DNA from: Solidesulfovibrio aerotolerans
GTDB taxonomy: Bacteria > Desulfobacterota > Desulfovibrionia > Desulfovibrionales > Desulfovibrionaceae
Reading direction: 5' to 3'
Assembly: GCF_009856865.1 (NCBI RefSeq)
Contig: NZ_WVUD01000008.1
Coordinates: 67,499 to 131,498 of the forward strand
Length of the DNA stretch: 64,000 bases
In this document: one piece after another, positions 1 to 64,000 of the stretch
Layout: every line of letters begins with the position of its first letter
How positions within the stretch are numbered: the stretch's first letter is position 1
Notes under the pieces: generated by a model
Databases searched by the model: none
What the model saw: only the letters and a program-made list of their open reading frames with translations
Told to the model about the DNA's origin: nothing
Position numbers and translations under genes: made by a program

Positions 1-1
1 C

Positions 2-130
2 AGTTATACGGTGTCGCACATCGTTGACAAGGAGCGCATTCGGGCGACGTTGCGCGACGGGGTGCTGGAATTGCATCTGCCTCGTCTGGAAAGGGTCCAA
101 GCGCGCAAAATCGACATTCAGGCCGGCTGA
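2..130 (+). CDS. Hsp20/alpha-crystallin small heat-shock protein, C-terminal fragment (5' end outside window)
   Basis: Frame 2 reads ...VDKERIRATLRDGVLELHLPRLERVQARKIDIQAG* ending at TGA 128-130. This is the typical Hsp20 C-terminal beta-strand and IXI-like tail. Confidence 0.6.
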   Translation, partial: SYTVSHIVDKERIRATLRDGVLELHLPRLERVQARKIDIQAG

Positions 131-226
131 AGCAAGGGGCCAACCGCCTAAGAGCGACATTGAGGCCGGCTGCAGCCGCCGCGCAAGACTCTACGGGAAT
201 CCGACTGGAAAGCGGTCGGCGATTGA

Positions 227-259
227 GCCGGGATGCGTAGGACGCATCCCGGCTTTTTT
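227..259 (+). terminator. Rho-independent terminator (GGGATGCGT-AGG-ACGCATCCC followed by a T-run)
   Basis: Perfect 9-bp stem with a 3-nt loop, followed by GGCTTTTTTC. Confidence 0.5.
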
Positions 260-476
260 CGTGTCACGTTTTTGAAAAACAGCAGCCGGCGTCTGAAAAC
301 GGCTGCTCGTGGTGCATTTCAAAAGTGTAATGCAAGGATCGAGAGCAAAAGGGCTGTTGTGTCTGTGCCGTAGTCGTGGTTCCTGCGTTGGCGCATGGTG
401 ACTTTGCAATTGACAAAAAGGAGAAAGAACTGAAAGGCTCACGAGATTCACAAGCAATTGCCACGAAGGAGACTGC

Positions 477-875
477 ATGGACGACCATTTGAAAAGCGCA
501 CTGGAAATTGTCAAAGCCCAGGCTTCGGTGCGCACAATGACTCATGAGGAAATTTCTTCCATGGTGCGCTGTCTGGCCGCCGGTATCCGCGCCATCAGCC
601 TCGGCCTGACTGAGGCTGACGACGCGACCGCCGTGGCGATGGACCCTAAAAAAGCGGTGAAGGAAAAATCCATCACCTGCCTGGAATGCGCCAAGACATT
701 TAAGGTCATCACGAAAAAGCATCTGGCCACCCATGGGTTGACCCCGGAGTCGTACAAGGCCAAGCACGGGTTTAAAAAGACCATGCCCCTGGTGTGCAAG
801 TCCTTGCAGCGGGAGCGGCGCAAAAAGATGCAGGATATGCGCCTGTGGGAGAAGAAGGGGAAAGTTGTGGCCTAA
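477..875 (+). CDS. mucR: Ros/MucR family transcriptional regulator (C2H2-like zinc finger)
   Basis: 132 aa. ITCLECAKTFKVITKKHLATHGLTPESYKAKHG matches the Ros/MucR zinc-finger signature. RBS AAGGAG is 8 nt upstream of the ATG. Confidence 0.8.
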   Translation: MDDHLKSALEIVKAQASVRTMTHEEISSMVRCLAAGIRAISLGLTEADDATAVAMDPKKAVKEKSITCLECAKTFKVITKKHLATHGLTPESYKAKHGFKKTMPLVCKSLQRERRKKMQDMRLWEKKGKVVA

Positions 876-993
876 TGGGGCGATTTTCGGTATGAGGGCA
901 ACGAATATGCGAATCGGTCGCACCGTTTTCTGCCTGAGGCCCTGGTGTCCCCCGCAGGAGTTGGCGCGCCAACGATAAGGAGATCGCACGCAC

Positions 994-1269
994 ATGGCTA
1001 AAACCGACATCATCGCCAAGATCCAGGCCAATGCCGCCATCGCCACCAAGGCCGAAGCCGGCAAGGTTCTCGACGCCGTCCTGGCCGCCATCCAGGAGTC
1101 CCTGGCCGGGGGCGAGGCCCTTACCCTGACCGGGTTTGGCACCTTCAAGGTGTCCGAGCGGGCGGCCCGTACCGGCCGTGACCCCCGCACCGGCAATCCC
1201 ATTGATATCCCTGCTTCCAAGGCCGTGCGCTTTACCCCGGGCAAGACCCTCAAGGATGCCGTGAAGTAA
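994..1269 (+). CDS. hup: Histone-like DNA-binding protein HU
   Basis: 91 aa. MAKTDIIAKI...GFGTFKVSERAARTGRDPRTGNPIDIPASKAVRFTPGK is canonical HU/IHF. RBS AAGGAG precedes the ATG and a terminator follows. Confidence 0.9.
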   Translation: MAKTDIIAKIQANAAIATKAEAGKVLDAVLAAIQESLAGGEALTLTGFGTFKVSERAARTGRDPRTGNPIDIPASKAVRFTPGKTLKDAVK

Positions 1270-1289
1270 GTTTTTTTGCAGCCGCATGC

Positions 1290-1322
1290 AAAAAAGGCCG
1301 TGAGCGATCACGGCCTTTTTTT
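1290..1322. terminator. Bidirectional rho-independent terminator (A6-GGCCGTGA-loop-TCACGGCC-T7)
   Basis: 8-bp GC-rich stem flanked by an A-run and a T-run. It lies between convergent hup (+) and the DUF296 gene (-). Confidence 0.65.
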
Positions 1323-1512
1323 GTGGCTGGAGGCGCTGCCCGCGTACCGGGAGTGCGGCGCTTCCCGGGCTGCGCTCCCGGCGACGGCCCCAGCGTGACG
1401 GCCCAGAGCGGCGGCCCAGGGTGACGGCGCGAGAGGACGGGCCAAGAGCGTCTCTCCGAGAGCGACGGCCCCGGAGCGGCGGCCAGGGCCGCGGCCCAAG
1501 TGCGGCAGCGTC

Positions 1513-1962
1513 TCAGCTTACAGCCCGGCCGAGCAGCTCGAACCCGGTTTCCGGGTCTTTGGCCCGGGCCAGATCCAGGCCGGTCATCTCGATGACCACC
1601 ACCTCGAAGATCTTCCAGACATCGAGCCCGGGGCGTACACAGCCGGTGCGGGTTTCGCCGGCCCGGCCAAGGGCCGCGTGCATGTGCAGGCGCGGTGCGC
1701 CGTCGGCCCCGGGAAAAATCGTGCCCACGGCCGCGGCCTCGTGCACGGCGTCAATGGCCGTCAGCATGGCTGTCGGCGGCATGGTCGTGGCGTCCTGCGG
1801 CCCGGTGACCAGCCGGCCGTTTTCCACGCCGCCCAAGGCGGCCACGAGCGCCGAAGACACGCCGCGCGTGCGGGCAAACTCCTCAATGGCGTCCGGGATG
1901 CGGTCCCCGTCGCCCAGCCGCAAGACAAACACCCGGCCGAGCCGGCCTTCGGAAACGATCAT
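1513..1962 (-). CDS. PPC/DUF296-domain protein (predicted DNA-binding protein with PD1-like motif)
   Basis: 149 aa, MIVSEGRLGRVFVLRLGDGDRIPDAIEEFA...PRLHMHAALG. The ATG at 1962 has a GAGGA RBS 5 nt upstream. Family assignment is from memory of DUF296 proteins. Confidence 0.55.
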   Translation of the reverse strand: MIVSEGRLGRVFVLRLGDGDRIPDAIEEFARTRGVSSALVAALGGVENGRLVTGPQDATTMPPTAMLTAIDAVHEAAAVGTIFPGADGAPRLHMHAALGRAGETRTGCVRPGLDVWKIFEVVVIEMTGLDLARAKDPETGFELLGRAVS

Positions 1963-2052
1963 GGCGTCCTCGCTTTGGCAGTCTGCCGCGCCAGGGACAA
2001 CGGGGGGCGCGGTGTCGCCGGCCCCGGCCGCCAGCCCTTACCGGCGCAGCCT

Positions 2053-2095
2053 TTAAAAAAAAGGGGAACCGGACGCGCAGCCCGATTCCCCTGAC
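2053..2095 (-). terminator. Rho-independent terminator downstream of roo
   Basis: On the minus strand: GGGGAATCGG...CCGGTTCCCC followed by T8. It lies just 3' of the roo stop codon. Confidence 0.5.
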
Positions 2096-2115
2096 AGTCG
2101 GTGACAGGAGGCGCG

Positions 2116-3321
2116 TTAGCCGAGCTTGTCGGCCACGAGCTTGCCGATGGTGCGGCCCATTTCCGTGCAGGCAGCCAGTTGTTCGTGGGTGGGCACGTAG
2201 AGCAGGCGCACCGGCGCAACAGGCATTTCCATGCCCATGTCGGTCAGCCAGGCGGCAATGTCCTTGGCGGCCTCGCCGCTCCAGCCATAGGAGCCAAAGG
2301 CCCCGCCGATCTTGCCCTTGGGCTTTAAGCCCTTCATGTAGGTCAGCATGTCCGCCACTTTGGGCAGCATGCCGTTGTTGTGGGTGGCGGAACCCACAAA
2401 GACCGCAGCCGCGTCCCAGACCTCTTCCATGACATCGGAATGGTCAAACATATGCAGATTCATGAGCTTGACCGTCAGGCCCTGCTCCATGAGGCCGGAG
2501 GCAATGGCGTGGGCCATGCGCTCGGTGGAATGCCACATGGTGTCAAAGACCAGCACGGCTTTTTTCTTCTGCTTCTGGGCGGCCAGTTCCTTGTAGCGTT
2601 CGATCACCCAGGCCACATCCTCGGGCGTGCGAAACATCAGGCCGTGGTCCGGGCAGACAAACCGGACATCCAGGCCCATGGTCTCGATGGTCTCGATGGT
2701 CTTTTGGGCGATGGGGCTAAAGGGCAGGACGATGTTGGCGAAGTAGCGGTCGAGCTGCTTGCCCAGCAGGCTGCGATTGACTTCGTCGGCAAAGCGTTCG
2801 CTGGTGGCCCAGTTCTGTCCAAAGGCGTCGGAGGAGATGAGCACGCCGTCTTCGGGGATAAACGTGGCCATGTTGTCGGGCCAGTGGAGCATGCGGGTCT
2901 CCAGGAACTGGAGGGTGCGCTTGCCCAGCGACACGGTGGAGCCGGTCTTGACCACTTCGATGGGCCAGTCGGCGCAATCGAAATGGGCGCGAAGGGCCCG
3001 CTCGCCCATGGGCGAGGTAAAGATCTTTTCGGGTTTGGTGCGGGCCACCAGTTCGGGCAGCGCGCCCGAGTGGTCCATCTCCACATGGTTGACGATGAGG
3101 TAATCGACCTCTTCGGGTTTGACCACATGGGCCAGACGGCACAGCATTTCGCTGCCGTGGCCGGCCTTGACCGAGTCGAACAGGGCGACTTTTTCGTCTT
3201 TGATCAAAAAGGCGTTGTAGGTTGTCCCGGTGGGGGCGGTCATGTAGCCGTGAAAATCACGGCAATCCCAATCGACGACCCCGACCCAGTAGACATCCTT
3301 GCATATTTCAACAGGGTGCAT
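2116..3321 (-). CDS. roo: Rubredoxin:oxygen oxidoreductase / flavodiiron protein (metallo-beta-lactamase plus flavodoxin domains)
   Basis: MHPVEICKDVYWVGVVDWDCRDFHGY...HVEMDHSGALPEL is the diiron site, and the C-terminal flavodoxin fold has AVLVFDTMWHSTE...GSATHNNGMLP. The internal ATG at 3321 was chosen because of its GAGGA RBS and the typical FDP N-terminus. The longer ORF-track start is rejected. Confidence 0.85.
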   Translation of the reverse strand: MHPVEICKDVYWVGVVDWDCRDFHGYMTAPTGTTYNAFLIKDEKVALFDSVKAGHGSEMLCRLAHVVKPEEVDYLIVNHVEMDHSGALPELVARTKPEKIFTSPMGERALRAHFDCADWPIEVVKTGSTVSLGKRTLQFLETRMLHWPDNMATFIPEDGVLISSDAFGQNWATSERFADEVNRSLLGKQLDRYFANIVLPFSPIAQKTIETIETMGLDVRFVCPDHGLMFRTPEDVAWVIERYKELAAQKQKKKAVLVFDTMWHSTERMAHAIASGLMEQGLTVKLMNLHMFDHSDVMEEVWDAAAVFVGSATHNNGMLPKVADMLTYMKGLKPKGKIGGAFGSYGWSGEAAKDIAAWLTDMGMEMPVAPVRLLYVPTHEQLAACTEMGRTIGKLVADKLG

Positions 3322-3365
3322 GGAAATCCTCAAAGTGTCGCCCGGAGAGCGGCGGATGAAACGGG

Positions 3366-3524
3366 TTAGACTTTGTTGAATTCGCTTTTGGGCGCGCCGC
3401 ACACCGGGCAGACCCAGTCTTCGGCCACGTCTTCGAACTTGGTGCCGGGGGCCACGTTGTTGTCCGGGTCGCCGGCGGCGGGGTCATACACATAGCCACA
3501 GATGCTGCATTCGTATTTGTCCAT
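3366..3524 (-). CDS. rd: Rubredoxin (52 aa)
   Basis: The ORF track missed it because it is under 60 aa. The reverse-complement translation is [52 protein letters not shown]. Two CxxCG knuckles are present. It lies directly upstream of roo, as in the D. gigas rd-roo operon. Confidence 0.85.
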
Positions 3525-3789
3525 GATGCTGCTGCTCCATTGCTTAAGGTTGGCTGGCTTGGCGATCCTTATTTGCCCTCAGCGCCGGGTTGCCCGGGGC
3601 ACCCTTGCCTGAGCGGCAACAAGGTCATCTTCCATCAACGCAACAGCGGCCATCTGACGACAGCCGGGGCACGCCACGGAATCGGCCTCGCCGACAGGAG
3701 GCGCGGGGTAAAATTACCGCGCGCGCACGCCTAAGTCTATCCTTTAGTTTGCACCGAATTGTCAAGACCGGCCCTGCGCCCGGGAACGC

Positions 3790-5805
3790 TTACTCCTGCC
3801 GGAACTGCTCCACCAGCCGGGCCAGATGGTTGGCCATGGTGCGCACTTCGTGGATGCGCTCCCCGGTTTCGGCAATGCGGCTGGTCAGATCCTGGGAAAG
3901 TTCGTTGATATGGGCCACGCTGCCGGCGACTTCCTCGCTGGTGGCAGACTGCTGCTCCGAGGCCGTGGCGATGTTTCGCACCATATCGGCGATGCGGTTG
4001 GCCTGATCGACGATGCGCCCGAGCACCTGCCCCGAGCCTTCGGCCATGTCGGCCGTGCGCTCCACCCGGGTTTTCGTCTCGTCCATCCCGGTCACCACCT
4101 GCCGGGTGCTGTCCTGGATTTCGCCCACAGCACAGGCCACCTCGGAGGTGGCGGTCATGGTTTTTTCGGCCAGTTTGCGCACTTCATCGGCCACAACGGC
4201 AAACCCGCGCCCGGCCTCGCCGGCCCGGGCGGCCTCGATGGCTGCGTTTAAGGCCAGCAGATTGGTCTGGTCAGCGATATCTCCAATAACGGAAAGCACT
4301 TGTCCGATATTGGTGGCCCGGATTTGCAGTTGCCCCAGCGAGGCAGCCAGATCGGCGGTGCGTTTGGAAACCAACCGGGTTTCGGTGACGGTCTGGGCCA
4401 CTTCCCGGCCGCCGGCCTCGGCCTCCCGGGAGGCGTCGCCCGAGGCCCGGGCCGTGTCTCCGGCGTTGCGGGCCACTTCAATGACCGTGGCGTTCATCTC
4501 TTCCATGGCCGTGGCCACGCGGTCGGTTTCCCGGGCGGTATTGGCTACGCCGGTGGTCAGTTCCTCCATACGGGAGCTTAAAACGTCTGCGGCGCTGGAA
4601 AGCGCCTGGGCAACCGAGGTGACTTCGTCGGCCACGGCCAGCAGCTTGGCGCGCTGGGCCTTTATGTGGTCCTTGTCGGTCTCTTCCTGGGTCAGATCAA
4701 TAAGGACGCCGATGACGCCGACCACTTCGCCGGCGGCGTTTTTCAGCGGCGAAATTTCATAATGCAGGGGAAAGGTCTGGCCGTCAGCCCTCGTAAACCG
4801 GGTGAAGCCGCTGGTGCAATCGCCTGAGGACAGAACAGCGGCGCAGCCAGAGCGGCCGTCCTCGCGCAAAAAGCTCTCGACCACGGGCTGGCCGAGCATG
4901 GCCTGGGCCGATTTGCCGAGGATGGTGGTCAGCGGCGTGTTGACGAACTCAAAGCAGCGCTGCCGGTCGGCCACGAAGATGGGGATGATGACGCCGTTTA
5001 AGATGCCCCGGTTGTATTCAAGCTGGTCCTTCATGGCCCCGACCATGGTGGAGAGGTTGCCGGCCAGGGAGGCGATCTCGTCTTTGCCCGGATCGTTAAA
5101 GGTGAGATCCAACGAGCCTTGGGCTATTTTGGCCGACAGGGCGGCGATGGTTTTCACCCGGCCGACCACGGCATATTTCATAAAAAGGAGCAGGGCGGCC
5201 AGCAGGGCAACACCCCCGCCCACCGACAGTCCGGCCGCCTTGTACTGGTCGGCGGCCAACCGGCCCATTTCCGGGGCGATATCCTGGACCACCACCATGG
5301 CCCCGAGGATGGGCTTGGCAGCCCCGTGGCAGTGGTGGCAATCGGGTTCGTTGCGGATGGAAGTGACGGCCACAAAGGAGGGCGTGCCGGCCCAGGTGAG
5401 AATCTCGCCGCCGTGGAAGTCCCCGGCCAGGGCCTTTTTGACCAGCCTGGGCACGGCCGGGTCTGTGGCGGTGCGGTCGATGTCCTGGCGCACGGCCCCG
5501 GTCTCGGTGGCATAGGTCACGTTGCCGCTATAATCCGTTAAAAAGACCCGGATATCTTTGTGGGTAGCGGCCACCTTGGCAAATTGCGCCTTGGTTTCGG
5601 TGTTTTTGCCAAGCCGCATGGGTTCTTCGATGGCCAGGCGCAAGATGTTGCTGGAACGCGTGGCCGCCCGGTCGATCTGGTCCACCGCTCCCTGGCGCTG
5701 CCAGTGGGAGTTGGCCAGAAACAGACCGGCGAAGGCCAGGACGGTCAGCCCCGAAACAAGCAGCAGCACCTTGATTCCCAGCGATCGCGCAACCACATTC
5801 ATCAT
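3790..5805 (-). CDS. dcrA: Methyl-accepting chemotaxis protein with a periplasmic c-type heme site (DcrA-like redox/oxygen sensor)
   Basis: Order is TM1, a periplasmic domain of about 150 aa containing CHHCH (CxxCH heme c motif, coordinates 5326-5340), TM2, HAMP, PAS-like region, then an MA signalling domain ([31 protein letters not shown]). Start taken at [10 protein letters not shown] (5805), which has a GGAGG RBS. Homology to D. vulgaris DcrA is inferred from the CHHCH periplasmic motif. Confidence 0.8.
5326..5340 (-). other. CHHCH heme-c attachment motif inside the MCP periplasmic sensor
   Basis: Reverse complement tgccaccactgccac encodes C-H-H-C-H. Confidence 0.7.
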
Positions 5806-5909
5806 GGCCTCCTCGGTAGGGTGGCCCGGAACATTGCACAGATGCAATTCCAGGCGGTACTCGCAACAGCCCTTCCGCCCGGCCAGCTTCCCGGCCGGGC
5901 GGGGTGGCC

Positions 5910-6401
5910 CTAGTGCGCTCCGGCAAAGAGCATGGGCTTGAAGTTAAACGTGCGCACCCGTTCGGCGCTGTGGCAGCCCTCGCACTGGCGCATGGCCAGC
6001 TTGGCCTGGATCAGCTTGGGATCACCGCCGGCATCGGCGTGGGCGGCACCTGGGCCGTGGCAGACTTCGCAGCCGGCGTCGGCCATTTCCGGGGTCTTTT
6101 CAAAGCTGACAAAGCCGCCGGGCTTGCCGTAGCCGGTGGTGTGGCAGGCAAAGCAACTGGCAAGTTCCTCGGGCGTGAGCTTGGGGGCCATGATCTTGAC
6201 GGATTGGGAGGAGTGGGACTTTTTGGAATATCGGGAAAACGATTCGTATTGCTTGGGATGGCAGTCCATGCAGACTTTGGAGCCGACATAGGTGCCCGAC
6301 GGTTCGTCTGCGGCGGCCGCTGGCGCTGTTGCCATGCCAATGGCGCAGGCGCAAAGACCTGCCGCAAGCAATGCCTTAAACCTAGCACGCCAACGGACCA
6401 T
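5910..6401 (-). CDS. Periplasmic tetraheme cytochrome c (c554-like multiheme family)
   Basis: Signal peptide [32 protein letters not shown]. Four CxxCH motifs are present (CMDCH, CFACH, CEVCH, CEGCH). Start at 6401 has a GAGGAG RBS. Confidence 0.75.
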
Positions 6402-6435
6402 GTCGGTCTCCTCGGTTACGTGTGTTGAGAAATTG

Positions 6436-6448
6436 GTTACTTTGTAAC
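6436..6448. promoter_or_regulatory. Perfect palindrome GTTAC-TTT-GTAAC in the promoter region of the tetraheme cytochrome gene
   Basis: It lies 35-47 nt upstream of the ATG at 6401. The minus-strand context is TTGCAA-N16-TTACAA, which is sigma70-like. Possible operator. Confidence 0.3.
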
Positions 6449-6565
6449 ACAATCTATTCAGGGTTGCAATATGGATAGTCGAATTGCCGCAAAAGTCATT
6501 CTGCGTAATGGTTCCGTGTCTCTTGGTTGCACCAAGTCTGGCCTGTCCGGCGCACTGGGCGCAAC

Positions 6566-6600
6566 AAAAACGCCGGAGGGAAAGTTCCCCCCGGCGTTTG
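6566..6600 (-). terminator. Rho-independent terminator downstream of purL
   Basis: AACGCCGGAGGG-aaagtt-CCCCCCGGCGTT hairpin. On the minus strand it is followed by TTTTTGTTG. Confidence 0.55.
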
Positions 6601-6632
6601 GACAGGTTCTGGACGGGCGTAGGGCGGCGCGG

Positions 6633-9629
6633 CTACCAGTTCAGCGTTGCCTTAAAGGCCTGGGCCAGCGCTTCGGCGGGTTCGTCGCAAAGGACGACGC
6701 TGCCCCGGCGCAGGGTCAGCGCAGGGGACTGGGTTACGCTGCCGAGCCGGCCTATGGGCTGGCCGGTAAACAGCGTCTCGAAGGCGGCCGCATGTTGCGG
6801 GGAAACCGCCACCACAAGCCGGCTCTGGGATTCGCTGTAGAGCAGTTCCAGATCGGTCAGGCGTGCGGCCCCGGGCGCGGCGTTGCAGTCCAGCTCGGCT
6901 CCAAGGCGGCCGCCGATGGCCATTTCGGCCAGGGCCACGGCCAGACCGCCGTCGGAGCAGTCGTGGCAGGCGCTTACCAGTCCGGCCTGGATGGCGGCGA
7001 AAAGGGTTTTATAGCGGCGTCGGGCCGAGACGGCCTCGACCTGCGGCACATCCGGCGACGTGAAACCCAGCTCGTCGGCCAGTTCCGAAGCGCCGAGTTC
7101 GGCGGCTGTGGCCCCGAGGACATAGACCAGATCGCCGGGTTGTTTGAAATCCGAGGTCACGACCTTGGCCACGTCGGGCACGAAGCCCATGACCGAGAAA
7201 AGGACCGTGGGCGGAATCGAGATCTTGGCGCCGCCGCCGGAGTAGTCGTTTTTCATGGAGTCTTTGCCCGACACGCAGGGCGTCATAAACGCTCGGCAGA
7301 AATGGGCCAGGGCCTTGTTGGCCCGCACAAGCTGGGCCAGCTTGTAGCGGCCGTCCGGGGTCTTGGCCGACTCCACCGGATCGCACCAGCAGAAGTTGTC
7401 AACGCCGGCCAGACGGTCGGGATCGGCCCCCACGGCCACGGCCGAGCGCACCGCTTCGTCGATGGCGGCGGCCATCATCCAGTAGGCGTCAATGTCGGCA
7501 TAGCGCGGACAGATGCCGTGGGTGAGCGCCACGCCTTCGGAGCGCGACAGCACCGGGCGCAGCACGCCGCCATCGGACGGGCCGTCACGGCGCACGCCGC
7601 ACAGGGGCTTGACGGCCGAGCCGCCCTTGACCTCGTGGTCGTACTGGCGGACCACGTATTCCTTGCTGCAGATATTAAGCCGGCCGAGCATCGTTTTGAG
7701 CAGCGCGCCGTGGCCGCCGGCCGGCAGGACCGGTTCGGTGCGCGCGATAACCGGACGCTTCCAGGTGGCGGCAAGCGCCATGCGCGGCGTGCCGTTGTGC
7801 AGGAAGTCCATGTCGATGTAGGCCACCGTGCGCTGGCCGTAATAGACACGCAGATAGCCGGAATTGGTATAGTTGCCCAGTTCCGTGGCTTCGACGCCCA
7901 TTTCCTTGGCCAGGGCCATGAATTCGGCGAACTTGTCCGGCGGCACGGCCAGGGTCATGCGCTCCTGGGCCTCGGAGGTGAAAATCTCCCAGGGAACCAG
8001 CCCATCGTATTTGAGCGGCACCCTATCGAGGTAGAGTTCGCAGCCGCCGGCGTCCTGGGCCATTTCACCCACCGAGCTGGACAGGCCGCCGGCCCCGTTG
8101 TCGGTGATGGCGTTATACAGGCCCAAATCCCTGGCGCGCATGAGGCAGTCGTACATGCGGCGCTGGGTGATGGGGTCGCCGATCTGCACGGCGGTTGCCG
8201 GCGAGCCTTCGTGCAGCTCTTCCGAGGAAAAGGTCGCGCCGTGGATGCCGTCCTTGCCGACCCGGCCGCCGACCATGACGATGTAGTCGCCGGGCAGGGC
8301 CTTTTTGTAATGGCTCGGTTTGCCGTTGATAACGGCCGGCAGCATGCCGACGGTGCCGCAAAAGACCAGCGGCTTGCCGAGATAGCGTTCATCAAAAACG
8401 ATGGAGCCGTTGACGGTCGGCACGCCGGACTTGTTGCCGCCGTGCTCAACACCCTCGCGAACGCCTTCCAGCACCCGGCGGGGGTGGAGCAGGCGCGGCG
8501 GCAGTTGGCCCTTAAAAAAGGGCGAGGCAAAGCAGAAGACGTCGGTGTTGCAGAGCAGATTGGCACCGATGCCTGTGCCCATGGGGTCGCGGTTCACCCC
8601 CACGATGCCGGTCAGGGCGCCGCCGTACGGGTCCAGCGCCGAGGGGCTGTTGTGGGTCTCGACCTTGATGCACAAATTGAGTTCTTCGGTGAATCGCACC
8701 ACACCGGCGTTGTCGGAAAAGACCGACAGGCAGAAGTCGCGTTCGCCCAGGGCAGCCCGGATGTCGGCGGTGGACCGCTGGATGTAGGATTTGTACAGGC
8801 TGACGATGTCTTCCTCGGTGCCTGCTTCCTCGTCGCGGTAGGTGATGGCTGCGCTAAAAATCTTGTGCTTGCAGTGCTCGGACCAGGTCTGGGCCAGACA
8901 CTCGAGCTCCACGTCGGTGGGGTTGTGGATAAGCCCCCAGGACACCCGGCGCAGTTTAAAGCCCGGCAGGCCGAAATAGCCCCGGATGGCCCACCACTCG
9001 TCCAGGGACAGGGCGAGCGTGCGCTCGTTGCTTAGGGCCTGCATCTGCTCTTCGGTCATATTGAACAGGTCGGGCACGGTGACGGTGGAGTCGGCCTTGC
9101 CGGTGACCTTGGCCGCCCGGGCCGGGAAACCCGGAACGGCTGCCCATTCGTCGCGGGATTTGATCTCGTGGCGCTGAAGCAGATCGTTGGCCAGCAGATC
9201 CAGGGCGACGTGGGCGGCGCTGTCCCGGTCGGGCAGGCCGCAGATGTGATATTGGACGGCGGTGTAGACGGCCAGCTCTTTCCTGCGGGCGTCGTCGAGC
9301 CCAAGGGCCAGGGCAATGGCTTCCTTGGCGGTGCGGGCCTCGTTGTCGGTGACGCCGGGGCGGAAACCCACCTCGATGACCCAGTCGGCCGGGTCGCCCT
9401 GGGGCGTAAGCGGCGCAGCGGATGCGGTCTGGACCACGACGTCATGGAGCACGCCGGCGTCGATGACGGCAGCTATTTCGGCGTCGGTCAGGCCGGCGAT
9501 GGTGAAAATTCGGATCATGGCGACGGCGGTCACCGGCAGATGCAATTCGTTTTGGATCTTGCCGGCCACGCGCTGGCCGACCACATCCCGGACGCTTGGG
9601 CGCAGGCCCACGGCGACGCGACTGAGCAT
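6633..9629 (-). CDS. purL: Phosphoribosylformylglycinamidine synthase, long form with N-terminal PurS-like domain (PurS-PurL fusion)
   Basis: 998 aa. The N-terminus MLSRVAVGLRPSVRDVVGQ resembles PurS. The AIR-synthase-related PurL core follows (GVGANLLCNTDVFCFASP, GIHGATFSSEELHEGS). GGAAGGA RBS precedes the start. Confidence 0.85.
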   Translation of the reverse strand: MLSRVAVGLRPSVRDVVGQRVAGKIQNELHLPVTAVAMIRIFTIAGLTDAEIAAVIDAGVLHDVVVQTASAAPLTPQGDPADWVIEVGFRPGVTDNEARTAKEAIALALGLDDARRKELAVYTAVQYHICGLPDRDSAAHVALDLLANDLLQRHEIKSRDEWAAVPGFPARAAKVTGKADSTVTVPDLFNMTEEQMQALSNERTLALSLDEWWAIRGYFGLPGFKLRRVSWGLIHNPTDVELECLAQTWSEHCKHKIFSAAITYRDEEAGTEEDIVSLYKSYIQRSTADIRAALGERDFCLSVFSDNAGVVRFTEELNLCIKVETHNSPSALDPYGGALTGIVGVNRDPMGTGIGANLLCNTDVFCFASPFFKGQLPPRLLHPRRVLEGVREGVEHGGNKSGVPTVNGSIVFDERYLGKPLVFCGTVGMLPAVINGKPSHYKKALPGDYIVMVGGRVGKDGIHGATFSSEELHEGSPATAVQIGDPITQRRMYDCLMRARDLGLYNAITDNGAGGLSSSVGEMAQDAGGCELYLDRVPLKYDGLVPWEIFTSEAQERMTLAVPPDKFAEFMALAKEMGVEATELGNYTNSGYLRVYYGQRTVAYIDMDFLHNGTPRMALAATWKRPVIARTEPVLPAGGHGALLKTMLGRLNICSKEYVVRQYDHEVKGGSAVKPLCGVRRDGPSDGGVLRPVLSRSEGVALTHGICPRYADIDAYWMMAAAIDEAVRSAVAVGADPDRLAGVDNFCWCDPVESAKTPDGRYKLAQLVRANKALAHFCRAFMTPCVSGKDSMKNDYSGGGAKISIPPTVLFSVMGFVPDVAKVVTSDFKQPGDLVYVLGATAAELGASELADELGFTSPDVPQVEAVSARRRYKTLFAAIQAGLVSACHDCSDGGLAVALAEMAIGGRLGAELDCNAAPGAARLTDLELLYSESQSRLVVAVSPQHAAAFETLFTGQPIGRLGSVTQSPALTLRRGSVVLCDEPAEALAQAFKATLNW

Positions 9630-9687
9630 GGCGTTCCTTCCGTTTTGAGGTCACAAGTGTGCGGGCACGCCGCCGGCAGGCGTCTTC

Positions 9688-10656
9688 CTATTTCTCCCGG
9701 GCGAGCATGGGAGCCAGGACGTCGCTGATCAGTTCGGCTTCGGGGGAGGGGGGAAACAGGGCCAGGGCGGCTTGGGCCTTGGCCAGATACTCGGCGGCCC
9801 TCTCCCGGGTTTTCTCGGCGTGTCCGCCGGCAACGATGTTGCCGCGCAAATATTCGATATCTTCGGCCGAGAGCTGGTCCTGGCGGAAATCTTCAGCCAG
9901 CCGGCGGCGTTCCTCGAAGGGCAGCGTCGCCAGATAGAGGATCAGCGGCAGGGTGACCTTGCCTTCCTTCAAATCGCCGCCGGTGGGCTTGCCGGACACG
10001 GTGGCCGGGGAGGTGTAGTCCAGGGCGTCGTCCACGAGCTGGAAGGCGATGCCGATGGCGTGGCCAAGATCCTGGGCCGCCTGGCACAGCGTTTCACTGG
10101 CTCCGGCCAGCACGGCGCCGCAGTGGCAGGACGCCTGGATGAGGTAGGCGGTCTTGCCGGTGATGATGGAAAAATAGGTGTCCAGCGGCAGATCGACATC
10201 GCGCAGATGGGCGATTTCCTGGATTTCCCCGGTGGCGGTCTGCAGGAGCGCCTCGGACAGGATGCGGGTCAGCTCCGGGTCGTCGTATTCGGCCACCAGC
10301 CGGTTGGCCAAGGCGAGCAATACGTCGCCGGCCAGGATGGTGTGTGTGGCGCCGAAAAGCACATGGGCCGAGGCGCGGCCCCGGCGCAACTTGGCCCCAT
10401 CGACGATGTCGTCGTGCAGCAGCGTGGCCGAGTGCAAAAATTCCAGGGAGCAGGCCAGGGGATGGACGTTGTCCCCGGCATACCCCAAGGCTCTGGCCAC
10501 CAAAATGGTGAGCAGCGGGCGCAGGCGCTTGCCTCCGGCCAACAGCACATGGCGCACCACCGGCTGCACCAGAGGGTTTAGCGTATTGGCCGCGCCCTCC
10601 AGGTACCGGTTGATGGCCGGGACTTCCCGAGTCAAAATGTCCGCGATATCGCTCAT
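9688..10656 (-). CDS. Polyprenyl-diphosphate synthase (IspB/HepT family; menaquinone side chain)
   Basis: The two Asp-rich motifs are LLHDDIVDGAKLRRG and FQLVDDALDY. Start at MSDIADILTRE (10656). The upstream N-terminal extension in the ORF track is rejected. Confidence 0.8.
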   Translation of the reverse strand: MSDIADILTREVPAINRYLEGAANTLNPLVQPVVRHVLLAGGKRLRPLLTILVARALGYAGDNVHPLACSLEFLHSATLLHDDIVDGAKLRRGRASAHVLFGATHTILAGDVLLALANRLVAEYDDPELTRILSEALLQTATGEIQEIAHLRDVDLPLDTYFSIITGKTAYLIQASCHCGAVLAGASETLCQAAQDLGHAIGIAFQLVDDALDYTSPATVSGKPTGGDLKEGKVTLPLILYLATLPFEERRRLAEDFRQDQLSAEDIEYLRGNIVAGGHAEKTRERAAEYLAKAQAALALFPPSPEAELISDVLAPMLAREK

Positions 10657-10720
10657 CCGCTGGAGTTTAACAGCATTGGTCCGGGGCTGGCAAGGGGGGG
10701 GCGGGCGGGAAATGGCGCTC

Positions 10721-11524
10721 TCAAGCCATTTGCGCCAGGGCGACCAGGGCCGCACCACCGGTTGGTCCCATGTCCAGGCTCAAATCGCCAACATAGGCCC
10801 GGATATGGGCAGCAATGACGGCGTCGTCGCGTTCCCGGGCAAAAAGCCGCACCAAGGGGGCCACCAACCCGGGCTGTTCCCGGGCCAGGGTCAGGCTTTG
10901 GCGCAACACGCCGGCCAACGCGGCCAGGCGGGCCGCGCCCAGGCTTTTGCGGGCCGCGATGACGCCAAGGGGCACCGGCACGTCCGGCCAGCGTCCCTGC
11001 CACCAGACCCCAAGATCGAGCAGCAATGTCAGGCCGTGGGCAGCGGCGGCCAGGGCCGTCTCGTGGATGAGCAGCCCGGCCTCGGCCCGGCCGGCCTGCA
11101 CGGCGGCGACAATCTCGTCGTAGCGCACCGGGACAAAAGCGGCGTCAGGCAGCGGCAGCTCGGGCCGGTCCTCGGCCAGGGCAGCGCGCAGCAGGGCGGC
11201 CGCCGTGGTGCGAAGGCCGGGAACGGCAACCGACCGGGGACGGCCGGCAAAGCCCTTGGCGACCACGAGTTTGGGGCCGGCCCCGAAACCAAAGGCCGCT
11301 CCGGACGGCAGCACGGCGTAGGTTTGGGCCAGGGGCGCGGCCATGGCGGCGGAAATCTTGACCACGTCGTAGCGGCCGGCCAGGGCGGCTTCATTGAGCG
11401 TTTCCACGTCCTCAAAGGCGAAGTCGGCCCGCAGGCCGGGCACACCCACCCGGCCCAGAATAAAGGCGGCGAAGATGGCCATGTCGTTGGGACAGGGGGA
11501 GATGGCGACGGTGATGGTGTCCAT
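10721..11524 (-). CDS. mqnD: MqnA/MqnD family protein (futalosine-pathway menaquinone biosynthesis; 1,4-dihydroxy-6-naphthoate synthase-like)
   Basis: MDTITVAISPCPNDMAIFAAFILG matches the N-terminal SPCPND signature I recall for MqnD. The A versus D subfamily is not resolved. Confidence 0.6.
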   Translation of the reverse strand: MDTITVAISPCPNDMAIFAAFILGRVGVPGLRADFAFEDVETLNEAALAGRYDVVKISAAMAAPLAQTYAVLPSGAAFGFGAGPKLVVAKGFAGRPRSVAVPGLRTTAAALLRAALAEDRPELPLPDAAFVPVRYDEIVAAVQAGRAEAGLLIHETALAAAAHGLTLLLDLGVWWQGRWPDVPVPLGVIAARKSLGAARLAALAGVLRQSLTLAREQPGLVAPLVRLFARERDDAVIAAHIRAYVGDLSLDMGPTGGAALVALAQMA

Positions 11525-11537
11525 GGGGCGGCCTCGT

Positions 11538-12374
11538 TTAGGCAAAAAGGCAGGCGGCGGCGCGGCCAAGGGCGGCCAGGGCGGCGGGCAGATCCCAGTC
11601 GGCCGGTGGGCGCGCGCCTACCCGGTTGGAGATGGCGCGTAGTTCCAGCGCTGGCAGGCCCGAAGCGGCGGCAGCCAGGGCCACGGCAAAGCCTTCCATG
11701 GATTCGGCCAATACGCCGTAGCGTGCGGCCAGGGCAGCGGCCCGTTCGGCCGTGGCGCTGACCCCGGCCACGGTGAGGCAGGGACCGGCGATGACGGCCT
11801 CGGGCAGGGTCAGGCCCAAGGCCCGGGCGGCCTCGGCCGGTGGGGCCAGGGGCAGGCGGTCGTAGATGTCGTGGCCGTCGATGACCGCCTGGGGAAACCG
11901 CAGGCCCCGGGCGTCCATAGCCTGGGGACCGTCTGAACCGCGCAGGCCGTATTCGGGAAAGATTTCGGCTGTGGCCGCCACCAGCCCGCCCAGGGGCAGG
12001 ACGGTTGGATCGAAGCTGCCGGCAATGCCAAGGGCCAGCACACCGGACACTTCCCGGTCAGGCGCTCCCTGTCCCCGGCCGATGGCCCGGCCCACGGCCA
12101 GGGCGGCGGCCACCGGCCCGACCCCGGAAACAAGGACGAGCATGTCGCGGCCGCCGCGCCGCCAGGGCACGGTGTGGCCAGGAGCCGGGGGGGCAGGAGC
12201 GCCAAGGCCCGACAACGCGGCCCGGTATTCCTTGGCCGTGGCCAAAACGAGCAGGAGCCGTGGGCGTGGGGCCGGGGGCGCATCCCCCGGCCCCAGCGGG
12301 CCGTTCGTAAGACTTGCCTCCCCGGTCCCGGCACACGCGCCAGAAGGACCGGGGGGTGGCGTTGGGTGGGCCAT
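11538..12374 (-). CDS. mqnB: Futalosine hydrolase / MTA-SAH nucleosidase family (MqnB-like)
   Basis: LLLVLATAKEYRAA...VSGVGPVAAALAVGRAI...AESMEGFAVALAA is the nucleosidase fold. Start at MAHPT (12374). The proline-rich N-terminus makes the exact start uncertain. The remainder of the 469-aa ORF is an out-of-frame overlap with the next gene. Confidence 0.55.
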   Translation of the reverse strand: MAHPTPPPGPSGACAGTGEASLTNGPLGPGDAPPAPRPRLLLVLATAKEYRAALSGLGAPAPPAPGHTVPWRRGGRDMLVLVSGVGPVAAALAVGRAIGRGQGAPDREVSGVLALGIAGSFDPTVLPLGGLVAATAEIFPEYGLRGSDGPQAMDARGLRFPQAVIDGHDIYDRLPLAPPAEAARALGLTLPEAVIAGPCLTVAGVSATAERAAALAARYGVLAESMEGFAVALAAAASGLPALELRAISNRVGARPPADWDLPAALAALGRAAACLFA

Positions 12375-12382
12375 GGATGTTT

Positions 12383-13696
12383 CTACAGCCGCCAGTAGCG
12401 GTAGCCGGCGGTTTCGGCGGCGGTGCGCTCGAACACGCCCTTGACGTCGATAAGTATTGGCTCGACCGAAGGGCGAAACCAGGTGGCGATCTCGTCCAAA
12501 GTCAGCGCCGTAAAGGCGGCGTGGTTGACGGCGATGATAAGCGCGTCCAGCTCGCGCAGCTCCTCGCAGGGAACCAGCGTCAGGCCGTATTCCTCGCGGG
12601 CTTCCTCGGGCGAAGCCATGGGATCGTGGACCAGCACATGCATGCGGAAATCGCAAAGCTCGCGCACCATATCCACAACCTTGGTGTTGCGCAGATCCGG
12701 GACGTTTTCCTTGAAGGTCAGGCCCAGGACGCCGATGCGGGCGCAGCTCGCCCGGCACTCCGAGCGAATGAGCATCTTGATGGTCACTTCGGCCACATGC
12801 TTGGCCATGGAGTCGTTGATGCGACGCCCGGCCGGGATGATCTGCGGATGCAGATTGAGGCTTTGGGCCTGATAGAGCAGATAGTACGGATCGACGCCGA
12901 TGCAGTGGCCGCCGACCAGACCCGGGCGAAAAGGCAGGAAGTTCCATTTCGTCTCGGCGGCGCGCAGCACGTCCACGGTGTCGATGTCCAGCTTGTCGCA
13001 GATCATCGACAATTCGTTCATAAGCGCGATGTTGATGTCGCGCTGGGTGTTTTCAATGACCTTGGCCGCTTCGGCCACCTTGATCGAGGCTGCCTTGTGG
13101 ATGCCGGCCGTGACCACCGCGCCGTAAAGATCGGCCAAAAGGTCCGTCACTTCCGGGGTCTGGCCGGCCACGATCTTGACCACGGTGGCCAGGGTGTGGA
13201 CCTTGTCGCCGGGATTGATGCGCTCCGGGGAATAGCCCACAAAAAAGTCCTGGCCGGCTACGAGGTTTGAGCCGTTTTCGAGCAGCGGCAGACAGACCTC
13301 TTCGGTCAGACCCGGGTAGACCGTGGACTCATAAACGACGATGGAGCCGGGGGTGATCCGGCCGGCCAGCAGGCGCGAGGCACCGACCAGGGGGCCGAGG
13401 TCCGGTGCCCGGTGGGCGTTGATCGGCGTCGGCACGGCCACAATAAATATCTTGCAGGCGGCCAGCTCGGCCGGATCGCAGGTATAGCGCAGGCTGGCGG
13501 CGGTCAGTTCCCCGGGTTCGACCTCAAGGGTGCTGTCGCGCCCGGCCCTGAGTTCTTCCACCCGGGCGGCCTTGACGTCAAAACCGACCACGTCAAAATG
13601 GCGGGCCAGGGCCACAGCCAGGGGCAGGCCGACATAGCCCAGGCCAATGACCGCCACAGCGGCCTTTCTCGCGCGGATGTCTTCAAAACTGATCAA
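12383..13696 (-). CDS. Nucleotide-sugar dehydrogenase (UDP-GlcNAc/ManNAc 6-dehydrogenase, TviB/WbpA/WecC-like)
   Basis: AAVAVIGLGYVGLPLAVALA Rossmann motif and catalytic GGHCIGVDPYYL. Proposed TTG start at 13696 with GGAG 9 nt upstream. The ORF-track start is also a TTG further upstream. Confidence 0.7.
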   Translation of the reverse strand: MISFEDIRARKAAVAVIGLGYVGLPLAVALARHFDVVGFDVKAARVEELRAGRDSTLEVEPGELTAASLRYTCDPAELAACKIFIVAVPTPINAHRAPDLGPLVGASRLLAGRITPGSIVVYESTVYPGLTEEVCLPLLENGSNLVAGQDFFVGYSPERINPGDKVHTLATVVKIVAGQTPEVTDLLADLYGAVVTAGIHKAASIKVAEAAKVIENTQRDINIALMNELSMICDKLDIDTVDVLRAAETKWNFLPFRPGLVGGHCIGVDPYYLLYQAQSLNLHPQIIPAGRRINDSMAKHVAEVTIKMLIRSECRASCARIGVLGLTFKENVPDLRNTKVVDMVRELCDFRMHVLVHDPMASPEEAREEYGLTLVPCEELRELDALIIAVNHAAFTALTLDEIATWFRPSVEPILIDVKGVFERTAAETAGYRYWRL

Positions 13697-13815
13697 TGGG
13701 TGTTCTCCTTCATTGGAAAAAAACGGAACAGATCCATGGTCGCGATAGCGCAAAGCGCGGCCCCCTGCAAGATAGGCGGCTTTACATGTCGCGGCCGAAA
13801 TCGTACTCTTGAGGG

Positions 13816-14022
13816 ATGGAATTTAACTGGAAACTGTTCCTGACGGCCCTGGGGCTGGCCTTTATTCTGGAAGGGCTGCCGTATTTTCTGGCGGCCGAGA
13901 AGATGCCCACAGTGCTCAAAGCCCTGTCCGAGCGCAAACCCGGCGAACTGCGGGCCCTGGGCTTCACAGCCATCCTGTCCGGTCTGGCCCTGCTCTTTTT
14001 CCTACGCGCCTCCGGCGGCTAG
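13816..14022 (+). CDS. Small membrane protein (DUF2065-like)
   Basis: 68 aa with two hydrophobic helices. The RBS context is poor, so this is a weak call. Confidence 0.4.
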   Translation: MEFNWKLFLTALGLAFILEGLPYFLAAEKMPTVLKALSERKPGELRALGFTAILSGLALLFFLRASGG

Positions 14023-14354
14023 CCCTTGCGAGAGAAGAAGAGAGAAGAGGCCTCCGGCGGCCGGGGGGATGATCCCCCCGGACCCCCCAGCGGAAGAAGT
14101 TTTTAAAGGGGCTTGGGGTTGGCTGGTCAGTTGGGCGGTTGTGGACCAGGATTGCCAAAATTTGAGCGTGGCAGGAATCCCTGTGGCTGCGGCTCGACCG
14201 ACAATCGCCTTTCCTGCTCCCGTCAACCGTCGCACAAACGTCCAATAACCCCTTAAAGACCTCTCCTATCAAGGGGGTCCGGGGGGGATTATCCCCCCCG
14301 GCCGCCGGAGGCATCTTCTGCCTTCCCTTCTCTCTCTAATCTCTTTTCTCTTTT
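14023..14354. mobile_element. MITE-like composite palindromic repeat element, copy A. Inverted terminal modules flank about 180 bp.
   Basis: Left arm 14041-14090 is AGAGAAGAGGCCTCCGGCGGCCGGGGGGATGATCCCCCCGGACCCCCC. Right arm 14273-14335 is its reverse complement, followed by a CT-rich tail. Each arm contains the perfect palindrome CCGGGGGGAT-G-ATCCCCCCGG. Related copies are found at about 26400-26500, 42044-42095 and 42690-43058. Confidence 0.6.
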
Positions 14355-15074
14355 CTACACCGCCTTGACCCCGGCGTGGAGGAAGACGATACCGCCGGCC
14401 ATGGCCCGGTAGCCCACGTCGGCAAAGCCGGCCTGGCGCATTTCCTCGGCCAGCGTCGCTTCGTCCGGGAACTCCCGGATCGTCTCGGCCAGGTAGCGGT
14501 AGGCTTCGTCGTCGCCGGAGACGAGCTTGCCGATTTTGGGCAGCACCCGGCGCAGATAGAAATTGTACAACCCGCCCCACATGCGCCGTTTGCCGGTGCC
14601 GAATTCCAGCACCAACAGCCGCCCGCCCGGCCGGATGACCCGGGCCAGTTCGGCCAGGGCCTGGGAACGCGGCCGGATGTTGCGGATGCCAAAGGCAATG
14701 GTGGCCCCGGCCACGGACGCATCGGCCAGGGGCAGCACGCGTCCGTCGGCCACGGTGGGAAAAATGCGCCGCCGGTCGGCCTCGCTTAATTTGCCAAGGC
14801 CGGCCAGGAGCATGGGGGCGCACACGTCGGCGGCCAGGATGCGGCGGCTGCAGCGGCGGGCCACGGCGATGGACACGTCGAGGGTTCCGGCGGCCAGATC
14901 GAGGATGGGGCCAAGGGGCAGGCCGGGGGCCAGCAGCGCCCGGACCATGGTCCGGCGCCAGGCGATGTCGAGGCCGGCTGAGAGCATGTGGTTGAGCAGA
15001 TCGTAGGAGCCGGCCACCCGGCCGAACATGCCGGCCACCCGGCGGTTGTCTCCGGGAACGGGCAGCTCAGCCAT
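14355..15074 (-). CDS. ubiE: Demethylmenaquinone/ubiquinone C-methyltransferase UbiE/MenG
   Basis: MFGRVAGSYDLLNHMLSAGLDIAWRR and the SAM-binding ILDLAAGTLDVS. The start at 15074 overlaps the upstream small ORF by the octamer ATGGCTGA. Confidence 0.85.
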   Translation of the reverse strand: MAELPVPGDNRRVAGMFGRVAGSYDLLNHMLSAGLDIAWRRTMVRALLAPGLPLGPILDLAAGTLDVSIAVARRCSRRILAADVCAPMLLAGLGKLSEADRRRIFPTVADGRVLPLADASVAGATIAFGIRNIRPRSQALAELARVIRPGGRLLVLEFGTGKRRMWGGLYNFYLRRVLPKIGKLVSGDDEAYRYLAETIREFPDEATLAEEMRQAGFADVGYRAMAGGIVFLHAGVKAV

Positions 15075-15270
15075 GGTCGTGTCCACCCTTGGCCGGGGCC
15101 GCGTCGGTTTGGCCGGGCGCATGTGGCGTGCGGCTTATGACCCGCAGCACTTCCTCATAGATAGGACCGAAATGCTCGGTGAAGTTGCCCGGCGAAATAC
15201 GGCCGGTCTCCACAAACTTGACCACGATTTCCTTGGTCACCTGCAAGGCCAGGTTTTCCCGCTTTTCCAT
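15067..15270 (-). CDS. Small hypothetical protein (67 aa), translationally coupled to ubiE
   Basis: MEKRENLALQVTKEIVVKFVETGRISPGNFTEHFGPIYEEVLRVI... AAAGGA RBS lies 9 nt upstream. Its stop overlaps the ubiE start (cat ggc tga / atg gct gag). Confidence 0.45.
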   Translation of the reverse strand: MEKRENLALQVTKEIVVKFVETGRISPGNFTEHFGPIYEEVLRVISRTPHAPGQTDAAPAKGGHDHG

Positions 15271-15683
15271 GCTGCTTGGTCCTTTATGGCCCTGACCGCG
15301 TTGCCGGGCAGGCGGTCTGGCGTCTCGGGGCAATCCGTCGGCTTTGTGAAAAAACCCGCCCGGTTGGGGAAATGGCCTTGGACCGTCCAAGGGCAAGGAC
15401 CGGGCGGGAAAAGGGAAAAACCAGGGGAGGCACTCCACCTTTTTGCGCAGGCCCTAGCACGGGCCGCCCGGCGCGTCGAGGCCCGCCAAACCGCCCGGGC
15501 CGGCAGGCAAGGCCCGGACGCGGCGGCACAAGAAAACGCTTGTGGCCGTGTGCTCATGACGCAAGCAGCCTTGGCCGTTGTGATCGACACCATATTTCCG
15601 TAAGGTCGGGGGAAATTCGAATCCCCGGTTTGTAAGCCCCATGGCCCCACACGCCACTGCGCCGGGAAGGGAGCTTTGTCGTC

Positions 15684-16730
15684 ATGTCCCATGTTCTGAC
15701 CCTGGCACCCGGAATGGCCGTCACCGGGCCGCCGGGCCTGTATGAAGTCCTGCTTGTGGCCGCCTTTGCCGCCCACGTGCTGCTGGTCAACGTGGCCCTG
15801 GGCTGCACGCTGATCGCCCTTTTTTCGCCCGGCACCGGCCGCGCCGTGGCCGGTGCCCTGGCCAAACGCCTGCCCATTGCCGTGGCCGTGGCTGTCAACC
15901 TGGCCATCCCGGTGTTGCTCTTTGCCTCGGTGCTCTACGGCCAATACCTTTACACCGCCGCCATCCTGTCGGCCGTGCCCTGGCTGTCGCTCTTTATGGT
16001 TGTCATGATCGCCTACGGCCTGCTCTACGTGTTCCAGCCCCGGGCGGCACGGCCCGGCGCGGGCTGGATTGCGGCCGGGGCAGGGGCGTTGCTCCTTCTC
16101 GCCAGCCTGACCCTGGTCAATGTCTCGCTGCTGGCGGTGCGCCCGGATCTCTGGCCCGGGGCTGCGGCCCAGGCCGGCGGCACGGCCCTGGCTGTGGGCG
16201 ACCCGACCTTTTTGCCCCGCTGGCTTCATTTCGTGACCGCCTCCCTGGCCGTTGGCGGACTGGCCCTGGCGCTTTTCTCTCAAAAAGCGGCCCGTAGCGA
16301 CGCTGCGGCCGCCGACCGGCTGCGGCTGGGGCTGCGCTGGTTTGGTGGGGCCACCCTGGCCCAGATTCCCGTGGGCCTGTGGTTTCTGCTGTCGCTGCCG
16401 CGCCCGATCATGGAGCGGTTTTTCGGCGGCCATCCCGTGACCACCCTGGCCTTTATGCTCGGGCTTGGGCTGGCGGCGGCAGCACTGTTAAACGCCTGGC
16501 GCGGCCGGGTCGGGCGGGCGGCCTTTTTTATTGTCGCCGCTGTTGGCGGCATGGCGGTTGTGCGCGAGCAGGTCCGGCAAGCCTATCTGGCCCCGCATTT
16601 CACCCTGGACGCGCTGCCGGTCGCCACCCAGATCGGTCCCATCGTCATGTTTCTGGCCTGTCTCGCTGCCACGGCCCTGGCCGCAATCTGGGCCATCAGC
16701 CTGTATCGCCGCGCCGGGCAAAGGGGTTAG
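15684..16730 (+). CDS. Cytochrome bd-superfamily subunit-I-like membrane protein (CydA-like, Q-loop absent)
   Basis: About nine TM helices. TM1 AAHVLLVNVALGCT resembles CydA MYHFLFVPLTLGM. WLHFVTASLAVGG resembles CydA FVHTVASGYVTG (H186 region). REQVRQAYLAPHFTLDALPVATQ resembles CydA EYGRQPWAIGEVLPTAVAN. No long periplasmic loop between helices 5 and 6. E. coli CydA comparisons are from memory. Confidence 0.55.
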   Translation: MSHVLTLAPGMAVTGPPGLYEVLLVAAFAAHVLLVNVALGCTLIALFSPGTGRAVAGALAKRLPIAVAVAVNLAIPVLLFASVLYGQYLYTAAILSAVPWLSLFMVVMIAYGLLYVFQPRAARPGAGWIAAGAGALLLLASLTLVNVSLLAVRPDLWPGAAAQAGGTALAVGDPTFLPRWLHFVTASLAVGGLALALFSQKAARSDAAAADRLRLGLRWFGGATLAQIPVGLWFLLSLPRPIMERFFGGHPVTTLAFMLGLGLAAAALLNAWRGRVGRAAFFIVAAVGGMAVVREQVRQAYLAPHFTLDALPVATQIGPIVMFLACLAATALAAIWAISLYRRAGQRG

Positions 16731-16733
16731 GGC

Positions 16734-19367
16734 ATGGAATTTCCTGTCTGGCAGCTGTCTACCTTTGGCGGTGGTTTCTGGATCATCCTCATTGCCGTGC
16801 TGCATGTGTTTGTGGCCCATTTCGCCGTGGGCGGGGGCCTGTTCCTGGTTTTGACCGAAGCCAAGGCCCGGCGTCTGGGTTCCAAGCCGCTGCTGGCCTA
16901 TCTGCATCGCCACACCCGGTTTTTCATGCTGTTGACCATGGTCTTTGGCGGCCTGTCCGGGGTCGGCATCTGGCTGACCATATCGTTGCTCTCGCCCCAG
17001 GCCACACTGTTTCTGGTGCGCACTTTCGCCTGGGGCTGGGCCACGGAGTGGACGTTTTTCGCTGGCGAGATCGCGGCCTTGCTTGTCTATTATTACGGCT
17101 TCGACCGCCTGGACGCCCGGCGGCATATGCTCGTGGGCTGGCTCTATTTCGCCTTTGCCTTTTTGTCGCTGTTCGTGGTCAACGGCATCGTCGGGTTCAT
17201 GCTCACCCCGGGGGAGTGGCCGGTGAGCCAGGATTTCTGGGACGGCCTGTTCAATCCGACCTTCTGGCCGGGCGTTGTGCTGCGAACGGTCCTGGGCTTG
17301 CTTCTGGCCGGGCTGTTCGGTTTTGCCACGGCTCTTGGCATACCGGACGAGGAGGCCCGGGAGACGATGCTGCGCACGTCCTGCCGCTGGGCCGTGGCCG
17401 CCGCGCCGCTCTTGCTGCTGTCGGGCTGGTGGTATGTGGGCGCGCTGCCGGAACCGGTGCGGGCCTTTTTCCTGCGTCGCGGCAGCGAAATAGCCGCTTA
17501 TCGGGCCGCCTGGCCGGCGTTGCTGCTGGCCGTGGCCGCCGGCTCCATGGCCCTGTCCCTGCGTTTGCCGCTGGGGCTTCGCCGGGTACTGGCCGGGCTG
17601 TTGCTGCTGGCCGGGCTGGGGCTGGTCGGGGCCTTTGAGACCATGCGCGAGGCCGCCCGCAAACCCTGGCTCATCCCGGGGCTTGTCTGGGCCACCGACA
17701 TCCGGCCCAGTCAGGCAGCGCCCTACGAAGCGCCGCTTTTGCCCCGGGCCGCCTGGGCAAAAATCAAGGAAATCACGCCGGAGAACCGGCTGGCCGCCGG
17801 GGCCGAGCTTTTCACCCTCCAGTGCCTGGGTTGCCACAGCGTTGGCGGGCCAGTCAAAGACATCCGCAACTATACCAGCCAGATCGGGGCCGAAGGGGTG
17901 GAGGCCTACCTCACCGGCCAGGGCAAGCTGTTCACCCAGATGCCGCCTTTCCTTGGTTCGCCGGATGAGCGGGCCGCCCTGGCCGCCTACGTGGCCCAGG
18001 GGATCAACGGCCGCTATGCGCCAAAGGCCAAGCCGGTGGAGGTCAATCCCGTCGAGGTGGCCATCCCGCCCTTTGATCTGGAAAACGCCAGCCATCTGCT
18101 CCTGGCTGTCGGGGAACTGGGTGTTGTGGCCATGGCCGGCTGCGACGGCTCGTTTTCCCTGGCCGCGCCCGGCAACGGGCTTAAGGCAGTGCTGGTCAAG
18201 CGCGACGTGTTGCCCGAAGTGGTCACCCAGGGGGCGACCGTGCGCTATGCCGCCCCGGACGGAGCCAAAAACCCGGCCGCGCATCTTCCTTTCTGGAAAT
18301 ACGCCAAGACGTTGGTGGGCAAGACCCTGGCCGGGAACACCTCGGTCACGGGGCTGACGCCCGACGGCATCATGACGCCCGCCGGCAAGGTCTTTACCGC
18401 CGCCGGCATCCCGGTTTCGCCCTACGCCGACGACGGCACGGTCAACCCCTATCCGGTCTTTACCGTCACTGCTGCCGACGCGGCCGGGGCACCCCTGGCC
18501 GCAACCAAGGCCGTGGCGGCCGTGTCCACGGAAATGGGCTGCAAAACCTGCCATGGCGGCTCATGGGGCGAGGCTGAGGCAACTGGCGTGGCCAAGCCCA
18601 CGGCCGAGGCGATTTTGGCCGTGCATGATAAGCGAAACGGCACCAAACTGGCCCAGACCGCGGCTCTGGGCGAACCCGTGGCCTGCTTTGGCTGCCATAC
18701 CGATGCCGGTCCCAACGCCGCCGGGCTGCCCGGCCGGCCGGAGCTGCTCACCCTCTCGGCCGCGGTCCATGGCTTTCACGCCTCGTACATGACCGGCCAG
18801 GGGGCCGAGGCCTGCAACCGCTGCCATCCAACCGCGCCAAACGGCGTGACCCAGGCCCAGCGCGACAACCACGCCGCGGCCGGGATCGGTTGTCCGCGCT
18901 GCCATGGCTTCATGGAAGACCACGCCCTCTCACTTTTGGCCCACGAAAAGGCCGCCGGCAAGGCCGCTGCCGTGCGCCTTATGACGCCCCTGGCCCCGCG
19001 CAGCGTGGCCACGGTTGCCGCTGTCCATCCCCGGGCGGCCTGGACCCAGTTGCCCGACTGTCTGACCTGCCACAAGGACTTTGCCCGGCCGGCCAAGGAT
19101 GCCAGCGCCTTTAACACCTGGACCAAGGACGCGGCCGGCCTTTATCGCAATCGCACCGAGGCCACGGGCAATATTCCCTGCGCCGCCTGCCACGGCAGTC
19201 CCCATGCCACCTTTGTGGCGGTCAACGACTACGGCCTGAATGTCAATAATCTTGCCCCCATGCAGTACATGGGCGCGCCCGGGGTCATTGCCTCGGGCAA
19301 ACGCTGTGACGTGTGCCACACTGTGGAGATGGACGGGGATTCCCACCATCCCAATATGGTGAAATAG
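16734..19367 (+). CDS. CydA-like membrane domain fused to a periplasmic octaheme c-type cytochrome
   Basis: N-terminal 330 aa: LHVFVAHFAVGGGLFLVLTEA, GFDRLDARRHMLVGWL...VVNGIVGFMLTP (compare GWDRLGKVQHMCVTWL...VANGWMQNP) and ETMREAARKPWLIPG (compare EYGRQPWAIGE). The H186 equivalent is Arg (VLRTVLG). The C-terminus has eight CxxCH motifs: CLGCH, CKTCH, CFGCH, CNRCH, CPRCH, CLTCH, CAACH, CDVCH. The first lies in a class-I monoheme fold with Met (FTQMPPF). Confidence 0.6.
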   Translation: MEFPVWQLSTFGGGFWIILIAVLHVFVAHFAVGGGLFLVLTEAKARRLGSKPLLAYLHRHTRFFMLLTMVFGGLSGVGIWLTISLLSPQATLFLVRTFAWGWATEWTFFAGEIAALLVYYYGFDRLDARRHMLVGWLYFAFAFLSLFVVNGIVGFMLTPGEWPVSQDFWDGLFNPTFWPGVVLRTVLGLLLAGLFGFATALGIPDEEARETMLRTSCRWAVAAAPLLLLSGWWYVGALPEPVRAFFLRRGSEIAAYRAAWPALLLAVAAGSMALSLRLPLGLRRVLAGLLLLAGLGLVGAFETMREAARKPWLIPGLVWATDIRPSQAAPYEAPLLPRAAWAKIKEITPENRLAAGAELFTLQCLGCHSVGGPVKDIRNYTSQIGAEGVEAYLTGQGKLFTQMPPFLGSPDERAALAAYVAQGINGRYAPKAKPVEVNPVEVAIPPFDLENASHLLLAVGELGVVAMAGCDGSFSLAAPGNGLKAVLVKRDVLPEVVTQGATVRYAAPDGAKNPAAHLPFWKYAKTLVGKTLAGNTSVTGLTPDGIMTPAGKVFTAAGIPVSPYADDGTVNPYPVFTVTAADAAGAPLAATKAVAAVSTEMGCKTCHGGSWGEAEATGVAKPTAEAILAVHDKRNGTKLAQTAALGEPVACFGCHTDAGPNAAGLPGRPELLTLSAAVHGFHASYMTGQGAEACNRCHPTAPNGVTQAQRDNHAAAGIGCPRCHGFMEDHALSLLAHEKAAGKAAAVRLMTPLAPRSVATVAAVHPRAAWTQLPDCLTCHKDFARPAKDASAFNTWTKDAAGLYRNRTEATGNIPCAACHGSPHATFVAVNDYGLNVNNLAPMQYMGAPGVIASGKRCDVCHTVEMDGDSHHPNMVK

Positions 19368-19397
19368 GGTGGCGTTGCCAGCGAGGGAGGAGTGGGC

Positions 19398-19733
19398 ATG
19401 AAGACGTTTCTTGTGCTGCTGGCGGCGCTGCTTGCGCCGCTACCAGCCTTTGCAGCCGGGGGGATCACCATGACGCCGGAAATGCGTCAAACCTTGCAGG
19501 CCAAGATGCACCAGGAGTGTCTGGCCAAGGAAGGGGATTTTGCCCGCCAGGGCTATACCAAGGCCCAGACAGCAGCCATATGCAAATGCTCCACCCAGCA
19601 GACGGCGGCGTTGTTTAACTCCCAGACCGTCAGCTATATCCTGACGCACGGGGCCATGCCGGCGGATATGCAGCGCAAGGTGTCCTCGGCCACAGCCGGG
19701 TGCATCAAGTCCAGCACCGGCGTTCGGAAATAG
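19398..19733 (+). CDS. Small secreted Cys-containing protein, last gene of the CydA-like/cytochrome operon
   Basis: Signal peptide MKTFLVLLAALLAPLPAFAAGG. GGAGGA RBS lies 6 nt upstream. Four Cys residues. No family recognised. Confidence 0.5.
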   Translation: MKTFLVLLAALLAPLPAFAAGGITMTPEMRQTLQAKMHQECLAKEGDFARQGYTKAQTAAICKCSTQQTAALFNSQTVSYILTHGAMPADMQRKVSSATAGCIKSSTGVRK

Positions 19734-19785
19734 CGGGCTGTGGCGATGTCCTCGCCACACGCCGTCTTGCGCGGCGCACAATGCA

Positions 19786-19822
19786 AAACGCCCGCCCCGG
19801 AGTTTCCGGGGCGGGCGTTTTC
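19786..19822. terminator. Bidirectional rho-independent terminator
   Basis: CGCCCGCCCCGGA-GTTT-CCGGGGCGGGCG followed by TTTTC. It lies between convergent genes ending at 19733 and 19845. Confidence 0.6.
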
Positions 19823-19844
19823 AGGTCAGCGGACCGGGCCGCAG

Positions 19845-20972
19845 TTAGATGCGCACCAACTCGTATTCGGGCCGCCCCAGGCCCACGGCCGCGCCGTGGA
19901 CAAAGGTCACATCCCCGCGCGTCCACTGCCACAAGGCCGCGAATTTGTCCTCGCCGGTGCCCAGGCCGTGTTCGAGCTTGCACTCGGGACAGGCCGCCTG
20001 GGCGTTGACCAGATCAAGACAGGCCTTGTCCAGCGCCACCGGGTCGGTGGAAGCCAGAAAGCCGATGTCCGGCACAATGGGCGCGTCGGACCAGGGCACG
20101 CAGTCGCAGTCCGGCGTCACGTTGACCAAAAAGTTTACATAGCCCACCCGGCCCTTCTTGCCGGTGACCGCCCCCAGGGCGTATTCCACCAGGCGCTCCA
20201 TAAACGGCACGATCTCGGTGTGCCAGTTGATGCTCATGGCTTTTTTGCGGCACACCGTCAGACACTCGCCGCAGCCGATGCAGGTCGCCTTGTCAATGAC
20301 GGCCTTCTTGCCGTCCATGGTAGCCGCCCCAACCGGACACACCTTCACGCACTCCTGGCAGCCGATGCACTTTTTGGCGTCCACCACAAAGCGCACGCAG
20401 TGCTGCTCCTGCTTGCCCGCCCGGGGGGCGCAGCCCATGGCCAGATTTTTGACCGCCCCGCCAAAGCCAGCCAGTTCGTGGCCTTTGAAATGCGACAGCA
20501 CCAGCAGGGAATCGGCCCGCACGATGTCGCCGGCAATTTTGACGGACTGGAAATGCTTGCCGGCAACAGGCACCTCCAACACGTTGGTGCTGTCCAGGCC
20601 GTCGGCGATAATGACCGGCGCGCCAAGGACGGCATAGTCAAAGCCGTGCTCCACGGCCGTGACCATGTGGTCCACGGCGTTGTGCCGGCTGCCGGAATAG
20701 AGGGTGTTGGTGTCGGTGACAAAGGCCCGGCCGCCGCAGGCTTTGATGCGCTCCACCATGGCCCGGACGTAGGTGGGGCTTATATGGGTGTCGCAGCCGC
20801 GTTCGCCGAAATGGACCTTGACCCCGGTCAGGTCGCCTTTTTTGACGACATCGCCAAAGCCGGCGGCCTCAAAGAGTTTTTTAAGCTTGGCCGTGCGGTT
20901 GCGATTGGGCGTGCGGGCTCGCAAGTCGGCGAAATAGACCTTGGCCGGTTCATGATTTGTGTCTTGGGTCAT
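19845..20972 (-). CDS. DUF362-domain iron-sulfur protein with 2x[4Fe-4S] ferredoxin insert
   Basis: CIGCQECVKVCP and CIGCGECLTVC ferredoxin motifs inside a DUF362 scaffold (VHFGERGCDTHISPTYVRAMV). Confidence 0.75.
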   Translation of the reverse strand: MTQDTNHEPAKVYFADLRARTPNRNRTAKLKKLFEAAGFGDVVKKGDLTGVKVHFGERGCDTHISPTYVRAMVERIKACGGRAFVTDTNTLYSGSRHNAVDHMVTAVEHGFDYAVLGAPVIIADGLDSTNVLEVPVAGKHFQSVKIAGDIVRADSLLVLSHFKGHELAGFGGAVKNLAMGCAPRAGKQEQHCVRFVVDAKKCIGCQECVKVCPVGAATMDGKKAVIDKATCIGCGECLTVCRKKAMSINWHTEIVPFMERLVEYALGAVTGKKGRVGYVNFLVNVTPDCDCVPWSDAPIVPDIGFLASTDPVALDKACLDLVNAQAACPECKLEHGLGTGEDKFAALWQWTRGDVTFVHGAAVGLGRPEYELVRI

Positions 20973-23434
20973 GGGGCGCTTCCTTTTTTGGCATCGCCGT
21001 CGCAGCCGTCGGGCTGGCGGCGGGTCTGTTTTTCCAAGGCGTCGAGACGGTCGCTGATGGCGGCCAGCAGGCGGGTGGTCTCGGCCGTGTGCTCGCGGGC
21101 GAGCTGTTCCAGGGCCGGGGCCGTGCGCAGATGCAGGTCGGTCTGGGGAAAGGCGATTTCGACGCCGGCTTCGCGAAAGAGCCGGTCAATGGCTCCGCGC
21201 ACCGTGGACAGGGCCGTCACCGCGCCGGATACGTCGGCCAGCCAGACGCGCAGCTTGAAATCCAGGGTGCTGGCCCCGAAATCCCAGTGCAGCACGGCCG
21301 GCGGCGGGGTGGCCAACACGTCGGGGCACTCTTTGGCCGCCGCCAGGAGCAGTTCGCGCACCTTGGCCGTGTCCGAGCCATAGGCCACGCCCACGGCGAT
21401 GTCGCGGCGAACGCTGGGGTCTTTGTGGCTCCAGTTGATGATCTTGCCGGACACCAGCTCGGAGTTGGGCACAAACACCGTGGCGTTTTCGTTGGTGAGC
21501 ACCTCGGTGTTGCGGATGTTGACTTCCTTGACCACCCCCTGCCCGTCGCCGAGCTGGATGGTGTCCCCGGCCTGGACCGAGCGGCCAAAGAGCAAAATCA
21601 GGCCGCTGACGAAATTATTGACCGTGGTCTGCAAACCAAAGCCGATGCCGACCGACAGACCGCCGGCCACCACCGCCACGCTGGTCAGGGACACGCCCAG
21701 CACCGACATGGCAAAGACGACGTAGAGCCCCCACCACAGGTAGGTGTTGATGGTCAAAAGGGTGGTCTTGGCCCCGCGTTCCACGCTGCGGCGTCGGCCG
21801 GCCATTTCGGCGATAAAGGCCGCCGACAGGGCAATAAAGGCCCGGGCCAGATAGTAGCCGAGCAGAAGCAGTGCGAGCTTTTGCAGGCTGATGCCCACGG
21901 ACTCCACCCGGGTTTCCGTGGTCAGCACTTCCAGGAAGACGTTTTCGCCGCCAAACTGGTTTGAAAGCAGCCACAAAAAAAGGAACAGGCAGGCCAGAAA
22001 GAAAAACGGGAACCCGGCCCCTGCCAGGACGCCCAGGAAAAGCGGCAAACGGCCATGGCGGCGCTCGATTTCGCGGCGGCCGAAATAGCGGGTGATACGT
22101 GCGGCGAATCGCAGGGACAGGGCCACGTAGAAAAGGCCCGAGGCGAACAGGATGGCTGTTTGCGGCAGCCCGAACAGCGACAGTCCGGCCAGGGGCGGCA
22201 GGGCAAAGGCCAGGATGCCGGTGATGGCCCGGTCCAGGCGCTGATCCGGGGGCGTTGCCTTGCGCCGCTTCCAAAAGCCCAGGGCGGCCAGAGCCAAAAC
22301 CACGGCCATGAGCGGGCCGCTCAGGGTGTCGGGAAAACGGCCGGATTCGAGCATAAGGCCCAGGGCGAACAGTCGCCAGGTGGGCCATAAGACGGCCGGC
22401 CGTTGGCCGTCGCGCGACGCATCGCGGCTTAAACGCGAGAGATGGACCAGGGCGGCGGCATAGAGAATTTCGCCAATGGAAATGAACAGGGTGAACAGGA
22501 AAAACGGCGCGAACTGGGCCAGGGTCGTAAAAAACGCTCCGGCAGCGGTGCAGACCGCCAGCTTGGCCACAAGCCCGAGTGTCAGCCTGGAAACGCCGCG
22601 TCGGGCGGCCACGCGCCGGCCAATCAGAAACAGGGCGGCGACCAGGGCGGCGGCCAGGGCGCCCATGCCCAGGCCCTCCAGGAGCATGGTCTGCAAGGCC
22701 GCCGTGTCCAGCAGTTCCGAACACAGCCCGGCCCAGAGTTTCCAGTCCTCAATGTCTTCATGGAGATACCGGAAAAAGGAAGCGGCGAAAATCGAGGGGT
22801 TGGAGTCCTTGTAATACCGCTTCCAGGCCGGGGCCATGGCCTCTTGCAGTTCGTCGGCAGCGGTGTCGAGCTGCTCGGCCAGATTGCGCAGGGGGGTGGC
22901 TTCCAGCGCCAGACTGTCGCGCAGGGCGGTGATTTCGGTGCTGAGACTGTCAATGGAGCGCTGGCTGGGGGCCAGGGCCTGGCGGAAGCGTTCGGGCACT
23001 TCCTGGCTGGTGATGGCGCGGAGCTTGTCGCGGTAGGATTCGAGCAGGGCGACGTTTTGTTCCAGGGCCGTCCAGGCCTGCTGCGGCCGCTGGGCCAGAT
23101 GGGCCACATCCTGGCGCAGCCGGTCCATGCCGGCCATGACAGTGCGGATTTCCCAGGGATCAGAGGCCGTGGCCTGCCATAAGGCGAGTCTGGCCCGGTC
23201 GCGAAACAACCGCTCCAGTTCGATGTTCTGCTCGGCCTCTTCGACGGCGCGACGGGCCTTGAAGGCCTCCAGCCGACTGCGGCTGATCGCATCCTGCTTT
23301 TGCAGGGTCTCCAGCACCAGGCCCCAGGCCTGGTCGTCATCGACAACCAGACGGGAAATGGCGGCAACCGATACGGTCGCGGCCAGCAGGACCAGCAGCA
23401 GGCAGGCAGGGAGGAGGGCGCGGCGCGGCGTCAT
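20969..23434 (-). CDS. MscK/KefA-like mechanosensitive channel (long periplasmic coiled-coil, 11 TM, MscS domain)
   Basis: The C-terminal MscS core is GIGFGLQTTVNNFVSGLILLFGRSVQAGDTIQLGDGQGVVKEVNIRNTEV. Start at MTPRRALLPACLLLV (23434) has a weak RBS. There is an ATGA overlap with the DUF362 gene. Confidence 0.7.
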   Translation of the reverse strand: MTPRRALLPACLLLVLLAATVSVAAISRLVVDDDQAWGLVLETLQKQDAISRSRLEAFKARRAVEEAEQNIELERLFRDRARLALWQATASDPWEIRTVMAGMDRLRQDVAHLAQRPQQAWTALEQNVALLESYRDKLRAITSQEVPERFRQALAPSQRSIDSLSTEITALRDSLALEATPLRNLAEQLDTAADELQEAMAPAWKRYYKDSNPSIFAASFFRYLHEDIEDWKLWAGLCSELLDTAALQTMLLEGLGMGALAAALVAALFLIGRRVAARRGVSRLTLGLVAKLAVCTAAGAFFTTLAQFAPFFLFTLFISIGEILYAAALVHLSRLSRDASRDGQRPAVLWPTWRLFALGLMLESGRFPDTLSGPLMAVVLALAALGFWKRRKATPPDQRLDRAITGILAFALPPLAGLSLFGLPQTAILFASGLFYVALSLRFAARITRYFGRREIERRHGRLPLFLGVLAGAGFPFFFLACLFLFLWLLSNQFGGENVFLEVLTTETRVESVGISLQKLALLLLGYYLARAFIALSAAFIAEMAGRRRSVERGAKTTLLTINTYLWWGLYVVFAMSVLGVSLTSVAVVAGGLSVGIGFGLQTTVNNFVSGLILLFGRSVQAGDTIQLGDGQGVVKEVNIRNTEVLTNENATVFVPNSELVSGKIINWSHKDPSVRRDIAVGVAYGSDTAKVRELLLAAAKECPDVLATPPPAVLHWDFGASTLDFKLRVWLADVSGAVTALSTVRGAIDRLFREAGVEIAFPQTDLHLRTAPALEQLAREHTAETTRLLAAISDRLDALEKQTRRQPDGCDGDAKKGSAP

Positions 23435-23481
23435 AGCTGCCCTGATACGGCCTTGGCCAGCCCCTGTCCATGGGGCGGCGG

Positions 23482-24243
23482 TCAGTCGCGCCGCTTTTTG
23501 TCCAGACCGCCGCCCACCACCCATTTGATCTGGCGGCATACGCCCATGAGCAGATTGAATTCGTGGCGCCTAAGCCCCACCCGGTCGATGAAGCGGCGCA
23601 CCGGCAGCATCCAGTAGTCCGGGTTGTCGGCCTTTAAAAAATCAATGGCCAACAGCGACTCCCGCAGCGCTCCAAACAGCGATTCCCGCTCGGCATGGGT
23701 GGCGGCGCGCGAAGGCAAGGGCACATCCTCTTCCTCGGCCAGCCCCTGGGAGGTCTTAAAGACCTCGTAGCAGACCAGCAGCACGGCCTGGGCCAGATTG
23801 AGCGAGGTGGCCTCGTCGGCTGTGGGGATGTTGACCAGCCGGCCGCAGAGCTGCGTCTCCTGGTTGGACAACCCGGCGTCCTCCGGCCCAAAGACCACGG
23901 CCACGCCATCGCCTGCGGCCAGGGTCCGCCAGACGCTGCCGGCCGCCTGCCCGGGGGTGATCACACCCTTGCGCCAGCCGCCCAGCCGCGCCGTTGTGCC
24001 GTAGACATCCTGGGCTCCGGCCACGGCCTCGGCCAGGGTGGCGACGATTTCCAGCCGGTCGAGTAGCAACCCGCCCTTGCTGGTGGCCATGGGCCGTGCC
24101 CGGTCCAGGTCAAAGGCCGGCGGATCGACCAGCACCAGCCGGGTTACACCCATGTTGGCGCAGGCCCGGGCCGCCGCGCCGACGTTTTCCGAGAATTTGG
24201 GTCTGAAAAGGACGATAGTGAGATTATTGAGCATAGTTTCCAT
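23482..24243 (-). CDS. SpoU-family RNA 2'-O-methyltransferase (TrmJ/TrmH-like)
   Basis: LTIVLFRPKFSENVGAAARACANMG...VAVVFGPEDAGLSNQE...LNLAQAVLLVCYE are SPOUT motifs. Start at METMLNN. The start is uncertain. Confidence 0.65.
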   Translation of the reverse strand: METMLNNLTIVLFRPKFSENVGAAARACANMGVTRLVLVDPPAFDLDRARPMATSKGGLLLDRLEIVATLAEAVAGAQDVYGTTARLGGWRKGVITPGQAAGSVWRTLAAGDGVAVVFGPEDAGLSNQETQLCGRLVNIPTADEATSLNLAQAVLLVCYEVFKTSQGLAEEEDVPLPSRAATHAERESLFGALRESLLAIDFLKADNPDYWMLPVRRFIDRVGLRRHEFNLLMGVCRQIKWVVGGGLDKKRRD

Positions 24244-24492
24244 GGAATAGAGCAGGAGGAATGTCGGGAGGGAGGCCCCGTCTTTCCCGCAACGTTTACA
24301 GACGCGGCTTGTTTTATCAAGCGAAAGTGAAAATGGGGGAGTGGTGACTGCTCCCTTGCTCGGCAGCGATGCACAGCGCATCAAACATGGCAGGCAGATA
24401 TGAGGAAAGCGCCTTGACCGCTGCGGCTATTCGTGGACCAGTAAGTATAAGGAGCCCGCTGTAGAGAGAGAACCTCAGCCAGGAGAAAGGAA

Positions 24493-25131
24493 ATGCCCTT
24501 TGAATCAGAATCGTTACTTGATGATATGAAATTGAATAATAGACTCATCCTCGCTGAGAGCGAATTGGAGCACTCTATAATCTATGCTCTTCTTAATAAG
24601 GCACAGGAAATTGATAATGCTGCATTGCTCAGAGAGATTAATAAGTATACTCCAGTTCAAAAATTTGAACGAGATTACACAATGCTACAGGGTCCAATTT
24701 ATGTGCCAATTTCTCCAGCGAATGCTGATATTGACAAAAATATTCAACGCGCCCGTGCCAGTTGGAGCCCGTCATGGTTTTTGGAGAAACTCGCTCCAGG
24801 CGGAGAGATGGATTATAAAGCTGGCCATGGTAATATAAAATATGAAGATTTTGGAAATTTTAATTATGGTGCTGTCGCACTTGCTTTTGGTTTGTCGGAG
24901 AAAGTAGCATTGCGAGGAGCAGGCTTGGTACAAACGATTGTTGATATTTCAAGAATAAAGAACAATAAAGGTTCTGACGAAGCAAAACAATATTTTAAGG
25001 ATCATAAATTTGATTTTCTTGGCCGTGAATCTTACGGTGACCAGCGGAAAGATCAGGAAATGATCAAACAGGGGTTCCGTTATTACAAAGAGGTCTATTT
25101 AAAAAAAACAGTCAAGCAAAACAGCAATTGA
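24493..25131 (+). CDS. Hypothetical protein in AT-rich islet (no Cys, no signal peptide; possible toxin-like or defense protein)
   Basis: 212 aa. GGAGAAAGG RBS. Base composition is markedly AT-richer than the flanks. Motifs KAGHGNIKYEDFGNFNYGAVALAFG and YGDQRKDQEMIKQGFRYY were not recognised. Confidence 0.5.
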   Translation: MPFESESLLDDMKLNNRLILAESELEHSIIYALLNKAQEIDNAALLREINKYTPVQKFERDYTMLQGPIYVPISPANADIDKNIQRARASWSPSWFLEKLAPGGEMDYKAGHGNIKYEDFGNFNYGAVALAFGLSEKVALRGAGLVQTIVDISRIKNNKGSDEAKQYFKDHKFDFLGRESYGDQRKDQEMIKQGFRYYKEVYLKKTVKQNSN

Positions 25132-25420
25132 AGATTTTGAGAATATGCAAGAGATACAGAAAAGGATTGGAGCAGAAGAGTGGGGTAGTTTTTTTCAGAA
25201 TGGAAAATATAAAAGTACTACGAGAAAAATAGTCTGTCGCATTGTTAAATAGTGTAATGGCACTCTTTCGTGAGAGGAGTTGGTATTCACCGCGCCGCAA
25301 GTTTTTCCCTGGTCAGTCTTCCGTAAGTCAATGCGCTGCACGCCATCCAACTGCGGTCAGGAATAGAGCTGATAGTTAGCATTACGTTGCGACAACGCTT
25401 AGTCATTTAAAATTGTTAGT

Positions 25421-26170
25421 CTATTTGTTTTGTGTTGGACGGACATAATCCCCCGCCTCTTCGTCTGGGGGGTCGTTCATGATGATAGGCAAATAGCCAA
25501 GCTCTGGATATATAATATACCAGCAGCGTTCAAGCTTGTGGGGAAAACGCGCTCTTTCAATTCTTATCCAGCGCGAAATGTTGTCGTCAGGAACGTAACA
25601 AAGTCCGATATCGAGTGTGAGAATATTCCATCCTAACGAAAAAATTGCACTTGTTTGGTTATCAATTGTTGTGTAAATGGTTAAACCGTTTTGTGTGGCG
25701 AGATGAGTATGGGGTTGTGGCAAGTGTATGACTGCTGATGGCGTGTTTTTGTTGCCAATTCGCCCATTTTTAATCATCTTGATGATTTCTATGCGTTCTT
25801 GTTTGAATAATTCGAAGTATAGTTTGTCGTCAATACTGCCAGAAGGGCCTGGGGGGTAGTATACTATGAAATAGAGATTGAAAAGAAGTGGGAGGACGGC
25901 CCAAAGAGGCGTTGTCCAGACATAGCGGAAAAAGACATATGTATTGCGGATGAGCAAGAAAAATTCATATAGTAAAATCCAGTTGGGCAGGGGGCGGCTG
26001 ATATTAAACGGCATGCGGCAGCACAGGATGTAGCCGAAATACAGGAATGGCGTAACAAGCGCCATGAATGTGAGCATCGCCCGCAAGGCTCGCTGGCAGC
26101 GTCGTTTCGCCAGCCAACGACGGCGCGCAGGGCAGACGGGCATTTGCGGAACCTGCGTCTGGATGATCAT
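25421..26170 (-). CDS. Hypothetical membrane protein in AT-rich islet (2-3 TM plus about 150-aa soluble C-terminal domain)
   Basis: Convergent with the previous gene. The hydrophobic region is FLYFGYILCC...LWAVLPLLFNLYFIVYY. An alternative start is at MLTFMALV (26077). Neither start has a clear RBS. Confidence 0.45.
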   Translation of the reverse strand: MIIQTQVPQMPVCPARRRWLAKRRCQRALRAMLTFMALVTPFLYFGYILCCRMPFNISRPLPNWILLYEFFLLIRNTYVFFRYVWTTPLWAVLPLLFNLYFIVYYPPGPSGSIDDKLYFELFKQERIEIIKMIKNGRIGNKNTPSAVIHLPQPHTHLATQNGLTIYTTIDNQTSAIFSLGWNILTLDIGLCYVPDDNISRWIRIERARFPHKLERCWYIIYPELGYLPIIMNDPPDEEAGDYVRPTQNK

Positions 26171-26399
26171 GGCACCCGTTTATCGGTTTTTCAATGGATA
26201 CGCCAGACCAGCCCCGAGGCGCAGTGCGTCGGCGGGGTTTCGCCGCCAATCAATTTGCAGAACTTCTCCAATTGAGGGGGCGGGGGTGTCTCCACAGCCG
26301 CCGGGGCAATGGTGGTTCCCGTCAAGCTTGCCGTGCGGCATTGCCCACCCGACAAAAGTGTATTCTCCGCCCCACCCACCGTCGCGGCAACGCCGTCCC

Positions 26400-26500
26400 C
26401 CACGTAACCCCTTGCCTTCCAGGAGGGATTCCAAAGGGGCCACCCCTTTGGCCGCCGGAGGCCTCTTCTGTCTTTTCTTCGCGTCCGTTTTTCCGCTCTC
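26400..26500. repeat. Degenerate solo arm of the palindromic repeat family seen at 14023-14354
   Basis: GGCCGCCGGAGGCCTCTTCTGTCTTTTCTTC matches the copy A right end GGCCGCCGGAGGCATCTTCTGCCTTCCCTTC. The hairpin CCAAAGGGGCCACCCCTTTGG lies upstream. Confidence 0.45.
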
Positions 26501-26501
26501 G

Positions 26502-27839
26502 CTACAGCGAGCAGAACACCGTCGGGTCTTCGCTAAAGGGCGTCACTTCGTGCTGGCCGGTGGATTCGAGCACCGAGCGCCAGTAATCCGAGGTGATGTT
26601 GAGTTTTTTGCGCTTAAGCGTCACGAGATCCAGCGGCAGATGGACGTAGCGGTCGAAAAGGCGCGACACCACCATGCCGGTCTTGCCGGCCATGGCGGCG
26701 TGGACGGCGTTTTGGCCGAGGAAACCGCAGTAGACCCGGTCGTTGGCGTTGGCCGGCACCGAGCGGATGATGTAGCTGGGGTCGATAAATTTCAGCGTGA
26801 GCGGCATGTCGCGCTCGCGGAAATAGTCTTCGATTTCGCCGCACAGGAACTGGGCGATATCGCCCAGCACCGGATTGCCCGAGGCGTCGCGGGCACCGGT
26901 GTCCGGCAAAAGGCTTTGCCCGGCACCCTCGGCAACCACAATGACGGCGTGTTTGCGGGATTTAAGCCGCGTCTCCAGTGACGGGAGCAGCCCGTGGGGA
27001 CCGGTCAGGGAAAAGGAGCATTCCGGCACCAGGACGTAGTTGACTTCTTTAAGGGCCAAGGTGGCCTGGGCGGCAATAAACCCGGATTCCCGGCCCATGA
27101 CCTTGACCAGGCCCACGCCGTTAAGCGCGCCGATGGCCTCGGTATGGGCGCAGCGGATGGCCTCGGTGGCCTTTTCCACGGCGGTGTCGAAGCCAAACGA
27201 CTTGGTGACCAGATTCACATCGTTGTCGATGGTTTTGGGCACGCCGATGACGCTTATTTTCGAGCGCCTGCGGGCAATTTCCTCCTGGATGCGCCGGGCG
27301 GCCTTCATGGTGCCGTCGCCGCCGACGACAAAGAGGATGCCGACGTTTAAGCGCTCCAGGGAATCGACGATGTCCTCGGGGCGCTGGGGGCCACGGCTGG
27401 AGCCGAGCACCGTGCCGCCGAACTGGTGGATGTCGGATACGGCCTCGGAAGTCAGGTCCACCGGGGCATGGCCGTAGGACTCGATAAAGCCTTGCAGCCC
27501 GAACCGGATGCCGAGCACGCCGGCCACATTGTAGTTGTGGCGGCACTCCATGACGATGGCCCGGATGACGTCGTTTAAGCCCGGACACAGCCCGCCGCAG
27601 GTGACGATGGCCACCTTGACCTTGGACGAGTCGAAATAGATCTTGCCGCGTGGTCCGGCCAGTTCGAAATCGGCCCGGCACGGACCGGTCCCGGGGCCGA
27701 AATCGCTGGCATCAAGCTCCATGGTGACCCGGTCCGCATCGTCGGTAAACCGGCAATAGGGCAGCGGGGAGGGGATCTTGGCCGGCCCCAGCGTGGCAAT
27801 GGCGGTCTCGGCCGGGGAGACAGGACAACGGTCTTGCAT
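26502..27839 (-). CDS. pfkA: 6-phosphofructokinase (long PfkA-family form)
   Basis: IVTCGGLCPGLNDVIRAIV, VVGGDGTMKAARRI and GVPKTIDNDV are PFK signature segments. AAGGAG RBS. ATP versus PPi specificity is not resolved. Confidence 0.85.
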   Translation of the reverse strand: MQDRCPVSPAETAIATLGPAKIPSPLPYCRFTDDADRVTMELDASDFGPGTGPCRADFELAGPRGKIYFDSSKVKVAIVTCGGLCPGLNDVIRAIVMECRHNYNVAGVLGIRFGLQGFIESYGHAPVDLTSEAVSDIHQFGGTVLGSSRGPQRPEDIVDSLERLNVGILFVVGGDGTMKAARRIQEEIARRRSKISVIGVPKTIDNDVNLVTKSFGFDTAVEKATEAIRCAHTEAIGALNGVGLVKVMGRESGFIAAQATLALKEVNYVLVPECSFSLTGPHGLLPSLETRLKSRKHAVIVVAEGAGQSLLPDTGARDASGNPVLGDIAQFLCGEIEDYFRERDMPLTLKFIDPSYIIRSVPANANDRVYCGFLGQNAVHAAMAGKTGMVVSRLFDRYVHLPLDLVTLKRKKLNITSDYWRSVLESTGQHEVTPFSEDPTVFCSL

Positions 27840-28002
27840 GGCGTGCTCCTTAAGGCCCGCAAACTACCAGTTTGCGCCCCCGGCAGCAACACGACCCGGC
27901 GACAATCCGGCGAAATCGCGTCCGCGCGTCGTTTTCACAAAAGCGCAGACTGCCAGCATGGTCGTCCTCCGCAACCCCTGACGGACATTTCAGGCCGCGT
28001 CG

Positions 28003-28365
28003 CTAGTCCCAACGCACCTTGACTTCCGAGGAGTCACCGCGCCCGGAAATGACCACCTTGCCGGCGCTGCCAAGGGTCAGGCTCTGCCCCGGGGTCAGCA
28101 CCGTGTCGCGCCCGTCGCCGGTGGCCGTCACCCAAACCGCGCCCTTGGCGCAGACCACCCGGCAGGTGCGCACGCCGGTGAGCGCCAGATACTTGCCCTG
28201 GCCAAGACGGAAATAGAGGCTTTTGCCCGGCGTAAAAAGCTTGGCCCCGGCCTTGGCCGCCAGCCGCATAAAGCGGTTGTCGCGCCAACGGCCAAGCCAC
28301 TCGTCGATGATCCCCGGCCGCGCGGCGTCAAGCGCCCTGTCTTCCCGCATACGATCTGCAAACAT
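28003..28365 (-). CDS. DUF2917-like small protein
   Basis: 120 aa, MFADRMREDRALDAARPGIIDEWLGRW... AAGGGGG RBS. Divergent from the MocR gene. Confidence 0.5.
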   Translation of the reverse strand: MFADRMREDRALDAARPGIIDEWLGRWRDNRFMRLAAKAGAKLFTPGKSLYFRLGQGKYLALTGVRTCRVVCAKGAVWVTATGDGRDTVLTPGQSLTLGSAGKVVISGRGDSSEVKVRWD

Positions 28366-28565
28366 GGTTGCCCCCTTTCGCTTGCCCGGTGGCAACGGCC
28401 CCCGGCTTGCTTCCCTTGGACCATATTTGCTGTTACCATCACAGATACAGTTTTTAAAAAAAACGTGCATAACAGATTCGTCCCGACAAGACACCCGCCG
28501 GCTACCCGGGCCGGTTGCCGCCACCCGGGACAGCCGAACCGCCAGGCCGTTGCCAAGGAGACGCC

Positions 28566-30038
28566 ATGACCCAGCCACTGCCGCAAGCCGCTGCCGGCGT
28601 TTTTCGCTATGTGACCGTGGAAAAACACATTCTCGAACTGATCGAGTCCGGGGAGCTGGCGGCCGGGGAACGCATCCCGTCGCTGCGGGTGCTGGGGAAC
28701 CGGCTTGGGGTCAGCGTCACCACGGTCAATCAGGCCTATTTGGAGTTGGAACGGCGCGGCGTGGTGGAGGCCCGGCCCAAGTCGGGATTTTTTGTGCGCC
28801 ACGCACCCCCCCGCCGGCCGGCCCCCCAGGGGGCGAGCCAGCCGGCCAAGGCCCCGGCCGCCGTGGCCCGGGGGGCGCTGATCCGGGAGGTGCTCGACGG
28901 CATGGGCCGACGCGATATCGTGCCCTTGGGCGTGGCCCGCACCGACGAGGCGCTGTTGCCTGTCAAGCAGTTGGCCCGCCTGCTGGCCAAGGTGGCGGCC
29001 GGGGACGACCGGGTGACGTCGTATGAAGGGGTGTGCGGCAATCTGGAGTTTCGCCGCCAGATCGCCTGGCGATTGGCCGAGGCCGGCATCGAGGCCGGCC
29101 CGGAGGACGTGATGATCACCGGCGGGGCCATGGAGGCGCTGTATCTGGCCCTGCGCTCGGTGACCCGCCCTGGGGACAATGTGGCCATCCCGGCCCCGAC
29201 ATATTATTGTTTTCTGCAACTGCTGGAAAATCTCGGGCTGCGGGCGGTGGAGCTGCCGTCCTTCCCGGACGGCGGGGTGCGCCCGGTCGATCTGCGCGCG
29301 GCGCTGGACCGCTTTGATCTGCGCGCGGTGATCCTCACGCCCAATTTCAACAACCCCGACGGTTCGCTTATTCCCGACGCGGCCAAGGCCGAGATGGCGG
29401 CGCTTCTGGCCGAGCGCGGCGTGCCGGTCATCGAGGACGACGTGTACGGCGACTTGCACTTTTCCGAGCGCCGGCCGCGCTGCCTGCGTTCTTTTGACGC
29501 CAGCGGCAACGTGCTGCACTGTTCGTCGTTTTCCAAGACCCTGGCCCCGGGCTTTCGCCTGGGCTACATGCTGCCCGGCCGCCATGCCGCCCGGGCCTTT
29601 GAGATCAAAGCCACCACCAACGTCTGCTGCGCCACCCCCACCCAGATTGCCGGGGCCATGTATCTGGCCCAGGGCGTTTTCGAGCGCCATCTGCGAAAGA
29701 CCCGGGCCGTATTGGAACGCCAAGCCCGCATGACCGAGGAACGCGTGCTGCGCCATTTCCCCGAGGGCACGCGGGTCACCCATCCCGGCGGCGGCTCCGT
29801 GGTCTGGGTGCAGATGCCGGATTGCGTGGATTCCATCGCCCTTTTTTACGAAGCCAAGGCCCTTGGCATCGGCGTGGCCCCGGGCAACATTTTTTCCAGT
29901 TGCGACCAATTCAAGCATTTTTTGCGCTTAAGCTACGGCCACGCCTGGACGCCGGCCGTGGAGCAGGCTCTGGCCACCCTGGGACGCCTGGCCCACGAAC
30001 TGGCCGCGCGGGGTACGACGCTGGAATTGGTGCCGTAA
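28566..30038 (+). CDS. MocR/GabR-family regulator (GntR HTH fused to aminotransferase class I/II domain)
   Basis: N-terminus EKHILELIESGELAAGERIPSLRVLGNRLGVSVTTVNQAYLELERRG is the GntR wHTH. A PLP-fold region follows (SFSKTLAPGFRLGY). AAGGAG RBS. Confidence 0.8.
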   Translation: MTQPLPQAAAGVFRYVTVEKHILELIESGELAAGERIPSLRVLGNRLGVSVTTVNQAYLELERRGVVEARPKSGFFVRHAPPRRPAPQGASQPAKAPAAVARGALIREVLDGMGRRDIVPLGVARTDEALLPVKQLARLLAKVAAGDDRVTSYEGVCGNLEFRRQIAWRLAEAGIEAGPEDVMITGGAMEALYLALRSVTRPGDNVAIPAPTYYCFLQLLENLGLRAVELPSFPDGGVRPVDLRAALDRFDLRAVILTPNFNNPDGSLIPDAAKAEMAALLAERGVPVIEDDVYGDLHFSERRPRCLRSFDASGNVLHCSSFSKTLAPGFRLGYMLPGRHAARAFEIKATTNVCCATPTQIAGAMYLAQGVFERHLRKTRAVLERQARMTEERVLRHFPEGTRVTHPGGGSVVWVQMPDCVDSIALFYEAKALGIGVAPGNIFSSCDQFKHFLRLSYGHAWTPAVEQALATLGRLAHELAARGTTLELVP

Positions 30039-30162
30039 CGGTTGGGCGGCAGTATCGGATTGTCGCAGAAATCCCGGTGCCAGGGCGTTGGTTTTTTCCG
30101 GCAAGGCTGGTAGCCTGTGCTGGAGAGATTGCGGGCCGGATCGGCCCCAAGGGAGCTGGCCG

Positions 30163-30477
30163 ATGCAGTTCACATGCAACCAGGCGGATCAGGCTCTGGT
30201 CGTTTGCCTGTCGGGCGAGATCATTATGGACGCCGTGTCTGAGCGCAAGGCCGAGGTCGAACGTCTGGCCCGGGCGGCTCCCGGAGCAAACGTCGTGGTC
30301 GATCTGGCCGGGGTGACCTTCATGGACAGTTCGGGCGTGGGGTTTCTCATCGGCCTTCGCCGGCTGTGCCAGGAGCAGGGCAAGACCATGACCGTGGCCA
30401 ACCCGTCGCCCCCCATCAAAAAACTCCTGGATATGCTGCGGCTGACCGACTATTTCGCCGCCCCGGCCCCAATCTGA
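30163..30477 (+). CDS. STAS-domain anti-sigma-factor antagonist
   Basis: VVDLAGVTFMDSSGVGFLIGLRR is the SpoIIAA-like motif with a phosphorylatable Ser. AAGGGAG RBS. The stop overlaps the next start (TGATG). Confidence 0.75.
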   Translation: MQFTCNQADQALVVCLSGEIIMDAVSERKAEVERLARAAPGANVVVDLAGVTFMDSSGVGFLIGLRRLCQEQGKTMTVANPSPPIKKLLDMLRLTDYFAAPAPI

Positions 30478-32042
30478 TGCCCGTCATGCGCATCGCCATC
30501 ATCGATGATTCCGAAACGTTTCGGGCCTTTCTCTTCAGCCTGCTGGTGGGCTGCGGCGATATGGAAGTCCACGCGTCGGCCGAGGACTTTTTAGCCGATC
30601 TGGATGCCGGCACCGCGCCGCCGGATCTCGTGCTCATGGACCTCATCATGCCCGGCATGAGCGGTCTTGCCGCTATCAAGCGCCTCAAGGCCAACCCGGC
30701 CCTGGCCGATGTGCCGGTCATCGTCGTCACGGTGTCCGACGCCGCCGCCGATCTGGCCGAAGCCTTTGCCGCCGGGGCCATGGACTATATCAAGAAGCCG
30801 CCCTGCCGGCCCGAGTTGCTGGCCCGGGTGGATTCGGCGCTACGGCTCAAACGGGCTATCGACGAACGCAAGGCCCGGGAACGGGAGCTTAAGGCCGAGA
30901 AGGAATACATCGCCGCCATCTTGGAATACTCCCATGACGGCATTGCCGTGGCCGGCCGCAGCGGCCGTTTCACCTTCGTCTCCCCCGGCATGGAGCGCAT
31001 TTTCGGCCTGCCCGCCGACACCTACTCCACCTCCGACCGCTGGCTGGATATCATTTTCCCCAACGAGGCCGCCCGGGACGATCTCACCGATATTTTCGTC
31101 TCCCGTCCGGCCCCGGGCCATGTCTGGCGACGGCTCTACCCCTTTGTCGACAAGAACGGACAGGCGCGTATCTGCCAGATCCATTTTTCCACCATGCCCA
31201 GTGGCGATCTGATCTTAAATATCCAGGACATGACCCTTTTCGAGAAGCAGAAGGAAGATCTGGTCAAAAAGCACACCCGCCACCAGAAAGACCTGGACGC
31301 GGCTGCCGAGATCCAGCAGAGCTTGCTCCCCCGGCGCTTCACCATGTCCGATTCGCTGCGCTTTGCCTGGGAGTTTCTGCCCTGCGACAACATCGGCGGC
31401 GACATCTTCAATGTCTTCCCGCTGGGGCCAAACCATGTGGGCCTGTACATGCTTGATGTGTCCGGGCATGGCGTGGCCTCGTCGCTGGTGGCCCACTCGG
31501 TCTACAACTTCATGCACTACCAGCGCTCGACACTCATCGACCGCTCGGACGGCCACATCGACGTGGTGCCGCCGGAAGTGGTGCTGGAACGGCTCAATGA
31601 CGAATTTCCGTTCACCAAGTTCCAGAAGTTTTTTACGATCTTTTTCATGACCATCGATCTGCGCACCGGCTACGCCCGCTACGGCAATGCCGGGCATCCC
31701 GCGCCTCAGCATATTACCGCCGCCGGCGTTGTCACGCCGCTGCCCATGCGCGGCACCATCATCGGACTCACCGGCCTTGGCCCGGTGCCGCCCGGGGAGC
31801 TGACCCTGGCCCCGGGGGATAAGATCCTGTCGCTCAGCGACGGTCTGGCCGACAGCCGCAACGCGGCCGGCGAATATTTCGGCGAGGAGCGCATCGATGC
31901 GGTCCTGGCCAACCAGGCCACGGCCCCGGTGGGCGAACTGCTGGCGGCCCTGCGCCAGGCGGCCTGGGAATTTTGCCAGGCCGCCCCGCCCCGCGACGAT
32001 GTCAGCATGCTCGGGGTGGAATTCGTGCGGCCAAAAGGGTAG
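30477..32042 (+). CDS. Response regulator with receiver, PAS and PP2C (SpoIIE/RsbU-type) phosphatase domains
   Basis: Receiver: RIAIIDDSE...DLVLMDLIMPGMSG...DYIKKP. PAS: EYIAAILEYSHDGIAVA. PP2C: GGDIFNV...YMLDVSGHGVASS...DGLADS. Confidence 0.8.
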   Translation: MPVMRIAIIDDSETFRAFLFSLLVGCGDMEVHASAEDFLADLDAGTAPPDLVLMDLIMPGMSGLAAIKRLKANPALADVPVIVVTVSDAAADLAEAFAAGAMDYIKKPPCRPELLARVDSALRLKRAIDERKARERELKAEKEYIAAILEYSHDGIAVAGRSGRFTFVSPGMERIFGLPADTYSTSDRWLDIIFPNEAARDDLTDIFVSRPAPGHVWRRLYPFVDKNGQARICQIHFSTMPSGDLILNIQDMTLFEKQKEDLVKKHTRHQKDLDAAAEIQQSLLPRRFTMSDSLRFAWEFLPCDNIGGDIFNVFPLGPNHVGLYMLDVSGHGVASSLVAHSVYNFMHYQRSTLIDRSDGHIDVVPPEVVLERLNDEFPFTKFQKFFTIFFMTIDLRTGYARYGNAGHPAPQHITAAGVVTPLPMRGTIIGLTGLGPVPPGELTLAPGDKILSLSDGLADSRNAAGEYFGEERIDAVLANQATAPVGELLAALRQAAWEFCQAAPPRDDVSMLGVEFVRPKG

Positions 32043-32196
32043 GCACTCTTTCTCCGGCGGGGCCACCCTCCAACCTCCGCCTCGCTGCCGGCACCGGCCG
32101 CCAGGGACAAGACGCATCCAGGCTCCCCGCAACGCCCCAACCCGGCCGCAATCGGCCGCAACTCCCCACAACCACCCGCAACCACCCGACGTACCC

Positions 32197-33111
32197 ATGC
32201 CCTTTACCGTCTACCATGCCCCGCCCGGACTGTTGCCTGAACTGACCCGCGAACTCGGCAGCGCCGTCACCGCCGTGCGCGATCCTCTGGTCGTGGCCCA
32301 AGGGCCGCCCCGCGAGTGCGCCTTTGCCGCCAACATCTGGACCGAACCGGCCTTTATCCCCGTGGATTCCATTGGCGACGCGGCCAAAAAACTGACAGCC
32401 CTGGGGCGCAACTGGTCGCTGGTGCCTTCGGGGCATTTCCGCCGGGCGGCGCTTCTGGCCGAAAAGCTGCCCCGGCCCCCGGCCAGACCGCTGGTTTTTG
32501 GGAAGGCGCTGCCGCGCGCGCCCCTGGGGGCGTTTACGCTGTGGGAGGACAATGTGCTGCTGGCCTCGCCGGGCACCAGCCAGCCCGTAGCGGACGGCGT
32601 CTACCATTTCAACGAAGACCGGATAGGCCCGCCGAGCCGGGCCTATCTCAAGCTGTGGGAGCTTTTTACCCGCCTGGGCGTTCAGCCCGCCCCGGGCGAA
32701 CTGTGCCTGGACATGGGCGGCAGTCCCGGGGGCTGGGCCTTTGTGCTGGCCGGACTCGGCGCCCGGGTCTTTTGCATCGACAAGGCGCCGCTGGCCCCAA
32801 ACGTGGACAAAAATCCGCTGGTGACCTGGTGTCCGGGCAGCGCCTTTGGCCTGGACCCCCGCCATGCCGGGGCCGTGGATTGGTTTTTTTCCGACGTGAT
32901 CTGCTATCCCGAGCGCTTGTATGCGTGGCTGATCCGCTGGCTGGAGCTTGGCCAGTGCCGGCGCTTCGTGCTGACGGTCAAGCTGCAGGGCGAGACGGAT
33001 TTCGCCCTGCTGGACCGCTTCCGGGCCATCCCCGGCAGCCGGCTTCTGCATTTAAGCAACAACAAGCACGAATTGACCTTTGTCAGGCTTGAAACCGGGG
33101 AGCCTGTTTAA
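32197..33111 (+). CDS. RlmM/FtsJ-like SAM-dependent rRNA methyltransferase
   Basis: SRAYLKLWELF...CLDMGGSPGGWAFVLAGLGARVFCIDKAPL resembles RlmM. The start at MPFTVYH lacks an obvious RBS. Confidence 0.5.
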   Translation: MPFTVYHAPPGLLPELTRELGSAVTAVRDPLVVAQGPPRECAFAANIWTEPAFIPVDSIGDAAKKLTALGRNWSLVPSGHFRRAALLAEKLPRPPARPLVFGKALPRAPLGAFTLWEDNVLLASPGTSQPVADGVYHFNEDRIGPPSRAYLKLWELFTRLGVQPAPGELCLDMGGSPGGWAFVLAGLGARVFCIDKAPLAPNVDKNPLVTWCPGSAFGLDPRHAGAVDWFFSDVICYPERLYAWLIRWLELGQCRRFVLTVKLQGETDFALLDRFRAIPGSRLLHLSNNKHELTFVRLETGEPV

Positions 33112-33153
33112 AGCGCGCGTTGTTGCCCGCCCGTGCCCTGCCCGGGCCGTGGG

Positions 33154-36100
33154 TCAGCTCCCGTCCGGCCGTGCCGCGTCGGCCGCCTTGCTGCGCTTGG
33201 GGCCGCGTCTGGTGAAGCGCCAGCGCAGCCGATCCAGATAAAGATAGATCACCGGCGTGGTAAAAAGCGTCATCAACTGGCTGATCACCAGCCCGCCGGC
33301 AATGGCGATGCCCAGCGGCCGGCGCAGCTCCCAGCCCGAACCATGGCCAAAGGCCAACGGCAACGCTCCCAACAAAGCGGCCAGGGTGGTCATCATGATG
33401 GGCCGAAACCGCTTGAGGCAGGCTTCGGTGATGGCCTCGCGCGGGGCAAGCCCCCGGGTGCGCTCGGCCTCCAGGGCGAAATCCACCATCATGATGCCGT
33501 TTTTCTTAACGATGCCAATGAGCAAAATGATGCCGATGACAGCGATGATGGACAGGTCCAGGCCAAAGACCCACAAGGCGGCCACGGCCCCAAGCCCGGC
33601 CGAGGGCAGGGTGGACAGGATGGTCAGGGGATGGATGGTGCTCTCATAAAGGACTCCCAGGACAATGTAGACGGCCAGCAGCGCGGCCAGCAGCAGATAG
33701 GGCTGGTTTTTAAGCGACTCGCCAAAGGCTTGCGCCGTGCCGGCATAGGTGGTGCGGATGGTTTTGGGCACACCCATGGCGGCCACGGCCGCGTCGATGG
33801 CTGCCGAGGCCTGGGACAGGGACACGCCCGGGGCCAGGTTAAACGAGATGGTGGCGGCCGGAAACTGGCCCTGGTGCTGCACGGAAAGCGGGGTTTGGGC
33901 CTCATGCACACTGGCCACGGTGGCCAGCGGAATCTGCTTGCCGTCAGTGCCCGGGACATAGATCTGGCGCAGCCCCTCGGGTGAGGACCAGATGCGCTTT
34001 TCGGTGTCGAGCACCACATGGTACTGGTTGACGTCGGCATAGGTCACCCCGGCCAGACTCTGGCCGAAGGCGTCGTAGAGGGCGGCATCGATGGCGGCCG
34101 TGGTCACGCCCAGGCGGGCGGCGGCGTCGCGGTCGATGACCACCGAGGTCATAATACCCTTGTCTTCCTGGTCGGCCACCACATCGGTAATGCCGGCAAC
34201 CGCGCGCAGCCGTTCTTCCACCCGGGGAGCCCAGGCGGAAAGCTCGCCGTAATCGTCGCCTAAAAGCGTAAACTGGTAGAGCGCCTTGCCCGCCCGGCCG
34301 CCCAGGCGCAGTTCCTGGGCCGGCATGAGAAAGGCTTGGGCTCCCGGGACGGCGGCGAGCGCCTTTCGCAGGCGTTGCAACGTCACGGCCAGGGGCGGGC
34401 GCGCAGACAGGGGCGCTAGCGTCACAAACATCTGGGCCGAGTTGACGCTGCCGCCGCGCGGGCCGCCGCCGCCGCCGGTAAAGCCCGTCACCGAGGCCAC
34501 GTCGGGATCGGCTTGTACGATCGCCACCACGCTTTCCATCTTGCCGGCCATGGAATCGAAGGAACTGTCCGAGGAGGTCTGGATAAATCCCATGAGCCGG
34601 CCGGTGTCCTGCTCCGGGAAAAAGCCCTTGGGGATGACAATGTAGAGCCAGACAACACCCACAAGCGCCCCGGCCGTGGCGGTCAGCATAAGCCGGGGAT
34701 GGGACAGGGCCACGGCCAGGGCGCGCTCGTAGCCCCGGGTCACGGCCTCAAAAAAACGGCGGCCAAGGCCCGGCCGGGAGGCCGCCTTTGGCCTGTGGGG
34801 GCGCAGCAGCACGGCGCACATCATGGGCGTGGCCGTCAGTGACAGCAAGAGTGACAGCATGATGGCGATGGACAAGACGGCGGCGAATTCCCGAAAAAGC
34901 CGTCCCACCATGCCGCCCATGAAAAAGATCGGAATAAAGACCGCCACCAGTGACACGCTCATGGACAGGACGGTAAAGCCCACCTCCCGCGAACCGGCTA
35001 TGGCGGCGTCACGGGGCGACTGCCCGGTTTCCAAGTGGCGCGAGACGTTTTCCAGGACCACGATGGCGTCGTCCACCACGAACCCGGTGGCAATGGTGAG
35101 CGCCATAAGCGACAGGTTGTCCAGGGAATAATCCAGCAGATACATGATGGCAAAGGTGCCCACCAGCGAGGCCACCGTGGCCACGGCCGGGATGACCATG
35201 GCCGAAAAGCTGCCGAGAAAGAGCCAGACCACGGCGATGACCAGCAGGCATGACAGGCCCAGCGTCGTCTCCACCTCGGACAGCGAGGCCCGGATGGGCG
35301 GACTGCGGTCCATCTCCACGGAAAGGGCCACATCGCCCGGGAGTGAGGCCTCCAGCTGGGGCATAAGGGCCCGGACATTGTCCACGGTCTCGATGATGTT
35401 GGCCCCGGGCTGGCGAAAGAGGATGACCATGACCGCCGGCGTGCTGCCGACCAGGCCGGCCGTACGCACGTCCTCCACGGAATCGGTAATGGCGGCCACG
35501 TCGGACAGGCGCACGGCCGCGCCGTTTTTATAGGACAGGATCAGCGACTGGTATTCCCGGGCAGTGTGGAGCTGGTCGTTGACCGCGATCTCGTAGGCGC
35601 TCCCGTCCCCTTCGATGCGCCCCTTGGGCCGGTTGACCGTGGTTTCGGTAATAAATTTGCGTACATCCTCCAGGCCAAGGCCATGCTGGGCCAGCTTGGC
35701 CGGATCGACGCTGACCCGCACCGCCGGCAAGGCCCCGCCGCCCACGAACACCTGCCCCACACCTTCGACCTGGGCCAGCTTTTGCTGGAGCACGGTAGCG
35801 GCCACGTCGTACATCTCGGCCCGGGAGATGGTGGCTGAAGTGAGCGCCAGAACCATGACCGGGGCGTCGGCCGGGTTCATTTTGCGGTAAGTGGGATTTT
35901 GCCGCAGGGTGGCCGGCAAAAAGCCGCGCGCCGCGTTGATGGCCGCCTGGACGTCGCGGGAGGCCCCGTTGATGTCGCGGGACAGCTCGAATTGCAGATT
36001 GATCTGGGTGGAACCCCGGCCACTGGACGAGGTCATTTCCGTCACCCCGGCGATGCGGGCGAACTGGCGCTCGAGCGGCGCGGCAACTGCAGTGGCCATG

Positions 36101-36273
36101 GTCGCGGGTTCGGCCCCGGGCAGTTGGGCCGAAACCGAGATGGTGGGGAAATCCACCTGCGGCAACGCGGCCGCCGGCAGGAGCCTGAAGGCAATGGCCC
36201 CGGCCAGCATCAGGGCCAGGGTCAAAAGGGCCGTGCCAACCGGGCGGCGAATGCAGATTTCGGGCAGATTCAT
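33154..36273 (-). CDS. RND multidrug efflux permease (MdtC-like)
   Basis: 1039 aa with the AcrB/MdtBC fold (MNLPEICIRRPVGTALLTLALMLAGAIAFRLLP...). The ATGA overlap with the upstream gene places it in a three-gene efflux operon. Confidence 0.85.
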   Translation of the reverse strand: MNLPEICIRRPVGTALLTLALMLAGAIAFRLLPAAALPQVDFPTISVSAQLPGAEPATMATAVAAPLERQFARIAGVTEMTSSSGRGSTQINLQFELSRDINGASRDVQAAINAARGFLPATLRQNPTYRKMNPADAPVMVLALTSATISRAEMYDVAATVLQQKLAQVEGVGQVFVGGGALPAVRVSVDPAKLAQHGLGLEDVRKFITETTVNRPKGRIEGDGSAYEIAVNDQLHTAREYQSLILSYKNGAAVRLSDVAAITDSVEDVRTAGLVGSTPAVMVILFRQPGANIIETVDNVRALMPQLEASLPGDVALSVEMDRSPPIRASLSEVETTLGLSCLLVIAVVWLFLGSFSAMVIPAVATVASLVGTFAIMYLLDYSLDNLSLMALTIATGFVVDDAIVVLENVSRHLETGQSPRDAAIAGSREVGFTVLSMSVSLVAVFIPIFFMGGMVGRLFREFAAVLSIAIMLSLLLSLTATPMMCAVLLRPHRPKAASRPGLGRRFFEAVTRGYERALAVALSHPRLMLTATAGALVGVVWLYIVIPKGFFPEQDTGRLMGFIQTSSDSSFDSMAGKMESVVAIVQADPDVASVTGFTGGGGGPRGGSVNSAQMFVTLAPLSARPPLAVTLQRLRKALAAVPGAQAFLMPAQELRLGGRAGKALYQFTLLGDDYGELSAWAPRVEERLRAVAGITDVVADQEDKGIMTSVVIDRDAAARLGVTTAAIDAALYDAFGQSLAGVTYADVNQYHVVLDTEKRIWSSPEGLRQIYVPGTDGKQIPLATVASVHEAQTPLSVQHQGQFPAATISFNLAPGVSLSQASAAIDAAVAAMGVPKTIRTTYAGTAQAFGESLKNQPYLLLAALLAVYIVLGVLYESTIHPLTILSTLPSAGLGAVAALWVFGLDLSIIAVIGIILLIGIVKKNGIMMVDFALEAERTRGLAPREAITEACLKRFRPIMMTTLAALLGALPLAFGHGSGWELRRPLGIAIAGGLVISQLMTLFTTPVIYLYLDRLRWRFTRRGPKRSKAADAARPDGS

Positions 36274-39200
36274 GACCGGGCCGGCTCCCTTGGCGCAACG
36301 GTCCGGCCGCGACCGGCCAGACGCTCGAAGAACAGGTAAATAACCGGCGTGGTATAAAGGGTCAGCACCTGGCTGACCACCAGCCCGCCGACGATGGCGA
36401 TGCCAAGGGGCCGGCGCAGTTCGCTGCCCACGCCCGTTCCGAGGGCCAGGGGCAAGGCACCTAAAAGGGCGGCCATGGTGGTCATCATGATGGGGCGAAA
36501 GCGCAGCAGACAGGCTTCATAAATGGCCTCGCGCGGTGGGAGTCCCCGTTCGCGTTCGGCGGTCAGGGCGAAATCCACCATCATGATGCCATTTTTTTTA
36601 ACGATACCAATGAGCAAGATGATGCCGATAACGGCCATGATGCCCAGATCCTCGCCGCACAGCCATAAGGCTCCCACCGCTCCGACCCCGGCCGAAGGCA
36701 GGGTGGAGAGGATGGTCACGGGGTGGATAAAGCTCTCATACATGACCCCAAGGACAATATAGACCGTAATAAGGGCGGCCAGGATGAGCAGCGGCTGGTT
36801 TTGCAGCGAATCCATAAAGGCCCGGGCCGCGCCGACAAAGGCCCCGGCTATGCTGGCCGGCAGGCCGAGCTCGGCCGAGACGGCCTTGACGGCTGCCACC
36901 GCATCGCCCAACGAATGGCCCGGGGCCACGTCAAAGGAGATGGTGGCGGCCGGAAACTGGGCTTGCCGGTTAATCACCAGCGGCGTTTCCCCCTGGGTCA
37001 CCGTGGCCACGGCGGAAAGCGGCACCTGCCCGCCGTCGATCCCGGACAGGCGGATGCGGTCCAGGGCCTGCGGCCCCTGGGCCATGGCCGGGGCCATGCC
37101 CAGCACCACCCTATATTGGCTCAGTTCCGTAAACATGGTGGAAATCTGGCGCTGGCCAAAGGCGTCATAAAGCACGTCGTCCACGTCGGCAGGGGTTATG
37201 CCATAGCGGGCGGCGGCCACCCGGTCGATGTCCACGTTGACCCGAAGCCCGCCCAGGGCCAGATTGTGGGAGACGTTTCGCATCTCGGGCCGCGCGGCCA
37301 GGGCTTTGACAAAATGCGGCGTCCACTGGGCCAGATCCTGGCTGCTGGGGGTCTCCAGGGTGTACTGGTACTGGGCCCGCCCGGCCCGGGCGTCCACGGA
37401 CAGATCCTGGACCGGCGAGAGCGCCACGGTCAGCCCCGGCAGGGTGCGGGTTTTCTCTTCCAGGCGTCTGGCCACCTGGGCCGCGTCGGCCTTGCGGGCA
37501 CTCTTGGGGATCAGTTCCATGGCAATGCGGCCCACGTTGGGGCTGGGGTTGACCCCGTCCACGCCAACGAAGACCGCAACCGTAGCTACAGCCGGGTCTG
37601 CGGCCAGAATCTCGGACAGCCCGGCCTGGGCCTGGGAGACGGCGGCAAAGGAGGCTGTGGCCGCAGTCTCGAAAACGCCTGTCAGGCCGCCGGTGTCCTG
37701 CACCGGGAAAAAGCCCTTGGGCACGGCGGCATACAGCCACACCGTGGCCGCAACCGTGGCCACGGCCACAACAAGGGTTGTCGGCTGATGGCGCAGCACC
37801 ACGGTAAGCGTTCGGGCGTAGAACCGGGACAGGCCCGCGAAAAAGGTCTGGAAGCCCCGGGTTACAAAGTTACCGCGCAGCCTTCCCGTCTTCTGGCCAA
37901 CAGCCTGCCCCTCCTTCTGGCCCCGGCCCAGCAGCCGGGCGCACAACATGGGCGTCAGCGTCAGCGACACCACGGCCGACAACAAAATGGCCACGCCCAA
38001 GGTCACGGCGAATTCCCGGAACAGCCGGCCCACCACGTCGCCCATAAAGAGCAGCGGAATAAGCACCGCCACCAGCGATACGGTGAGCGACAGGATGGTA
38101 AACCCGATCTGCCCGGCCCCGTCGAGGGCGGCCTTAAGCGGGGCAACACCTTCTTCCACATGGCGGGCCACGTTTTCGATCATGACAATGGCGTCGTCCA
38201 CCACGAAGCCGGTGGCAATGGTCAGCGCCATCAGCGTCAGATTATTGAGGCCATAGCCCAGCAGATACATGACGCCAAAGGTGCCGATCAGGGACAGGGG
38301 CACGGCCGTGCCAGGGATGAGCGTGGCTGGCAGGTCGTTTAAGAATAAGTAAATGACCCCGACCACCAGGATGACCGCCAGCAGCAGCTCGATCTGCACG
38401 TCGTCGATGGAGGCCCGGATGGTGACGGTGCGGTCGGTTAGAACGGCCAGATCCACCGTGGCTGGCAAGGCGGCGCGCAGTTGGGGCATGATGGTTTTGA
38501 TGCGGTCCACCACGGCGATGACGTTGGCTCCGGGCTGGCGCTGGATATTGAGCACAATGGCCGGCTTGCCGCCCACCCAGGCGGCTTGGCGCAGATCTTC
38601 GGGGCCGGCATGGACGTCGGCCACGTCGGAAAGCCGCACCGGCCGGCCGTCGTGGTAGGCAATGATGAGCGGCCGGTATTCCTCGCTGGACAGCAACTGG
38701 TCGTTGGTTTCCAGGATCGAAGACTGGCGCGGGCCGTCAAAGCCGCCCTTGGCCTTATTGACGTTGGCAGCGGCAATGGCCGTGCGCACGTCTTTAAGGC
38801 CCAGGCCATAGGCCGCCAGGGCGGTTGGGTTGGCGTCGATGCGCACGGCCGGTCGCTGGCCGCCGGCCACGCTGACCAGCCCCACGCCCGAGAGCTGGGA
38901 AATCTTTTGGGCCAGCCGCGTGTCGGCCAGATCCTGAATCTCGGTCAACGCCATGGTTTCCGAGGTCAGGGCCAGGGACAGGATGGGCGTGTCGGCCGGG
39001 TTGACCTTGCTGTAGACCGGCGGGGTGGGCAGGTCGGTGGGCAGCAGGCTGTAGGCCGTGTTGATGGCCGCCTGCACCTCCTGCTCGGCCACATCAAGGC
39101 TTAGGCTCAGGGCGAATTGCAGGGTGATGACCGAGGCCCCCGAAGAACTCACCGAGGACATTTCGGTTAAGCCCGGCATCTGGCCGAATTGGCGTTCCAG

Positions 39201-39398
39201 CGGTGCGGTCACGGCCGAGGCCATCACATCCGGGCTGGCACCGGGATAAAAGGTGCGCACCTGGATGGTGGGATAATCCACTTGCGGCAGGGCGGAAACC
39301 GGCAATTGGAAATAGGCGACGGCTCCGGCCAGGATCACCGCCACCATAATCAGGCTGGTGGCCACCGGGCGCAGGATGAACGGGCGCGACAGGTTCAT
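36270..39398 (-). CDS. RND multidrug efflux permease (MdtB-like)
   Basis: 1042 aa, paralogous to the downstream permease. Start overlaps the stop of the membrane-fusion protein gene. Confidence 0.85.
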   Translation of the reverse strand: MNLSRPFILRPVATSLIMVAVILAGAVAYFQLPVSALPQVDYPTIQVRTFYPGASPDVMASAVTAPLERQFGQMPGLTEMSSVSSSGASVITLQFALSLSLDVAEQEVQAAINTAYSLLPTDLPTPPVYSKVNPADTPILSLALTSETMALTEIQDLADTRLAQKISQLSGVGLVSVAGGQRPAVRIDANPTALAAYGLGLKDVRTAIAAANVNKAKGGFDGPRQSSILETNDQLLSSEEYRPLIIAYHDGRPVRLSDVADVHAGPEDLRQAAWVGGKPAIVLNIQRQPGANVIAVVDRIKTIMPQLRAALPATVDLAVLTDRTVTIRASIDDVQIELLLAVILVVGVIYLFLNDLPATLIPGTAVPLSLIGTFGVMYLLGYGLNNLTLMALTIATGFVVDDAIVMIENVARHVEEGVAPLKAALDGAGQIGFTILSLTVSLVAVLIPLLFMGDVVGRLFREFAVTLGVAILLSAVVSLTLTPMLCARLLGRGQKEGQAVGQKTGRLRGNFVTRGFQTFFAGLSRFYARTLTVVLRHQPTTLVVAVATVAATVWLYAAVPKGFFPVQDTGGLTGVFETAATASFAAVSQAQAGLSEILAADPAVATVAVFVGVDGVNPSPNVGRIAMELIPKSARKADAAQVARRLEEKTRTLPGLTVALSPVQDLSVDARAGRAQYQYTLETPSSQDLAQWTPHFVKALAARPEMRNVSHNLALGGLRVNVDIDRVAAARYGITPADVDDVLYDAFGQRQISTMFTELSQYRVVLGMAPAMAQGPQALDRIRLSGIDGGQVPLSAVATVTQGETPLVINRQAQFPAATISFDVAPGHSLGDAVAAVKAVSAELGLPASIAGAFVGAARAFMDSLQNQPLLILAALITVYIVLGVMYESFIHPVTILSTLPSAGVGAVGALWLCGEDLGIMAVIGIILLIGIVKKNGIMMVDFALTAERERGLPPREAIYEACLLRFRPIMMTTMAALLGALPLALGTGVGSELRRPLGIAIVGGLVVSQVLTLYTTPVIYLFFERLAGRGRTVAPREPARS

Positions 39399-40597
39399 GG
39401 TTTGGCGGCCGTCGTCGGGCCGTTGTTTCTGATCGTCACTTTGGCTCCGTCGCGCAGCCTGTCCGCCCCCTCGACCACCACCACCGCCCCGGCAGCCAGG
39501 CCCGAGGCGATCACCACGTCCTCGCCAACAGCCATACCGGCAGTCACCGGCTGGGACTTGGCCACACCCTCGGCCCCCACCACATACACCCGCGCCCCCT
39601 TGGGACCATGCTGCACCGCAGCGGCCGGCACCAGGATCACATCCTTGCGCTCTTCCAACAGCAACTCGGCGTTGACGAACTGGTTGGGGAACAGCGCCTC
39701 GTCGGTGTTGTCGAAAACGGCCCGCAGTTTGACCGTGCCGGTAGTGGTATCGATCTGGTTATCGACGTTGCCAAGAGTCCCCGTGGCCAGTTTGCGGGTC
39801 ATGGTGCGGTCGTAGGCGGCAACGGAGAGCTTTTCCCCGGCCCGGAAACGGCTGAGCACTGCCGGCAACTGGTCTTCGGGCAGGGTGAAAAGGACGCTTA
39901 TGGGCGAGACCTGGGTGATGACGCACAGGCCCGTCGTGTCTGCGGCCTTGACCATATTGCCGGCATCGACCTTGCGCAGGCCCACCCGGCCGGTGACCGG
40001 GGCGGTGATGCGGCTGTATTCGAGCTGGAGTCTGGCGTTGTCGATAAGCGCCTTGTCCGTGCGGATGGCCCCTTCGTACTGGTGCACCAGCGACAGTTGC
40101 GTGTCCTTGGTCTGGCCGGCCAGCATGTCTTTTTGGGCCAGATTGGCGTAGCGGATAAGGTCAGCCCTGGCGTTTTCCAGAATCGCCGTGTCCTTGGCCA
40201 ACTGGCCCTGGTACTGCTCCAACTGGGCGGCAAAGGCGCGCGGGTCGATCTGGGCCAGCAGATCGCCCTCTTTGACGAGCTGGCCTTCTTCAAAACGCAC
40301 GTTCATGAGTTCGCCGTCCACCCGGCTTGTAACGGTCACGGTGCGCAGCGGCGTCACCGTGCCAATGCCGGAAAGCGTCACCGGGGCAACGCCTGTGCGG
40401 GCCGTGGCTGTTGTCACCGAAACCGCCTGGCCGCCAAGGCCGGGAGGGCCGCCCGGACCGCCGGGCCCGCCCGGCTGGGCCTGGCCGTTGCCGGCGCTGT
40501 GCCACCAAAAGGCCCCGGCGCACAGGAGCAGCAGCGCGCCGAGCGCCAGCCAACGAAACGGTCCCTTGCGGGCTGGACCGGAATCAGTCGTATGCAT
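39395..40597 (-). CDS. RND efflux membrane-fusion protein (HlyD/MdtA-like)
   Basis: Signal-anchor FRWLALGALLLLCAGAFWW, coiled-coil and lipoyl/beta-barrel segments. Start MHTTD (40597) has an AAGGAAG RBS. Confidence 0.8.
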   Translation of the reverse strand: MHTTDSGPARKGPFRWLALGALLLLCAGAFWWHSAGNGQAQPGGPGGPGGPPGLGGQAVSVTTATARTGVAPVTLSGIGTVTPLRTVTVTSRVDGELMNVRFEEGQLVKEGDLLAQIDPRAFAAQLEQYQGQLAKDTAILENARADLIRYANLAQKDMLAGQTKDTQLSLVHQYEGAIRTDKALIDNARLQLEYSRITAPVTGRVGLRKVDAGNMVKAADTTGLCVITQVSPISVLFTLPEDQLPAVLSRFRAGEKLSVAAYDRTMTRKLATGTLGNVDNQIDTTTGTVKLRAVFDNTDEALFPNQFVNAELLLEERKDVILVPAAAVQHGPKGARVYVVGAEGVAKSQPVTAGMAVGEDVVIASGLAAGAVVVVEGADRLRDGAKVTIRNNGPTTAAKP

Positions 40598-40851
40598 CGC
40601 GAACTTCCTTGATAAATGATTCGGCCCTGGCGCGGGCCGGGCGGGGCCGGTCCGGGTCGAATCGGATTTGCCTTCGCCTGGGCCACGTCGCAGCCGGGCG
40701 CGCAAAGGTTACAGCTTAGGCTGGCCGGGGGCCAGTCTGGAAAGAGCGTCCTTCATTTTTGTCAGGGTGTTAAACCAATTTGTACGACAGTGTCGGTGCC
40801 GCGTTGCGGGACAGCCTCGTTGTGTCTAACACAGAAAAGGCAAAGAAGTGC

Positions 40852-40894
40852 AAACGGCCGACAGTCCCGCGTCAGGGGAGGCTGTCGGCCGTTT
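40852..40894 (-). terminator. Strong stem-loop (13-bp perfect inverted repeat AAACGGCCGACAG...CTGTCGGCCGTTT) downstream of the small Cys-rich ORF
   Basis: 13-bp arms with a 17-nt loop. On the minus strand it is followed by a T-containing tract. Confidence 0.5.
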
Positions 40895-40944
40895 GGCGGC
40901 GCGTATGCCGGCGGCTGGGGTGCGGGCCGGCGGTTGGGCGAACG

Positions 40945-41148
40945 CTACATGCCGCCGCACAGGCGGGCGAAGCTCATGCACTCGAACCGATTGCTAAAGG
41001 GGCACGGCTCCTTGGAAAACCACTTGCGCTTGGGGCACCAGTAGGCGTTTTTAAAGGGCTCGTTGCACCCGGAGGGCGTCGTGGCCTTGCGGGTGTACGA
41101 GCCGAACCGCATCTTGCCATCGCTGTGACTGACGTTCCAGACGGCCAT
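40945..41148 (-). CDS. Small Cys-rich protein (67 aa, 5 Cys), unknown function
   Basis: MAVWNVSHSDGKMRFGSYTRKATTPSGCNEPFKNAYWCPKRKWFSKEPCPFSNRFECMSFARLCGGM. GGAGGTG RBS lies 6 nt upstream. It has its own terminator hairpin and sits upstream of the RND operon. Confidence 0.45.
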   Translation of the reverse strand: MAVWNVSHSDGKMRFGSYTRKATTPSGCNEPFKNAYWCPKRKWFSKEPCPFSNRFECMSFARLCGGM

Positions 41149-41366
41149 GGTCGACACCTCCGTTGTGTTTCTCCCTGCATAGGCCGGGCCAACGGAATCT
41201 ATTGCCATCTGGTTATGATTTAAACGATTTTTTGCCACAAGGCCGCCGCGTCGCCCCAGCCCGCCAGCCAGCCCTGGCGCACCGCCGCGATTTGATCTAA
41301 GAGCCAGTCCGTACCCCATACCCACCGCGCGCCGGAGACGAAAACCGGCGGGCAAAGGAGGACGCC

Positions 41367-41984
41367 TTGGGACTTTTGGCCGCCAGCGGCGGATTCACCC
41401 GATATAGGTTTGTCGGCGAGGTCAACAAACAGACCCTGCGCGAGGCCCCGGACCGGCTCAAGAAATACGCCTTCGTGGACATCGACGGCACCGCCGACGA
41501 ACGCTCCTACGGCTGGGTCGCCTTTGAAGACTACCTCGACACCGAATGGCGCGGCGCGCCCCCGGAAAAAGGCCACTATCTGGCTTTTTCCCTGCGCCTG
41601 GACACCCGGCGCATCTCGCCGGCCGTCTTTAAAAAACACCTGCGCCTGGCCATCGACATCGAAAAACAGCAGATGCAGGGCGAAGGCAAGGTCTTTATCT
41701 CCAAAGACCGCAAGAAAGAGATCGCCGAACGCGTCAAACTCTCGCTCATGGCCCGGGCGCTGCCCATCCCGGCCGTGTTCGAGATTGTCTGGAACACCAT
41801 CGATCAGGTTCTGTGGCTGTGTACCACCAACGGCAAGATGCAGCAGCTCTTTGAGGATCTGTTCACCATGACCTTTGAGATGCACCTGGAGCCGCAAACG
41901 CCGTCCTATCTGGCCGAACGCATCGTCGGCGTCGAACGCGCCCTGGCCATCGAACACCTCGAACCCAGCCAGTTCGGCGGCTAA
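41367..41984 (+). CDS. rdgC: RdgC-like recombination-associated protein, N-terminal two-thirds (TTG start)
   Basis: GGAGGA RBS 4 nt before TTG. KYAFVDIDGTADERSYGWVAFED, ISPAVFKKHL and IVWNTIDQVLWL align to E. coli RdgC segments as recalled from memory. It ends exactly at the repeat array. Confidence 0.55.
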   Translation: MGLLAASGGFTRYRFVGEVNKQTLREAPDRLKKYAFVDIDGTADERSYGWVAFEDYLDTEWRGAPPEKGHYLAFSLRLDTRRISPAVFKKHLRLAIDIEKQQMQGEGKVFISKDRKKEIAERVKLSLMARALPIPAVFEIVWNTIDQVLWLCTTNGKMQQLFEDLFTMTFEMHLEPQTPSYLAERIVGVERALAIEHLEPSQFGG

Positions 41985-42100
41985 CCAGGGGCGCTGCCCC
42001 TGGACCCCGGCAGGGCGCTGCCCTGCACCCGCCAGGGCGCTGCCCTGGACCCGCCGGGGGGATGATCCCCCCGGACCCCCCGACGGGGGAGGGGAGGGGT
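41985..42100. repeat. Three tandem copies of about 22-bp CAGGGCGCTGCCCTG(G/C)ACCCGC plus a palindromic unit CCGGGGGGATGATCCCCCCGGACCCCCC
   Basis: Direct repeats at 41985-42054. The same palindrome as the copy A termini is at 42050-42095. It lies between the two RdgC-like ORFs. Confidence 0.6.
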
Positions 42101-42148
42101 GTGGCGGCGGCCTTTTTTGTCGCAATTGCTCACGCGTGGAGAGAAAAT

Positions 42149-42676
42149 ATGGATTCGATGATGGCGGAAGCCAAAAACCCGGTGCTCGGCCAGGATTTCC
42201 TGACCTGGCTGTGGTTTAAAAGCGAAAAAAGCGGCTGGCTGTTCAAGCTGCCCGACGGCGGCGAGGTCAACGTCTATCTGGAGCAAAAGATTTCCGTGCG
42301 CGGCGGCGTCGGTGAAGAAGCCGAAACCGCCACGGTGTCCGGTCCCCATGCCCAGTTCGGCGAGGCGCGGCTTGGCGTGAAAAGCGGCAAACGCGTGGAC
42401 CGGGCGCTGATTCGCTTCGAACAGGACGGCGAAACCTGGACCGTGACGGCCAAGGCCGACGATTTCACCTTCAATGCCCTGCGCCCGCCCAAAACCGAAA
42501 GCCGCAGCGAAGAAGGCGAAGACCCGGACGCCAAGGTGCTGGAAAAAATGTATTTGATCGAAAAATGCGCCACCTTCTTCGACGCGCTCTACACCCAGTT
42601 CCTGGCCGTGCGCCTCAGCCAGGGCTGGACCGGCGAACTCTCCGATTTCAACGAATGGCTGCACGAAGGCGTGTAG
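42149..42676 (+). CDS. RdgC-like protein, C-terminal third (separate ORF)
   Basis: DFLTWLWFKSEKSGWLFKL resembles the E. coli RdgC TLTEWVRSG region, as recalled from memory. GGAGAG RBS 5 nt before ATG. Confidence 0.5.
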   Translation: MDSMMAEAKNPVLGQDFLTWLWFKSEKSGWLFKLPDGGEVNVYLEQKISVRGGVGEEAETATVSGPHAQFGEARLGVKSGKRVDRALIRFEQDGETWTVTAKADDFTFNALRPPKTESRSEEGEDPDAKVLEKMYLIEKCATFFDALYTQFLAVRLSQGWTGELSDFNEWLHEGV

Positions 42677-42689
42677 GTGTTGGTGCAGG

Positions 42690-43058
42690 TGTAGGGGAGA
42701 GGGAAGAAAAGGCGAAGATGCCTCCGGCGGCCGGGGGCCTGAGGCCCCCGGACCCCCCACCGGGAAAAGTATTTAAGGGGTATTGGACGTGGGCTGGCCT
42801 ACTGGTCGGTTACCGGCCCGGACAGTCAGCCTGTGTACTTGACGGGGCCGCTTGCGCCTGCGTCCTGAATCCGATTCGGTGGATTCTGGACGCAGGCGCA
42901 AGCGGCCCCGCAGACGTTTAAACGCGAAAATTTCGTTCCCGCCACAATCCAAGGCACCCCCTCGTTTCGAAGGGGGGTGTCGGGGGGAAACGCTTTTCAA
43001 AAGCGTTTCCCCCTGACATTCGCCTTTCATCTTCGCCTTTTGCCTTCGTCTCTTCGCC
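42690..43058. mobile_element. MITE-like palindromic repeat element, copy B
   Basis: The left end is GGCGAAGATGCCTCCGGCGGCCGGGGGCCTGAGGCCCCCGGACCCCCC. Internal perfect 20-bp inverted repeat GGCCGCTTGCGCCTGCGTCC/GGACGCAGGCGCAAGCGGCC (42846-42910). 15-bp stem GGGGGAAACGCTTTT/AAAAGCGTTTCCCCC (42976-43012). The right end CATCTTCGCC is inverted relative to the left GGCGAAGATG. It shares the TTTAAAGGGG...GGCTGG module with copy A. Confidence 0.55.
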
Positions 43059-43583
43059 TCAAAACATCTTCAAAGCCCGCAGCGTATAGTCCAGCATCTC
43101 GTCAACCGGCCGGTCGGGCAGGCAGGCGTGGGCCAGGGACAGGTAGAGCGGCTCGCGTTCGGCCAGGGTGGCGACGATTTCTTCTTTAAGCCCCAGTTCC
43201 GTCAGGTTGGGCCGCTGCTCGGCGTTGAGGTCGGCCATGAGCCGCTCGGCCAGCCGGTCCGGGTGGGCTTGCAGATAAAGCACCAATCCTTTGGCCAGCC
43301 GGGCGCGGTTTTCGGGCATAAGCACCACGCCGCCGCCCGTGGCGGCGACCAGCCCTTTTTGGGTGGCGGTTTCGGCCAGGATTTCGGCTTCGGCCAGGCG
43401 AAAAGCGTCCCAGCCTTCGCGGGCGACCAGGGCGGCGATGGTTTCCCCGCGCACGGCGACAAATTGGGCGTCGAGGTCCACAAACGGGCGGCCCAGGCGT
43501 TCGGCCAGACGTTTGCCCAGGGTGGTCTTGCCCGAGGCCCGGGGGCCGATGAGATAGATATTGGTTTCCTCGGAAAGGGGCAT
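43059..43583 (-). CDS. aroK: Shikimate kinase
   Basis: 174 aa, MPLSEETNIYLIGPRASGKTTLGKRLAERLGRPFVDLD. GGGAGA RBS. The long upstream extension in the ORF track is rejected. Confidence 0.85.
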   Translation of the reverse strand: MPLSEETNIYLIGPRASGKTTLGKRLAERLGRPFVDLDAQFVAVRGETIAALVAREGWDAFRLAEAEILAETATQKGLVAATGGGVVLMPENRARLAKGLVLYLQAHPDRLAERLMADLNAEQRPNLTELGLKEEIVATLAEREPLYLSLAHACLPDRPVDEMLDYTLRALKMF

Positions 43584-43748
43584 GGCTGTCTCCCAATGGG
43601 GGCGTGCGGCCGGCAGGATGCGGCCGCCGGGTCCGGGGATAGCCTTGCCGGGGCAACTTGTCGAGGTGCAGGTGTAACCGCTGGCCGTGTCCGAGCGCCT
43701 GATCCGGTGACGTGCCTGGGGGAGGGGCGTTACAAGGAGGCGTTTGCC

Positions 43749-44369
43749 ATGGCGACATTGCGCAGCGGGGAATGCGCGCCCAAAGGCGGCGACGGGACCG
43801 CCAAGGCGACGGGTTCCGGCCTGCGTCTGGACGGCATCGACGACGGTGCCCTGGCCCGGGCGGCGGCCCAAGGCGATCAGCGGGCCTTTGCCGTGCTGGT
43901 GGGCCGGCATCAACAGGACGTGACCCATCTGGCCTCGCGGTTTTGCCAGGAACCGGCCGGGGTTGAGGATCTGGCCCAGGAAGTGTTTGTCAAAGCCTAT
44001 CTCAATCTGGGCGGGCTGCGCGACGGGGCCATGTTTCGCAGTTGGCTGCACCGCATAGCCGCCAACACCTGCATCGACTGGCTACGCCGGCGCAAGGCCG
44101 AGGTCGGGCTGGTCAGCGGCCTGGAGGACTCCCTGCCCGACGAGGGCGAAGTGGCCAGAGGGCAGGCCCGGGAGGCCCGGCGGCGGCTGGAGGCGGCCAT
44201 GTCCGTTCTTGGCCCCAAGGACCGGCTGCTGGTGGCCTTGCTGGGGCTTGAGGGCAAAAGTGTGGAAGAAGTGGCCGAGTTGACGGGTCTTTCCCGGGTC
44301 AATGTCAAGGTGCGGGCCTTTCGGGCCAGACGCAAGCTCAAAGCGTTTTTGGAGAAGGATCATGGCTGA
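43749..44369 (+). CDS. ECF (extracytoplasmic-function) sigma-70 family factor
   Basis: Region 2 is LAQEVFVKAYLNLGG...FRSWLHRIAANTCIDWLRRR. Region 4 is EEVAELTGLSRVNVKVRAFRARRKL. AAGGAGG RBS. Confidence 0.8.
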   Translation: MATLRSGECAPKGGDGTAKATGSGLRLDGIDDGALARAAAQGDQRAFAVLVGRHQQDVTHLASRFCQEPAGVEDLAQEVFVKAYLNLGGLRDGAMFRSWLHRIAANTCIDWLRRRKAEVGLVSGLEDSLPDEGEVARGQAREARRRLEAAMSVLGPKDRLLVALLGLEGKSVEEVAELTGLSRVNVKVRAFRARRKLKAFLEKDHG

Positions 44370-44763
44370 AGCAACGCCGAGTTGGCGCAGCGCAACGGTG
44401 GCGGTCGTGTTTGTTTTAGGGGTGGGGTTGGGCTGGCTTGGTGCCAGCCGTCAGGCCATGCTTGATAATCGGGCCAGGGATGTGGCCGGTTTCGAGGTCA
44501 TGCGCCAGCGGGTGGACGCCGAGTATATGCGCCGGCTGGATTTAAGCGAGGCGCAGCGCAAACATTTTACGGCCGTGTGGGATGAAGCCCACCGGGAACT
44601 GAATCTGGCCATGAGCCGGATGCGTCCCGAATTTGACGGCCTGCTGCAACGCATAGACGAGCGTGTCCGCCCGACGCTGAGTCCCCGCCAGTTGGCCGTC
44701 TACGACCGGCTGGAAAGCGAGCGGCGGTCCCAACTGCCCCCGCGCCCGGCCGACAGCGAATAG
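44362..44763 (+). CDS. Membrane-anchored periplasmic LTXXQ-motif protein (Spy/CpxP-like), probable cognate anti-sigma or partner of the ECF sigma
   Basis: TM ATVAVVFVLGVGLGWLG. LSEAQRKHF and LSPRQLAVYDRL motifs. The start overlaps the sigma stop by ATGGCTGA. Confidence 0.55.
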   Translation: MAEATPSWRSATVAVVFVLGVGLGWLGASRQAMLDNRARDVAGFEVMRQRVDAEYMRRLDLSEAQRKHFTAVWDEAHRELNLAMSRMRPEFDGLLQRIDERVRPTLSPRQLAVYDRLESERRSQLPPRPADSE

Positions 44764-44853
44764 TCCCGCACGCCGGGAATTCCGGCATGCCCGCCCAGGG
44801 AGCGCTGCGCCAAACCGAAGCCCCCTGGTCCAGGCCCAACGTTTGAGGGCGTG

Positions 44854-46953
44854 CTACGCGTTGGCCTGTCCCTCTGGCGCGTCCCCGGCCGTAGCCTCCT
44901 GGGGCATGCTTGGGGCCAGAGGCTGGGTCGCCCCTGCGGGCGTAACCGCCTTGGTCATATGGTTGACCAGGAAGGCCGCAAGCAGACCGCCCAGTTCGCC
45001 GGCACCGCTGCCCTGGACCAGGACGTCGGGCGTCACCTTGATCTGGCCGTCCTTGATGCGCTCGGCCAGGGCAATGGCGGTCAGGCCGCTGCCGCCGATG
45101 ACCTTGCCCTGCAGTTCAAAGGCCTTGGCCGTGGCTTCGCCCACGGCCAGGATTTTGTTGCCCTCGGCCTCGCCCTTGGCGGTGATCCCCTTGGCTTCGC
45201 CCTCGGCCTTAAGGCGCAAGGCTTCGCCCTCGGCTTCAGCGCTCTTGATGGTGGCCTGCCGATTCTGCTCCGCCACCTTCACATTGATTTCCGAGGCGAC
45301 CAGCACTTTTTGCTGATCGGCCTCGGCCCGGGTCTTTTCCGTGGCGATGCGGGCCTGCTCCGCTTTTTGCTGTTCGGTGTACTGGGCCTGTTCCTGCTGG
45401 GCGATGATCTTTTTGGTCTGGGTGTCCATCAGATCCTGGGGCAGGGTGATCTGGCAGATGAGCACCGAAACACACTCCACATGATACTTCTCCAACTCGC
45501 TTTTGGTCCGGTCCTCGGCTTTTTTCTGTTCATCCTGGCGGTCCTGCATGAAGTTCATGGCCGAGGTGGCCGAGGCCTGGTTGCGAAAGCTCGAATCGAT
45601 CATGGGATGCACGACATGGATGATGAGGTTGTCGATGGAGCCGACCTTGGCCACCATGTACGGGGCCTGGTCGGGACGGACCCGGACCACGACCTTGACC
45701 GAGACGCCGATGGTGAAGCCGTCCTTGGAGATGACCTTGAGCGGGTCAAACCGGGTGTCCTTGGCGTCGTCCCAATCGATGGTGATGTTGGTGGTATCGA
45801 CGATATAGGGAATAAACGCCCGGCGGTTCAGGTAATACCGGCCCGGTCCGGCCACTTCTTCCTGAATGCCCCGATAGCCCTTGGGCACGACGTAGACTTC
45901 CTGGAACCCGCCGCCTTGGGGGCGGGCCGCCTGGGCTGCCCCCAGCCGTATTTTCACCTCCTGGGTGGGTTCCTCGCCCACATTGGAGACGACCACCGCC
46001 ACCTGGCCGCGTTCGACCACGGTCACACTGTCGGCCGAGACCTGGAACATCATGGGATTGATATAATAGGTGCCCGGCCGCAGGACATCGAGTTGCGGGC
46101 CGCGTTGGCCGCCTGTGTCCAGAAAGGCCTGGGCGTTTTGGAAATCGCTGTGCCCGGCCACGGACTTGGCCACGAATTCCTGCTCCGGCAGCGGCACGCC
46201 GTCCAGGGCGGTCACCAGTCCGACCATGCCCTGTTCGATCACGGTGGCGTCGGTCACGACGACCGTAAAAAGTTTCGTGTTGATCCGGTAGGTGCCGGGG
46301 AGCAGGATGTCGATTTGCGGGCCTTTCTGGCCGCCGGCTTCGAGAAAGTTCCTGCCGTTTTCGAAATTGGAATGCCCGGCGACGCGTTTGGCCAGCAGCC
46401 GGCCCGTGTCGATGGGCGCGCCGTCCTGGGCGGTGACCATGCCGATTTTGCCCTGGGGAATCTCCACGGCGGGTTCGACGCCCACCGAAAACAGGAACGG
46501 ATTGATCCGGTATTTGCCCGGGGGGAGTATCTGGATCTGCGGTCCTTTTTCCCCTTCGTTTTCTAAAAACGCCTCGCCGTCCTGGAAGGCGTCGTGCCCG
46601 GCCACCTCCTTGGCGAAGATGTTGCCCGGGGGGACCGGATTGCCGTCGATGGACTCGACCAGCCCCACGGCCCCGGTCCCTATTTCCAGGAATTCGCTCT
46701 TGGTGGCCTTGTATAAAAACGGAATCAGGAAATGCAGTCCCGGCCCCAGGGTCCGGGCCTGGACGCCGACCTCGCTTTTGCGGGCCACAACCCGGCCCTG
46801 GGGCATGTTGCGGCCAAGCCAGCGGCGCTCCAGAACGGCGATTTCCATGCCGCCCACGAGCACAACCGATTCCTTGATGATATAGTAAAGAATAATAAAG
46901 CCCATCAGCCACATTGCCAGCGAAAAATAGACCAGTATCATTTCAGCGGACAT
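44854..46953 (-). CDS. Flotillin/SPFH (band-7) family protein with three inserted tandem ~70-aa repeats and Ala/Glu-rich coiled-coil tail
   Basis: N-terminal TM, then SPFH start VVLVGGMEIAVLERR...HFLIPFLY. Repeats are AK(E/R/S)VAGH(D/S)(A/N/D)F(Q/E)(D/N)...GPQI(Q/D)(I/V)L(P/L/R)PG(K/T)YRIN. GGGAG RBS. Confidence 0.75.
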   Translation of the reverse strand: MSAEMILVYFSLAMWLMGFIILYYIIKESVVLVGGMEIAVLERRWLGRNMPQGRVVARKSEVGVQARTLGPGLHFLIPFLYKATKSEFLEIGTGAVGLVESIDGNPVPPGNIFAKEVAGHDAFQDGEAFLENEGEKGPQIQILPPGKYRINPFLFSVGVEPAVEIPQGKIGMVTAQDGAPIDTGRLLAKRVAGHSNFENGRNFLEAGGQKGPQIDILLPGTYRINTKLFTVVVTDATVIEQGMVGLVTALDGVPLPEQEFVAKSVAGHSDFQNAQAFLDTGGQRGPQLDVLRPGTYYINPMMFQVSADSVTVVERGQVAVVVSNVGEEPTQEVKIRLGAAQAARPQGGGFQEVYVVPKGYRGIQEEVAGPGRYYLNRRAFIPYIVDTTNITIDWDDAKDTRFDPLKVISKDGFTIGVSVKVVVRVRPDQAPYMVAKVGSIDNLIIHVVHPMIDSSFRNQASATSAMNFMQDRQDEQKKAEDRTKSELEKYHVECVSVLICQITLPQDLMDTQTKKIIAQQEQAQYTEQQKAEQARIATEKTRAEADQQKVLVASEINVKVAEQNRQATIKSAEAEGEALRLKAEGEAKGITAKGEAEGNKILAVGEATAKAFELQGKVIGGSGLTAIALAERIKDGQIKVTPDVLVQGSGAGELGGLLAAFLVNHMTKAVTPAGATQPLAPSMPQEATAGDAPEGQANA
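45981..46617. repeat. Intragenic tandem triplication (about 210-bp unit) encoding the flotillin repeat modules
   Basis: Three consecutive protein repeats map here. It is coding, not a CRISPR array (no spacers, in-frame). Confidence 0.6.
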
Positions 46954-46995
46954 GGTTTGTCTCCCTTATGGCGGCGACAGTGCGCGTGGCGATTT

Positions 46996-49542
46996 TTATT
47001 CGTTTCGCAGGTACGGTAAAGCTTTTTTCGAGAGCAGCCGCAGCAGTCCGGCCAGTCCCAAAAGGAGTGTCAGCCCCGTTGCAGCGGCCACGATGGCCAC
47101 GGCCGGTCCGGCAAACAGCCGAAACGGCAGTTCCATGAAAAAGGTCGTAAACCCCCAGGCAATGGCCGTGCCGACGGCCAGGGCCGTGACCCCGGCCAAC
47201 AGGCCAAGCAGGGCGTTTTCCAGCAGCAAAACGGTCAGGATGGTGCGCCGCGTGGCCCCGCAGACTTTATAGATGACCGCCTCGTAGGCCCGGCGACGCA
47301 GGCCGGCGGCCATGGTCTGCACCAAAACCAGCATGCCCGTGACCAGCGTGGCTGCCGCTGCCGCCGACACTGCGGCAGCCACCGTGTCGGCCACGGCCAG
47401 CACGTCGTTAAGCGCCTCGCCGATGCCGACGGCCGTTACGTTGGGAAAACGGTTGGTGACGGCGGCAAAGACCGCTTCGCCAGGGCCGGCCCCGGCCGCC
47501 TTGTCGGTGTAGGCCGTGGCCAAATGGGTCACCGGCGCGCCGTCAAGGGAGCCGGGCGAAAGCACAAAGACGTAGTTGATGCCAAGTGTCAGCCAGTTGA
47601 TGCGCCGCAGGCTGGCGATTGTGACTGTTATCTCCCGGCCCAGGACATTGATGGTCACGCTGTCGCCAACGGTCAGGCCAAGGCCCTTGGCCACGCCCTC
47701 GTCCATGGAGGCCAGAGGCTCCCCGGCATAGTCCGGCGGCCACCACTGCCCGGCCACGAGCTGCGTCCCTTGGGGCATGGCAGCGGCGTAGGTGAGCCCC
47801 CGGTCACCGGAAACGGCCCAGCGCGCCTCCTCCCCGACTTGGCCTTCCTCGGGCGAAACGCCCTTTATCCGCACGATGCGTCCGCGCACCATGGGCGAAG
47901 TCTCGACCCGGGTCACGCCGGGCACGGCCCGGGCCGTGGCCAGGAAGTCGGCCAACTGGTCCGGCTGGATGTCCACGAAAAAATAGTCCGGCGCGGTGCG
48001 GGGGATGTCGTGGACAAAGGCTTCGCGGAAATTGGCTTCCACTTGCGTCATGGCGCACAGGGTGGAAAGCCCCAGCCCCAGGGCGGCCAGCACGCGCCCC
48101 ACCTGATTGCCCGGCCGGACCACGGCCCGAAGGGCCAGGAAGAACAGCCCCGGCCGGGTGAGCGGGGCCAGTCGCACGAGCCATACGGCCAGTCGGGCAA
48201 AAAGCCAGAAGATGGCGGTGGCCGCAGCCGCCGCAACAACAAACCCCAGCCCCAGGCGACGGTTGGGGGTGGCGGCCACGGCCAGGGCGAGCAGGGCCGC
48301 CAGACTGAGCAGCCCCGGCAGCCGGGCGGCCAAGGGCAGCCGTTCGGCTTCAGGCTCACCGTAGCCGCGAAAAAGGACCAGGGGTGAAACCCGGCCGGCC
48401 AGGGCCAGCTGGGGCAGGGAAAAGGCCAGTACGGTCAAAAGGCCAAAGGCGGCGGCTACGGCCAGGGCCGCAGGATAGGGGCCGGGCGGCAGGGATACCG
48501 GCAAGAGATTCCCGGCCAAAGGCCCGAGCAGCGCCGGCACGGCCGCCCCCAGGGCCAGACCCAGGGCGATGCCCAGACACCCCTGGGCGCCAACGGCCAG
48601 CAGATAGGCGGTCACGACCACCCGGCGCGGCGCGCCCAGGCATTTGAGCGCCGCAATGGAGGTGGACCGCCCGGCCAGATAGCCGGCCACGGCCTGGGAG
48701 ACGCCGATGCCGCCGAGAAGCAGCGAGGCCAGCCCCACCAGCCCGGTGACGGCGGCCAGACGGTCCATAAAGCGGGTCAGGCCCGGTTGGGCCGAGGACA
48801 GGTCGCGCACCCGCCAGCCGGAGGCGGGAAAGGCGTCGCGCAGCTCCTTGGCCAGGGCCGCAGCGTTCGCCCCTGGGGGAAGTTTTACGCGGTAGGCATG
48901 GCGGGTGAACGTGCTTGGGGTATTCAGGCCCGCCGTGTCCAGGGCAGCCAGGGAGACAAGCAGGCGCGGCCCCAGCACCGACAGGCCGGCCGAAGCGTCG
49001 GGGTCGCGGACCAGGGTGGCGCGCACCACAAAGGCGGCGTCGGCAATCTCTAGGACATCGCCAAGGCCGGCCCCCAGGCGGGCCAGCAGTTGGGGGGCCA
49101 CGACAGCTCCCGGCAGCCCGTCGCGAACGGCCAAAGCCTCGGCCAGGGGCAGGGGCGGGTCCAGGGTCACGGTTCCGTAGAGGGGATAGGCGGCGTCGGC
49201 CGCGCGCAAGGAGGCCAGCCCCCGTTTGCCCGGGGAGTCCTGGCGACGGACCATGACCTGCATGGAAACAAGGTGGGAGGTCGGCCCCAGGCGGGTTAGC
49301 GCGGCCAGCTCGTCCGGGGCGGCCGCACGCAGGGACAGGCTGGCTTCGATGTCGCCGCCCAGAAGCGCCGCCGCATCGGCCGCCACCCCGGCGGCATAGG
49401 CGGCCGACAGGCTGCGCACCCCGGCCACGGCGGCCACGCCCAGGGCCATACAGGCCAAAAATATGCCGAACCCGCGCAACCCGGCGCGTAGTTCCCGCCG
49501 GGCCAGCCGGGCAGCCAGCTTGAGATCGTCAAAAAAAGTCAT
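46996..49542 (-). CDS. FtsX-like ABC transporter permease with two FtsX domains (YbbP/MacB-type); no cognate ATPase in window
   Basis: 847 aa. Start [19 protein letters not shown]. Two 4-TM FtsX modules separated by periplasmic domains. Confidence 0.75.
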
Positions 49543-49751
49543 GCCGCACACCTTTCATGCCCGGATTGCTACGGGAAAAGTTGCCGGCGGTCCACGCTTG
49601 TCCACAAAAACGCCTTTGCGGGCATTGCAACGCGCTTGGAAATAAGCCAAACATAAACAATCCGTGGACGACAGTGAGAGCGTCCCGGATTTTGCCCGGA
49701 ATCAATGGCGCGGGATACCACAATGTCATGGGGAGGCCGGCAGTGAAGAAT

Positions 49752-51776
49752 ATGAAGCTTGGGGTCAAAATCAGCATCGGGTTTGGACTTTTGATCGCCA
49801 TCGCCTGTCTGCTGGGGGGCATGGCTGTCGTCAATATGAACAGCGTGGAAGGCCAGTCCACCCGGTTGGTCAAGGAATACATACCGGAACTGGCCATTGC
49901 CAACAGCGTCGAGCGGGCTACTTTGCAGATGATGGTCGAAATGCGCAGCTACGGCTACACGGAAGATAAAAAGCAATATGAAGCCGGCATGCGCTCCCTG
50001 GCCGAGCTCAAGCGCTCCCTGGCCGAGGCCAAGGCCCATGCGGACAAATATCCGCTCCTGGTGAAGCTGCGGGAAGACTCGGCCAAGGCCCTGGCCAAGA
50101 CGACGGAATATGAAAAGCTTCTCAATGACACGGTCTCCCGCATCGACGCCATTGCCGGCGTGCGCAAGGTCCTGGACGTTGCGGCCGGCGAGATCGTCAA
50201 AAACAGCGAGGCCTATCTCGACAGCCAGCAGAAGCGACTCCGCGAGGAGATCGGTAAAAACGCCGGGGCCGAGGCCCTCCAGGAACGGGCGGAGAAGATC
50301 GACAACGCCGCCCAGGCCATCAGCCAGATCACGGCTATCCGCGTGGGCAACTACCGCGGCCAGCTTTTCCGCGATCCGAAATATATTGATGAAGCAGTCA
50401 AGGCTTTTGCCGGTCTGGACCAAGCCCTTGACGCCATCCGGGCCAAGACCCGCGAGGAAGTCAATCTGCGCCAGCTGGCCGCCATCAAGGACGGCTCCCA
50501 GAAATACCGTCAGGCCCTGCTGGATTTCCAGGATAACTTCAAAGCCCTGCAGGATATCGCCGCCAAGCGTCTGGACGCGGGCAACAGCGTCCAGGAAGCG
50601 GCCGAGGAAACGGCCAAGGCCGCCATGGACGCCACCCAGAAGATCGCAGAAGGCGCCGTGTCCAGCCTGTCCACGGCCTCGTCGGTCATGCTCGGCGGGC
50701 TGGCCGTGGCCTTGCTCCTGGGCATCATCATCGCCATCCTCTTGACCAAGGCCATCACCGGGCCGGTTATCAAGGGTGTGAGCTTTGCCAAGGCCATGGC
50801 CGAGGGCGATTTCACCCGCCTGCTCGACATCGATCAGAAAGATGAGATGGGCGTGCTGGCCGCATCGCTCAATGAAATGGTGGGCAAGCTGCGCGAAGTG
50901 GTGGCCGAGGTGCAGTCGGCCTCGGAAAACGTGGCCTCAGGCTCTGAAGAGCTGTCCGCCTCGGCCCAGAGCATGTCCCAGGGAGCCACGGAACAGGCCG
51001 CCAGCGTCGAGGAGATTTCCTCGTCCATGGAGGAGATGAGCTCCAACATCAAGCAGAACGCTGAAAACGCCCAGCAGACCCAGTCCATTGCCGTCAAGGC
51101 TGCCCAGGACGCCCGCGAAGGCGGCGAAGCCGTGATTTCGGCCGTGGCGGCCATGAAAAATATCGCGGAAAAGATTTCCATTATTGAGGAAATCGCCCGC
51201 CAGACCAATCTGCTGGCCCTAAACGCCGCCATTGAGGCCGCCCGGGCCGGCGAGCACGGCAAGGGCTTTGCCGTGGTTGCCGCCGAGGTCCGCAAACTGG
51301 CCGAACGCAGCGGTTCCGCCGCAGCCGAGATTTCCGATCTGTCCTCCTCCAGCGTGCGGGTGGCCGAGCAGGCCGGCTCCATGCTGACCAAGATGGTGCC
51401 CGACATCCAGCGCACCGCCGATCTGGTCCAGGAGATCGCGGCCGCCAGCCAGGAGCAGAATTCCGGTGCCGACCAGATCAACCGGGCCATCCAGCAGCTT
51501 GATCAGGTGGTGCAGCAAAACGCCTCGGCATCCGAGGAAATGGCCTCCACCTCGGAAGAGTTGTCCAGCCAGGCCGAACAGCTCCAGTCCACCATGGCCT
51601 TTTTCCGGGTGGACGGGGGCATGGCCAGACGCACCAGCAACCGTCCGATCAAGGCGCTGCCGGCAGCGACCCGCCGACCGGCACCGGCCCGGCGTCCGGC
51701 GACCCAGGCCAAGCCCGCTGCCGGCGGCGTGGGCATCAATCTCGATGACAAGGACGACGATTTCGAGCGCTTCTAG
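49752..51776 (+). CDS. Methyl-accepting chemotaxis protein (periplasmic helical sensor, HAMP, MA domain)
   Basis: TM1 [25 protein letters not shown] domain [37 protein letters not shown]. The start choice among three ATGs is uncertain. Confidence 0.75.
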
Positions 51777-51810
51777 CCGTAGCGGCTGTTGGAAAACGAT
51801 TTGCCAGACC

Positions 51811-51845
51811 GGGGCCGGACACAGACGTGTCCGGCCCTTTTTTCT
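51811..51845 (+). terminator. Rho-independent terminator after the MCP gene
   Basis: GGCCGGACA-cagacg-TGTCCGGCC followed by CTTTTTTC. Confidence 0.7.
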
Positions 51846-51957
51846 TGTTATGTGCCGGCAGGCGGGTGCCCCCTTGACGGGACCCGCCCGAGCGGTTTTG
51901 GCGGGTACCTCGGAGCCGGTGGCGGGAACGTTGGGGCGGGATTTTCGTGGGGCGGGA

Positions 51958-54468
51958 CTAGATGTTGCACACGGGGCTTTTCCCCGCCGTCAGGCTGGTG
52001 ATGGCCGCACGCAACTCGGCGATATCCACGGGCTTGGCCACGTAGCCATTCATGCCGGCGGCCAGGAATTTTTCCCTGTCGCCGGTCATGGCGTAGGCCG
52101 TCATGGCGATGATGGGGATGTCTGCCGTATCCGGTCCGGCACGCCCGGCGCGGATCGCCCGGGTGGCCGCCACTCCGTCCATGACCGGCATCTGGATGTC
52201 CATAAGGATCAGATCGAAGGGCTGCTCTGTCAGCCGCGCCAGAGCTTCCCGGCCATCCACGGCCGTACACACCACGTACCCGGACTTTTCCAGCAGCCGC
52301 TTGCCGGCGAGCAGGCTCACCGCGTCATCTTCGGCAAAAAGGATGCGCAATGCGCCTTGCCCAGCGTCATCCTCAGGCTGCTGCGTGCTTTTTTGCGCCT
52401 GCCCCGGCAAGACGTTGGGGAGCGTGAACGGCAAGGAGAGATACATGGTCGTGCCCACGCCCTCGGTGCTGTCCACAGCGAGGGTGCCCCCCAGCAGGGC
52501 CACCAGTTTGCGCACAATGGAGAGTCCAAGCCCTGCCCCCTGGAAGCGGCGGGTGTAGGAACCCTCGGCCTGGGTGAATGGCTCGAAAATAGTGTGCAGG
52601 AGTGCGTCGGCGATGCCGATACCGGTGTCGGAAATGGCAAAGAGGACGCGCAAGAGGCCGTTTTGCAGGCCAAGGGGCGTCACTTCGACGCGGACCCCGC
52701 CCGTGTCCGTGAATTTGATGGCGTTGCCGATCAGGTTAAAAAGAATTTGTTGCAGCCGGGACTGGTCCCCGACCAGGCACGGCGGCAGGCGCGCATCAAG
52801 GGTAAAATCCAGGGCCAGGCCTTTCTCTTTGGCCTCCAGCGCGAAAATATCCAAGGCTGCTTCCCGCTGGCCGGCGAGGGTGAAGGGCGCTTGGCGCAGC
52901 ACGATCAGCCCGGCCTCGACCCTGGACAAGTCGAGGATGTCGGACAGCAGGCGCGTTAAGCGAACCGTGGATTTGACGGCGGTGACCAGATATTCCTTTT
53001 GCTCGTCGTCAAGGGTGGTGCTGCCCATGAGTTGGAGCATGCCGAGAATCCCGTTGAGTGGCGTGCGGATCTCATGGCTCATGTTGGCCAGGAATTCGGA
53101 TTTGGCTTTATTGGCCGAATCAGCCGCCTGTCTGGCCTTTATGAGGTCTTCGATGTCGATTTCGATGCCGTCCCAGACGATGTGGCTGCTCAGCAACCGC
53201 CGCGGCGCGGAGGTGAAATACCGCCAGCGCGTCTCGCCGGAAGGCATGGTGACCCGGACCTCGGCGCTAAATATGGACATGTGTTCGAGGGCAAGGGCTT
53301 CCCGTTCGACAATGATACGCCGGTCCTGGTCGGAGATCTGGCCATAGAGGCATTGCGCGTCGGCCAGGGCCTGGGCCGGGCTTACGCCATGCAGGGCGGC
53401 CACGCCGGCGCTGACGTAGGTGAAGCGGCGTTCGTTGCCAGCAGCCCCGAAGTCCAGTTGATAGACCATGCCATTGGGGAGGTTGTCGCTTAAGGATGCG
53501 AGCTGGGCTTCGCGCTCCCACAAGGCGGTTTCGGCCTTGTCGCGATCAAGGATGCGCCACACGGAATCCATGAGCAGCGTGAGCTGGCAGACATCGGTTG
53601 GCGTGTACGCGCCGTTTTTATTGGCCACGCCGACAACCGCAACGATGGTTTCTCCCTTAAAAATCGGGATTGTCATGAAGGAGTGCAGGGGGGCATGGCC
53701 AGGGGGATAGCCTCGCTTGAACGGATTGGGCGCATGAAAATCGTTTACGATGATCGGCTTGCGTTGTCGCACCGCTTCACCCCAGAGACCGGTTTCGTCG
53801 AGGGCGTAGCTGGTTTCCGGCGAGGTGATGGTGCAGGCCTCCATGACGTCTTTGGTCCAGGAGTTCAGCAGAAAACGTCTGTGCGCCTCGTCGTAGTGGT
53901 ACAGATAGCCAAATTTGCTGCCGGTGAGCCGGATCGCCTCGTCCAGGGTGAAATCCAAAAAATCCTGCGAGCAGGTAAACGGATGTTGGAGGATGTGGAC
54001 AAGCCCCAGCAGCCAATCTTCGTTGCGGCGGATGGCGTCCTCAGCCTGCCTTCTCTGGGTGACCTCCCGTTCCAGTTCGCTGTTTCTGGCTTCGAGCTGG
54101 CTCGTGCGTTCGGCGATTTGTTCCGCAAGGTCGTTTTGTTTGTCCTGGAGCTGTTGTTGTTGCTCCAGCCGTTCCAGGAGCAGGGCCAGCATGCTGACGG
54201 CATTGCCGAGCAGCTGGTGCTGCTGGGCTGGCAGGGCGGCCATGTCCCCCTGGACCAGGAAGCCGCCGTAATGCGCTGTCATGGTGTCGAGGTTGAGCGT
54301 TGCTGCCGCATCTTGGGCCGGGTCAGCCGTATAGGCCAGGCAAAGCCCTGGCCACAGCGCGTCCACGGCTTCGGTGAAGACCCTGATGACCAGTTTTCTG
54401 TCCGAGAATTGCGCCAGGTTGAGCAGGAGCAGGAACAGATCGTGCGCGATGTCTTTCGTGTCAGCCAC
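51958..54468 (-). CDS. Cytoplasmic hybrid sensor histidine kinase (GAF/PAS, HisKA, HATPase_c, C-terminal receiver)
   Basis: HisKA MSHEIRTPLNGILG. HATPase GNAIKFT...DTGIGI...GAGLGLSIV. Receiver ILFAEDDAVS...LILMDIQMPVMDG...AKP. No TM segments. A GTG start is proposed at VADTKDIAHD (54468), overlapping the upstream stop (GTGGCTGA). The Ser/Pro-rich extension in the ORF track is rejected. Confidence 0.75.
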   Translation of the reverse strand: MADTKDIAHDLFLLLLNLAQFSDRKLVIRVFTEAVDALWPGLCLAYTADPAQDAAATLNLDTMTAHYGGFLVQGDMAALPAQQHQLLGNAVSMLALLLERLEQQQQLQDKQNDLAEQIAERTSQLEARNSELEREVTQRRQAEDAIRRNEDWLLGLVHILQHPFTCSQDFLDFTLDEAIRLTGSKFGYLYHYDEAHRRFLLNSWTKDVMEACTITSPETSYALDETGLWGEAVRQRKPIIVNDFHAPNPFKRGYPPGHAPLHSFMTIPIFKGETIVAVVGVANKNGAYTPTDVCQLTLLMDSVWRILDRDKAETALWEREAQLASLSDNLPNGMVYQLDFGAAGNERRFTYVSAGVAALHGVSPAQALADAQCLYGQISDQDRRIIVEREALALEHMSIFSAEVRVTMPSGETRWRYFTSAPRRLLSSHIVWDGIEIDIEDLIKARQAADSANKAKSEFLANMSHEIRTPLNGILGMLQLMGSTTLDDEQKEYLVTAVKSTVRLTRLLSDILDLSRVEAGLIVLRQAPFTLAGQREAALDIFALEAKEKGLALDFTLDARLPPCLVGDQSRLQQILFNLIGNAIKFTDTGGVRVEVTPLGLQNGLLRVLFAISDTGIGIADALLHTIFEPFTQAEGSYTRRFQGAGLGLSIVRKLVALLGGTLAVDSTEGVGTTMYLSLPFTLPNVLPGQAQKSTQQPEDDAGQGALRILFAEDDAVSLLAGKRLLEKSGYVVCTAVDGREALARLTEQPFDLILMDIQMPVMDGVAATRAIRAGRAGPDTADIPIIAMTAYAMTGDREKFLAAGMNGYVAKPVDIAELRAAITSLTAGKSPVCNI

Positions 54469-55114
54469 GGCGGAGGAACTCAGGGGCGTTTTTGGCCAGC
54501 CAGATATCCGGGTCTTGGAAAAAAGGATTCTGGGTGACGACGCCTTGGCTGATGGTGTACGGATGGGTTTGCAAGACCTGCATGATGGTCTTGCCATCAA
54601 ATTTGGTGACATCGTAGAGGCAGATGCTGATCCAGGGCTTTGCGTTAATAAAGTAGTTGAGCCGGGACTCATAGGCCATCAGATTGTCCACGCCGGGGAT
54701 GGCCTCCAGCGCCCAGTCCATTTCCGCGGCGGCCCGGACGTTTCTTTTCCCGTCCCGTTGGCTTTTTTCAAAAATAGCGTTCAAACTGTCGTCCATGGCC
54801 CAGGGCGAGAATTTTCCGTCAGGATAATAGAGCGTCTTGGCGGAAAGAATCTGCAGGCGTGTGGTGTCAGCCATATGCTTTTCGCAATGCGGACAATGCT
54901 TTGGGAATTCGTGCAGAAAGTCTTCAGGGGTCCGCTCGACGGGACAGTGGCACTGGAGATCGCCGGCCAGCATCCCCTGGGCAAGATAGCCCATAATGAT
55001 GGCGTCTCGCTCTGCTTGCGTTTCGTACAGACCGCAAAAATGGGTGCCCCAGTTGCAGGTGTAGTTCCCGAAACCGAGGTCGAGGGCTGGCTGTCCTGAC
55101 GTAGTGATATGCAT
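54461..55114 (-). CDS. MEDS-domain protein (DcmR-type sensory domain) with Cys/His-rich insert, coupled to the hybrid kinase
   Basis: GTHFCGLYETQAERDAIIMGYLAQGM is the MEDS-like core. QCHCPVERTPEDFLHEFPKHCPHCEKH is a putative metal site. Start at MHITTSG with AGGAG 7 nt upstream. The family call is from memory. Confidence 0.55.
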   Translation of the reverse strand: MHITTSGQPALDLGFGNYTCNWGTHFCGLYETQAERDAIIMGYLAQGMLAGDLQCHCPVERTPEDFLHEFPKHCPHCEKHMADTTRLQILSAKTLYYPDGKFSPWAMDDSLNAIFEKSQRDGKRNVRAAAEMDWALEAIPGVDNLMAYESRLNYFINAKPWISICLYDVTKFDGKTIMQVLQTHPYTISQGVVTQNPFFQDPDIWLAKNAPEFLRRG

Positions 55115-55544
55115 GGCCATGCTCCTGGTCGCAAACGGAAACTCAATACATGGTGTCGTATTGCGACACTGCCGGTCCCGTCAGGCGGGGAGAGGTCGCG
55201 CAGCAATGCCGTCAAGTCCTTGGCAGAGTATGCGGCAGATCAAAGTCGGAATCAATACAATTACGTCCGGCGGCGGTAGGTCGCTTACGAAGGGAGTGGT
55301 TTTGGCCCATGCAGGCGGACAGTATTTATGGGAACTGTCTTCACATACTTTTGCGCTCAAAGTGGCAATACCAATGCTCTTGAAATGCTGTGCTGCCTTG
55401 CAGGGTTGCTTGGCCACCGGCCAGCGGCAGGCAAGCTGGCCGGGTGAACTGGCCGGGCAAACCAACGCAAACGGGGGGCCACTTGGCCCCCCGTTTGCGT
55501 TATTCGTCATAGTGCCTGCGCGGACAGGCTTTCTGCAAGCGCGC

Positions 55545-58500
55545 CTAGATTTCGAACAGCGATTCCAGGTCGGTGCGCGTGAGCGACTTAAAGGCGTCCT
55601 GTCCCGGGATGACCGCCTCGGCCACGTCGCGCTTTTGCTCTTGCAGCTTGAGAATTTTCTCCTCAACCGTGTTCTGGCAGATGAGTTTATAGGAGAACAC
55701 CTGCCGCAACTGCCCGATGCGGTGGGTACGGTCGGTGGCCTGGTTTTCCACTGCCGGGTTCCACCAGGGGTCGTAGTGGATGACGTAGTCGGCGCTGGTC
55801 AGATTAAGCCCCGTGCCGCCGGCCTTGAGCGAAATCAGGAAGACCTTGATGTTCTCGTCCTGGTTGAACTTGTCCACCTGGTCAAAACGGTCTTTGCTCG
55901 AACCGTCGAGATAGCAAAAGGGCATCTGGCTGATGGTCATCCAGGAGCGGATGATGTGGAGCATCTGCACGAACTGGGAAAAGACCAGCACCTTGTGGCC
56001 TTCCTCGATGCAGTCGGTGATGAGATCCTTAAACGCATCGAACTTGCCGGAGGGCAGATTGGTGTTGACCCCGGGCAGGTCGAGCTTGAGCAGGCGGGGG
56101 TGGCAGCAGATCTGGCGCAGCTTGAGCAAAGCGTCGAGAATCGACATCTGCGACTTGGCCAGCCCCTTTTCATCCACCGTGGCCAGCACCTGCTCTTTGA
56201 GCTTTTTAGCCAGAGCGGCATAGAGTTCGAGCTGTTCGTCGAGCAGATTGCAGTAGTAGGTGTTTTCCACCTTGGGCGGCAGATCCTTGGCCACTTCCGA
56301 CTTGGTGCGGCGCAGAATGAACGGTTTGACCCGGCCGCGCAGGTAGTCAAGGGTCTCGGCGTCGCCGTCCTTGATGGGCTTGACGATGCCGCGCTGGAAG
56401 GCGTTTTGGCCGCCCAAAAAGCCCGGCATGAGGAACTCGAACAGCGACCACAGCTCGAAGAGGTTGTTCTCGATGGGCGTGCCCGACAGGCACAGCCGCG
56501 TCTTGCCGTTTAAGCGGCGCACCGAACGGGCGGTGATGGTATTGGGGTTTTTGATATTTTGGGCTTCGTCCAAAATGATGGCGGCAAATTCGTATTTGAG
56601 CAATTCGTCGAGGTCGCGGCGCAGCAGGGCGTAGGTGGTGATGACCAGATCGGATTCGGCGATGCGTTTGAACATGTTTTCGCGCCGCGCCCCGTAGATG
56701 ACGAGCTGCTTGAGCTCGGGCACGAATTTCGCGGCTTCACGTTCCCAGTTGGGCAGCACCGAGGTCGGCACCACGATAAGGTTGGGACCGCGTGCCCCGC
56801 GCTCCACGTTGTGCTGAATAAACGACAAGGTCTGGACAGTCTTGCCCAGGCCCATTTCGTCGGCCAGGATGCCGCCGAAGCCGTATTCGCGCAGGAAATT
56901 GAGATAGGAAAGCCCCTCGGCCTGATACGGCCGCAAGCTGGCGTTTAAGCCCTTGGGGATGCGCACCGGGGTGATTTCCTGGAAGCTGTGGATTTTCTGG
57001 CGCAGGCTGTTCCAGAACGAATCCGTGCGGGCTTCGGGCATGTCCTCCAGCAGCTTGTCCAGGACCGGGGCCTCAAACTGCTTAAACCGCGTCTGGGGCG
57101 GCTTGTCCGTGTCGTAACCAAGGGCGCGCAGCTTGTGGGCCAGCTTTTCCAGCCACGCCTCGGGCAGGCTGGTGTAGGAGCCGTCTTTGAGCTGGACATA
57201 GCGCTTGCCCTGGGTCCAGGCCTTCCAGATTTTATCGATGGGCACCCGCTGGTCGTCGTACTGGACCTGCAGGTCGAGGTTAAACCACTTGTCCTCTTCC
57301 TTGGACTCCACTTCCGCCACAATAACCGGCGTGGTCAGGCGCACCTTGTAGCGGGTGAGGTTTTTCTCGCCAAAGACCCGGTATTTTTCCACCAGCTTGG
57401 GGTAGGCGTCGAGCAAAAAGACAATGGCTTCTTCGGTCTCCAAAAACCAGTTAGCATTGTTGCGGGCCTGGAAGCGCATGTCCACCAGCATGGTGATAAG
57501 GGCCTGCTCCTGGTCGCAGTCCCGGGCGATCAGATAGGATTTGCCCTGGTGCAGATATGAGGCGGTCATCAGATCCGGGTTGGGGCCGGTGACCGTTATC
57601 TCGCCGTGCTCGGTCTGGTAGACGTTTTGGATTTGCAGTGTCAGCAGGCTGCCTTCTTCGTCCAAAAAGATCTTGGGGTCGTAGTTGGCCGGCACGAAAA
57701 ACGGCTGCATTTTGACCAGGAATTCCTCCTGGCCGTACAGGTCGGTCATGGGCAGATGGGTCCAGACCCGGTCGAGAAACTCCGACACGTCGGAGGTGGG
57801 AATAAACGGCGGTGCCTGCGTCATATCCGACACGAGACGGGGGGGCAGGCCCGTCTGGACCGGATAGAAGGCGTTTTTCCAGCACACCCAGATGGGCATC
57901 TGGCCGTAGAAATAGACTTCCTGGCCGAGAATGGAAAAGGGCGATTTGCCGGGGGTGCCAAGGAGTATGTCAAAGGACAGGCCGTCGTCGGAGAGCTTGG
58001 GGGCAAGCTGCAGGCGCATGGTCTTGGACTCGATGCGCACCGGCTGCTCGGTGTCGCGCCAGTAGAGGTAGTATTCCTTGCCGATGGCCCAGAAAAACCA
58101 GGCGAGCAGACCGGCCGGCAGTTCCACCCGATGGCCGGCGTAATCGAGATGGTGCTCGAGCATCGCGGCCACCACCGGCAGGGTGGGGGAAAGCTCGGAC
58201 CAATCCGGGTTCTTGATGATCTGCTCCAGGGTGATTTCGGAATGGACCTGGGAGATGCCGGACTTGTTTTGCCTGGCCCGGAAAAAGGCCACCTGCAACC
58301 GTCCCGGTTCGGGATGGAAGCGAAAGATCAGGTAATGGCGGCCGGGTTCTGGCTCGGGTTCGGTGGAGAAATAGGTGCGAAAGGTCTGGCGCCATTCCCC
58401 GCGCGCCGGGTGGGCGGGGGTATCGCGGTCTTCGTGGCCGCCTTCTTCGTCTTCCAGGGTGCGGATGCATTTGAGCGCCGTGGCCCCCACGTGGCGGCAT

Positions 58501-58772
58501 ACGCCGGAAAAGGAATCCGGGCAGTTGCAAAAGAAGTTGACGCTGCCTTCTTTGAGATTGACCGAGAGTTCCGAGGCATACACCTGGAAATCGTCGCCCT
58601 GCACCTGGCCTTCCACATCCCAGAAATGGTCGTGTTTATTGATGGCGAGCTTCTGGATGCCGCCGCCGGCCACGATGGCGTGGGAGCCGTCCAGAATGTA
58701 TTCGGGGATGGTCTCGCGGACAAATTCCCCGAGCAGCGCCTTGATTTTGGTTTCGTCGTTTCCGATGGCCAT
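55545..58772 (-). CDS. SNF2-family helicase with N-terminal SWIM zinc finger and about 440-aa uncharacterised middle region
   Basis: SWIM is FFCNCPDSFSGVCRHV. SNF2_N is ILADEMGLGKTVQTLSFI. Helicase_C is DRTHRIGQLRQVFSYKLI. AAGGAG RBS. Confidence 0.8.
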   Translation of the reverse strand: MAIGNDETKIKALLGEFVRETIPEYILDGSHAIVAGGGIQKLAINKHDHFWDVEGQVQGDDFQVYASELSVNLKEGSVNFFCNCPDSFSGVCRHVGATALKCIRTLEDEEGGHEDRDTPAHPARGEWRQTFRTYFSTEPEPEPGRHYLIFRFHPEPGRLQVAFFRARQNKSGISQVHSEITLEQIIKNPDWSELSPTLPVVAAMLEHHLDYAGHRVELPAGLLAWFFWAIGKEYYLYWRDTEQPVRIESKTMRLQLAPKLSDDGLSFDILLGTPGKSPFSILGQEVYFYGQMPIWVCWKNAFYPVQTGLPPRLVSDMTQAPPFIPTSDVSEFLDRVWTHLPMTDLYGQEEFLVKMQPFFVPANYDPKIFLDEEGSLLTLQIQNVYQTEHGEITVTGPNPDLMTASYLHQGKSYLIARDCDQEQALITMLVDMRFQARNNANWFLETEEAIVFLLDAYPKLVEKYRVFGEKNLTRYKVRLTTPVIVAEVESKEEDKWFNLDLQVQYDDQRVPIDKIWKAWTQGKRYVQLKDGSYTSLPEAWLEKLAHKLRALGYDTDKPPQTRFKQFEAPVLDKLLEDMPEARTDSFWNSLRQKIHSFQEITPVRIPKGLNASLRPYQAEGLSYLNFLREYGFGGILADEMGLGKTVQTLSFIQHNVERGARGPNLIVVPTSVLPNWEREAAKFVPELKQLVIYGARRENMFKRIAESDLVITTYALLRRDLDELLKYEFAAIILDEAQNIKNPNTITARSVRRLNGKTRLCLSGTPIENNLFELWSLFEFLMPGFLGGQNAFQRGIVKPIKDGDAETLDYLRGRVKPFILRRTKSEVAKDLPPKVENTYYCNLLDEQLELYAALAKKLKEQVLATVDEKGLAKSQMSILDALLKLRQICCHPRLLKLDLPGVNTNLPSGKFDAFKDLITDCIEEGHKVLVFSQFVQMLHIIRSWMTISQMPFCYLDGSSKDRFDQVDKFNQDENIKVFLISLKAGGTGLNLTSADYVIHYDPWWNPAVENQATDRTHRIGQLRQVFSYKLICQNTVEEKILKLQEQKRDVAEAVIPGQDAFKSLTRTDLESLFEI

Positions 58773-59051
58773 GGACCGAAGACTCCTTGGTGCGGCGTAT
58801 CTGCGTCCGGCAGCCCGCAGCCAAGCCGTTTGCGGCAGAGCGGGGAAGGACGAGTCCGGGCGACTTACCCTATTTCAGACCAATTTGGAACGGAAATGTT
58901 ATCGGGCCGGCGTGTGCCGCCGGCGAGGCTTGGCCTGGGGAAAAAGCGCTTTTATTTTTGGCTGGCCCCGTATATATTTTAGCTGGCGAGGGCCTTGCGC
59001 ATCCGCACCAATACGTTGTTTCGGGCGGGCGTTGCAAGCGAAAAGGAGAAC

Positions 59052-60723
59052 TATGCGTCTGGCGCAAGCGGTATTTTTCGTCCTGGTTTCCGGAGCGCTG
59101 CTACTTGGCGGTTGCGACCGCCCGCCTGCGGGCGGGCAGAAGAGCCAAAACGGCCCGTCCCCGACGGCGGCTTCGGCCCCGGCTTCGGGCGAACCCGTGA
59201 CCGGCGGGCGCATCGTTATGGCCACCATTGGCGAGCCCTCCAACCTGATCCCCCCCCTGGCCTCGGATTCCGCCTCCCACGAGGTGGCTGATCTGCTCTA
59301 TGTCTCGCCGCTGCGCTTTGACAAAGACATCAAGCTCGAATGCTTTGCCGCCGAGCGCTTTGAGGTGCTCGAAGACGGCAAACTGCTCAAATTCCAGTTG
59401 CGCCCCGGCATCCATTGGACCGACGGCGTGGAACTGACTGCGGCAGACGTGGAATTTACCTATAAGCTCATGATCGACCCCAAAACGCCCACGGCCTATG
59501 CCGAGGACTACAAAGCGGTCACCAGCTTCACGGTGACCGGCACCTATTCCTTTGAAGTGCGCTACGCCGAACCCTTTGCCCGGGCGCTGGTGACCTGGGC
59601 CGGGGCCATCCTGCCCAGGCATGTGCTGGAGGGCCAGGACATGATGACCACCAAATATGCCCGGGAGCCCATCGGTGCCGGTCCCTACATCCTTGACCGC
59701 TGGGAGCAGGGCCGCAGCGTCACACTTCGGGTCAATCCGGATTATTTCGAAGGCCGGCCCTACATCGATCAAGTGGTCTATCGCATCATCCCCGACACCT
59801 CGACCATGTTTTTGGAACTCAAAGCCGGAAACCTGGACATGATGGGACTGACTCCCCAGCAGTACCTCTACCAGACCACCGGGGCGGGCTGGGCCGCCGA
59901 CTGGCAGAAGTTTAAATACCTGTCCTTTGGCTACACCTACCTCGGCTACAATCTCAAAAGTCCTTTTTTCACCGATGTGCGGGTGCGTCGGGCCATGGCC
60001 CAGGCCGTCAATAAGGAAAGCATCATCAAGGGGGCGCTGTTGGGCCTTGGCCTGCCCACCGTCGGACCCTACAAGCCCGGCACCTGGGTCTATAACGACA
60101 CCATCACCGATTATGCCTACGATCCGGCGGCGGCCAAGGCCCTGCTGGCCGAGGCCGGCTGGCAGGATCGCAACGGTGACGGCATCATCGAGGACGCCTC
60201 GGGCCGGCCGTTCGCCTTTACGCTGTTAACCAACCAGGGCAACGAGCAACGCATCAAGGCCGCCACCATCATCCAGAGCGAGCTGGCCGCCATCGGTGTC
60301 AAAGTCGAGATACGCACCGTGGAATGGGCCTCGTTTCTCAAGGAATTCGTGGACAAGGGCAATTTCGACGCCGTCATCCTGGCCTGGAGCATTGCCCAGG
60401 ACCCGGACAACTACGATGTCTGGCATTCCAGCCGGGCCGTGCCCGGGGGACTCAATTTCGTGGGGTATAAAAACCCCGAAGCCGACGCCCTGCTGGAGCG
60501 CGGCCGGCGCACCGTGGATCAGGCCGAGCGCAAGAAAATCTACGATGCCTTCCAGCAACTGCTGCACCGCGACCAGCCCTATCTGTTCCTCTATGCGCCC
60601 TACAGCCTTCCGATCCTCTCGGCCCGCATCCAGAACGTGGCCGTGGCCCCGGCCGGTATCAGCTACAATTTCACCAAGTGGTGGATTCCGCGCGACAAGC
60701 AGACCTTTCGCCTGGAACAGTAA
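59052..60723 (+). CDS. ABC transporter substrate-binding lipoprotein, family 5 (OppA/DppA/NikA-like)
   Basis: Lipobox LLLGGC. Family-5 SBP body (RFDKDIKLECFAAERFEV...GNLDMMGL...WSIAQDPDNYDVWHSS). AAGGAG RBS 4 nt upstream. Confidence 0.85.
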
Positions 60724-60797
60724 ACCCGCGCGGGCGCGCCAATAACCGGCCGCGCCCGCCGCCACGGCCGCCTCCCGGGCACGAGGCCGGGACAATC

Positions 60798-63047
60798 ATG
60801 ATCCGCATCAACGAAATTCTGGACAAGACCGCCCTGTATCTGACCGAACAGGAACAGGCGCTCATCACCAAAGCCTACGTTTTTTCCGCTGCCGCCCATG
60901 CCGGGCAGGTGCGTCTTTCCGGCGAACCCTACCTGTCACATCCCCTGGAAGCCGCCGGCATCCTGGCCGATATGCGGCTCGATGCCGCGTCCATTGCCTC
61001 GGGGCTGCTCCACGACACCGTGGAGGACACCAAGGCCACGGTGGACGAGCTCGAAGAGCTTTTCGGCGAGGAAGTGGCCGACATCGTCGATGGCGTCACC
61101 AAGATCAGCCTCATTCCTTTTGAAACCAAGGAAGAAGCCCAAGCCGAAAACATCCGCAAGATGATCCTGGCCATGGCCGAGGACATCCGGGTGGTGCTGG
61201 TCAAGCTGGCCGACCGTTTGCACAACATGCGCACGCTGGAGTTTCAAAAGCCCCACAAGCAAGCGATTATTGCCCAGGAAACCATGGACATCTATGCCCC
61301 GCTGGCCAACCGGCTGGGGCTGCATCGCATCAAGACCGAGCTTGAGGACTTAAGCTTTAAATATCTCAAGCCCGACCTCTACAACCAGCTCGTGGAAGGG
61401 GTGGAAACCCACCACACCCTGGACGATACCTTTATCGACCGGGTCATCGCCCATATCAACGAGCTGCTGGCACCCAACGGCATCAAAGCCCGGGTGTTCG
61501 GGCGGCGCAAGCACCTGTGGAGCGTGTTCAACAAAATGCGCGTCCAGGAGCTGACCATCGATCAGGTCCATGATCTGGTGGCCTTTAGGGTGGTGGTGGA
61601 GACCATTCGCGAATGCTACTCCGCCCTGGGGCTGGTCCACTCCCTGTGGAAGCCGGTGCCGGGGCGCTTTAAAGACTATATCTCCATGCCCAAGGCCAAC
61701 ATGTACCAGAGCCTGCACACCACCGTGGTCGGGCCTGGGGGCGAACGCATCGAGATTCAGATACGCACCGAGGAGATGCACCGGCTGGCCGAAGAGGGCG
61801 TGGCCGCGCACTGGAAGTACAAGGAACGCGAGAAGGGCAAGTTCAATCCCAAGGACGTGGAGCGCTTCCAGTGGCTGCGCCAGATCATGGACTGGCAGCG
61901 GGAATTGACCGATTCGCGCGAGTTTGTGGCCAACCTGCGCTTTGATCTTTTTCAGGACGAGGTCTACGTCTTTACGCCCAAGGGCGATGTCAAAGAGCTG
62001 CCCGAGGGCGCAACCGCTGTGGATCTGGCCTTTTTGATCCACACCGCCATTGGCGAACACTGCGCCGGGGCCAAGGTCAACGGCCGGCTGGTCCCCCTCG
62101 ATACGCCGCTGAAAAACGGCGATACCGTCGAGATCATCACCGACAAAAATCGCCAGCCCAACCGCGATTGGCTCAAATTTGTCAAGACGGCCAAGGCCCG
62201 CATGCGGGTCAAGCATTTCATCCGTACCGAAGAGCGGGAACGCTCCATTGTCCTTGGCCGGGACATGCTGGACAAGCAGGGCCGCAAAGACGGCGTCAAT
62301 GTGGCCAAGGCCATTAAAGACGGGTCCATGCTGACGGTGGCCAAGGATCTGTCCATGTCCTGCGTCGATGACGTGCTCTCGGCCGTGGGCTATTCGCGTC
62401 TGACCCCCAAAAAGATCATTGTCCGGCTTATGCCCAAGCGCGAGGGCGAAGAGGCCGAAGCGGCGGCGGCCAAGGCAGAGGCCCATGCCGCCACCCCGGA
62501 ATCCGGGCATGTTCCCAAGGGCAAACCCGGGGAGAGCGTGCGCATCGAGGGCGTGGACAACGTGCTGGTGCGCCTGGCCCAGTGCTGCAACCCCGTGCCC
62601 GGCGACGCCATCGTGGGCTATATCTCGCGCGGCCGGGGCGTGGTGGTGCACACCCACGACTGCCCCAATGTGCGCAATCTCGAGTCCGAACGGCTCATCC
62701 AGGTCCATTGGGAGGGCCAGAAGGAACAGCCTTATCCGGCCGGCCTGTCCATTTTGGCCAAGAACTTGAAGGGCGTGCTGGGGAAAATTTCCAACCAACT
62801 GGCCGAGGAAGGGGTCAACATCGACTCCGGGGCCATTCATTCCAATGTGGACGGCACCACCCAGCTGACCTTCCGTATCGAGGTGCGCGACGCCAGCCAT
62901 CTCTACCGCACCATCGAGCGGCTGCGCAAACTTGACGCCGTCATCGACGTCAAGCGCCACGCCGTCACCGACGAACTGGGGTTCAGTGCCGGCGAGCGCA
63001 ACGAGGACCACCCCGACGGGGTCTACGGGATGGGCGGCGGCGCATGA
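60798..63047 (+). CDS. relA: Bifunctional (p)ppGpp synthetase/hydrolase Rel/SpoT
   Basis: HD hydrolase domain (HAGQVRLSGEPYLSHPLEAAGILADM...HDTVEDT). Synthetase domain (RVKHLWSVFNKM...DLVAFRVVV...YQSLHTTV). TGS and ACT at the C-terminus. Confidence 0.9.
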   Translation: MIRINEILDKTALYLTEQEQALITKAYVFSAAAHAGQVRLSGEPYLSHPLEAAGILADMRLDAASIASGLLHDTVEDTKATVDELEELFGEEVADIVDGVTKISLIPFETKEEAQAENIRKMILAMAEDIRVVLVKLADRLHNMRTLEFQKPHKQAIIAQETMDIYAPLANRLGLHRIKTELEDLSFKYLKPDLYNQLVEGVETHHTLDDTFIDRVIAHINELLAPNGIKARVFGRRKHLWSVFNKMRVQELTIDQVHDLVAFRVVVETIRECYSALGLVHSLWKPVPGRFKDYISMPKANMYQSLHTTVVGPGGERIEIQIRTEEMHRLAEEGVAAHWKYKEREKGKFNPKDVERFQWLRQIMDWQRELTDSREFVANLRFDLFQDEVYVFTPKGDVKELPEGATAVDLAFLIHTAIGEHCAGAKVNGRLVPLDTPLKNGDTVEIITDKNRQPNRDWLKFVKTAKARMRVKHFIRTEERERSIVLGRDMLDKQGRKDGVNVAKAIKDGSMLTVAKDLSMSCVDDVLSAVGYSRLTPKKIIVRLMPKREGEEAEAAAAKAEAHAATPESGHVPKGKPGESVRIEGVDNVLVRLAQCCNPVPGDAIVGYISRGRGVVVHTHDCPNVRNLESERLIQVHWEGQKEQPYPAGLSILAKNLKGVLGKISNQLAEEGVNIDSGAIHSNVDGTTQLTFRIEVRDASHLYRTIERLRKLDAVIDVKRHAVTDELGFSAGERNEDHPDGVYGMGGGA

Positions 63048-64000
63048 TCGTGCGGCTGGCCCTGACCGATTTTATGGCCCACGAGGGTACGGTGTTTGAT
63101 TTGGCTTCTGGGCTTAATGTGCTCACCGGTCCCAACAACACCGGCAAATCCGCCGTGGTCGAGGCCCTGCGCTGCCTGTCGGAAAATCCGCCGCCCAAAC
63201 ACGTCATCCGCCACGGCGCGGCCGAAGCCCGGGTGGAGGCGACCCTTGAGGACGGGGTGACGGTGACCTGGGTGCGCCGGGCCAAGTATGCCCTCTACGA
63301 GGTGCGCCGGCCCGGGGTGGAGGAGCCGGAAACCTACGCCAAAATGGGCAAGGGCGTTGTTCCCGAGGAAGTGCAACGTTTGTTGCGCCTGGGGCCGGTC
63401 CGGCTCGATGGCGACGTGCCCGTGGACGTGCACATCGGCAACCAGCGTGAGCCTGTTTTCCTTTTAAATGACTCCGGGACGAAGGTTGCCGGCTTTTTTG
63501 CCGCTTCCACCGAGGCGGCCCATCTCATCGCCATGCAGGCCCGTCTGACCAAGCGCGTCAGCAAAACCAAGACCGAAAAAAAACGCCTGGAAAAAACGCT
63601 GGCCGCCACGGCCAAGAGCCTGGGCCGGCTGGCTGCGCTGCCGGAGCTGGAACTGCGCCTGGAAGCGGCGGCTGACCGGGAAGCCGTTTTGGCCGCCGGC
63701 GAGGCCGCAAGCGCGCGCCTGGAGCAGCATTTGGCCGCTCGTCAGGCCGCAACCGGGCGCATCGAAACCCTGGCACACACGGCCAAAACCCTGGCCCGCT
63801 TGGCCGCGCCGCCGGGGCTGGTCCCCACCGCCGCTCTGGCCGAAGGTGTCGCGCGGCAACAGGAACTGTCCCGCCGGGTGGTGCGGGCAGCCGGCCGGGA
63901 GCGTGCCCTGGCCCGGCTGATCCCGCCGCCGCTTCTTACCGACACGGCCGCCCTGGCCGCCCGCCTGGACGCGCTGCGTCGGGCCGGAGCCGCCGCAACG
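63044..64000 (+). CDS. SMC/RecF/RecN-like ATPase with coiled-coil region, 5' part only (runs off window)
   Basis: Translated by hand, since the ORF track omits open-ended ORFs: MIVRLALTDFMAHEGTVFDLASGLNVLTGPNNTGKSAVVEALRCL... This is the Walker A motif of an SMC-type head. A long Ala/Leu/Arg-rich coiled coil follows. ATGA overlap with the relA stop. Confidence 0.55.
   Translation, partial: MIVRLALTDFMAHEGTVFDLASGLNVLTGPNNTGKSAVVEALRCLSENPPPKHVIRHGAAEARVEATLEDGVTVTWVRRAKYALYEVRRPGVEEPETYAKMGKGVVPEEVQRLLRLGPVRLDGDVPVDVHIGNQREPVFLLNDSGTKVAGFFAASTEAAHLIAMQARLTKRVSKTKTEKKRLEKTLAATAKSLGRLAALPELELRLEAAADREAVLAAGEAASARLEQHLAARQAATGRIETLAHTAKTLARLAAPPGLVPTAALAEGVARQQELSRRVVRAAGRERALARLIPPPLLTDTAALAARLDALRRAGAAAT

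Follow-up and report, generated by a model that had tools for sequence, protein, structure and literature searches.

A conserved cytochrome-chemoreceptor gene pair and a predicted rd-roo leader hairpin in the oxygen-response locus of Solidesulfovibrio aerotolerans

Judged by its sequence, the region downstream of purL in Solidesulfovibrio aerotolerans is the Solidesulfovibrio version of an ancestral Desulfovibrionales oxygen-response neighbourhood. The locus itself is ordinary and two conserved features in it are apparently undescribed, namely the pairing of a tetraheme cytochrome gene with the gene of a DcrA-type sensor and an uncatalogued RNA hairpin in the rd-roo leader. The explanation that we favour, and regard as moderately probable, is that the locus comprises two units, with the cytochrome acting as the dedicated redox partner of the receptor and rd-roo being provided with its own promoter-like box and leader RNA.

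Results

The gene order in the window (the whole stretch of DNA analysed, 64,000 nt) is purL-cyt-dcrA-rd-roo-PCC-HU (Table 1). The four consecutive minus-strand genes listed in an earlier note on this DNA are all real, on the same strand, with ORFs at the coordinates given there; the gene observations in that note held, and its operator and single co-regulated unit did not. As the locus is syntenic with D. vulgaris purL-dcrA-rbo-rub-roo-x-HU, the linkage between dcrA and rd-roo is inherited and had already been sequenced. Among 80 loci compared, rbo or rd follows the MCP gene in 60, often with PilZ, a Fur/PerR-like gene or rubrerythrin in between, and the previously noted linkage of dcrA to oxygen defence is thus evolutionarily conserved. 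No rbo (desulfoferrodoxin) gene was found within the 64 kb window.

Table 1. Coordinates of features at the locus (positions in the window).
Feature	Position	Strand	Remarks
Strong intrinsic terminator after roo	2062..2092	-	13-bp stem then T8
Rubredoxin:oxygen oxidoreductase (ROO)	2116..3321	-	class A flavodiiron protein, 401 aa
Rubredoxin (rd)	3366..3524	-	52 aa; Pfam PF00301 E=4e-25
Conserved structured leader hairpin of rd-roo (predicted)	3564..3626	-	~63 nt
Conserved promoter-like box of rd-roo	3734..3765	-	TTGACA (3760-3765), GATAGACT (3734-3741)
DcrA-orthologous methyl-accepting chemotaxis protein (MCP)	3790..5805	-	671 aa; Pfam HAMP, PAS, MCPsignal
MCP signalling domain	3898-4443	-	
PAS domain of MCP	4681-5010	-	
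HAMP domain of MCP	5032-5172	-	
Periplasmic sensor domain of MCP	5236..5703	-	about aa 35-190
M63 of invariant P62-M63 pair	5617-5619	-	candidate distal heme ligand
Hairpin in cyt-MCP spacer	5875..5902	-	12-bp GC hairpin, no T-run; 104-nt spacer, spacer z = -3.3
Periplasmic tetraheme c554-like cytochrome	5910..6401	-	163 aa; Pfam Cytochrome_C554 E=3e-20
GTTAC-TTT-GTAAC palindrome	6436..6448	.	GTTACTTTGTAAC; judged a chance inverted repeat
Putative sigma-70-like cyt-dcrA promoter	6441..6469	-	TTGCAA (6464-6469), 17-nt spacer, TACAAA (6441-6446)
Terminator-like hairpin and T-run after purL	6576..6592	-	
purL	6633-9629	-	ORF; Pfam AIRS / FGAR-AT families recorded for the L001 orthologue

The product of the rd gene scored 99.7 bits against NCBIfam RubredRD (cut-off 90). 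ROO has the Pfam domains ODP/Lactamase_B and Flavodoxin_1, with the diiron motif HxExDH found within NHVEMDH, and with its start at the ATG at 3321 it aligns with D. gigas 1e5d without offset (5-400 to 5-400, E=7e-143); a longer GTG-started ORF, to 3402, would overlap rd. These two genes are the rubredoxin and ROO pair that had been proposed.

The receptor is 49% identical over 666 aa, i.e. full length, to DcrA of D. vulgaris Hildenborough (DVU3182, UniProt P35841) and shares its architecture (TM1, heme-c PAS-like periplasmic domain, TM2, HAMP, PAS and MCP signalling domain). Its CHHCH motif, which aligned with that of D. vulgaris DcrA, was confirmed exactly where it had been placed before (residues 156-160, nt 5326-5340), and the description of the MCP as DcrA-like was correct. 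Relatives of the sensor domain amounted to 284 cluster representatives at E<=1e-3. Among 151 retrieved sensor-family proteins (150 among the matches listed, together with P0002) CxxCH was present in 137, almost always near position 155. Thirteen of the 14 others were fragments of <=177 aa or matched just by the N-terminal ~120 residues, and the remaining one (P0122, 327 aa) is N-terminally truncated but spans the site. CxxCH appears effectively invariant across the family; residues P62, M63, N152, C156, H158, C159, H160 and G161 were invariant in a 26-sequence alignment. The AF2 model of the sensor domain (mean pLDDT 92) gave Foldseek matches to GSU0935 and to sCache/PAS sensor domains, and the sensor-family profile matched 3b42 and 3b47 with CxxCH aligned. 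A heme site and a Cache domain had been set against each other as mutually exclusive outcomes; this was a false choice, given that the domain has a PAS/sCache-like fold and yet shares homology with GSU0935 and GSU0582, two heme-c sensors of solved structure. These findings suggest that the periplasmic domain of the MCP carries a covalently bound heme.

The cytochrome is 100% identical to the database protein 'cytochrome C [Desulfovibrio aerotolerans]'; its sequence includes a Sec-type signal peptide as well as four CxxCH motifs. No variation was seen at M71, H121 or the C-terminal H163, and H63 is shared by most members. In 68/79 informative loci the gene immediately upstream of the DcrA-N-type sensor gene, in the same orientation, encodes a four-CxxCH cytochrome, and the gap between the two genes is mostly 6-20 nt, suggesting co-translation. 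Treated before as a bystander that merely lies upstream, the cytochrome gene is in fact the one most tightly coupled to the receptor. The pairing was kept in all six distant members examined, with sensor identities of 21-28%: in one (L108) the cytochrome precedes a HAMP-HisKA-HATPase-REC histidine kinase, two have the orders cheY-cheA-cyt-MCP-cheW-cheR-cheD (L111) and cheW-cyt-MCP-cheR-cheB (L112), and three more MCPs (L107, L109 and L110) have an upstream cytochrome. One reciprocal look-up from the cytochrome, in Desulfomicrobium, gave a cytochrome gene followed 9 nt later by an MCP gene in an unrelated gene context. Cytochrome and sensor pairwise identities were correlated (r=0.80). Paralogue pairs within one genome were 62-69% (cytochrome) and 43-45% (sensor) identical and orthologues between species 78-87% and 67-77%, respectively, which indicates that the pair was duplicated as one unit. 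The tetraheme cytochrome gene thus appears to accompany the genes of the DcrA-N-type sensor family almost universally.

The cytochrome is absent in 11/79 loci (Nitratidesulfovibrio, Halodesulfovibrio and some Desulfovibrionaceae MAGs) and no cytochrome gene adjoins D. vulgaris dcrA, the sole studied case, so that the partner is either not obligatory or encoded elsewhere. In one metagenomic lineage (L092, L101 and L103) the MCP gene was cleanly lost and the cytochrome is intact. Within the window's own clade the gap between the cytochrome and MCP genes is 92-120 nt and contains a strong hairpin, and coupling therefore looks looser there than elsewhere. The sequence of this hairpin is not conserved, other hairpins being present at the same place in related genomes, and it may set the relative expression of cytochrome and MCP.

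The terminator-like hairpin after purL marks the beginning of a new transcription unit. A TTGCxx-N17-TAnnnn layout is shared with L003, L005-L008 and L011, and this conservation points to a sigma-70-like promoter upstream of the cytochrome gene. The palindrome described in the earlier note does exist at 6436-6448, but its proposed role as a redox operator was not supported. Its left arm overlaps the conserved -10-like box, all of which falls within the palindrome, and its right arm is missing from the nearest relative L003 and from the other orthologous promoters. Perfect 5-N3-5 inverted repeats number 131 in the window; for 5-bp arms with spacers of 0-10, the expectation is about 4.9 inverted repeats in a 231-nt region, and 4 occur in the purL-cyt spacer. 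The motif search gave a single other match in the window at <=1 mismatch (37861-37873), within a 1042-aa ORF.

Upstream of rd, TGACA and GATAGA of the promoter-like box were invariant in 10 genomes of several genera and the box was also present in L015, L053 and L092; TTGACA and TAGACT are 20 nt apart, an unusual spacing for a sigma-70 promoter. The spacer from MCP to rd or rbo was never shorter than 209 nt unless extra genes intervened, and tight MCP-rd coupling was seen at none of the loci compared. Given that the MCP-rd interval holds the conserved TTGACA...GATAGAC box and the leader hairpin, and that rd-roo with its leader is retained in L084, L091 and L092, which lack the MCP gene, the claim of one co-regulated four-gene unit was not supported, and the evidence favours two transcription units, cyt-dcrA and rd-roo. 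Terminators in the locus were found only after purL and after roo; none was found between MCP and rd, and read-through from cyt-dcrA into rd-roo is therefore possible.

The predicted leader hairpin consists of the helices P0 (CCUUGUU/AAUAAGG), P1 (GCC.CUCAG/CUGAGGGC) and GC/GC, an internal loop (AA/G) and a sequence-variable apical stem. It had no Rfam match and was absent from rbo-containing loci. We found 34 distinct versions of the leader, always upstream of rd, and MFE folding gave the same hairpin in almost all of them; 21 of 24 metagenome pattern matches were located 45-100 nt upstream of the rubredoxin start codon. Position -3 of P0 was G-U (18), U-A (14) or A-U (1) and position -4 was U-A (15), C-G (7), U-G (4) or G-U (1). 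Covariation in a CM-fitted alignment was 0.112 compared with 0.077 +/- 0.008 for shuffles (0/500 shuffles reached 0.112), and on a MAFFT alignment it was not above shuffles. The basal helices never vary and are therefore uninformative for or against pairing, and a partner-swap test of the apical stem, for which support is weak, gave no discrimination. In some genera a U-tract follows the hairpin and makes it terminator- or attenuator-like there. Overall, the hairpin is probably a cis-regulatory RNA.

Discussion

According to the explanation favoured here, cyt-dcrA would be transcribed from the sigma-70-like promoter at about 6441-6469 and its two products would be a c554-like tetraheme cytochrome, which is secreted, and a DcrA-type chemoreceptor. 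The periplasmic PAS-like domain of the receptor would hold one c-type heme attached at Cys156/Cys159; His160 would be its proximal ligand and Met63 probably its redox-dependent distal ligand. Through equilibration with the periplasmic electron pool, O2 or both, the cytochrome would set the redox state of the sensor heme or reset it, e.g. by re-reduction after autoxidation. The altered ligand and spin state would then be relayed via TM2, HAMP and PAS to the signalling domain of the MCP and on to CheA, resulting in redox or aero-taxis. It is the gene neighbourhood that suggests both that electrons pass between cytochrome and sensor and that the cytochrome is a dedicated relay to the sensor heme. 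The second unit, rd-roo, would encode a cytoplasmic chain from rubredoxin to a flavodiiron O2 (and NO) reductase and be read from its own promoter-like box, with a leader of ~200 nt including the hairpin.

A single four-gene operon, read from the cytochrome promoter and controlled by a redox regulator on GTTAC-N3-GTAAC that co-regulates aerotaxis and O2 detoxification, is in our judgement very unlikely. It would agree with the shared strand, with terminator-like sites only after purL and roo, with a palindrome that precedes the cytochrome ATG by about 35 nt and with Fur/PerR-like genes at the equivalent locus in other genera, but the palindrome is at chance frequency and unconserved in its right arm, the sole similar site in the window is coding, and published Desulfovibrio PerR boxes have the reversed half-site order, GTAAY-N-RTTAC (PMC545781). 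The box and leader of rd, the MCP-rd spacing and the survival of rd-roo with its leader without the MCP gene argue against it as well. It is also quite improbable that the element upstream of rd is a DNA operator (a GCTCAG...CTGAGC inverted repeat) or a leader-peptide ORF without RNA structure. Although the basal arms are sequence-invariant in 34/34 versions and a 24-codon ORF runs across the element in the window, the variable region ranges from 13 to 21 nt, with lengths in all three residue classes modulo 3, and neither an operator of fixed geometry nor a conserved reading frame is compatible with such a variable distance between the arms; in addition, the variable part makes a hairpin in each sequence and P0 has compensatory changes.

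We consider it unlikely that the cytochrome serves energy metabolism as a general electron carrier of the periplasm, similar to c3 or c553, and that its adjacency to dcrA is an inherited order with no sensory role. It is a small soluble multiheme cytochrome from a widespread family, the model DcrA, that of D. vulgaris, lacks this neighbour and one lineage has kept the cytochrome without the MCP. On the other hand, the adjacency persists across unrelated contexts, differing output modules and che operons, the pair was duplicated and diverged as a unit, the short gaps point to co-translation, and the G20 c554-like cytochrome Dde_2858 had no energy-metabolism fitness phenotype under 12 energy conditions (PMC4215793). 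The same evidence from gene neighbourhood would fit a bipartite sensor, in which the cytochrome senses O2, NO or H2O2 and passes oxidising equivalents or a conformational signal to the MCP heme as receiver, a reading that we hold to be improbable. The cytochrome is homologous to c554, which in N. europaea is reported to react with NO, and DcrA-N reportedly autoxidises and forms no stable O2 adduct, which was counted in favour of this reading. No evidence separates it from a simple relay, however, and M71, H121, H163 and the mostly conserved H63 would supply enough candidate distal ligands to make all four hemes six-coordinate, and this speaks against an open ligand-binding site on the cytochrome. 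Furthermore, D. vulgaris DcrA, with no adjacent cytochrome, is described as redox-responsive (PMC2886117).

The D. vulgaris dcrA region has the same flanks as the window, with purL upstream and rub-roo then HU downstream. The tetraheme cytochrome gene between purL and dcrA is present in the window only, whereas rbo is present in the D. vulgaris region only; without rbo, rd is the first gene of its own unit and bears the leader hairpin. DcrA has been described in reviews as a c-type-heme oxygen/redox sensor (PMC2886117, PMC8396549). The Geobacter sulfurreducens MCP sensors GSU0582 and GSU0935 (3b47 and 3b42) are remote homologues (profile E=5e-4 and 6e-3; Foldseek fold match E=3e-6; identity about 17-20%). 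The invariant Met of the window MCP, ~97 residues before the proximal His, is comparable to Met60/His144 of GSU0935, in which Met60 is the distal heme ligand, and a redox-linked Met/water ligand swap has been described for the Geobacter heme-c sensor (PMC8396549). DcrA-type receptors have a cytoplasmic PAS domain in addition, unlike the two Geobacter proteins. The rd-roo genes of Desulfovibrio gigas have the same close order (the gap is 44 nt in the window) and their upstream neighbours reportedly differ from those in the window. A dicistronic rd-roo with its own sigma-70 promoter and strong constitutive expression has been described (cited in PMC545781).

Cytochrome c554 of Nitrosomonas europaea (1bvb / 1ft5, PF13435) is likewise tetraheme, and the window cytochrome matches 1bvb with E=2e-7 over residues 38-119. 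The mature window protein is about 130 aa compared with 211 in N. europaea, it scored 35.9 bits against the NCBIfam c554 equivalog (cut-off 400), and its context is sensory whereas that of N. europaea c554 is hydroxylamine oxidation. Campylobacter CetA/CetB, of the type listed among bipartite energy-taxis receptors in a review (PMC2886117), likewise involves an MCP relying on a separately encoded redox-sensing partner, as a functional analogy and not a homology; CetB is a cytoplasmic PAS protein, whereas the proposed partner in the window is a periplasmic multiheme cytochrome and the MCP retains its own putative heme.

Structure and predicted heme site of the chemoreceptor

The chemoreceptor of the locus (MCP) had been described in an earlier note on this DNA as DcrA-like, and the comparison with DcrA itself bears this out. 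An exhaustive HMMER search with MCP residues 1-215 gave 284 cluster representatives of the sensor family, and UniProt P35841 ('Chemoreceptor protein A' of D. vulgaris Hildenborough) falls in one of the matched clusters; this search supersedes an earlier word-indexed protein search with the sensor domain, which returned 4 matches and missed DcrA. The MCP and D. vulgaris DcrA are 49% identical over 666 of 671 aa with the CHHCH motif aligned, and they share the order transmembrane segment, periplasmic domain, transmembrane segment, HAMP, PAS and MCP signalling domain (HAMP, PAS and MCPsignal by Pfam). The position of the gene is also orthologous, with purL upstream and rub-roo and then HU downstream in both genomes. 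On this sequence evidence the MCP is a DcrA orthologue, and a c-type heme site is predicted for it. The exact MCP sequence as delimited here was absent from the protein collection searched, probably because a different start codon has been annotated.

The heme motif (C156-H-H-C-H160, nt 5326-5340) was confirmed at the place in the periplasmic domain where it had been reported. CxxCH was present in 137 of the 151 sensor-family proteins retrieved by then, nearly always near position 155, the usual form being C[HYF]HCH. Thirteen of the 14 proteins that lack it are fragments of at most 177 aa or match over the N-terminal ~120 residues alone; the remaining one (P0122, 327 aa) is N-terminally truncated, yet spans the site. 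Ten residues were invariant in a 26-sequence alignment of the family (P62, M63, G66, T71, N152, C156, H158, C159, H160 and G161), and the profile of this alignment gave two meaningful matches only among solved structures, the Geobacter heme-c MCP sensor domains GSU0935 (3b42) and GSU0582 (3b47), both with CxxCH aligned. The Pfam family PF21563 (Mcp40H-20_sensor) did not match the MCP at E<=0.01 and matched some of its relatives weakly.

In an AF2 model (mean pLDDT 92) the periplasmic region folds as one PAS/PDC-like domain, flanked by two long helices (residues 2-64 and 177-214), and Foldseek matched it to the sensor domains of GSU0935, WalK, CitA, DctB and TlpB. Alignment and model together indicate that the CxxCH heme site is a hallmark of the family, carried on a PAS/Cache-like fold. 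The earlier note had set a heme site against a Cache domain as a refuting test; since both descriptions apply, this is no true either/or. In GSU0935 the distal ligand Met60 is bound to the reduced heme and released on oxidation (PMC8396549), and the invariant M63 would be its counterpart in the MCP, judging from the spacing and one weak HMMER segment.

A second class of receptor, about 593 aa long, was found in seven of the genome and metagenome loci retrieved for comparison (L027, L037, L066, L069, L077, L079 and L080) and, with 586 aa, in L071. The shorter receptor has no cytoplasmic PAS domain in the one case checked by Pfam (L077). The cytochrome-sensor pairs of this class sit away from purL and rd-roo, and there are Solidesulfovibrio genomes with both classes.

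A tetraheme cytochrome accompanies the sensor domain

The gene upstream of the MCP encodes a tetraheme cytochrome, as had been proposed. With 73.5 bits the protein clears the gathering score of Pfam Cytochrome_C554 (PF13435), which is 20.8; a signal peptide can be recognised in its sequence, and all four CxxCH motifs are invariant across 69 orthologues. In addition, M71, H121 and the C-terminal H163 are invariant in the family and H63 is conserved in most members, which is enough for four six-coordinate hemes. With 35.9 bits against an NCBIfam cut-off of 400, the cytochrome does not qualify as an equivalog of N. europaea c554. A protein with the name 'cytochrome C [Desulfovibrio aerotolerans]' matches it at 100% identity.

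For comparison, 80 genome loci encoding sensor-domain relatives were retrieved, and homologues of each gene of the window were located in them. Upstream sequence is available for 79 of these loci, and 68 of the 79 have, directly upstream and on the same strand, a gene for a cytochrome with exactly four CxxCH motifs, the gap between cytochrome stop and sensor start being mostly 6-20 nt, and 92-120 nt in the window's own clade. The 11 exceptions without an adjacent cytochrome include Halodesulfovibrio and the Nitratidesulfovibrio group, to which D. vulgaris belongs. The pairing extends to distant members of the family (21-28% sensor identity), all six of which had a PF13435 cytochrome gene of ~155 aa immediately upstream. 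One of the six has another output: in L108 (2479-5724) a heme-c sensor with CYHCH is fused to a HAMP-HisKA-HATPase-REC histidine kinase instead of an MCP, with a c554-like cytochrome gene 33 nt upstream and two more response-regulator/kinase genes downstream. In two others, which are chemotaxis operons, the cytochrome gene lies between cheA and the MCP gene (L111, cheY-cheA-cyt-MCP-cheW-cheR-cheD) or between cheW and the MCP gene (L112, cheW-cyt-MCP-cheR-cheB), and in the remaining three, L107, L109 and L110, cytochrome and MCP occur in unrelated contexts. The one reciprocal look-up from the cytochrome side (Desulfomicrobium escambiense) gave the cytochrome gene, 9 nt and an MCP gene among arginine-biosynthesis genes. 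Given that the pairing follows the sensor domain through different genomic contexts and output types, it argues for a functional partnership and not for inherited gene order.

Several genomes contain a second pair elsewhere, made up of the 593-aa PAS-less MCP and its own cytochrome, without rd-roo. Paralogues within one genome are 62-69% (cytochromes) and 43-45% (sensors) identical, compared with 78-87% and 67-77% for orthologues between species, and cytochrome and sensor identity are correlated over all 2346 pairs (r=0.80), which indicates that the pair was duplicated and diverged as a unit.

Two observations speak against an obligatory role of the cytochrome. D. vulgaris has no cytochrome gene adjacent to dcrA, and one metagenomic lineage (L092, L101 and L103) has cleanly lost the MCP gene with the four-heme cytochrome left intact; next downstream in that lineage come the rd promoter box, the leader hairpin and rd-roo. 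The comparisons point to the cytochrome as a near-universal partner of the DcrA-N-type sensor family that is absent beside D. vulgaris DcrA, its sole studied member. No work linking a cytochrome to DcrA was found in the literature searched; a mention in Fu et al. 1994 or Pereira et al. 2011 is possible.

The long spacers between cytochrome and MCP in the window's clade (92-120 nt) form strong hairpins, also in L009, L012 and L014, with sequences that differ between genomes. These hairpins may set the ratio of cytochrome to receptor.

Promoter of the cytochrome gene

The palindrome GTTACTTTGTAAC (6436-6448) in the cytochrome promoter had been put forward as the operator of a redox regulator, and this did not hold up. 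There are 131 perfect 5-N3-5 inverted repeats in the window, and with spacers of 0-10 about 4.9 inverted repeats are expected per 231-nt region, compared with 4 in the purL-cytochrome spacer. A motif search had been suggested; within the window the only other site at <=1 mismatch lies inside a 1042-aa ORF. When orthologous promoters were aligned, the left arm was kept as GTTAC or GTTAT and the right arm was TGTGG in the nearest relative and different again in others. What is conserved is TTGCxx-N17-TA(C/T)nnn (TTGCAA at 6464-6469 and TACAAA at 6441-6446 in the window), which has a -35/-10-like layout, so the palindrome simply owes its left arm to the -10-like box. A PerR/Fur-type operator was rejected as well, because the half-sites are arranged opposite to those of the Desulfovibrio PerR boxes (PMC545781), the site is not conserved and its frequency is that of chance. 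By eye, no GG-N10-GC of a sigma-54 -24/-12 element was seen in the cytochrome promoter or the rd leader. A conserved block just upstream of the -35 element (6470-6500) may serve as a binding site for a regulator or as an UP-like element.

The rd-roo unit and its leader

The O2-reducing module proposed for the downstream genes was recovered in full. The rubredoxin has both knuckles (CSICG and CPVCG), matches PF00301 (E=4e-25) and passes the equivalog cut-off of NF045768 (99.7 bits, cut-off 90). ROO contains ODP/Lactamase_B and Flavodoxin_1 domains by Pfam as well as the HxExDH motif, aligns over its whole length with the D. gigas structure 1e5d (E=7e-143) and scores below the cut-offs of the NCBIfam NorV equivalogs. 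By sequence it is a class A flavodiiron protein, for which O2 and NO are both candidate substrates.

Between the MCP stop codon and the oxygen-defence gene that comes next, the interval was 209-720 nt in some loci and never small; in other loci it was 1.0-3.7 kb, with PilZ, Fur/PerR-like and rubrerythrin genes preceding rbo-rd-roo. An alignment of the MCP-rd spacer from ten genomes of several genera showed two conserved blocks in otherwise diverged sequence. Block 1, TTGACA...GATAGAC(T), is kept even where the MCP stop codon overlaps it or the MCP gene is gone, and is read here as a putative rd-roo promoter, with an odd distance of 20 nt between TTGACA and TAGACT. This agrees with D. gigas, for which PMC545781 cites a sigma-70 promoter of rd-roo's own. 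A scan for intrinsic terminators between cytochrome and MCP and between MCP and rd found none, only hairpins without a T-run. The four genes most likely form two transcription units and not one. Of the single coordinated locus pictured in the earlier note, the conserved neighbourhood stands; rd-roo is probably a separate unit, and nothing supports a shared operator.

Block 2 is a hairpin-forming leader element of ~63 nt, found in the window and in L003-L017, L049, L053, L055, L076 and L083-L106. What follows it, at a distance of 30-100 nt, is always a rubredoxin gene in first place of its unit, and the element is absent where rbo precedes rd. An exact 15-mer of the leader was found in 17 genome loci, all with rd first after the spacer and no rbo, and a two-part pattern in 24 metagenome stretches, 21 of which have a rubredoxin start codon 45-100 nt further downstream; the other three have no flanking conserved bases and no rd homologue nearby. 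A covariance model found one copy in the window and one more in L017, and no instance in the rbo-containing loci.

Almost all of the 34 distinct leader versions give one irregular hairpin by MFE. Its basal helices, P0 (CCUUGUU/AAUAAGG) and P1 (GCC-G-CUCAG/CUGAG-GGC), are separated by a bulged A. Above P1 come a bulged G, GC/GC and an AA/G internal loop, and then an apical stem whose sequence is free, with a variable region of 13-21 nt. Compensatory changes occur in P0 at position -3 (G-U in 18, U-A in 14, A-U in 1) and position -4 (U-A in 15, C-G in 7, U-G in 4, G-U in 1). Covariation was above all 500 shuffles on the CM-fitted alignment, which leans towards the model, and not above shuffles on a plain MAFFT alignment; partner-swap chimeras of the apical stem gave no discrimination (312 of 930 at least as stable as native). 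The apical stem is therefore supported mainly by single-sequence folding.

Two other explanations for the conserved block were considered. A leader peptide or other conserved ORF would have to tolerate a variable region whose length is not a multiple of three, and a DNA operator of fixed geometry would have to tolerate any variation in length; the variable length rules out both. The element is instead a candidate cis-regulatory leader RNA. In a Desulfolutivibrio-like group (L015 7724-7803, L016, L055, L085, L100, L104 and L105) a U7-8 tract follows directly after the hairpin, ~40-60 nt before the rd start codon, which makes the element terminator- or attenuator-like in this group; the window version has no U-tract. 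Rfam gave no relevant match for the hairpin at E<=1 over 1-10000 or at E<=10 over 3500-3800.

Organization and neighborhood of the locus

Features of the locus, in window coordinates
Feature	Position or length	Strand	Remarks
purL	6633-9629	minus	first feature of the minus-strand stretch read 9629 to 2062
Terminator-like hairpin	6576-6592	minus	3' of purL
Conserved block	6470-6500	minus	just upstream of the cytochrome -35; GACTTCCCCGCCATTC..AAACCGTA; consensus AATGACTTCCCCGCCATTCTGAAAACCGTA in Solidesulfovibrio-like genomes
Cytochrome	5910-6401	minus	163 aa, secreted, four CxxCH
Cytochrome-MCP spacer	104 nt		
Hairpin in cytochrome-MCP spacer	5875-5902	minus	12 GC-rich pairs; spacer z = -3.3
MCP	3790-5805	minus	671 aa
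MCP-rd spacer	265 nt		
Block 1, predicted rd-roo promoter	3734-3765		TTGACA...GATAGAC(T)
Block 2, leader element	3564-3626	minus	~63 nt
Rubredoxin	3366-3524	minus	
rd-ROO spacer	44 nt		
ROO	2116-3321	minus	
Strong terminator	2062-2092	minus	3' of roo
PCC-domain protein	1513-1962	minus	downstream of roo
HU protein	994-1269	plus	downstream of roo
Ros/MucR-family regulator	477-875	plus	downstream of roo

The nearest genome loci among those retrieved were from Desulfovibrio sp. DV (84% in the sensor domain) and from Solidesulfovibrio species (about 70%). The HU and PCC genes are syntenic in many related loci. In other genera (L019, L020, L058 and L059) genes for a PilZ-domain protein, a Fur-family (PerR-like) regulator and rubrerythrin occur between dcrA and rbo-rd-roo, the PilZ gene in L019 and L059, and in L058 this interval also contains multiheme cytochrome genes on the opposite strand. 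As the neighborhood reaches PerR-like, rubrerythrin and desulfoferrodoxin genes in other genera, it has the character of an oxygen-response island. The roo terminator hairpin gave a sub-threshold Rfam match to the Xanthomonas sRNA sX14 (2059-2134, minus strand, 25.9 bits against 80, E=0.16), which was rejected as chance.

Discussion

Reviews list DcrA, the textbook chemoreceptor with a c-type heme, as a direct O2 sensor; to our knowledge its signal input has never been settled. If nearly all members of the family have a tetraheme cytochrome of their own, the redox state of this dedicated electron-transfer partner becomes the likelier input. In such a relay the cytochrome would pass electrons between the sensor heme and the periplasmic pool, O2 or both, and would thereby set the Fe(II)/Fe(III) state of the sensor heme and with it the Met-on/Met-off state, which the MCP would relay inward. 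Yoshioka et al. (2005) reportedly observed autoxidation of reduced DcrA-N in O2, with no stable adduct formed; such a sensor needs re-reduction, and the cytochrome is the obvious candidate reductant. For the c554-like cytochrome of strain G20, Dde_2858, no fitness defect is reported under 12 energy regimes (PMC4215793), which would fit a non-metabolic role. The partnership, if true, would give a function to this 'c554-like' cytochrome of sulfate reducers, and a direct test would take no more than two small soluble proteins and two gene deletions.

The interest of the locus lies in the near-universal cytochrome partner and in the rd-roo leader RNA. Earlier comparative work found no regulatory signal at rd-roo (PMC545781), and the leader hairpin offers a handle on the regulation of the main O2-reducing system in aerotolerant sulfate reducers. 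Considered as one claim, we are evenly divided on whether the c554-like cytochrome and the DcrA-N-type heme-c PAS domain make up a widespread, apparently undescribed two-protein periplasmic redox cassette with MCP or histidine kinase output, in which the 'direct oxygen sensors' of the DcrA type read out a dedicated cytochrome and D. vulgaris DcrA is an atypical orphan, and whether rbo-less rd-roo carries a new conserved cis-regulatory leader RNA.

The linkage of dcrA with rd-roo is not new, since the D. vulgaris locus, already sequenced, shows it too. By tblastn, nothing significant was found for rbo remnants in the 265-nt MCP-rd spacer or the rest of the window, or for cytochrome remnants in the D. 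vulgaris purL-dcrA spacer. The order purL-dcrA-rbo-rub-roo-(228 aa)-HU of D. vulgaris and the order purL-cyt-dcrA-rd-roo-(PCC-domain protein)-HU of the window represent the same neighborhood with two differences: the cytochrome gene ahead of dcrA is found in the window only, and rbo in D. vulgaris only.

Follow-up and report, generated by a model that had tools for sequence, protein, structure and literature searches.

What do the two convergent genes of a short AT-rich islet in the genome of Solidesulfovibrio (Desulfovibrio) aerotolerans encode, and how did they come to lie between housekeeping genes? The islet stands out in the 64-kb stretch of DNA that we analysed (hereafter the window, with position 1 as its first letter). 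Its low GC content, claimed by an earlier sequence-only reading, is borne out: GC falls from ∼0.64-0.70 in the flanks to 0.37-0.45 across ∼24300-26100, and is 0.434 over 24410-26215, with a minimum 6.9 sd under the remainder of the window. No other part of the window contains any 500-nt segment with a GC content <0.52. The flanking genes are housekeeping genes, again as described earlier, with a SpoU/TrmJ-type RNA methyltransferase gene (its true start is the ATG at 24243) on one side and a 6-phosphofructokinase gene on the other; the islet is chromosomal, between trmJ and pfk. The three open reading frames first listed for the islet are all present: 24493-25131 (+, 212 aa), 25421-26170 (-, 249 aa) and 25145-25252 (+, 35 aa). 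The 212-aa protein has no Cys and contains both of the motifs quoted for it. We consider it probable that the islet was acquired horizontally as a self-contained cassette of two genes, a toxin-immunity pair of the polymorphic-toxin kind, in which an Ntox44 toxin would act on the cell envelope and the product of the opposite gene (ORF B) would be its cognate immunity protein. The features of the islet are as follows (positions in the window):

24414..24451, + strand: conserved element 5' of the toxin gene (TTGAC(C), 14 nt, GTGGAC…TATAAG); left edge of the cassette
24493..25131, + strand: toxin gene in its present reading, 212 aa; N-terminal helix of ∼65 aa, then a complete Ntox44 domain
25101..25108, + strand: A8 homopolymer; +1 frameshift truncating the toxin
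25109..25252, + strand: displaced C-terminal tail of the toxin (…EDFENMQEIQKRIGAEEWGSFF…); the alignment has this tail in all full-length homologs
25253..25420, no strand: spacer of the convergent genes (5-181 nt in other cassettes)
25421..26170, - strand: ORF B, candidate immunity gene, 249 aa; basic N-terminus, three hydrophobic helices and an alpha/beta C-terminal domain
26171..26206, - strand: conserved element 5' of ORF B (CTGGCGTATCCATTGAAAAACCGATAAACGGGTGCC, then ATG); right edge of the cassette

The 212-aa protein had been described as lacking a recognised domain, and neither protein of the islet as belonging to a known family. For the 212-aa protein both statements have to be withdrawn: it belongs to Ntox44 (Pfam ID: PF15607; E=5.1e-15, 56.2 bits against a gathering cut-off of 24), with residues 114-200 covering positions 40-104 of the 104-position profile. 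Its RefSeq entry (WP_160959803.1) already bears the name ‘polymorphic toxin type 44 domain-containing protein’, and PF15607 is found in all 26 homologs of the toxin. The conserved motifs of Ntox44 are DxK, GNxxxG and DxxxD (Zhang et al. 2012, PMC3482391), and the toxin carries all three: D107-Y-K109, G121-NFNY-G126 and D183-QRK-D187. Residues D107, K109, G121, N122, G126, A143, G144, Q147, D183, D187 and I191 are invariant in 11 Ntox44 domains from several phyla. The AF2 model of the toxin consists of helices only (all-alpha; pLDDT 77.8, pTM 0.73), and its N-terminal helix of ∼65 aa is specific to the subfamily and has no Pfam match. The toxin lacks a signal peptide and any recognisable trafficking domain, and there are no secretion genes nearby, which counts against our main explanation. 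Ntox44 domains are widespread: RHS, PAAR, LXG and stand-alone effectors contain them, and they also turn up in studies of gut-microbiome transmission and in reef-building corals.

The 35-aa open reading frame at 25145-25252 had been taken for a third gene, but it is the toxin's own C-terminal tail read in another frame. If one A is removed from the A8 run at 25101-25108 (the longest homopolymer of the islet), a 251-aa open reading frame results, whose tail matches the homologs, including the motif EEWxSFF that is found in all of them. The closest relative, locus L005, has one base fewer exactly at 25101; it also differs by 2 nt at a T7 run (25189-25195), and the TAG at 25230-25232 in frame 3 is the stop that aligns with the stop of L005. 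The toxin is thus a stand-alone protein in which the Ntox44 domain is preceded by the N-terminal helix and followed by a tail of ∼40 aa; the frameshift cuts off the tail and leaves the domain whole.

The pair recurs in other genomes of the genus. Convergent toxin and ORF B genes are found at six loci with four combinations of flanking genes (at least three chromosomal sites in Solidesulfovibrio), and at a further locus, L088, where the pair is split by an insertion sequence. The cassette is ∼1.8 kb in size and every copy has a low GC content (0.37-0.47). One of its sites is empty in the window: positions 1275-1522, between genes for HU and a PCC-domain protein, correspond to the site that a 1814-bp cassette occupies in L001. 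The presumed horizontal acquisition is supported by low-GC cassettes lying between differing neighbours in other Solidesulfovibrio, with one such site empty here. A clean empty trmJ site was not obtained: eight Solidesulfovibrio loci have trmJ-mscS with other genes upstream and no AT-rich dip. Within the window we found no tRNA, Rfam match or integrase as a signature of mobility. A 17-nt inverted repeat flanking the islet (24454-24470 and 26496-26512, 15 out of 17 positions paired) was rejected as chance, because ∼0.2 such pairs are expected by a rough estimate; its right arm is outside the conserved cassette, in the stop region of pfk. The two genes behave as a unit: the pairwise identities of toxins and of ORF B proteins are correlated (r=0.91), and both are under purifying selection (dN/dS 0.17 for the toxin and 0.23 for ORF B).

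Decay of the cassette is one-sided. The toxin of L005 is frameshifted too, at a different A8 run; the toxin of L088 is split by an IS256-type transposase gene; and L090 lacks the toxin at a site that is filled in L004 and L006. None of the loci examined has a damaged ORF B, not even those with a damaged or missing toxin, and L004 and L006 have additional ORF B paralogs. A toxin that is repeatedly damaged next to a partner that is always intact is what one would expect if the partner were an immunity gene. As the A8 frameshift has detached the tail of the toxin, the S. aerotolerans module is probably turning into an ‘orphan immunity’ locus. The toxin gene may instead be intact in the living strain, with the A8 and T7 differences being sequencing or assembly errors, or bypassed by transcriptional or ribosomal slippage, in which case the cassette would be fully armed. 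Both indels fall in homopolymers, the two longest in the islet, the Ntox44 domain is complete and a dN/dS of 0.17 indicates that the gene was selected until recently; but an identical 212-aa product is found in the Logan assembly (which may share the same reads), and the independent lesions in L005, L088 and L090 indicate that decay is common in the family. We therefore regard an intact toxin gene as somewhat unlikely.

ORF B, the gene that is kept, has no Pfam match, nor have 14 close homologs or any family member tested. Its three hydrophobic helices are at residues ∼31-51, 64-81 and 89-105, followed by a C-terminal domain at ∼115-225 (AF2 pLDDT 76-88). The family, unnamed so far and defined here from our own alignments, comprises 188 representative clusters at E<=1e-3 among 1.84 billion proteins searched, and the alignments give its traits, all present in ORF B: a basic loop between helices 2 and 3, and the invariant residues P151, F177, Y192 and W217. 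(One apparent relative, the 2003-aa protein P0157 with 11 ‘stretches’, consists of Calx-beta repeats and was discarded as a spurious match.) With topology and signal peptides called from hydropathy and charge counts, the K+R counts are 4.5 for the N-terminus, 0.36 for loop 1 and 2.3 for loop 2, a pattern found in 28 out of 28 sequences, and the positive-inside rule predicts that the C-terminal domain faces the periplasm. Five more distant genes of the family (three genomic loci, L091-L093, and L105 and L106, the two loci from a metagenome scan) have no Ntox44 gene in the flanks we fetched, some of which are short; linkage to Ntox44 is therefore not universal in the family.

Each gene of the cassette is preceded by a conserved element. 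The similarity between cassettes ends immediately 5' of the TTGAC upstream of the toxin gene; among six cassettes at four genomic sites this TTGAC is invariant and the TGGAC nearly so. The element is promoter-like and may serve as the promoter of the toxin gene. Upstream of ORF B, cassettes at different sites have TGGCG(Y)…CGG/TTGAAAA…GATAG…GCCATG in common, which supports the start codon of the 249-aa ORF B and suggests that the gene may have its own promoter. We rejected a sigma-54-like reading of this motif (TGGCGT-N5-TTGAA), as the -12 GC dinucleotide is not conserved. A generic promoter scan of the islet did not rise above shuffled sequence, and the spacer has no terminator-like site and folds at the level of shuffled sequence (z=0.18).

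The partners of Ntox44 genes in other organisms bear on the function of ORF B. For example, plasmids of Bacillus cereus and Bacillus toyonensis encode an Ntox44 protein with a Sec signal (WP_171856577.1), followed by a hypothetical protein of 196 aa (WP_000739922.1), and this protein is homologous to ORF B: it matches an HMM built from Solidesulfovibrio ORF B sequences only with E=5.5e-19, and the ORF B of the window by BLASTP with E=6e-6. The Bacillus pair resembles the cassette in having a homologous toxin domain and an ORF B-family partner with three hydrophobic helices and a matching C-terminal domain; it differs in that its genes are co-directional, its toxin has a classical signal peptide and its host is Gram-positive, and its proteins are only ∼25-30% identical to those of the window. 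In other loci, Ntox44 ends an RHS protein (P0025), directly after the DPLGMEP core end, and enterobacterial Ntox44 genes of 130 aa adjoin hcp, with a membrane-anchored partner encoded next. An Ntox44 protein of Clostridium botulinum is fused to two PG_binding_1 domains, and the coral homologs have signal peptides. In the Bacillus, enterobacterial and RHS loci the partner is co-directional with the Ntox44 gene, but every Solidesulfovibrio cassette has it convergent. A polymorphic toxin gene is normally followed by its immunity gene on the same strand, and the convergent ORF B counts against our main explanation in this respect. The toxin/immunity part of the sequence-only reading is nevertheless upheld: the toxin is an Ntox44 protein, its partner is kept while the toxin decays, and a homologous partner follows the Ntox44 gene in Bacillus.

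That reading also allowed for an abortive-infection or other anti-phage role, for which our searches gave no backing: neither protein matches a PADLOC or PHROGs family (0 each), and tblastn found no match in 50 697 phage records. Nor did we find a defence-island context: in the seven contexts the adjoining genes have housekeeping functions and are not defence genes. An intracellular toxin-antitoxin or abortive-infection system would account for a small foreign islet with one soluble and one membrane protein and for the fact that no delivery system is visible nearby; but the presence of Ntox44 at RHS C-termini, beside Hcp and behind Sec signals places it among the exported interbacterial toxins, and together with the search results makes such a system most improbable. 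A type II toxin-antitoxin module was rejected, since the partner is a 249-aa membrane protein encoded on the opposite strand and without a Pfam domain.

Where would an exported Ntox44 toxin act? In seven out of seven locus types examined, the candidate immunity protein beside Ntox44 carries a signal peptide, lipobox or membrane anchor. From this, and from the fusion to peptidoglycan-binding domains, we infer an envelope-acting toxin and not an ‘RNase’. The latter label, derived from Pfam and Zhang et al., is repeated in many papers. If Ntox44 were an RNase acting in the cytoplasm, ORF B would protect in some other way (e.g. by blocking entry through the inner membrane) or would not be the immunity protein, which would then be encoded elsewhere or be absent. 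The lack of a signal peptide on the toxin would fit, and a nuclease site could be made up of the conserved acidic and basic residues of DxK and DxxxD. The label is itself a prediction, however, and in the literature that we searched Ntox44 had neither an assay nor a structure nor an assigned immunity protein. The exported or membrane-anchored partners and the peptidoglycan-binding fusion argue against a cytoplasmic RNase, as do the Sec signals on Ntox44 proteins that have no translocation domain. Immunity genes of opposite polarity are reported to be typical of colicins targeting the membrane or peptidoglycan synthesis and atypical of nuclease colicins (PMC6668396, PMC9517006). We consider the RNase alternative unlikely. 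The wider proposal that Ntox44 is a cell-envelope-directed toxin and that the ORF B family, extending from Desulfobacterota to Bacillota, is its first recognised immunity family is offered tentatively, with chances that we put a little short of even.

ORF B could also be something other than an immunity protein, such as a release or export helper (similar to a holin or lysis protein) or an unrelated membrane protein that travels along with the toxin. It is a membrane protein on what may be its own transcript, colicin loci also contain release genes, and the wider ORF B family often lacks Ntox44. A release factor would be useless without its cargo, yet ORF B is intact where the toxin is frameshifted, split by an insertion sequence or deleted; ORF B is under purifying selection and duplicated in L004 and L006; and the Bacillus toxin has a Sec signal of its own and still keeps an ORF B homolog. 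These observations make a helper or passenger role quite improbable.

Under our preferred reading as a toxin-immunity cassette, the toxin would be harmless inside the cytoplasm of its producer and, once delivered to a neighbouring cell, would act on the envelope, i.e. on peptidoglycan, on lipid-linked precursors or on the outer face of the inner membrane. ORF B, as a three-helix inner-membrane protein, would neutralise the incoming toxin at the interface of membrane and periplasm, and would be expressed independently of the toxin, like the opposite-strand immunity genes of membrane- or wall-directed colicins. For S. aerotolerans itself this would be an ordinary competition module, partly decayed. 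The consequences for Ntox44 would be wider, as the family is labelled ‘predicted RNase’ everywhere, including in T6SS and T7SS effectors and in horizontally acquired coral genes: if the toxin does act on the envelope, many ‘RNase toxin’ annotations in databases are wrong, and Ntox44 represents a new antibacterial activity with an unmatched fold. The link between the toxin and a membrane-protein family, along with the exported candidate immunity proteins, offers a direct and cheap way to probe where and how the toxin acts.

Among known systems, the cassette is closest to the Ntox44 polymorphic toxin systems (PF15607; PMC3482391), with which it shares the toxin domain, the three motifs, the all-alpha fold, a variable and tightly linked partner gene, and orphan or degenerate copies and immunity paralogs at its loci. 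It differs from them in having no RHS, PAAR, LXG/WXG, filamentous haemagglutinin or signal-peptide delivery module, and from a canonical polymorphic toxin locus in that its partner gene is convergent and not downstream on the same strand. No immunity family is listed for Ntox44 by Zhang et al. 2012 (PMC3482391), whereas here a specific membrane-protein family is linked to the toxin. We class the cassette as a known kind of toxin-immunity module and the ORF B family as a newly recognised, putative immunity family. The convergent ORF B and its three hydrophobic helices resemble the opposite-polarity membrane immunity genes of certain colicins (the pore-forming colicins, colicin M and colicin Z with Czi), but the cassette is chromosomal and not plasmid-borne, and there is no lysis gene among its open reading frames; no SOS box or domain for receptor binding or translocation came to light either. 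Colicin Z is an analogue only: we found no sequence link to it as a homolog, and a tblastn search of 72 556 plasmids with the toxin domain gave no E. coli match. There is no T6SS gene in the window or beside any Solidesulfovibrio cassette, unlike in T6SS systems, but the likeness to periplasm-acting T6SS pairs and orphan-immunity arrays (Tae4/Tai4, and Pse2/Psi2 in Pantoea; PMC9796082) is twofold: immunity genes outlive their toxins, and immunity proteins with a signal peptide or a membrane helix point to an effector that acts in the periplasm.

On sequence grounds, the AT-rich islet between trmJ and pfk is a partly decayed Ntox44 toxin–immunity cassette. GC content falls from about 0.64–0.70 in the flanks to 0.37–0.45 across roughly 24300–26100, the sole place in the 64-kb window (GC 0.636) with any 500-nt window below 0.52; the lowest value lies 6.9 sd under the rest of the window (24410–26215 has a GC of 0.434). 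The sequence-only reading had described this dip correctly and all three of its ORFs exist where it placed them. The Desulfovibrio (Solidesulfovibrio) aerotolerans locus tags are GTA51_06965 and GTA51_06970 (exact protein match).

Features of the islet and its flanks
Beyond trmJ: MscS-type channel gene
Start ATG 24243: trmJ, SpoU/TrmJ-type RNA methyltransferase (PF00588 match; 160.7 bits on the TrmJ/YjtD subfamily model)
24414–24451: toxin-side cassette end, conserved upstream motif TTGAC…TGGAC
24493–25131, plus strand: toxin, 212 aa
25421–26170, minus strand: ORF B, candidate immunity gene, convergent to the toxin
26171–26206, minus strand: ORF B-side cassette end, conserved upstream motif of ~36 nt
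Islet flank: pfk, ATP-dependent 6-phosphofructokinase (670 bits on NF005301)

The ORF B-side motif is similar to a sigma-54 −24/−12 element (TGGCGT-N5-TTGAA), with a −12 GC dinucleotide that varies among cassettes. A 17-nt inverted repeat (24454–24470 / 26496–26512, 15/17 complementary) also brackets the islet; we judged the pairing to be chance, because its right arm runs over the stop codon of pfk, beyond the conserved cassette.

The 212-aa protein, previously said to have no recognised domain, does have one: it matches Pfam PF15607 (Ntox44, 'Bacterial toxin 44'; E=5e-15, 56 bits, cut-off 24), and RefSeq already names it 'polymorphic toxin type 44 domain-containing protein'. All three Ntox44 motifs (DxK, GNxxxG and DxxxD; Zhang et al. 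2012, PMC3482391) are present as D107-x-K109, G121-N-x-x-x-G126 and D183-x-x-x-D187, and these residues are invariant across 11 aligned Ntox44 domains spanning Desulfobacterota, Gammaproteobacteria, Alphaproteobacteria, Bacteroidota and Bacillota. The 26 close homologs, from Solidesulfovibrio and metagenomes, are all short, stand-alone proteins of 230–256 aa. In a more distant match, the RHS protein P0025, Ntox44 directly follows the DPLGMEP end of the RHS core, which places the boundary of the domain near residue 68 in the window protein. The AF2 model of the toxin resembles no solved structure.

A C-terminal tail of ~40 aa with EEWxSFF, found in every full-length homolog, is missing from the window protein and present in the window DNA one frame over (…EDFENMQEIQKRIGAEEWGSFF…); removing one A of the A8 run at 25101–25108 yields an unbroken 251-aa ORF. 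The 35-aa ORF noted between the two genes is thus the toxin tail, its frame displaced at this run. L005, the closest relative (identical insertion site, 81% DNA identity over window 24025–26321), has one base fewer exactly there; a second difference, of 2 nt, lies at the T7 run 25189–25195, and the frame-3 TAG at 25230–25232 aligns with the stop of L005. Since the two lesions occupy the two longest homopolymers of the islet, both may be sequencing errors, although the same 212-aa product is called in a Logan assembly too. The Pfam profile is covered to its last position, at residue 200, equivalent to the point where 130-aa enterobacterial Ntox44 proteins stop; with its domain whole, the truncated product would not necessarily be dead.

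Horizontal acquisition, proposed from composition, is upheld: the convergent pair recurs at several sites (loci numbered L are from other genomes, plasmids or metagenomes), GC is 0.37–0.47 in every copy versus 0.64–0.74 in the hosts, and one of the sites is empty in the window.

Cassette sites
HU / PCC-domain gene: L001–L003, L088
HU / tmk: L087
GGDEF gene / DHBP synthase: L004 (S. carbinolicus), L006
trmJ / pfk: window, L005
Empty HU / PCC site: window 1275–1522, between the HU gene (979–1269, plus strand) and the PCC-domain gene (1513–2037, minus strand)

The empty site holds 248 bp where L001 has 1814 bp, and window 465–1274 and 1523–1971 align to L001 3471–4279 and 6094–6546. Within its spacer lie the HU terminator and a tandem array of high GC (1381–1484, period 13–14 nt, about 7.6 copies). 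Ros/MucR-family and HU genes share this site (window 465–1274; L001:3483–4275), in L001 with the AT-rich cassette directly alongside. MucR-type proteins are silencers of AT-rich DNA in Alphaproteobacteria; the adjacency may be coincidence. The cassette showed no sign of an integrase, a tRNA, terminal repeats or a duplicated target, and the islet is absent from the Solidesulfovibrio relatives fetched via trmJ. Between the window and L005, dS is 0.48–0.66 in the cassette genes (which nevertheless stay low in GC) versus 0.21 in adjacent 5' trmJ, measured on only 73 codons, a possible sign of recombinational exchange of the cassette or of AT-rich DNA evolving faster.

ORF B, without a match in Pfam, NCBIfam, PADLOC or PHROGs, has 14 close homologs and a wider family of ~200-aa proteins (188 representative clusters at E<=1e-3 in a search of 1.84 billion proteins), with no Pfam domain in any member tested; its AF2 model is unlike any solved structure. 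The family shares a basic N-terminus, three hydrophobic helices, the second and third joined by a short basic loop, and an alpha/beta C-terminal domain with invariant P151, F177, Y192 and W217. Over 28 members, the 20 residues that end the N-terminal segment average 4.5 K+R, loop 1 averages 0.36 and the 7-residue loop 2 averages 2.3, a bias kept in 28/28 sequences; by the positive-inside rule we infer that the N-terminus is inside and the C-terminus outside, with the soluble domain periplasmic (topology and signal peptides were called from hydropathy and charge, not dedicated predictors).

In all likelihood ORF B encodes the immunity protein. Toxin and ORF B identities correlate across six loci (r=0.91; pairs not independent), and both genes show purifying selection in the window–L005 comparison (dN/dS 0.17 for the toxin, 0.23 for ORF B). 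The toxin is frameshifted in the window and, at another A8 run, in L005, is split in L088, and is absent without remnant in L090, at the very site filled in L004 and L006; ORF B is intact in all of these and in every other locus examined.

Altered or expanded loci
L088 (GCA_032941855 contig JAWDGO010000138.1), 6888–9016: toxin gene split by an IS256-family transposase (PF00872) at 7254–8462
L088, 9016–8522 and 7160–6888: N-terminal and C-terminal parts of the toxin gene; ORF B intact, 279 aa
L004 (CP026538), 6889–7674, minus strand: extra ORF B paralog upstream of the intact pair
L004, 7562–7903: Ntox44 fragment upstream of the intact pair
L006, 8826–10326: one toxin followed by two ORF B genes in tandem

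The extra copies in L004 and L006 look like immunity and toxin arrays, and a partner kept and duplicated while the toxin is lost is the orphan immunity pattern (PMC9796082). The same pairing, found independently in another phylum, supports this assignment: on B. cereus and B. toyonensis plasmids, an Ntox44 gene whose 242-aa product carries a Sec signal peptide is followed by one for a 196-aa three-helix protein. The latter matches an HMM built from Solidesulfovibrio ORF B only (E=5.5e-19, 57 bits, HMM positions 88–221); BLASTP against window ORF B gives 25% identity across 110 aa (E=6e-6). No Ntox44 was seen in the fetched flanks, some of them short, of five more distant family genes, so the family is either often orphaned or not restricted to Ntox44. 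One distant member (L091:4637–7481, compost metagenome RCUF01000301.1) lies amid small hypotheticals and a 301-aa Barstar-domain protein; this stretch is possibly a toxin-free island of immunity genes.

Zhang et al. 2012 (PMC3482391) list no immunity family for Ntox44, and its 'RNase' label recurs without data throughout the literature found. The candidate immunity protein encoded next to Ntox44 is exported or membrane-bound in 7/7 locus types examined.

Candidate immunity proteins
Solidesulfovibrio: ORF B
Bacillus: ORF B homolog
Enterobacter (divergent from hcp), Pantoea, Serratia: ~150 aa, N-terminal membrane anchor
RHS locus L094: protein with Sec signal peptide
RHS locus L095: lipoprotein
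C. botulinum: DUF5412 lipoprotein
Hymenobacter: unannotated lipoprotein ORF

The Hymenobacter ORF (L103:3353–3780, Hymenobacter sp. DG01 plasmid NZ_CP040937.1) is AT-rich (MRKITIVSLLISCSC…), directly follows the Ntox44 end of a LamG/RHS protein, and is likely a missed immunity gene. In Serratia marcescens (L100:3492–4307, plasmid AP028481.1), a 271-aa 'hypothetical protein' runs from Ntox44 (aa 1–110) into a Pantoea-like membrane-anchored protein, probably a frameshift or annotation fusion of two genes.

The C. botulinum toxin has Ntox44 fused to two PG_binding_1 domains (E=8e-36), and the Bacillus toxin and coral homologs carry plain signal peptides without a translocation module. Together with the exported partners and the polarity rule known from colicins, these features favour an extracytoplasmic target. 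We tentatively propose, on consistent comparative evidence and at slightly under even odds, an envelope-directed action for Ntox44, with ORF B as its first immunity family. No delivery system for the window toxin is visible; delivery may fall to the N-terminal helix and C-terminal tail specific to the subfamily.

The module taken for unknown is a toxin–immunity pair as suspected, with a toxin of a known family and a partner of an undescribed one, while its anti-phage reading found no support (0 PADLOC or PHROGs matches). The cassette is of a known kind, atypical in its convergent pair and its stand-alone toxin, and it brings an undescribed immunity family. Immunity genes of opposite polarity encoding membrane proteins are reported as typical of colicins that target the membrane or peptidoglycan synthesis, and as atypical of nuclease colicins (PMC6668396, PMC9517006), and in its polarity ORF B is like the former.
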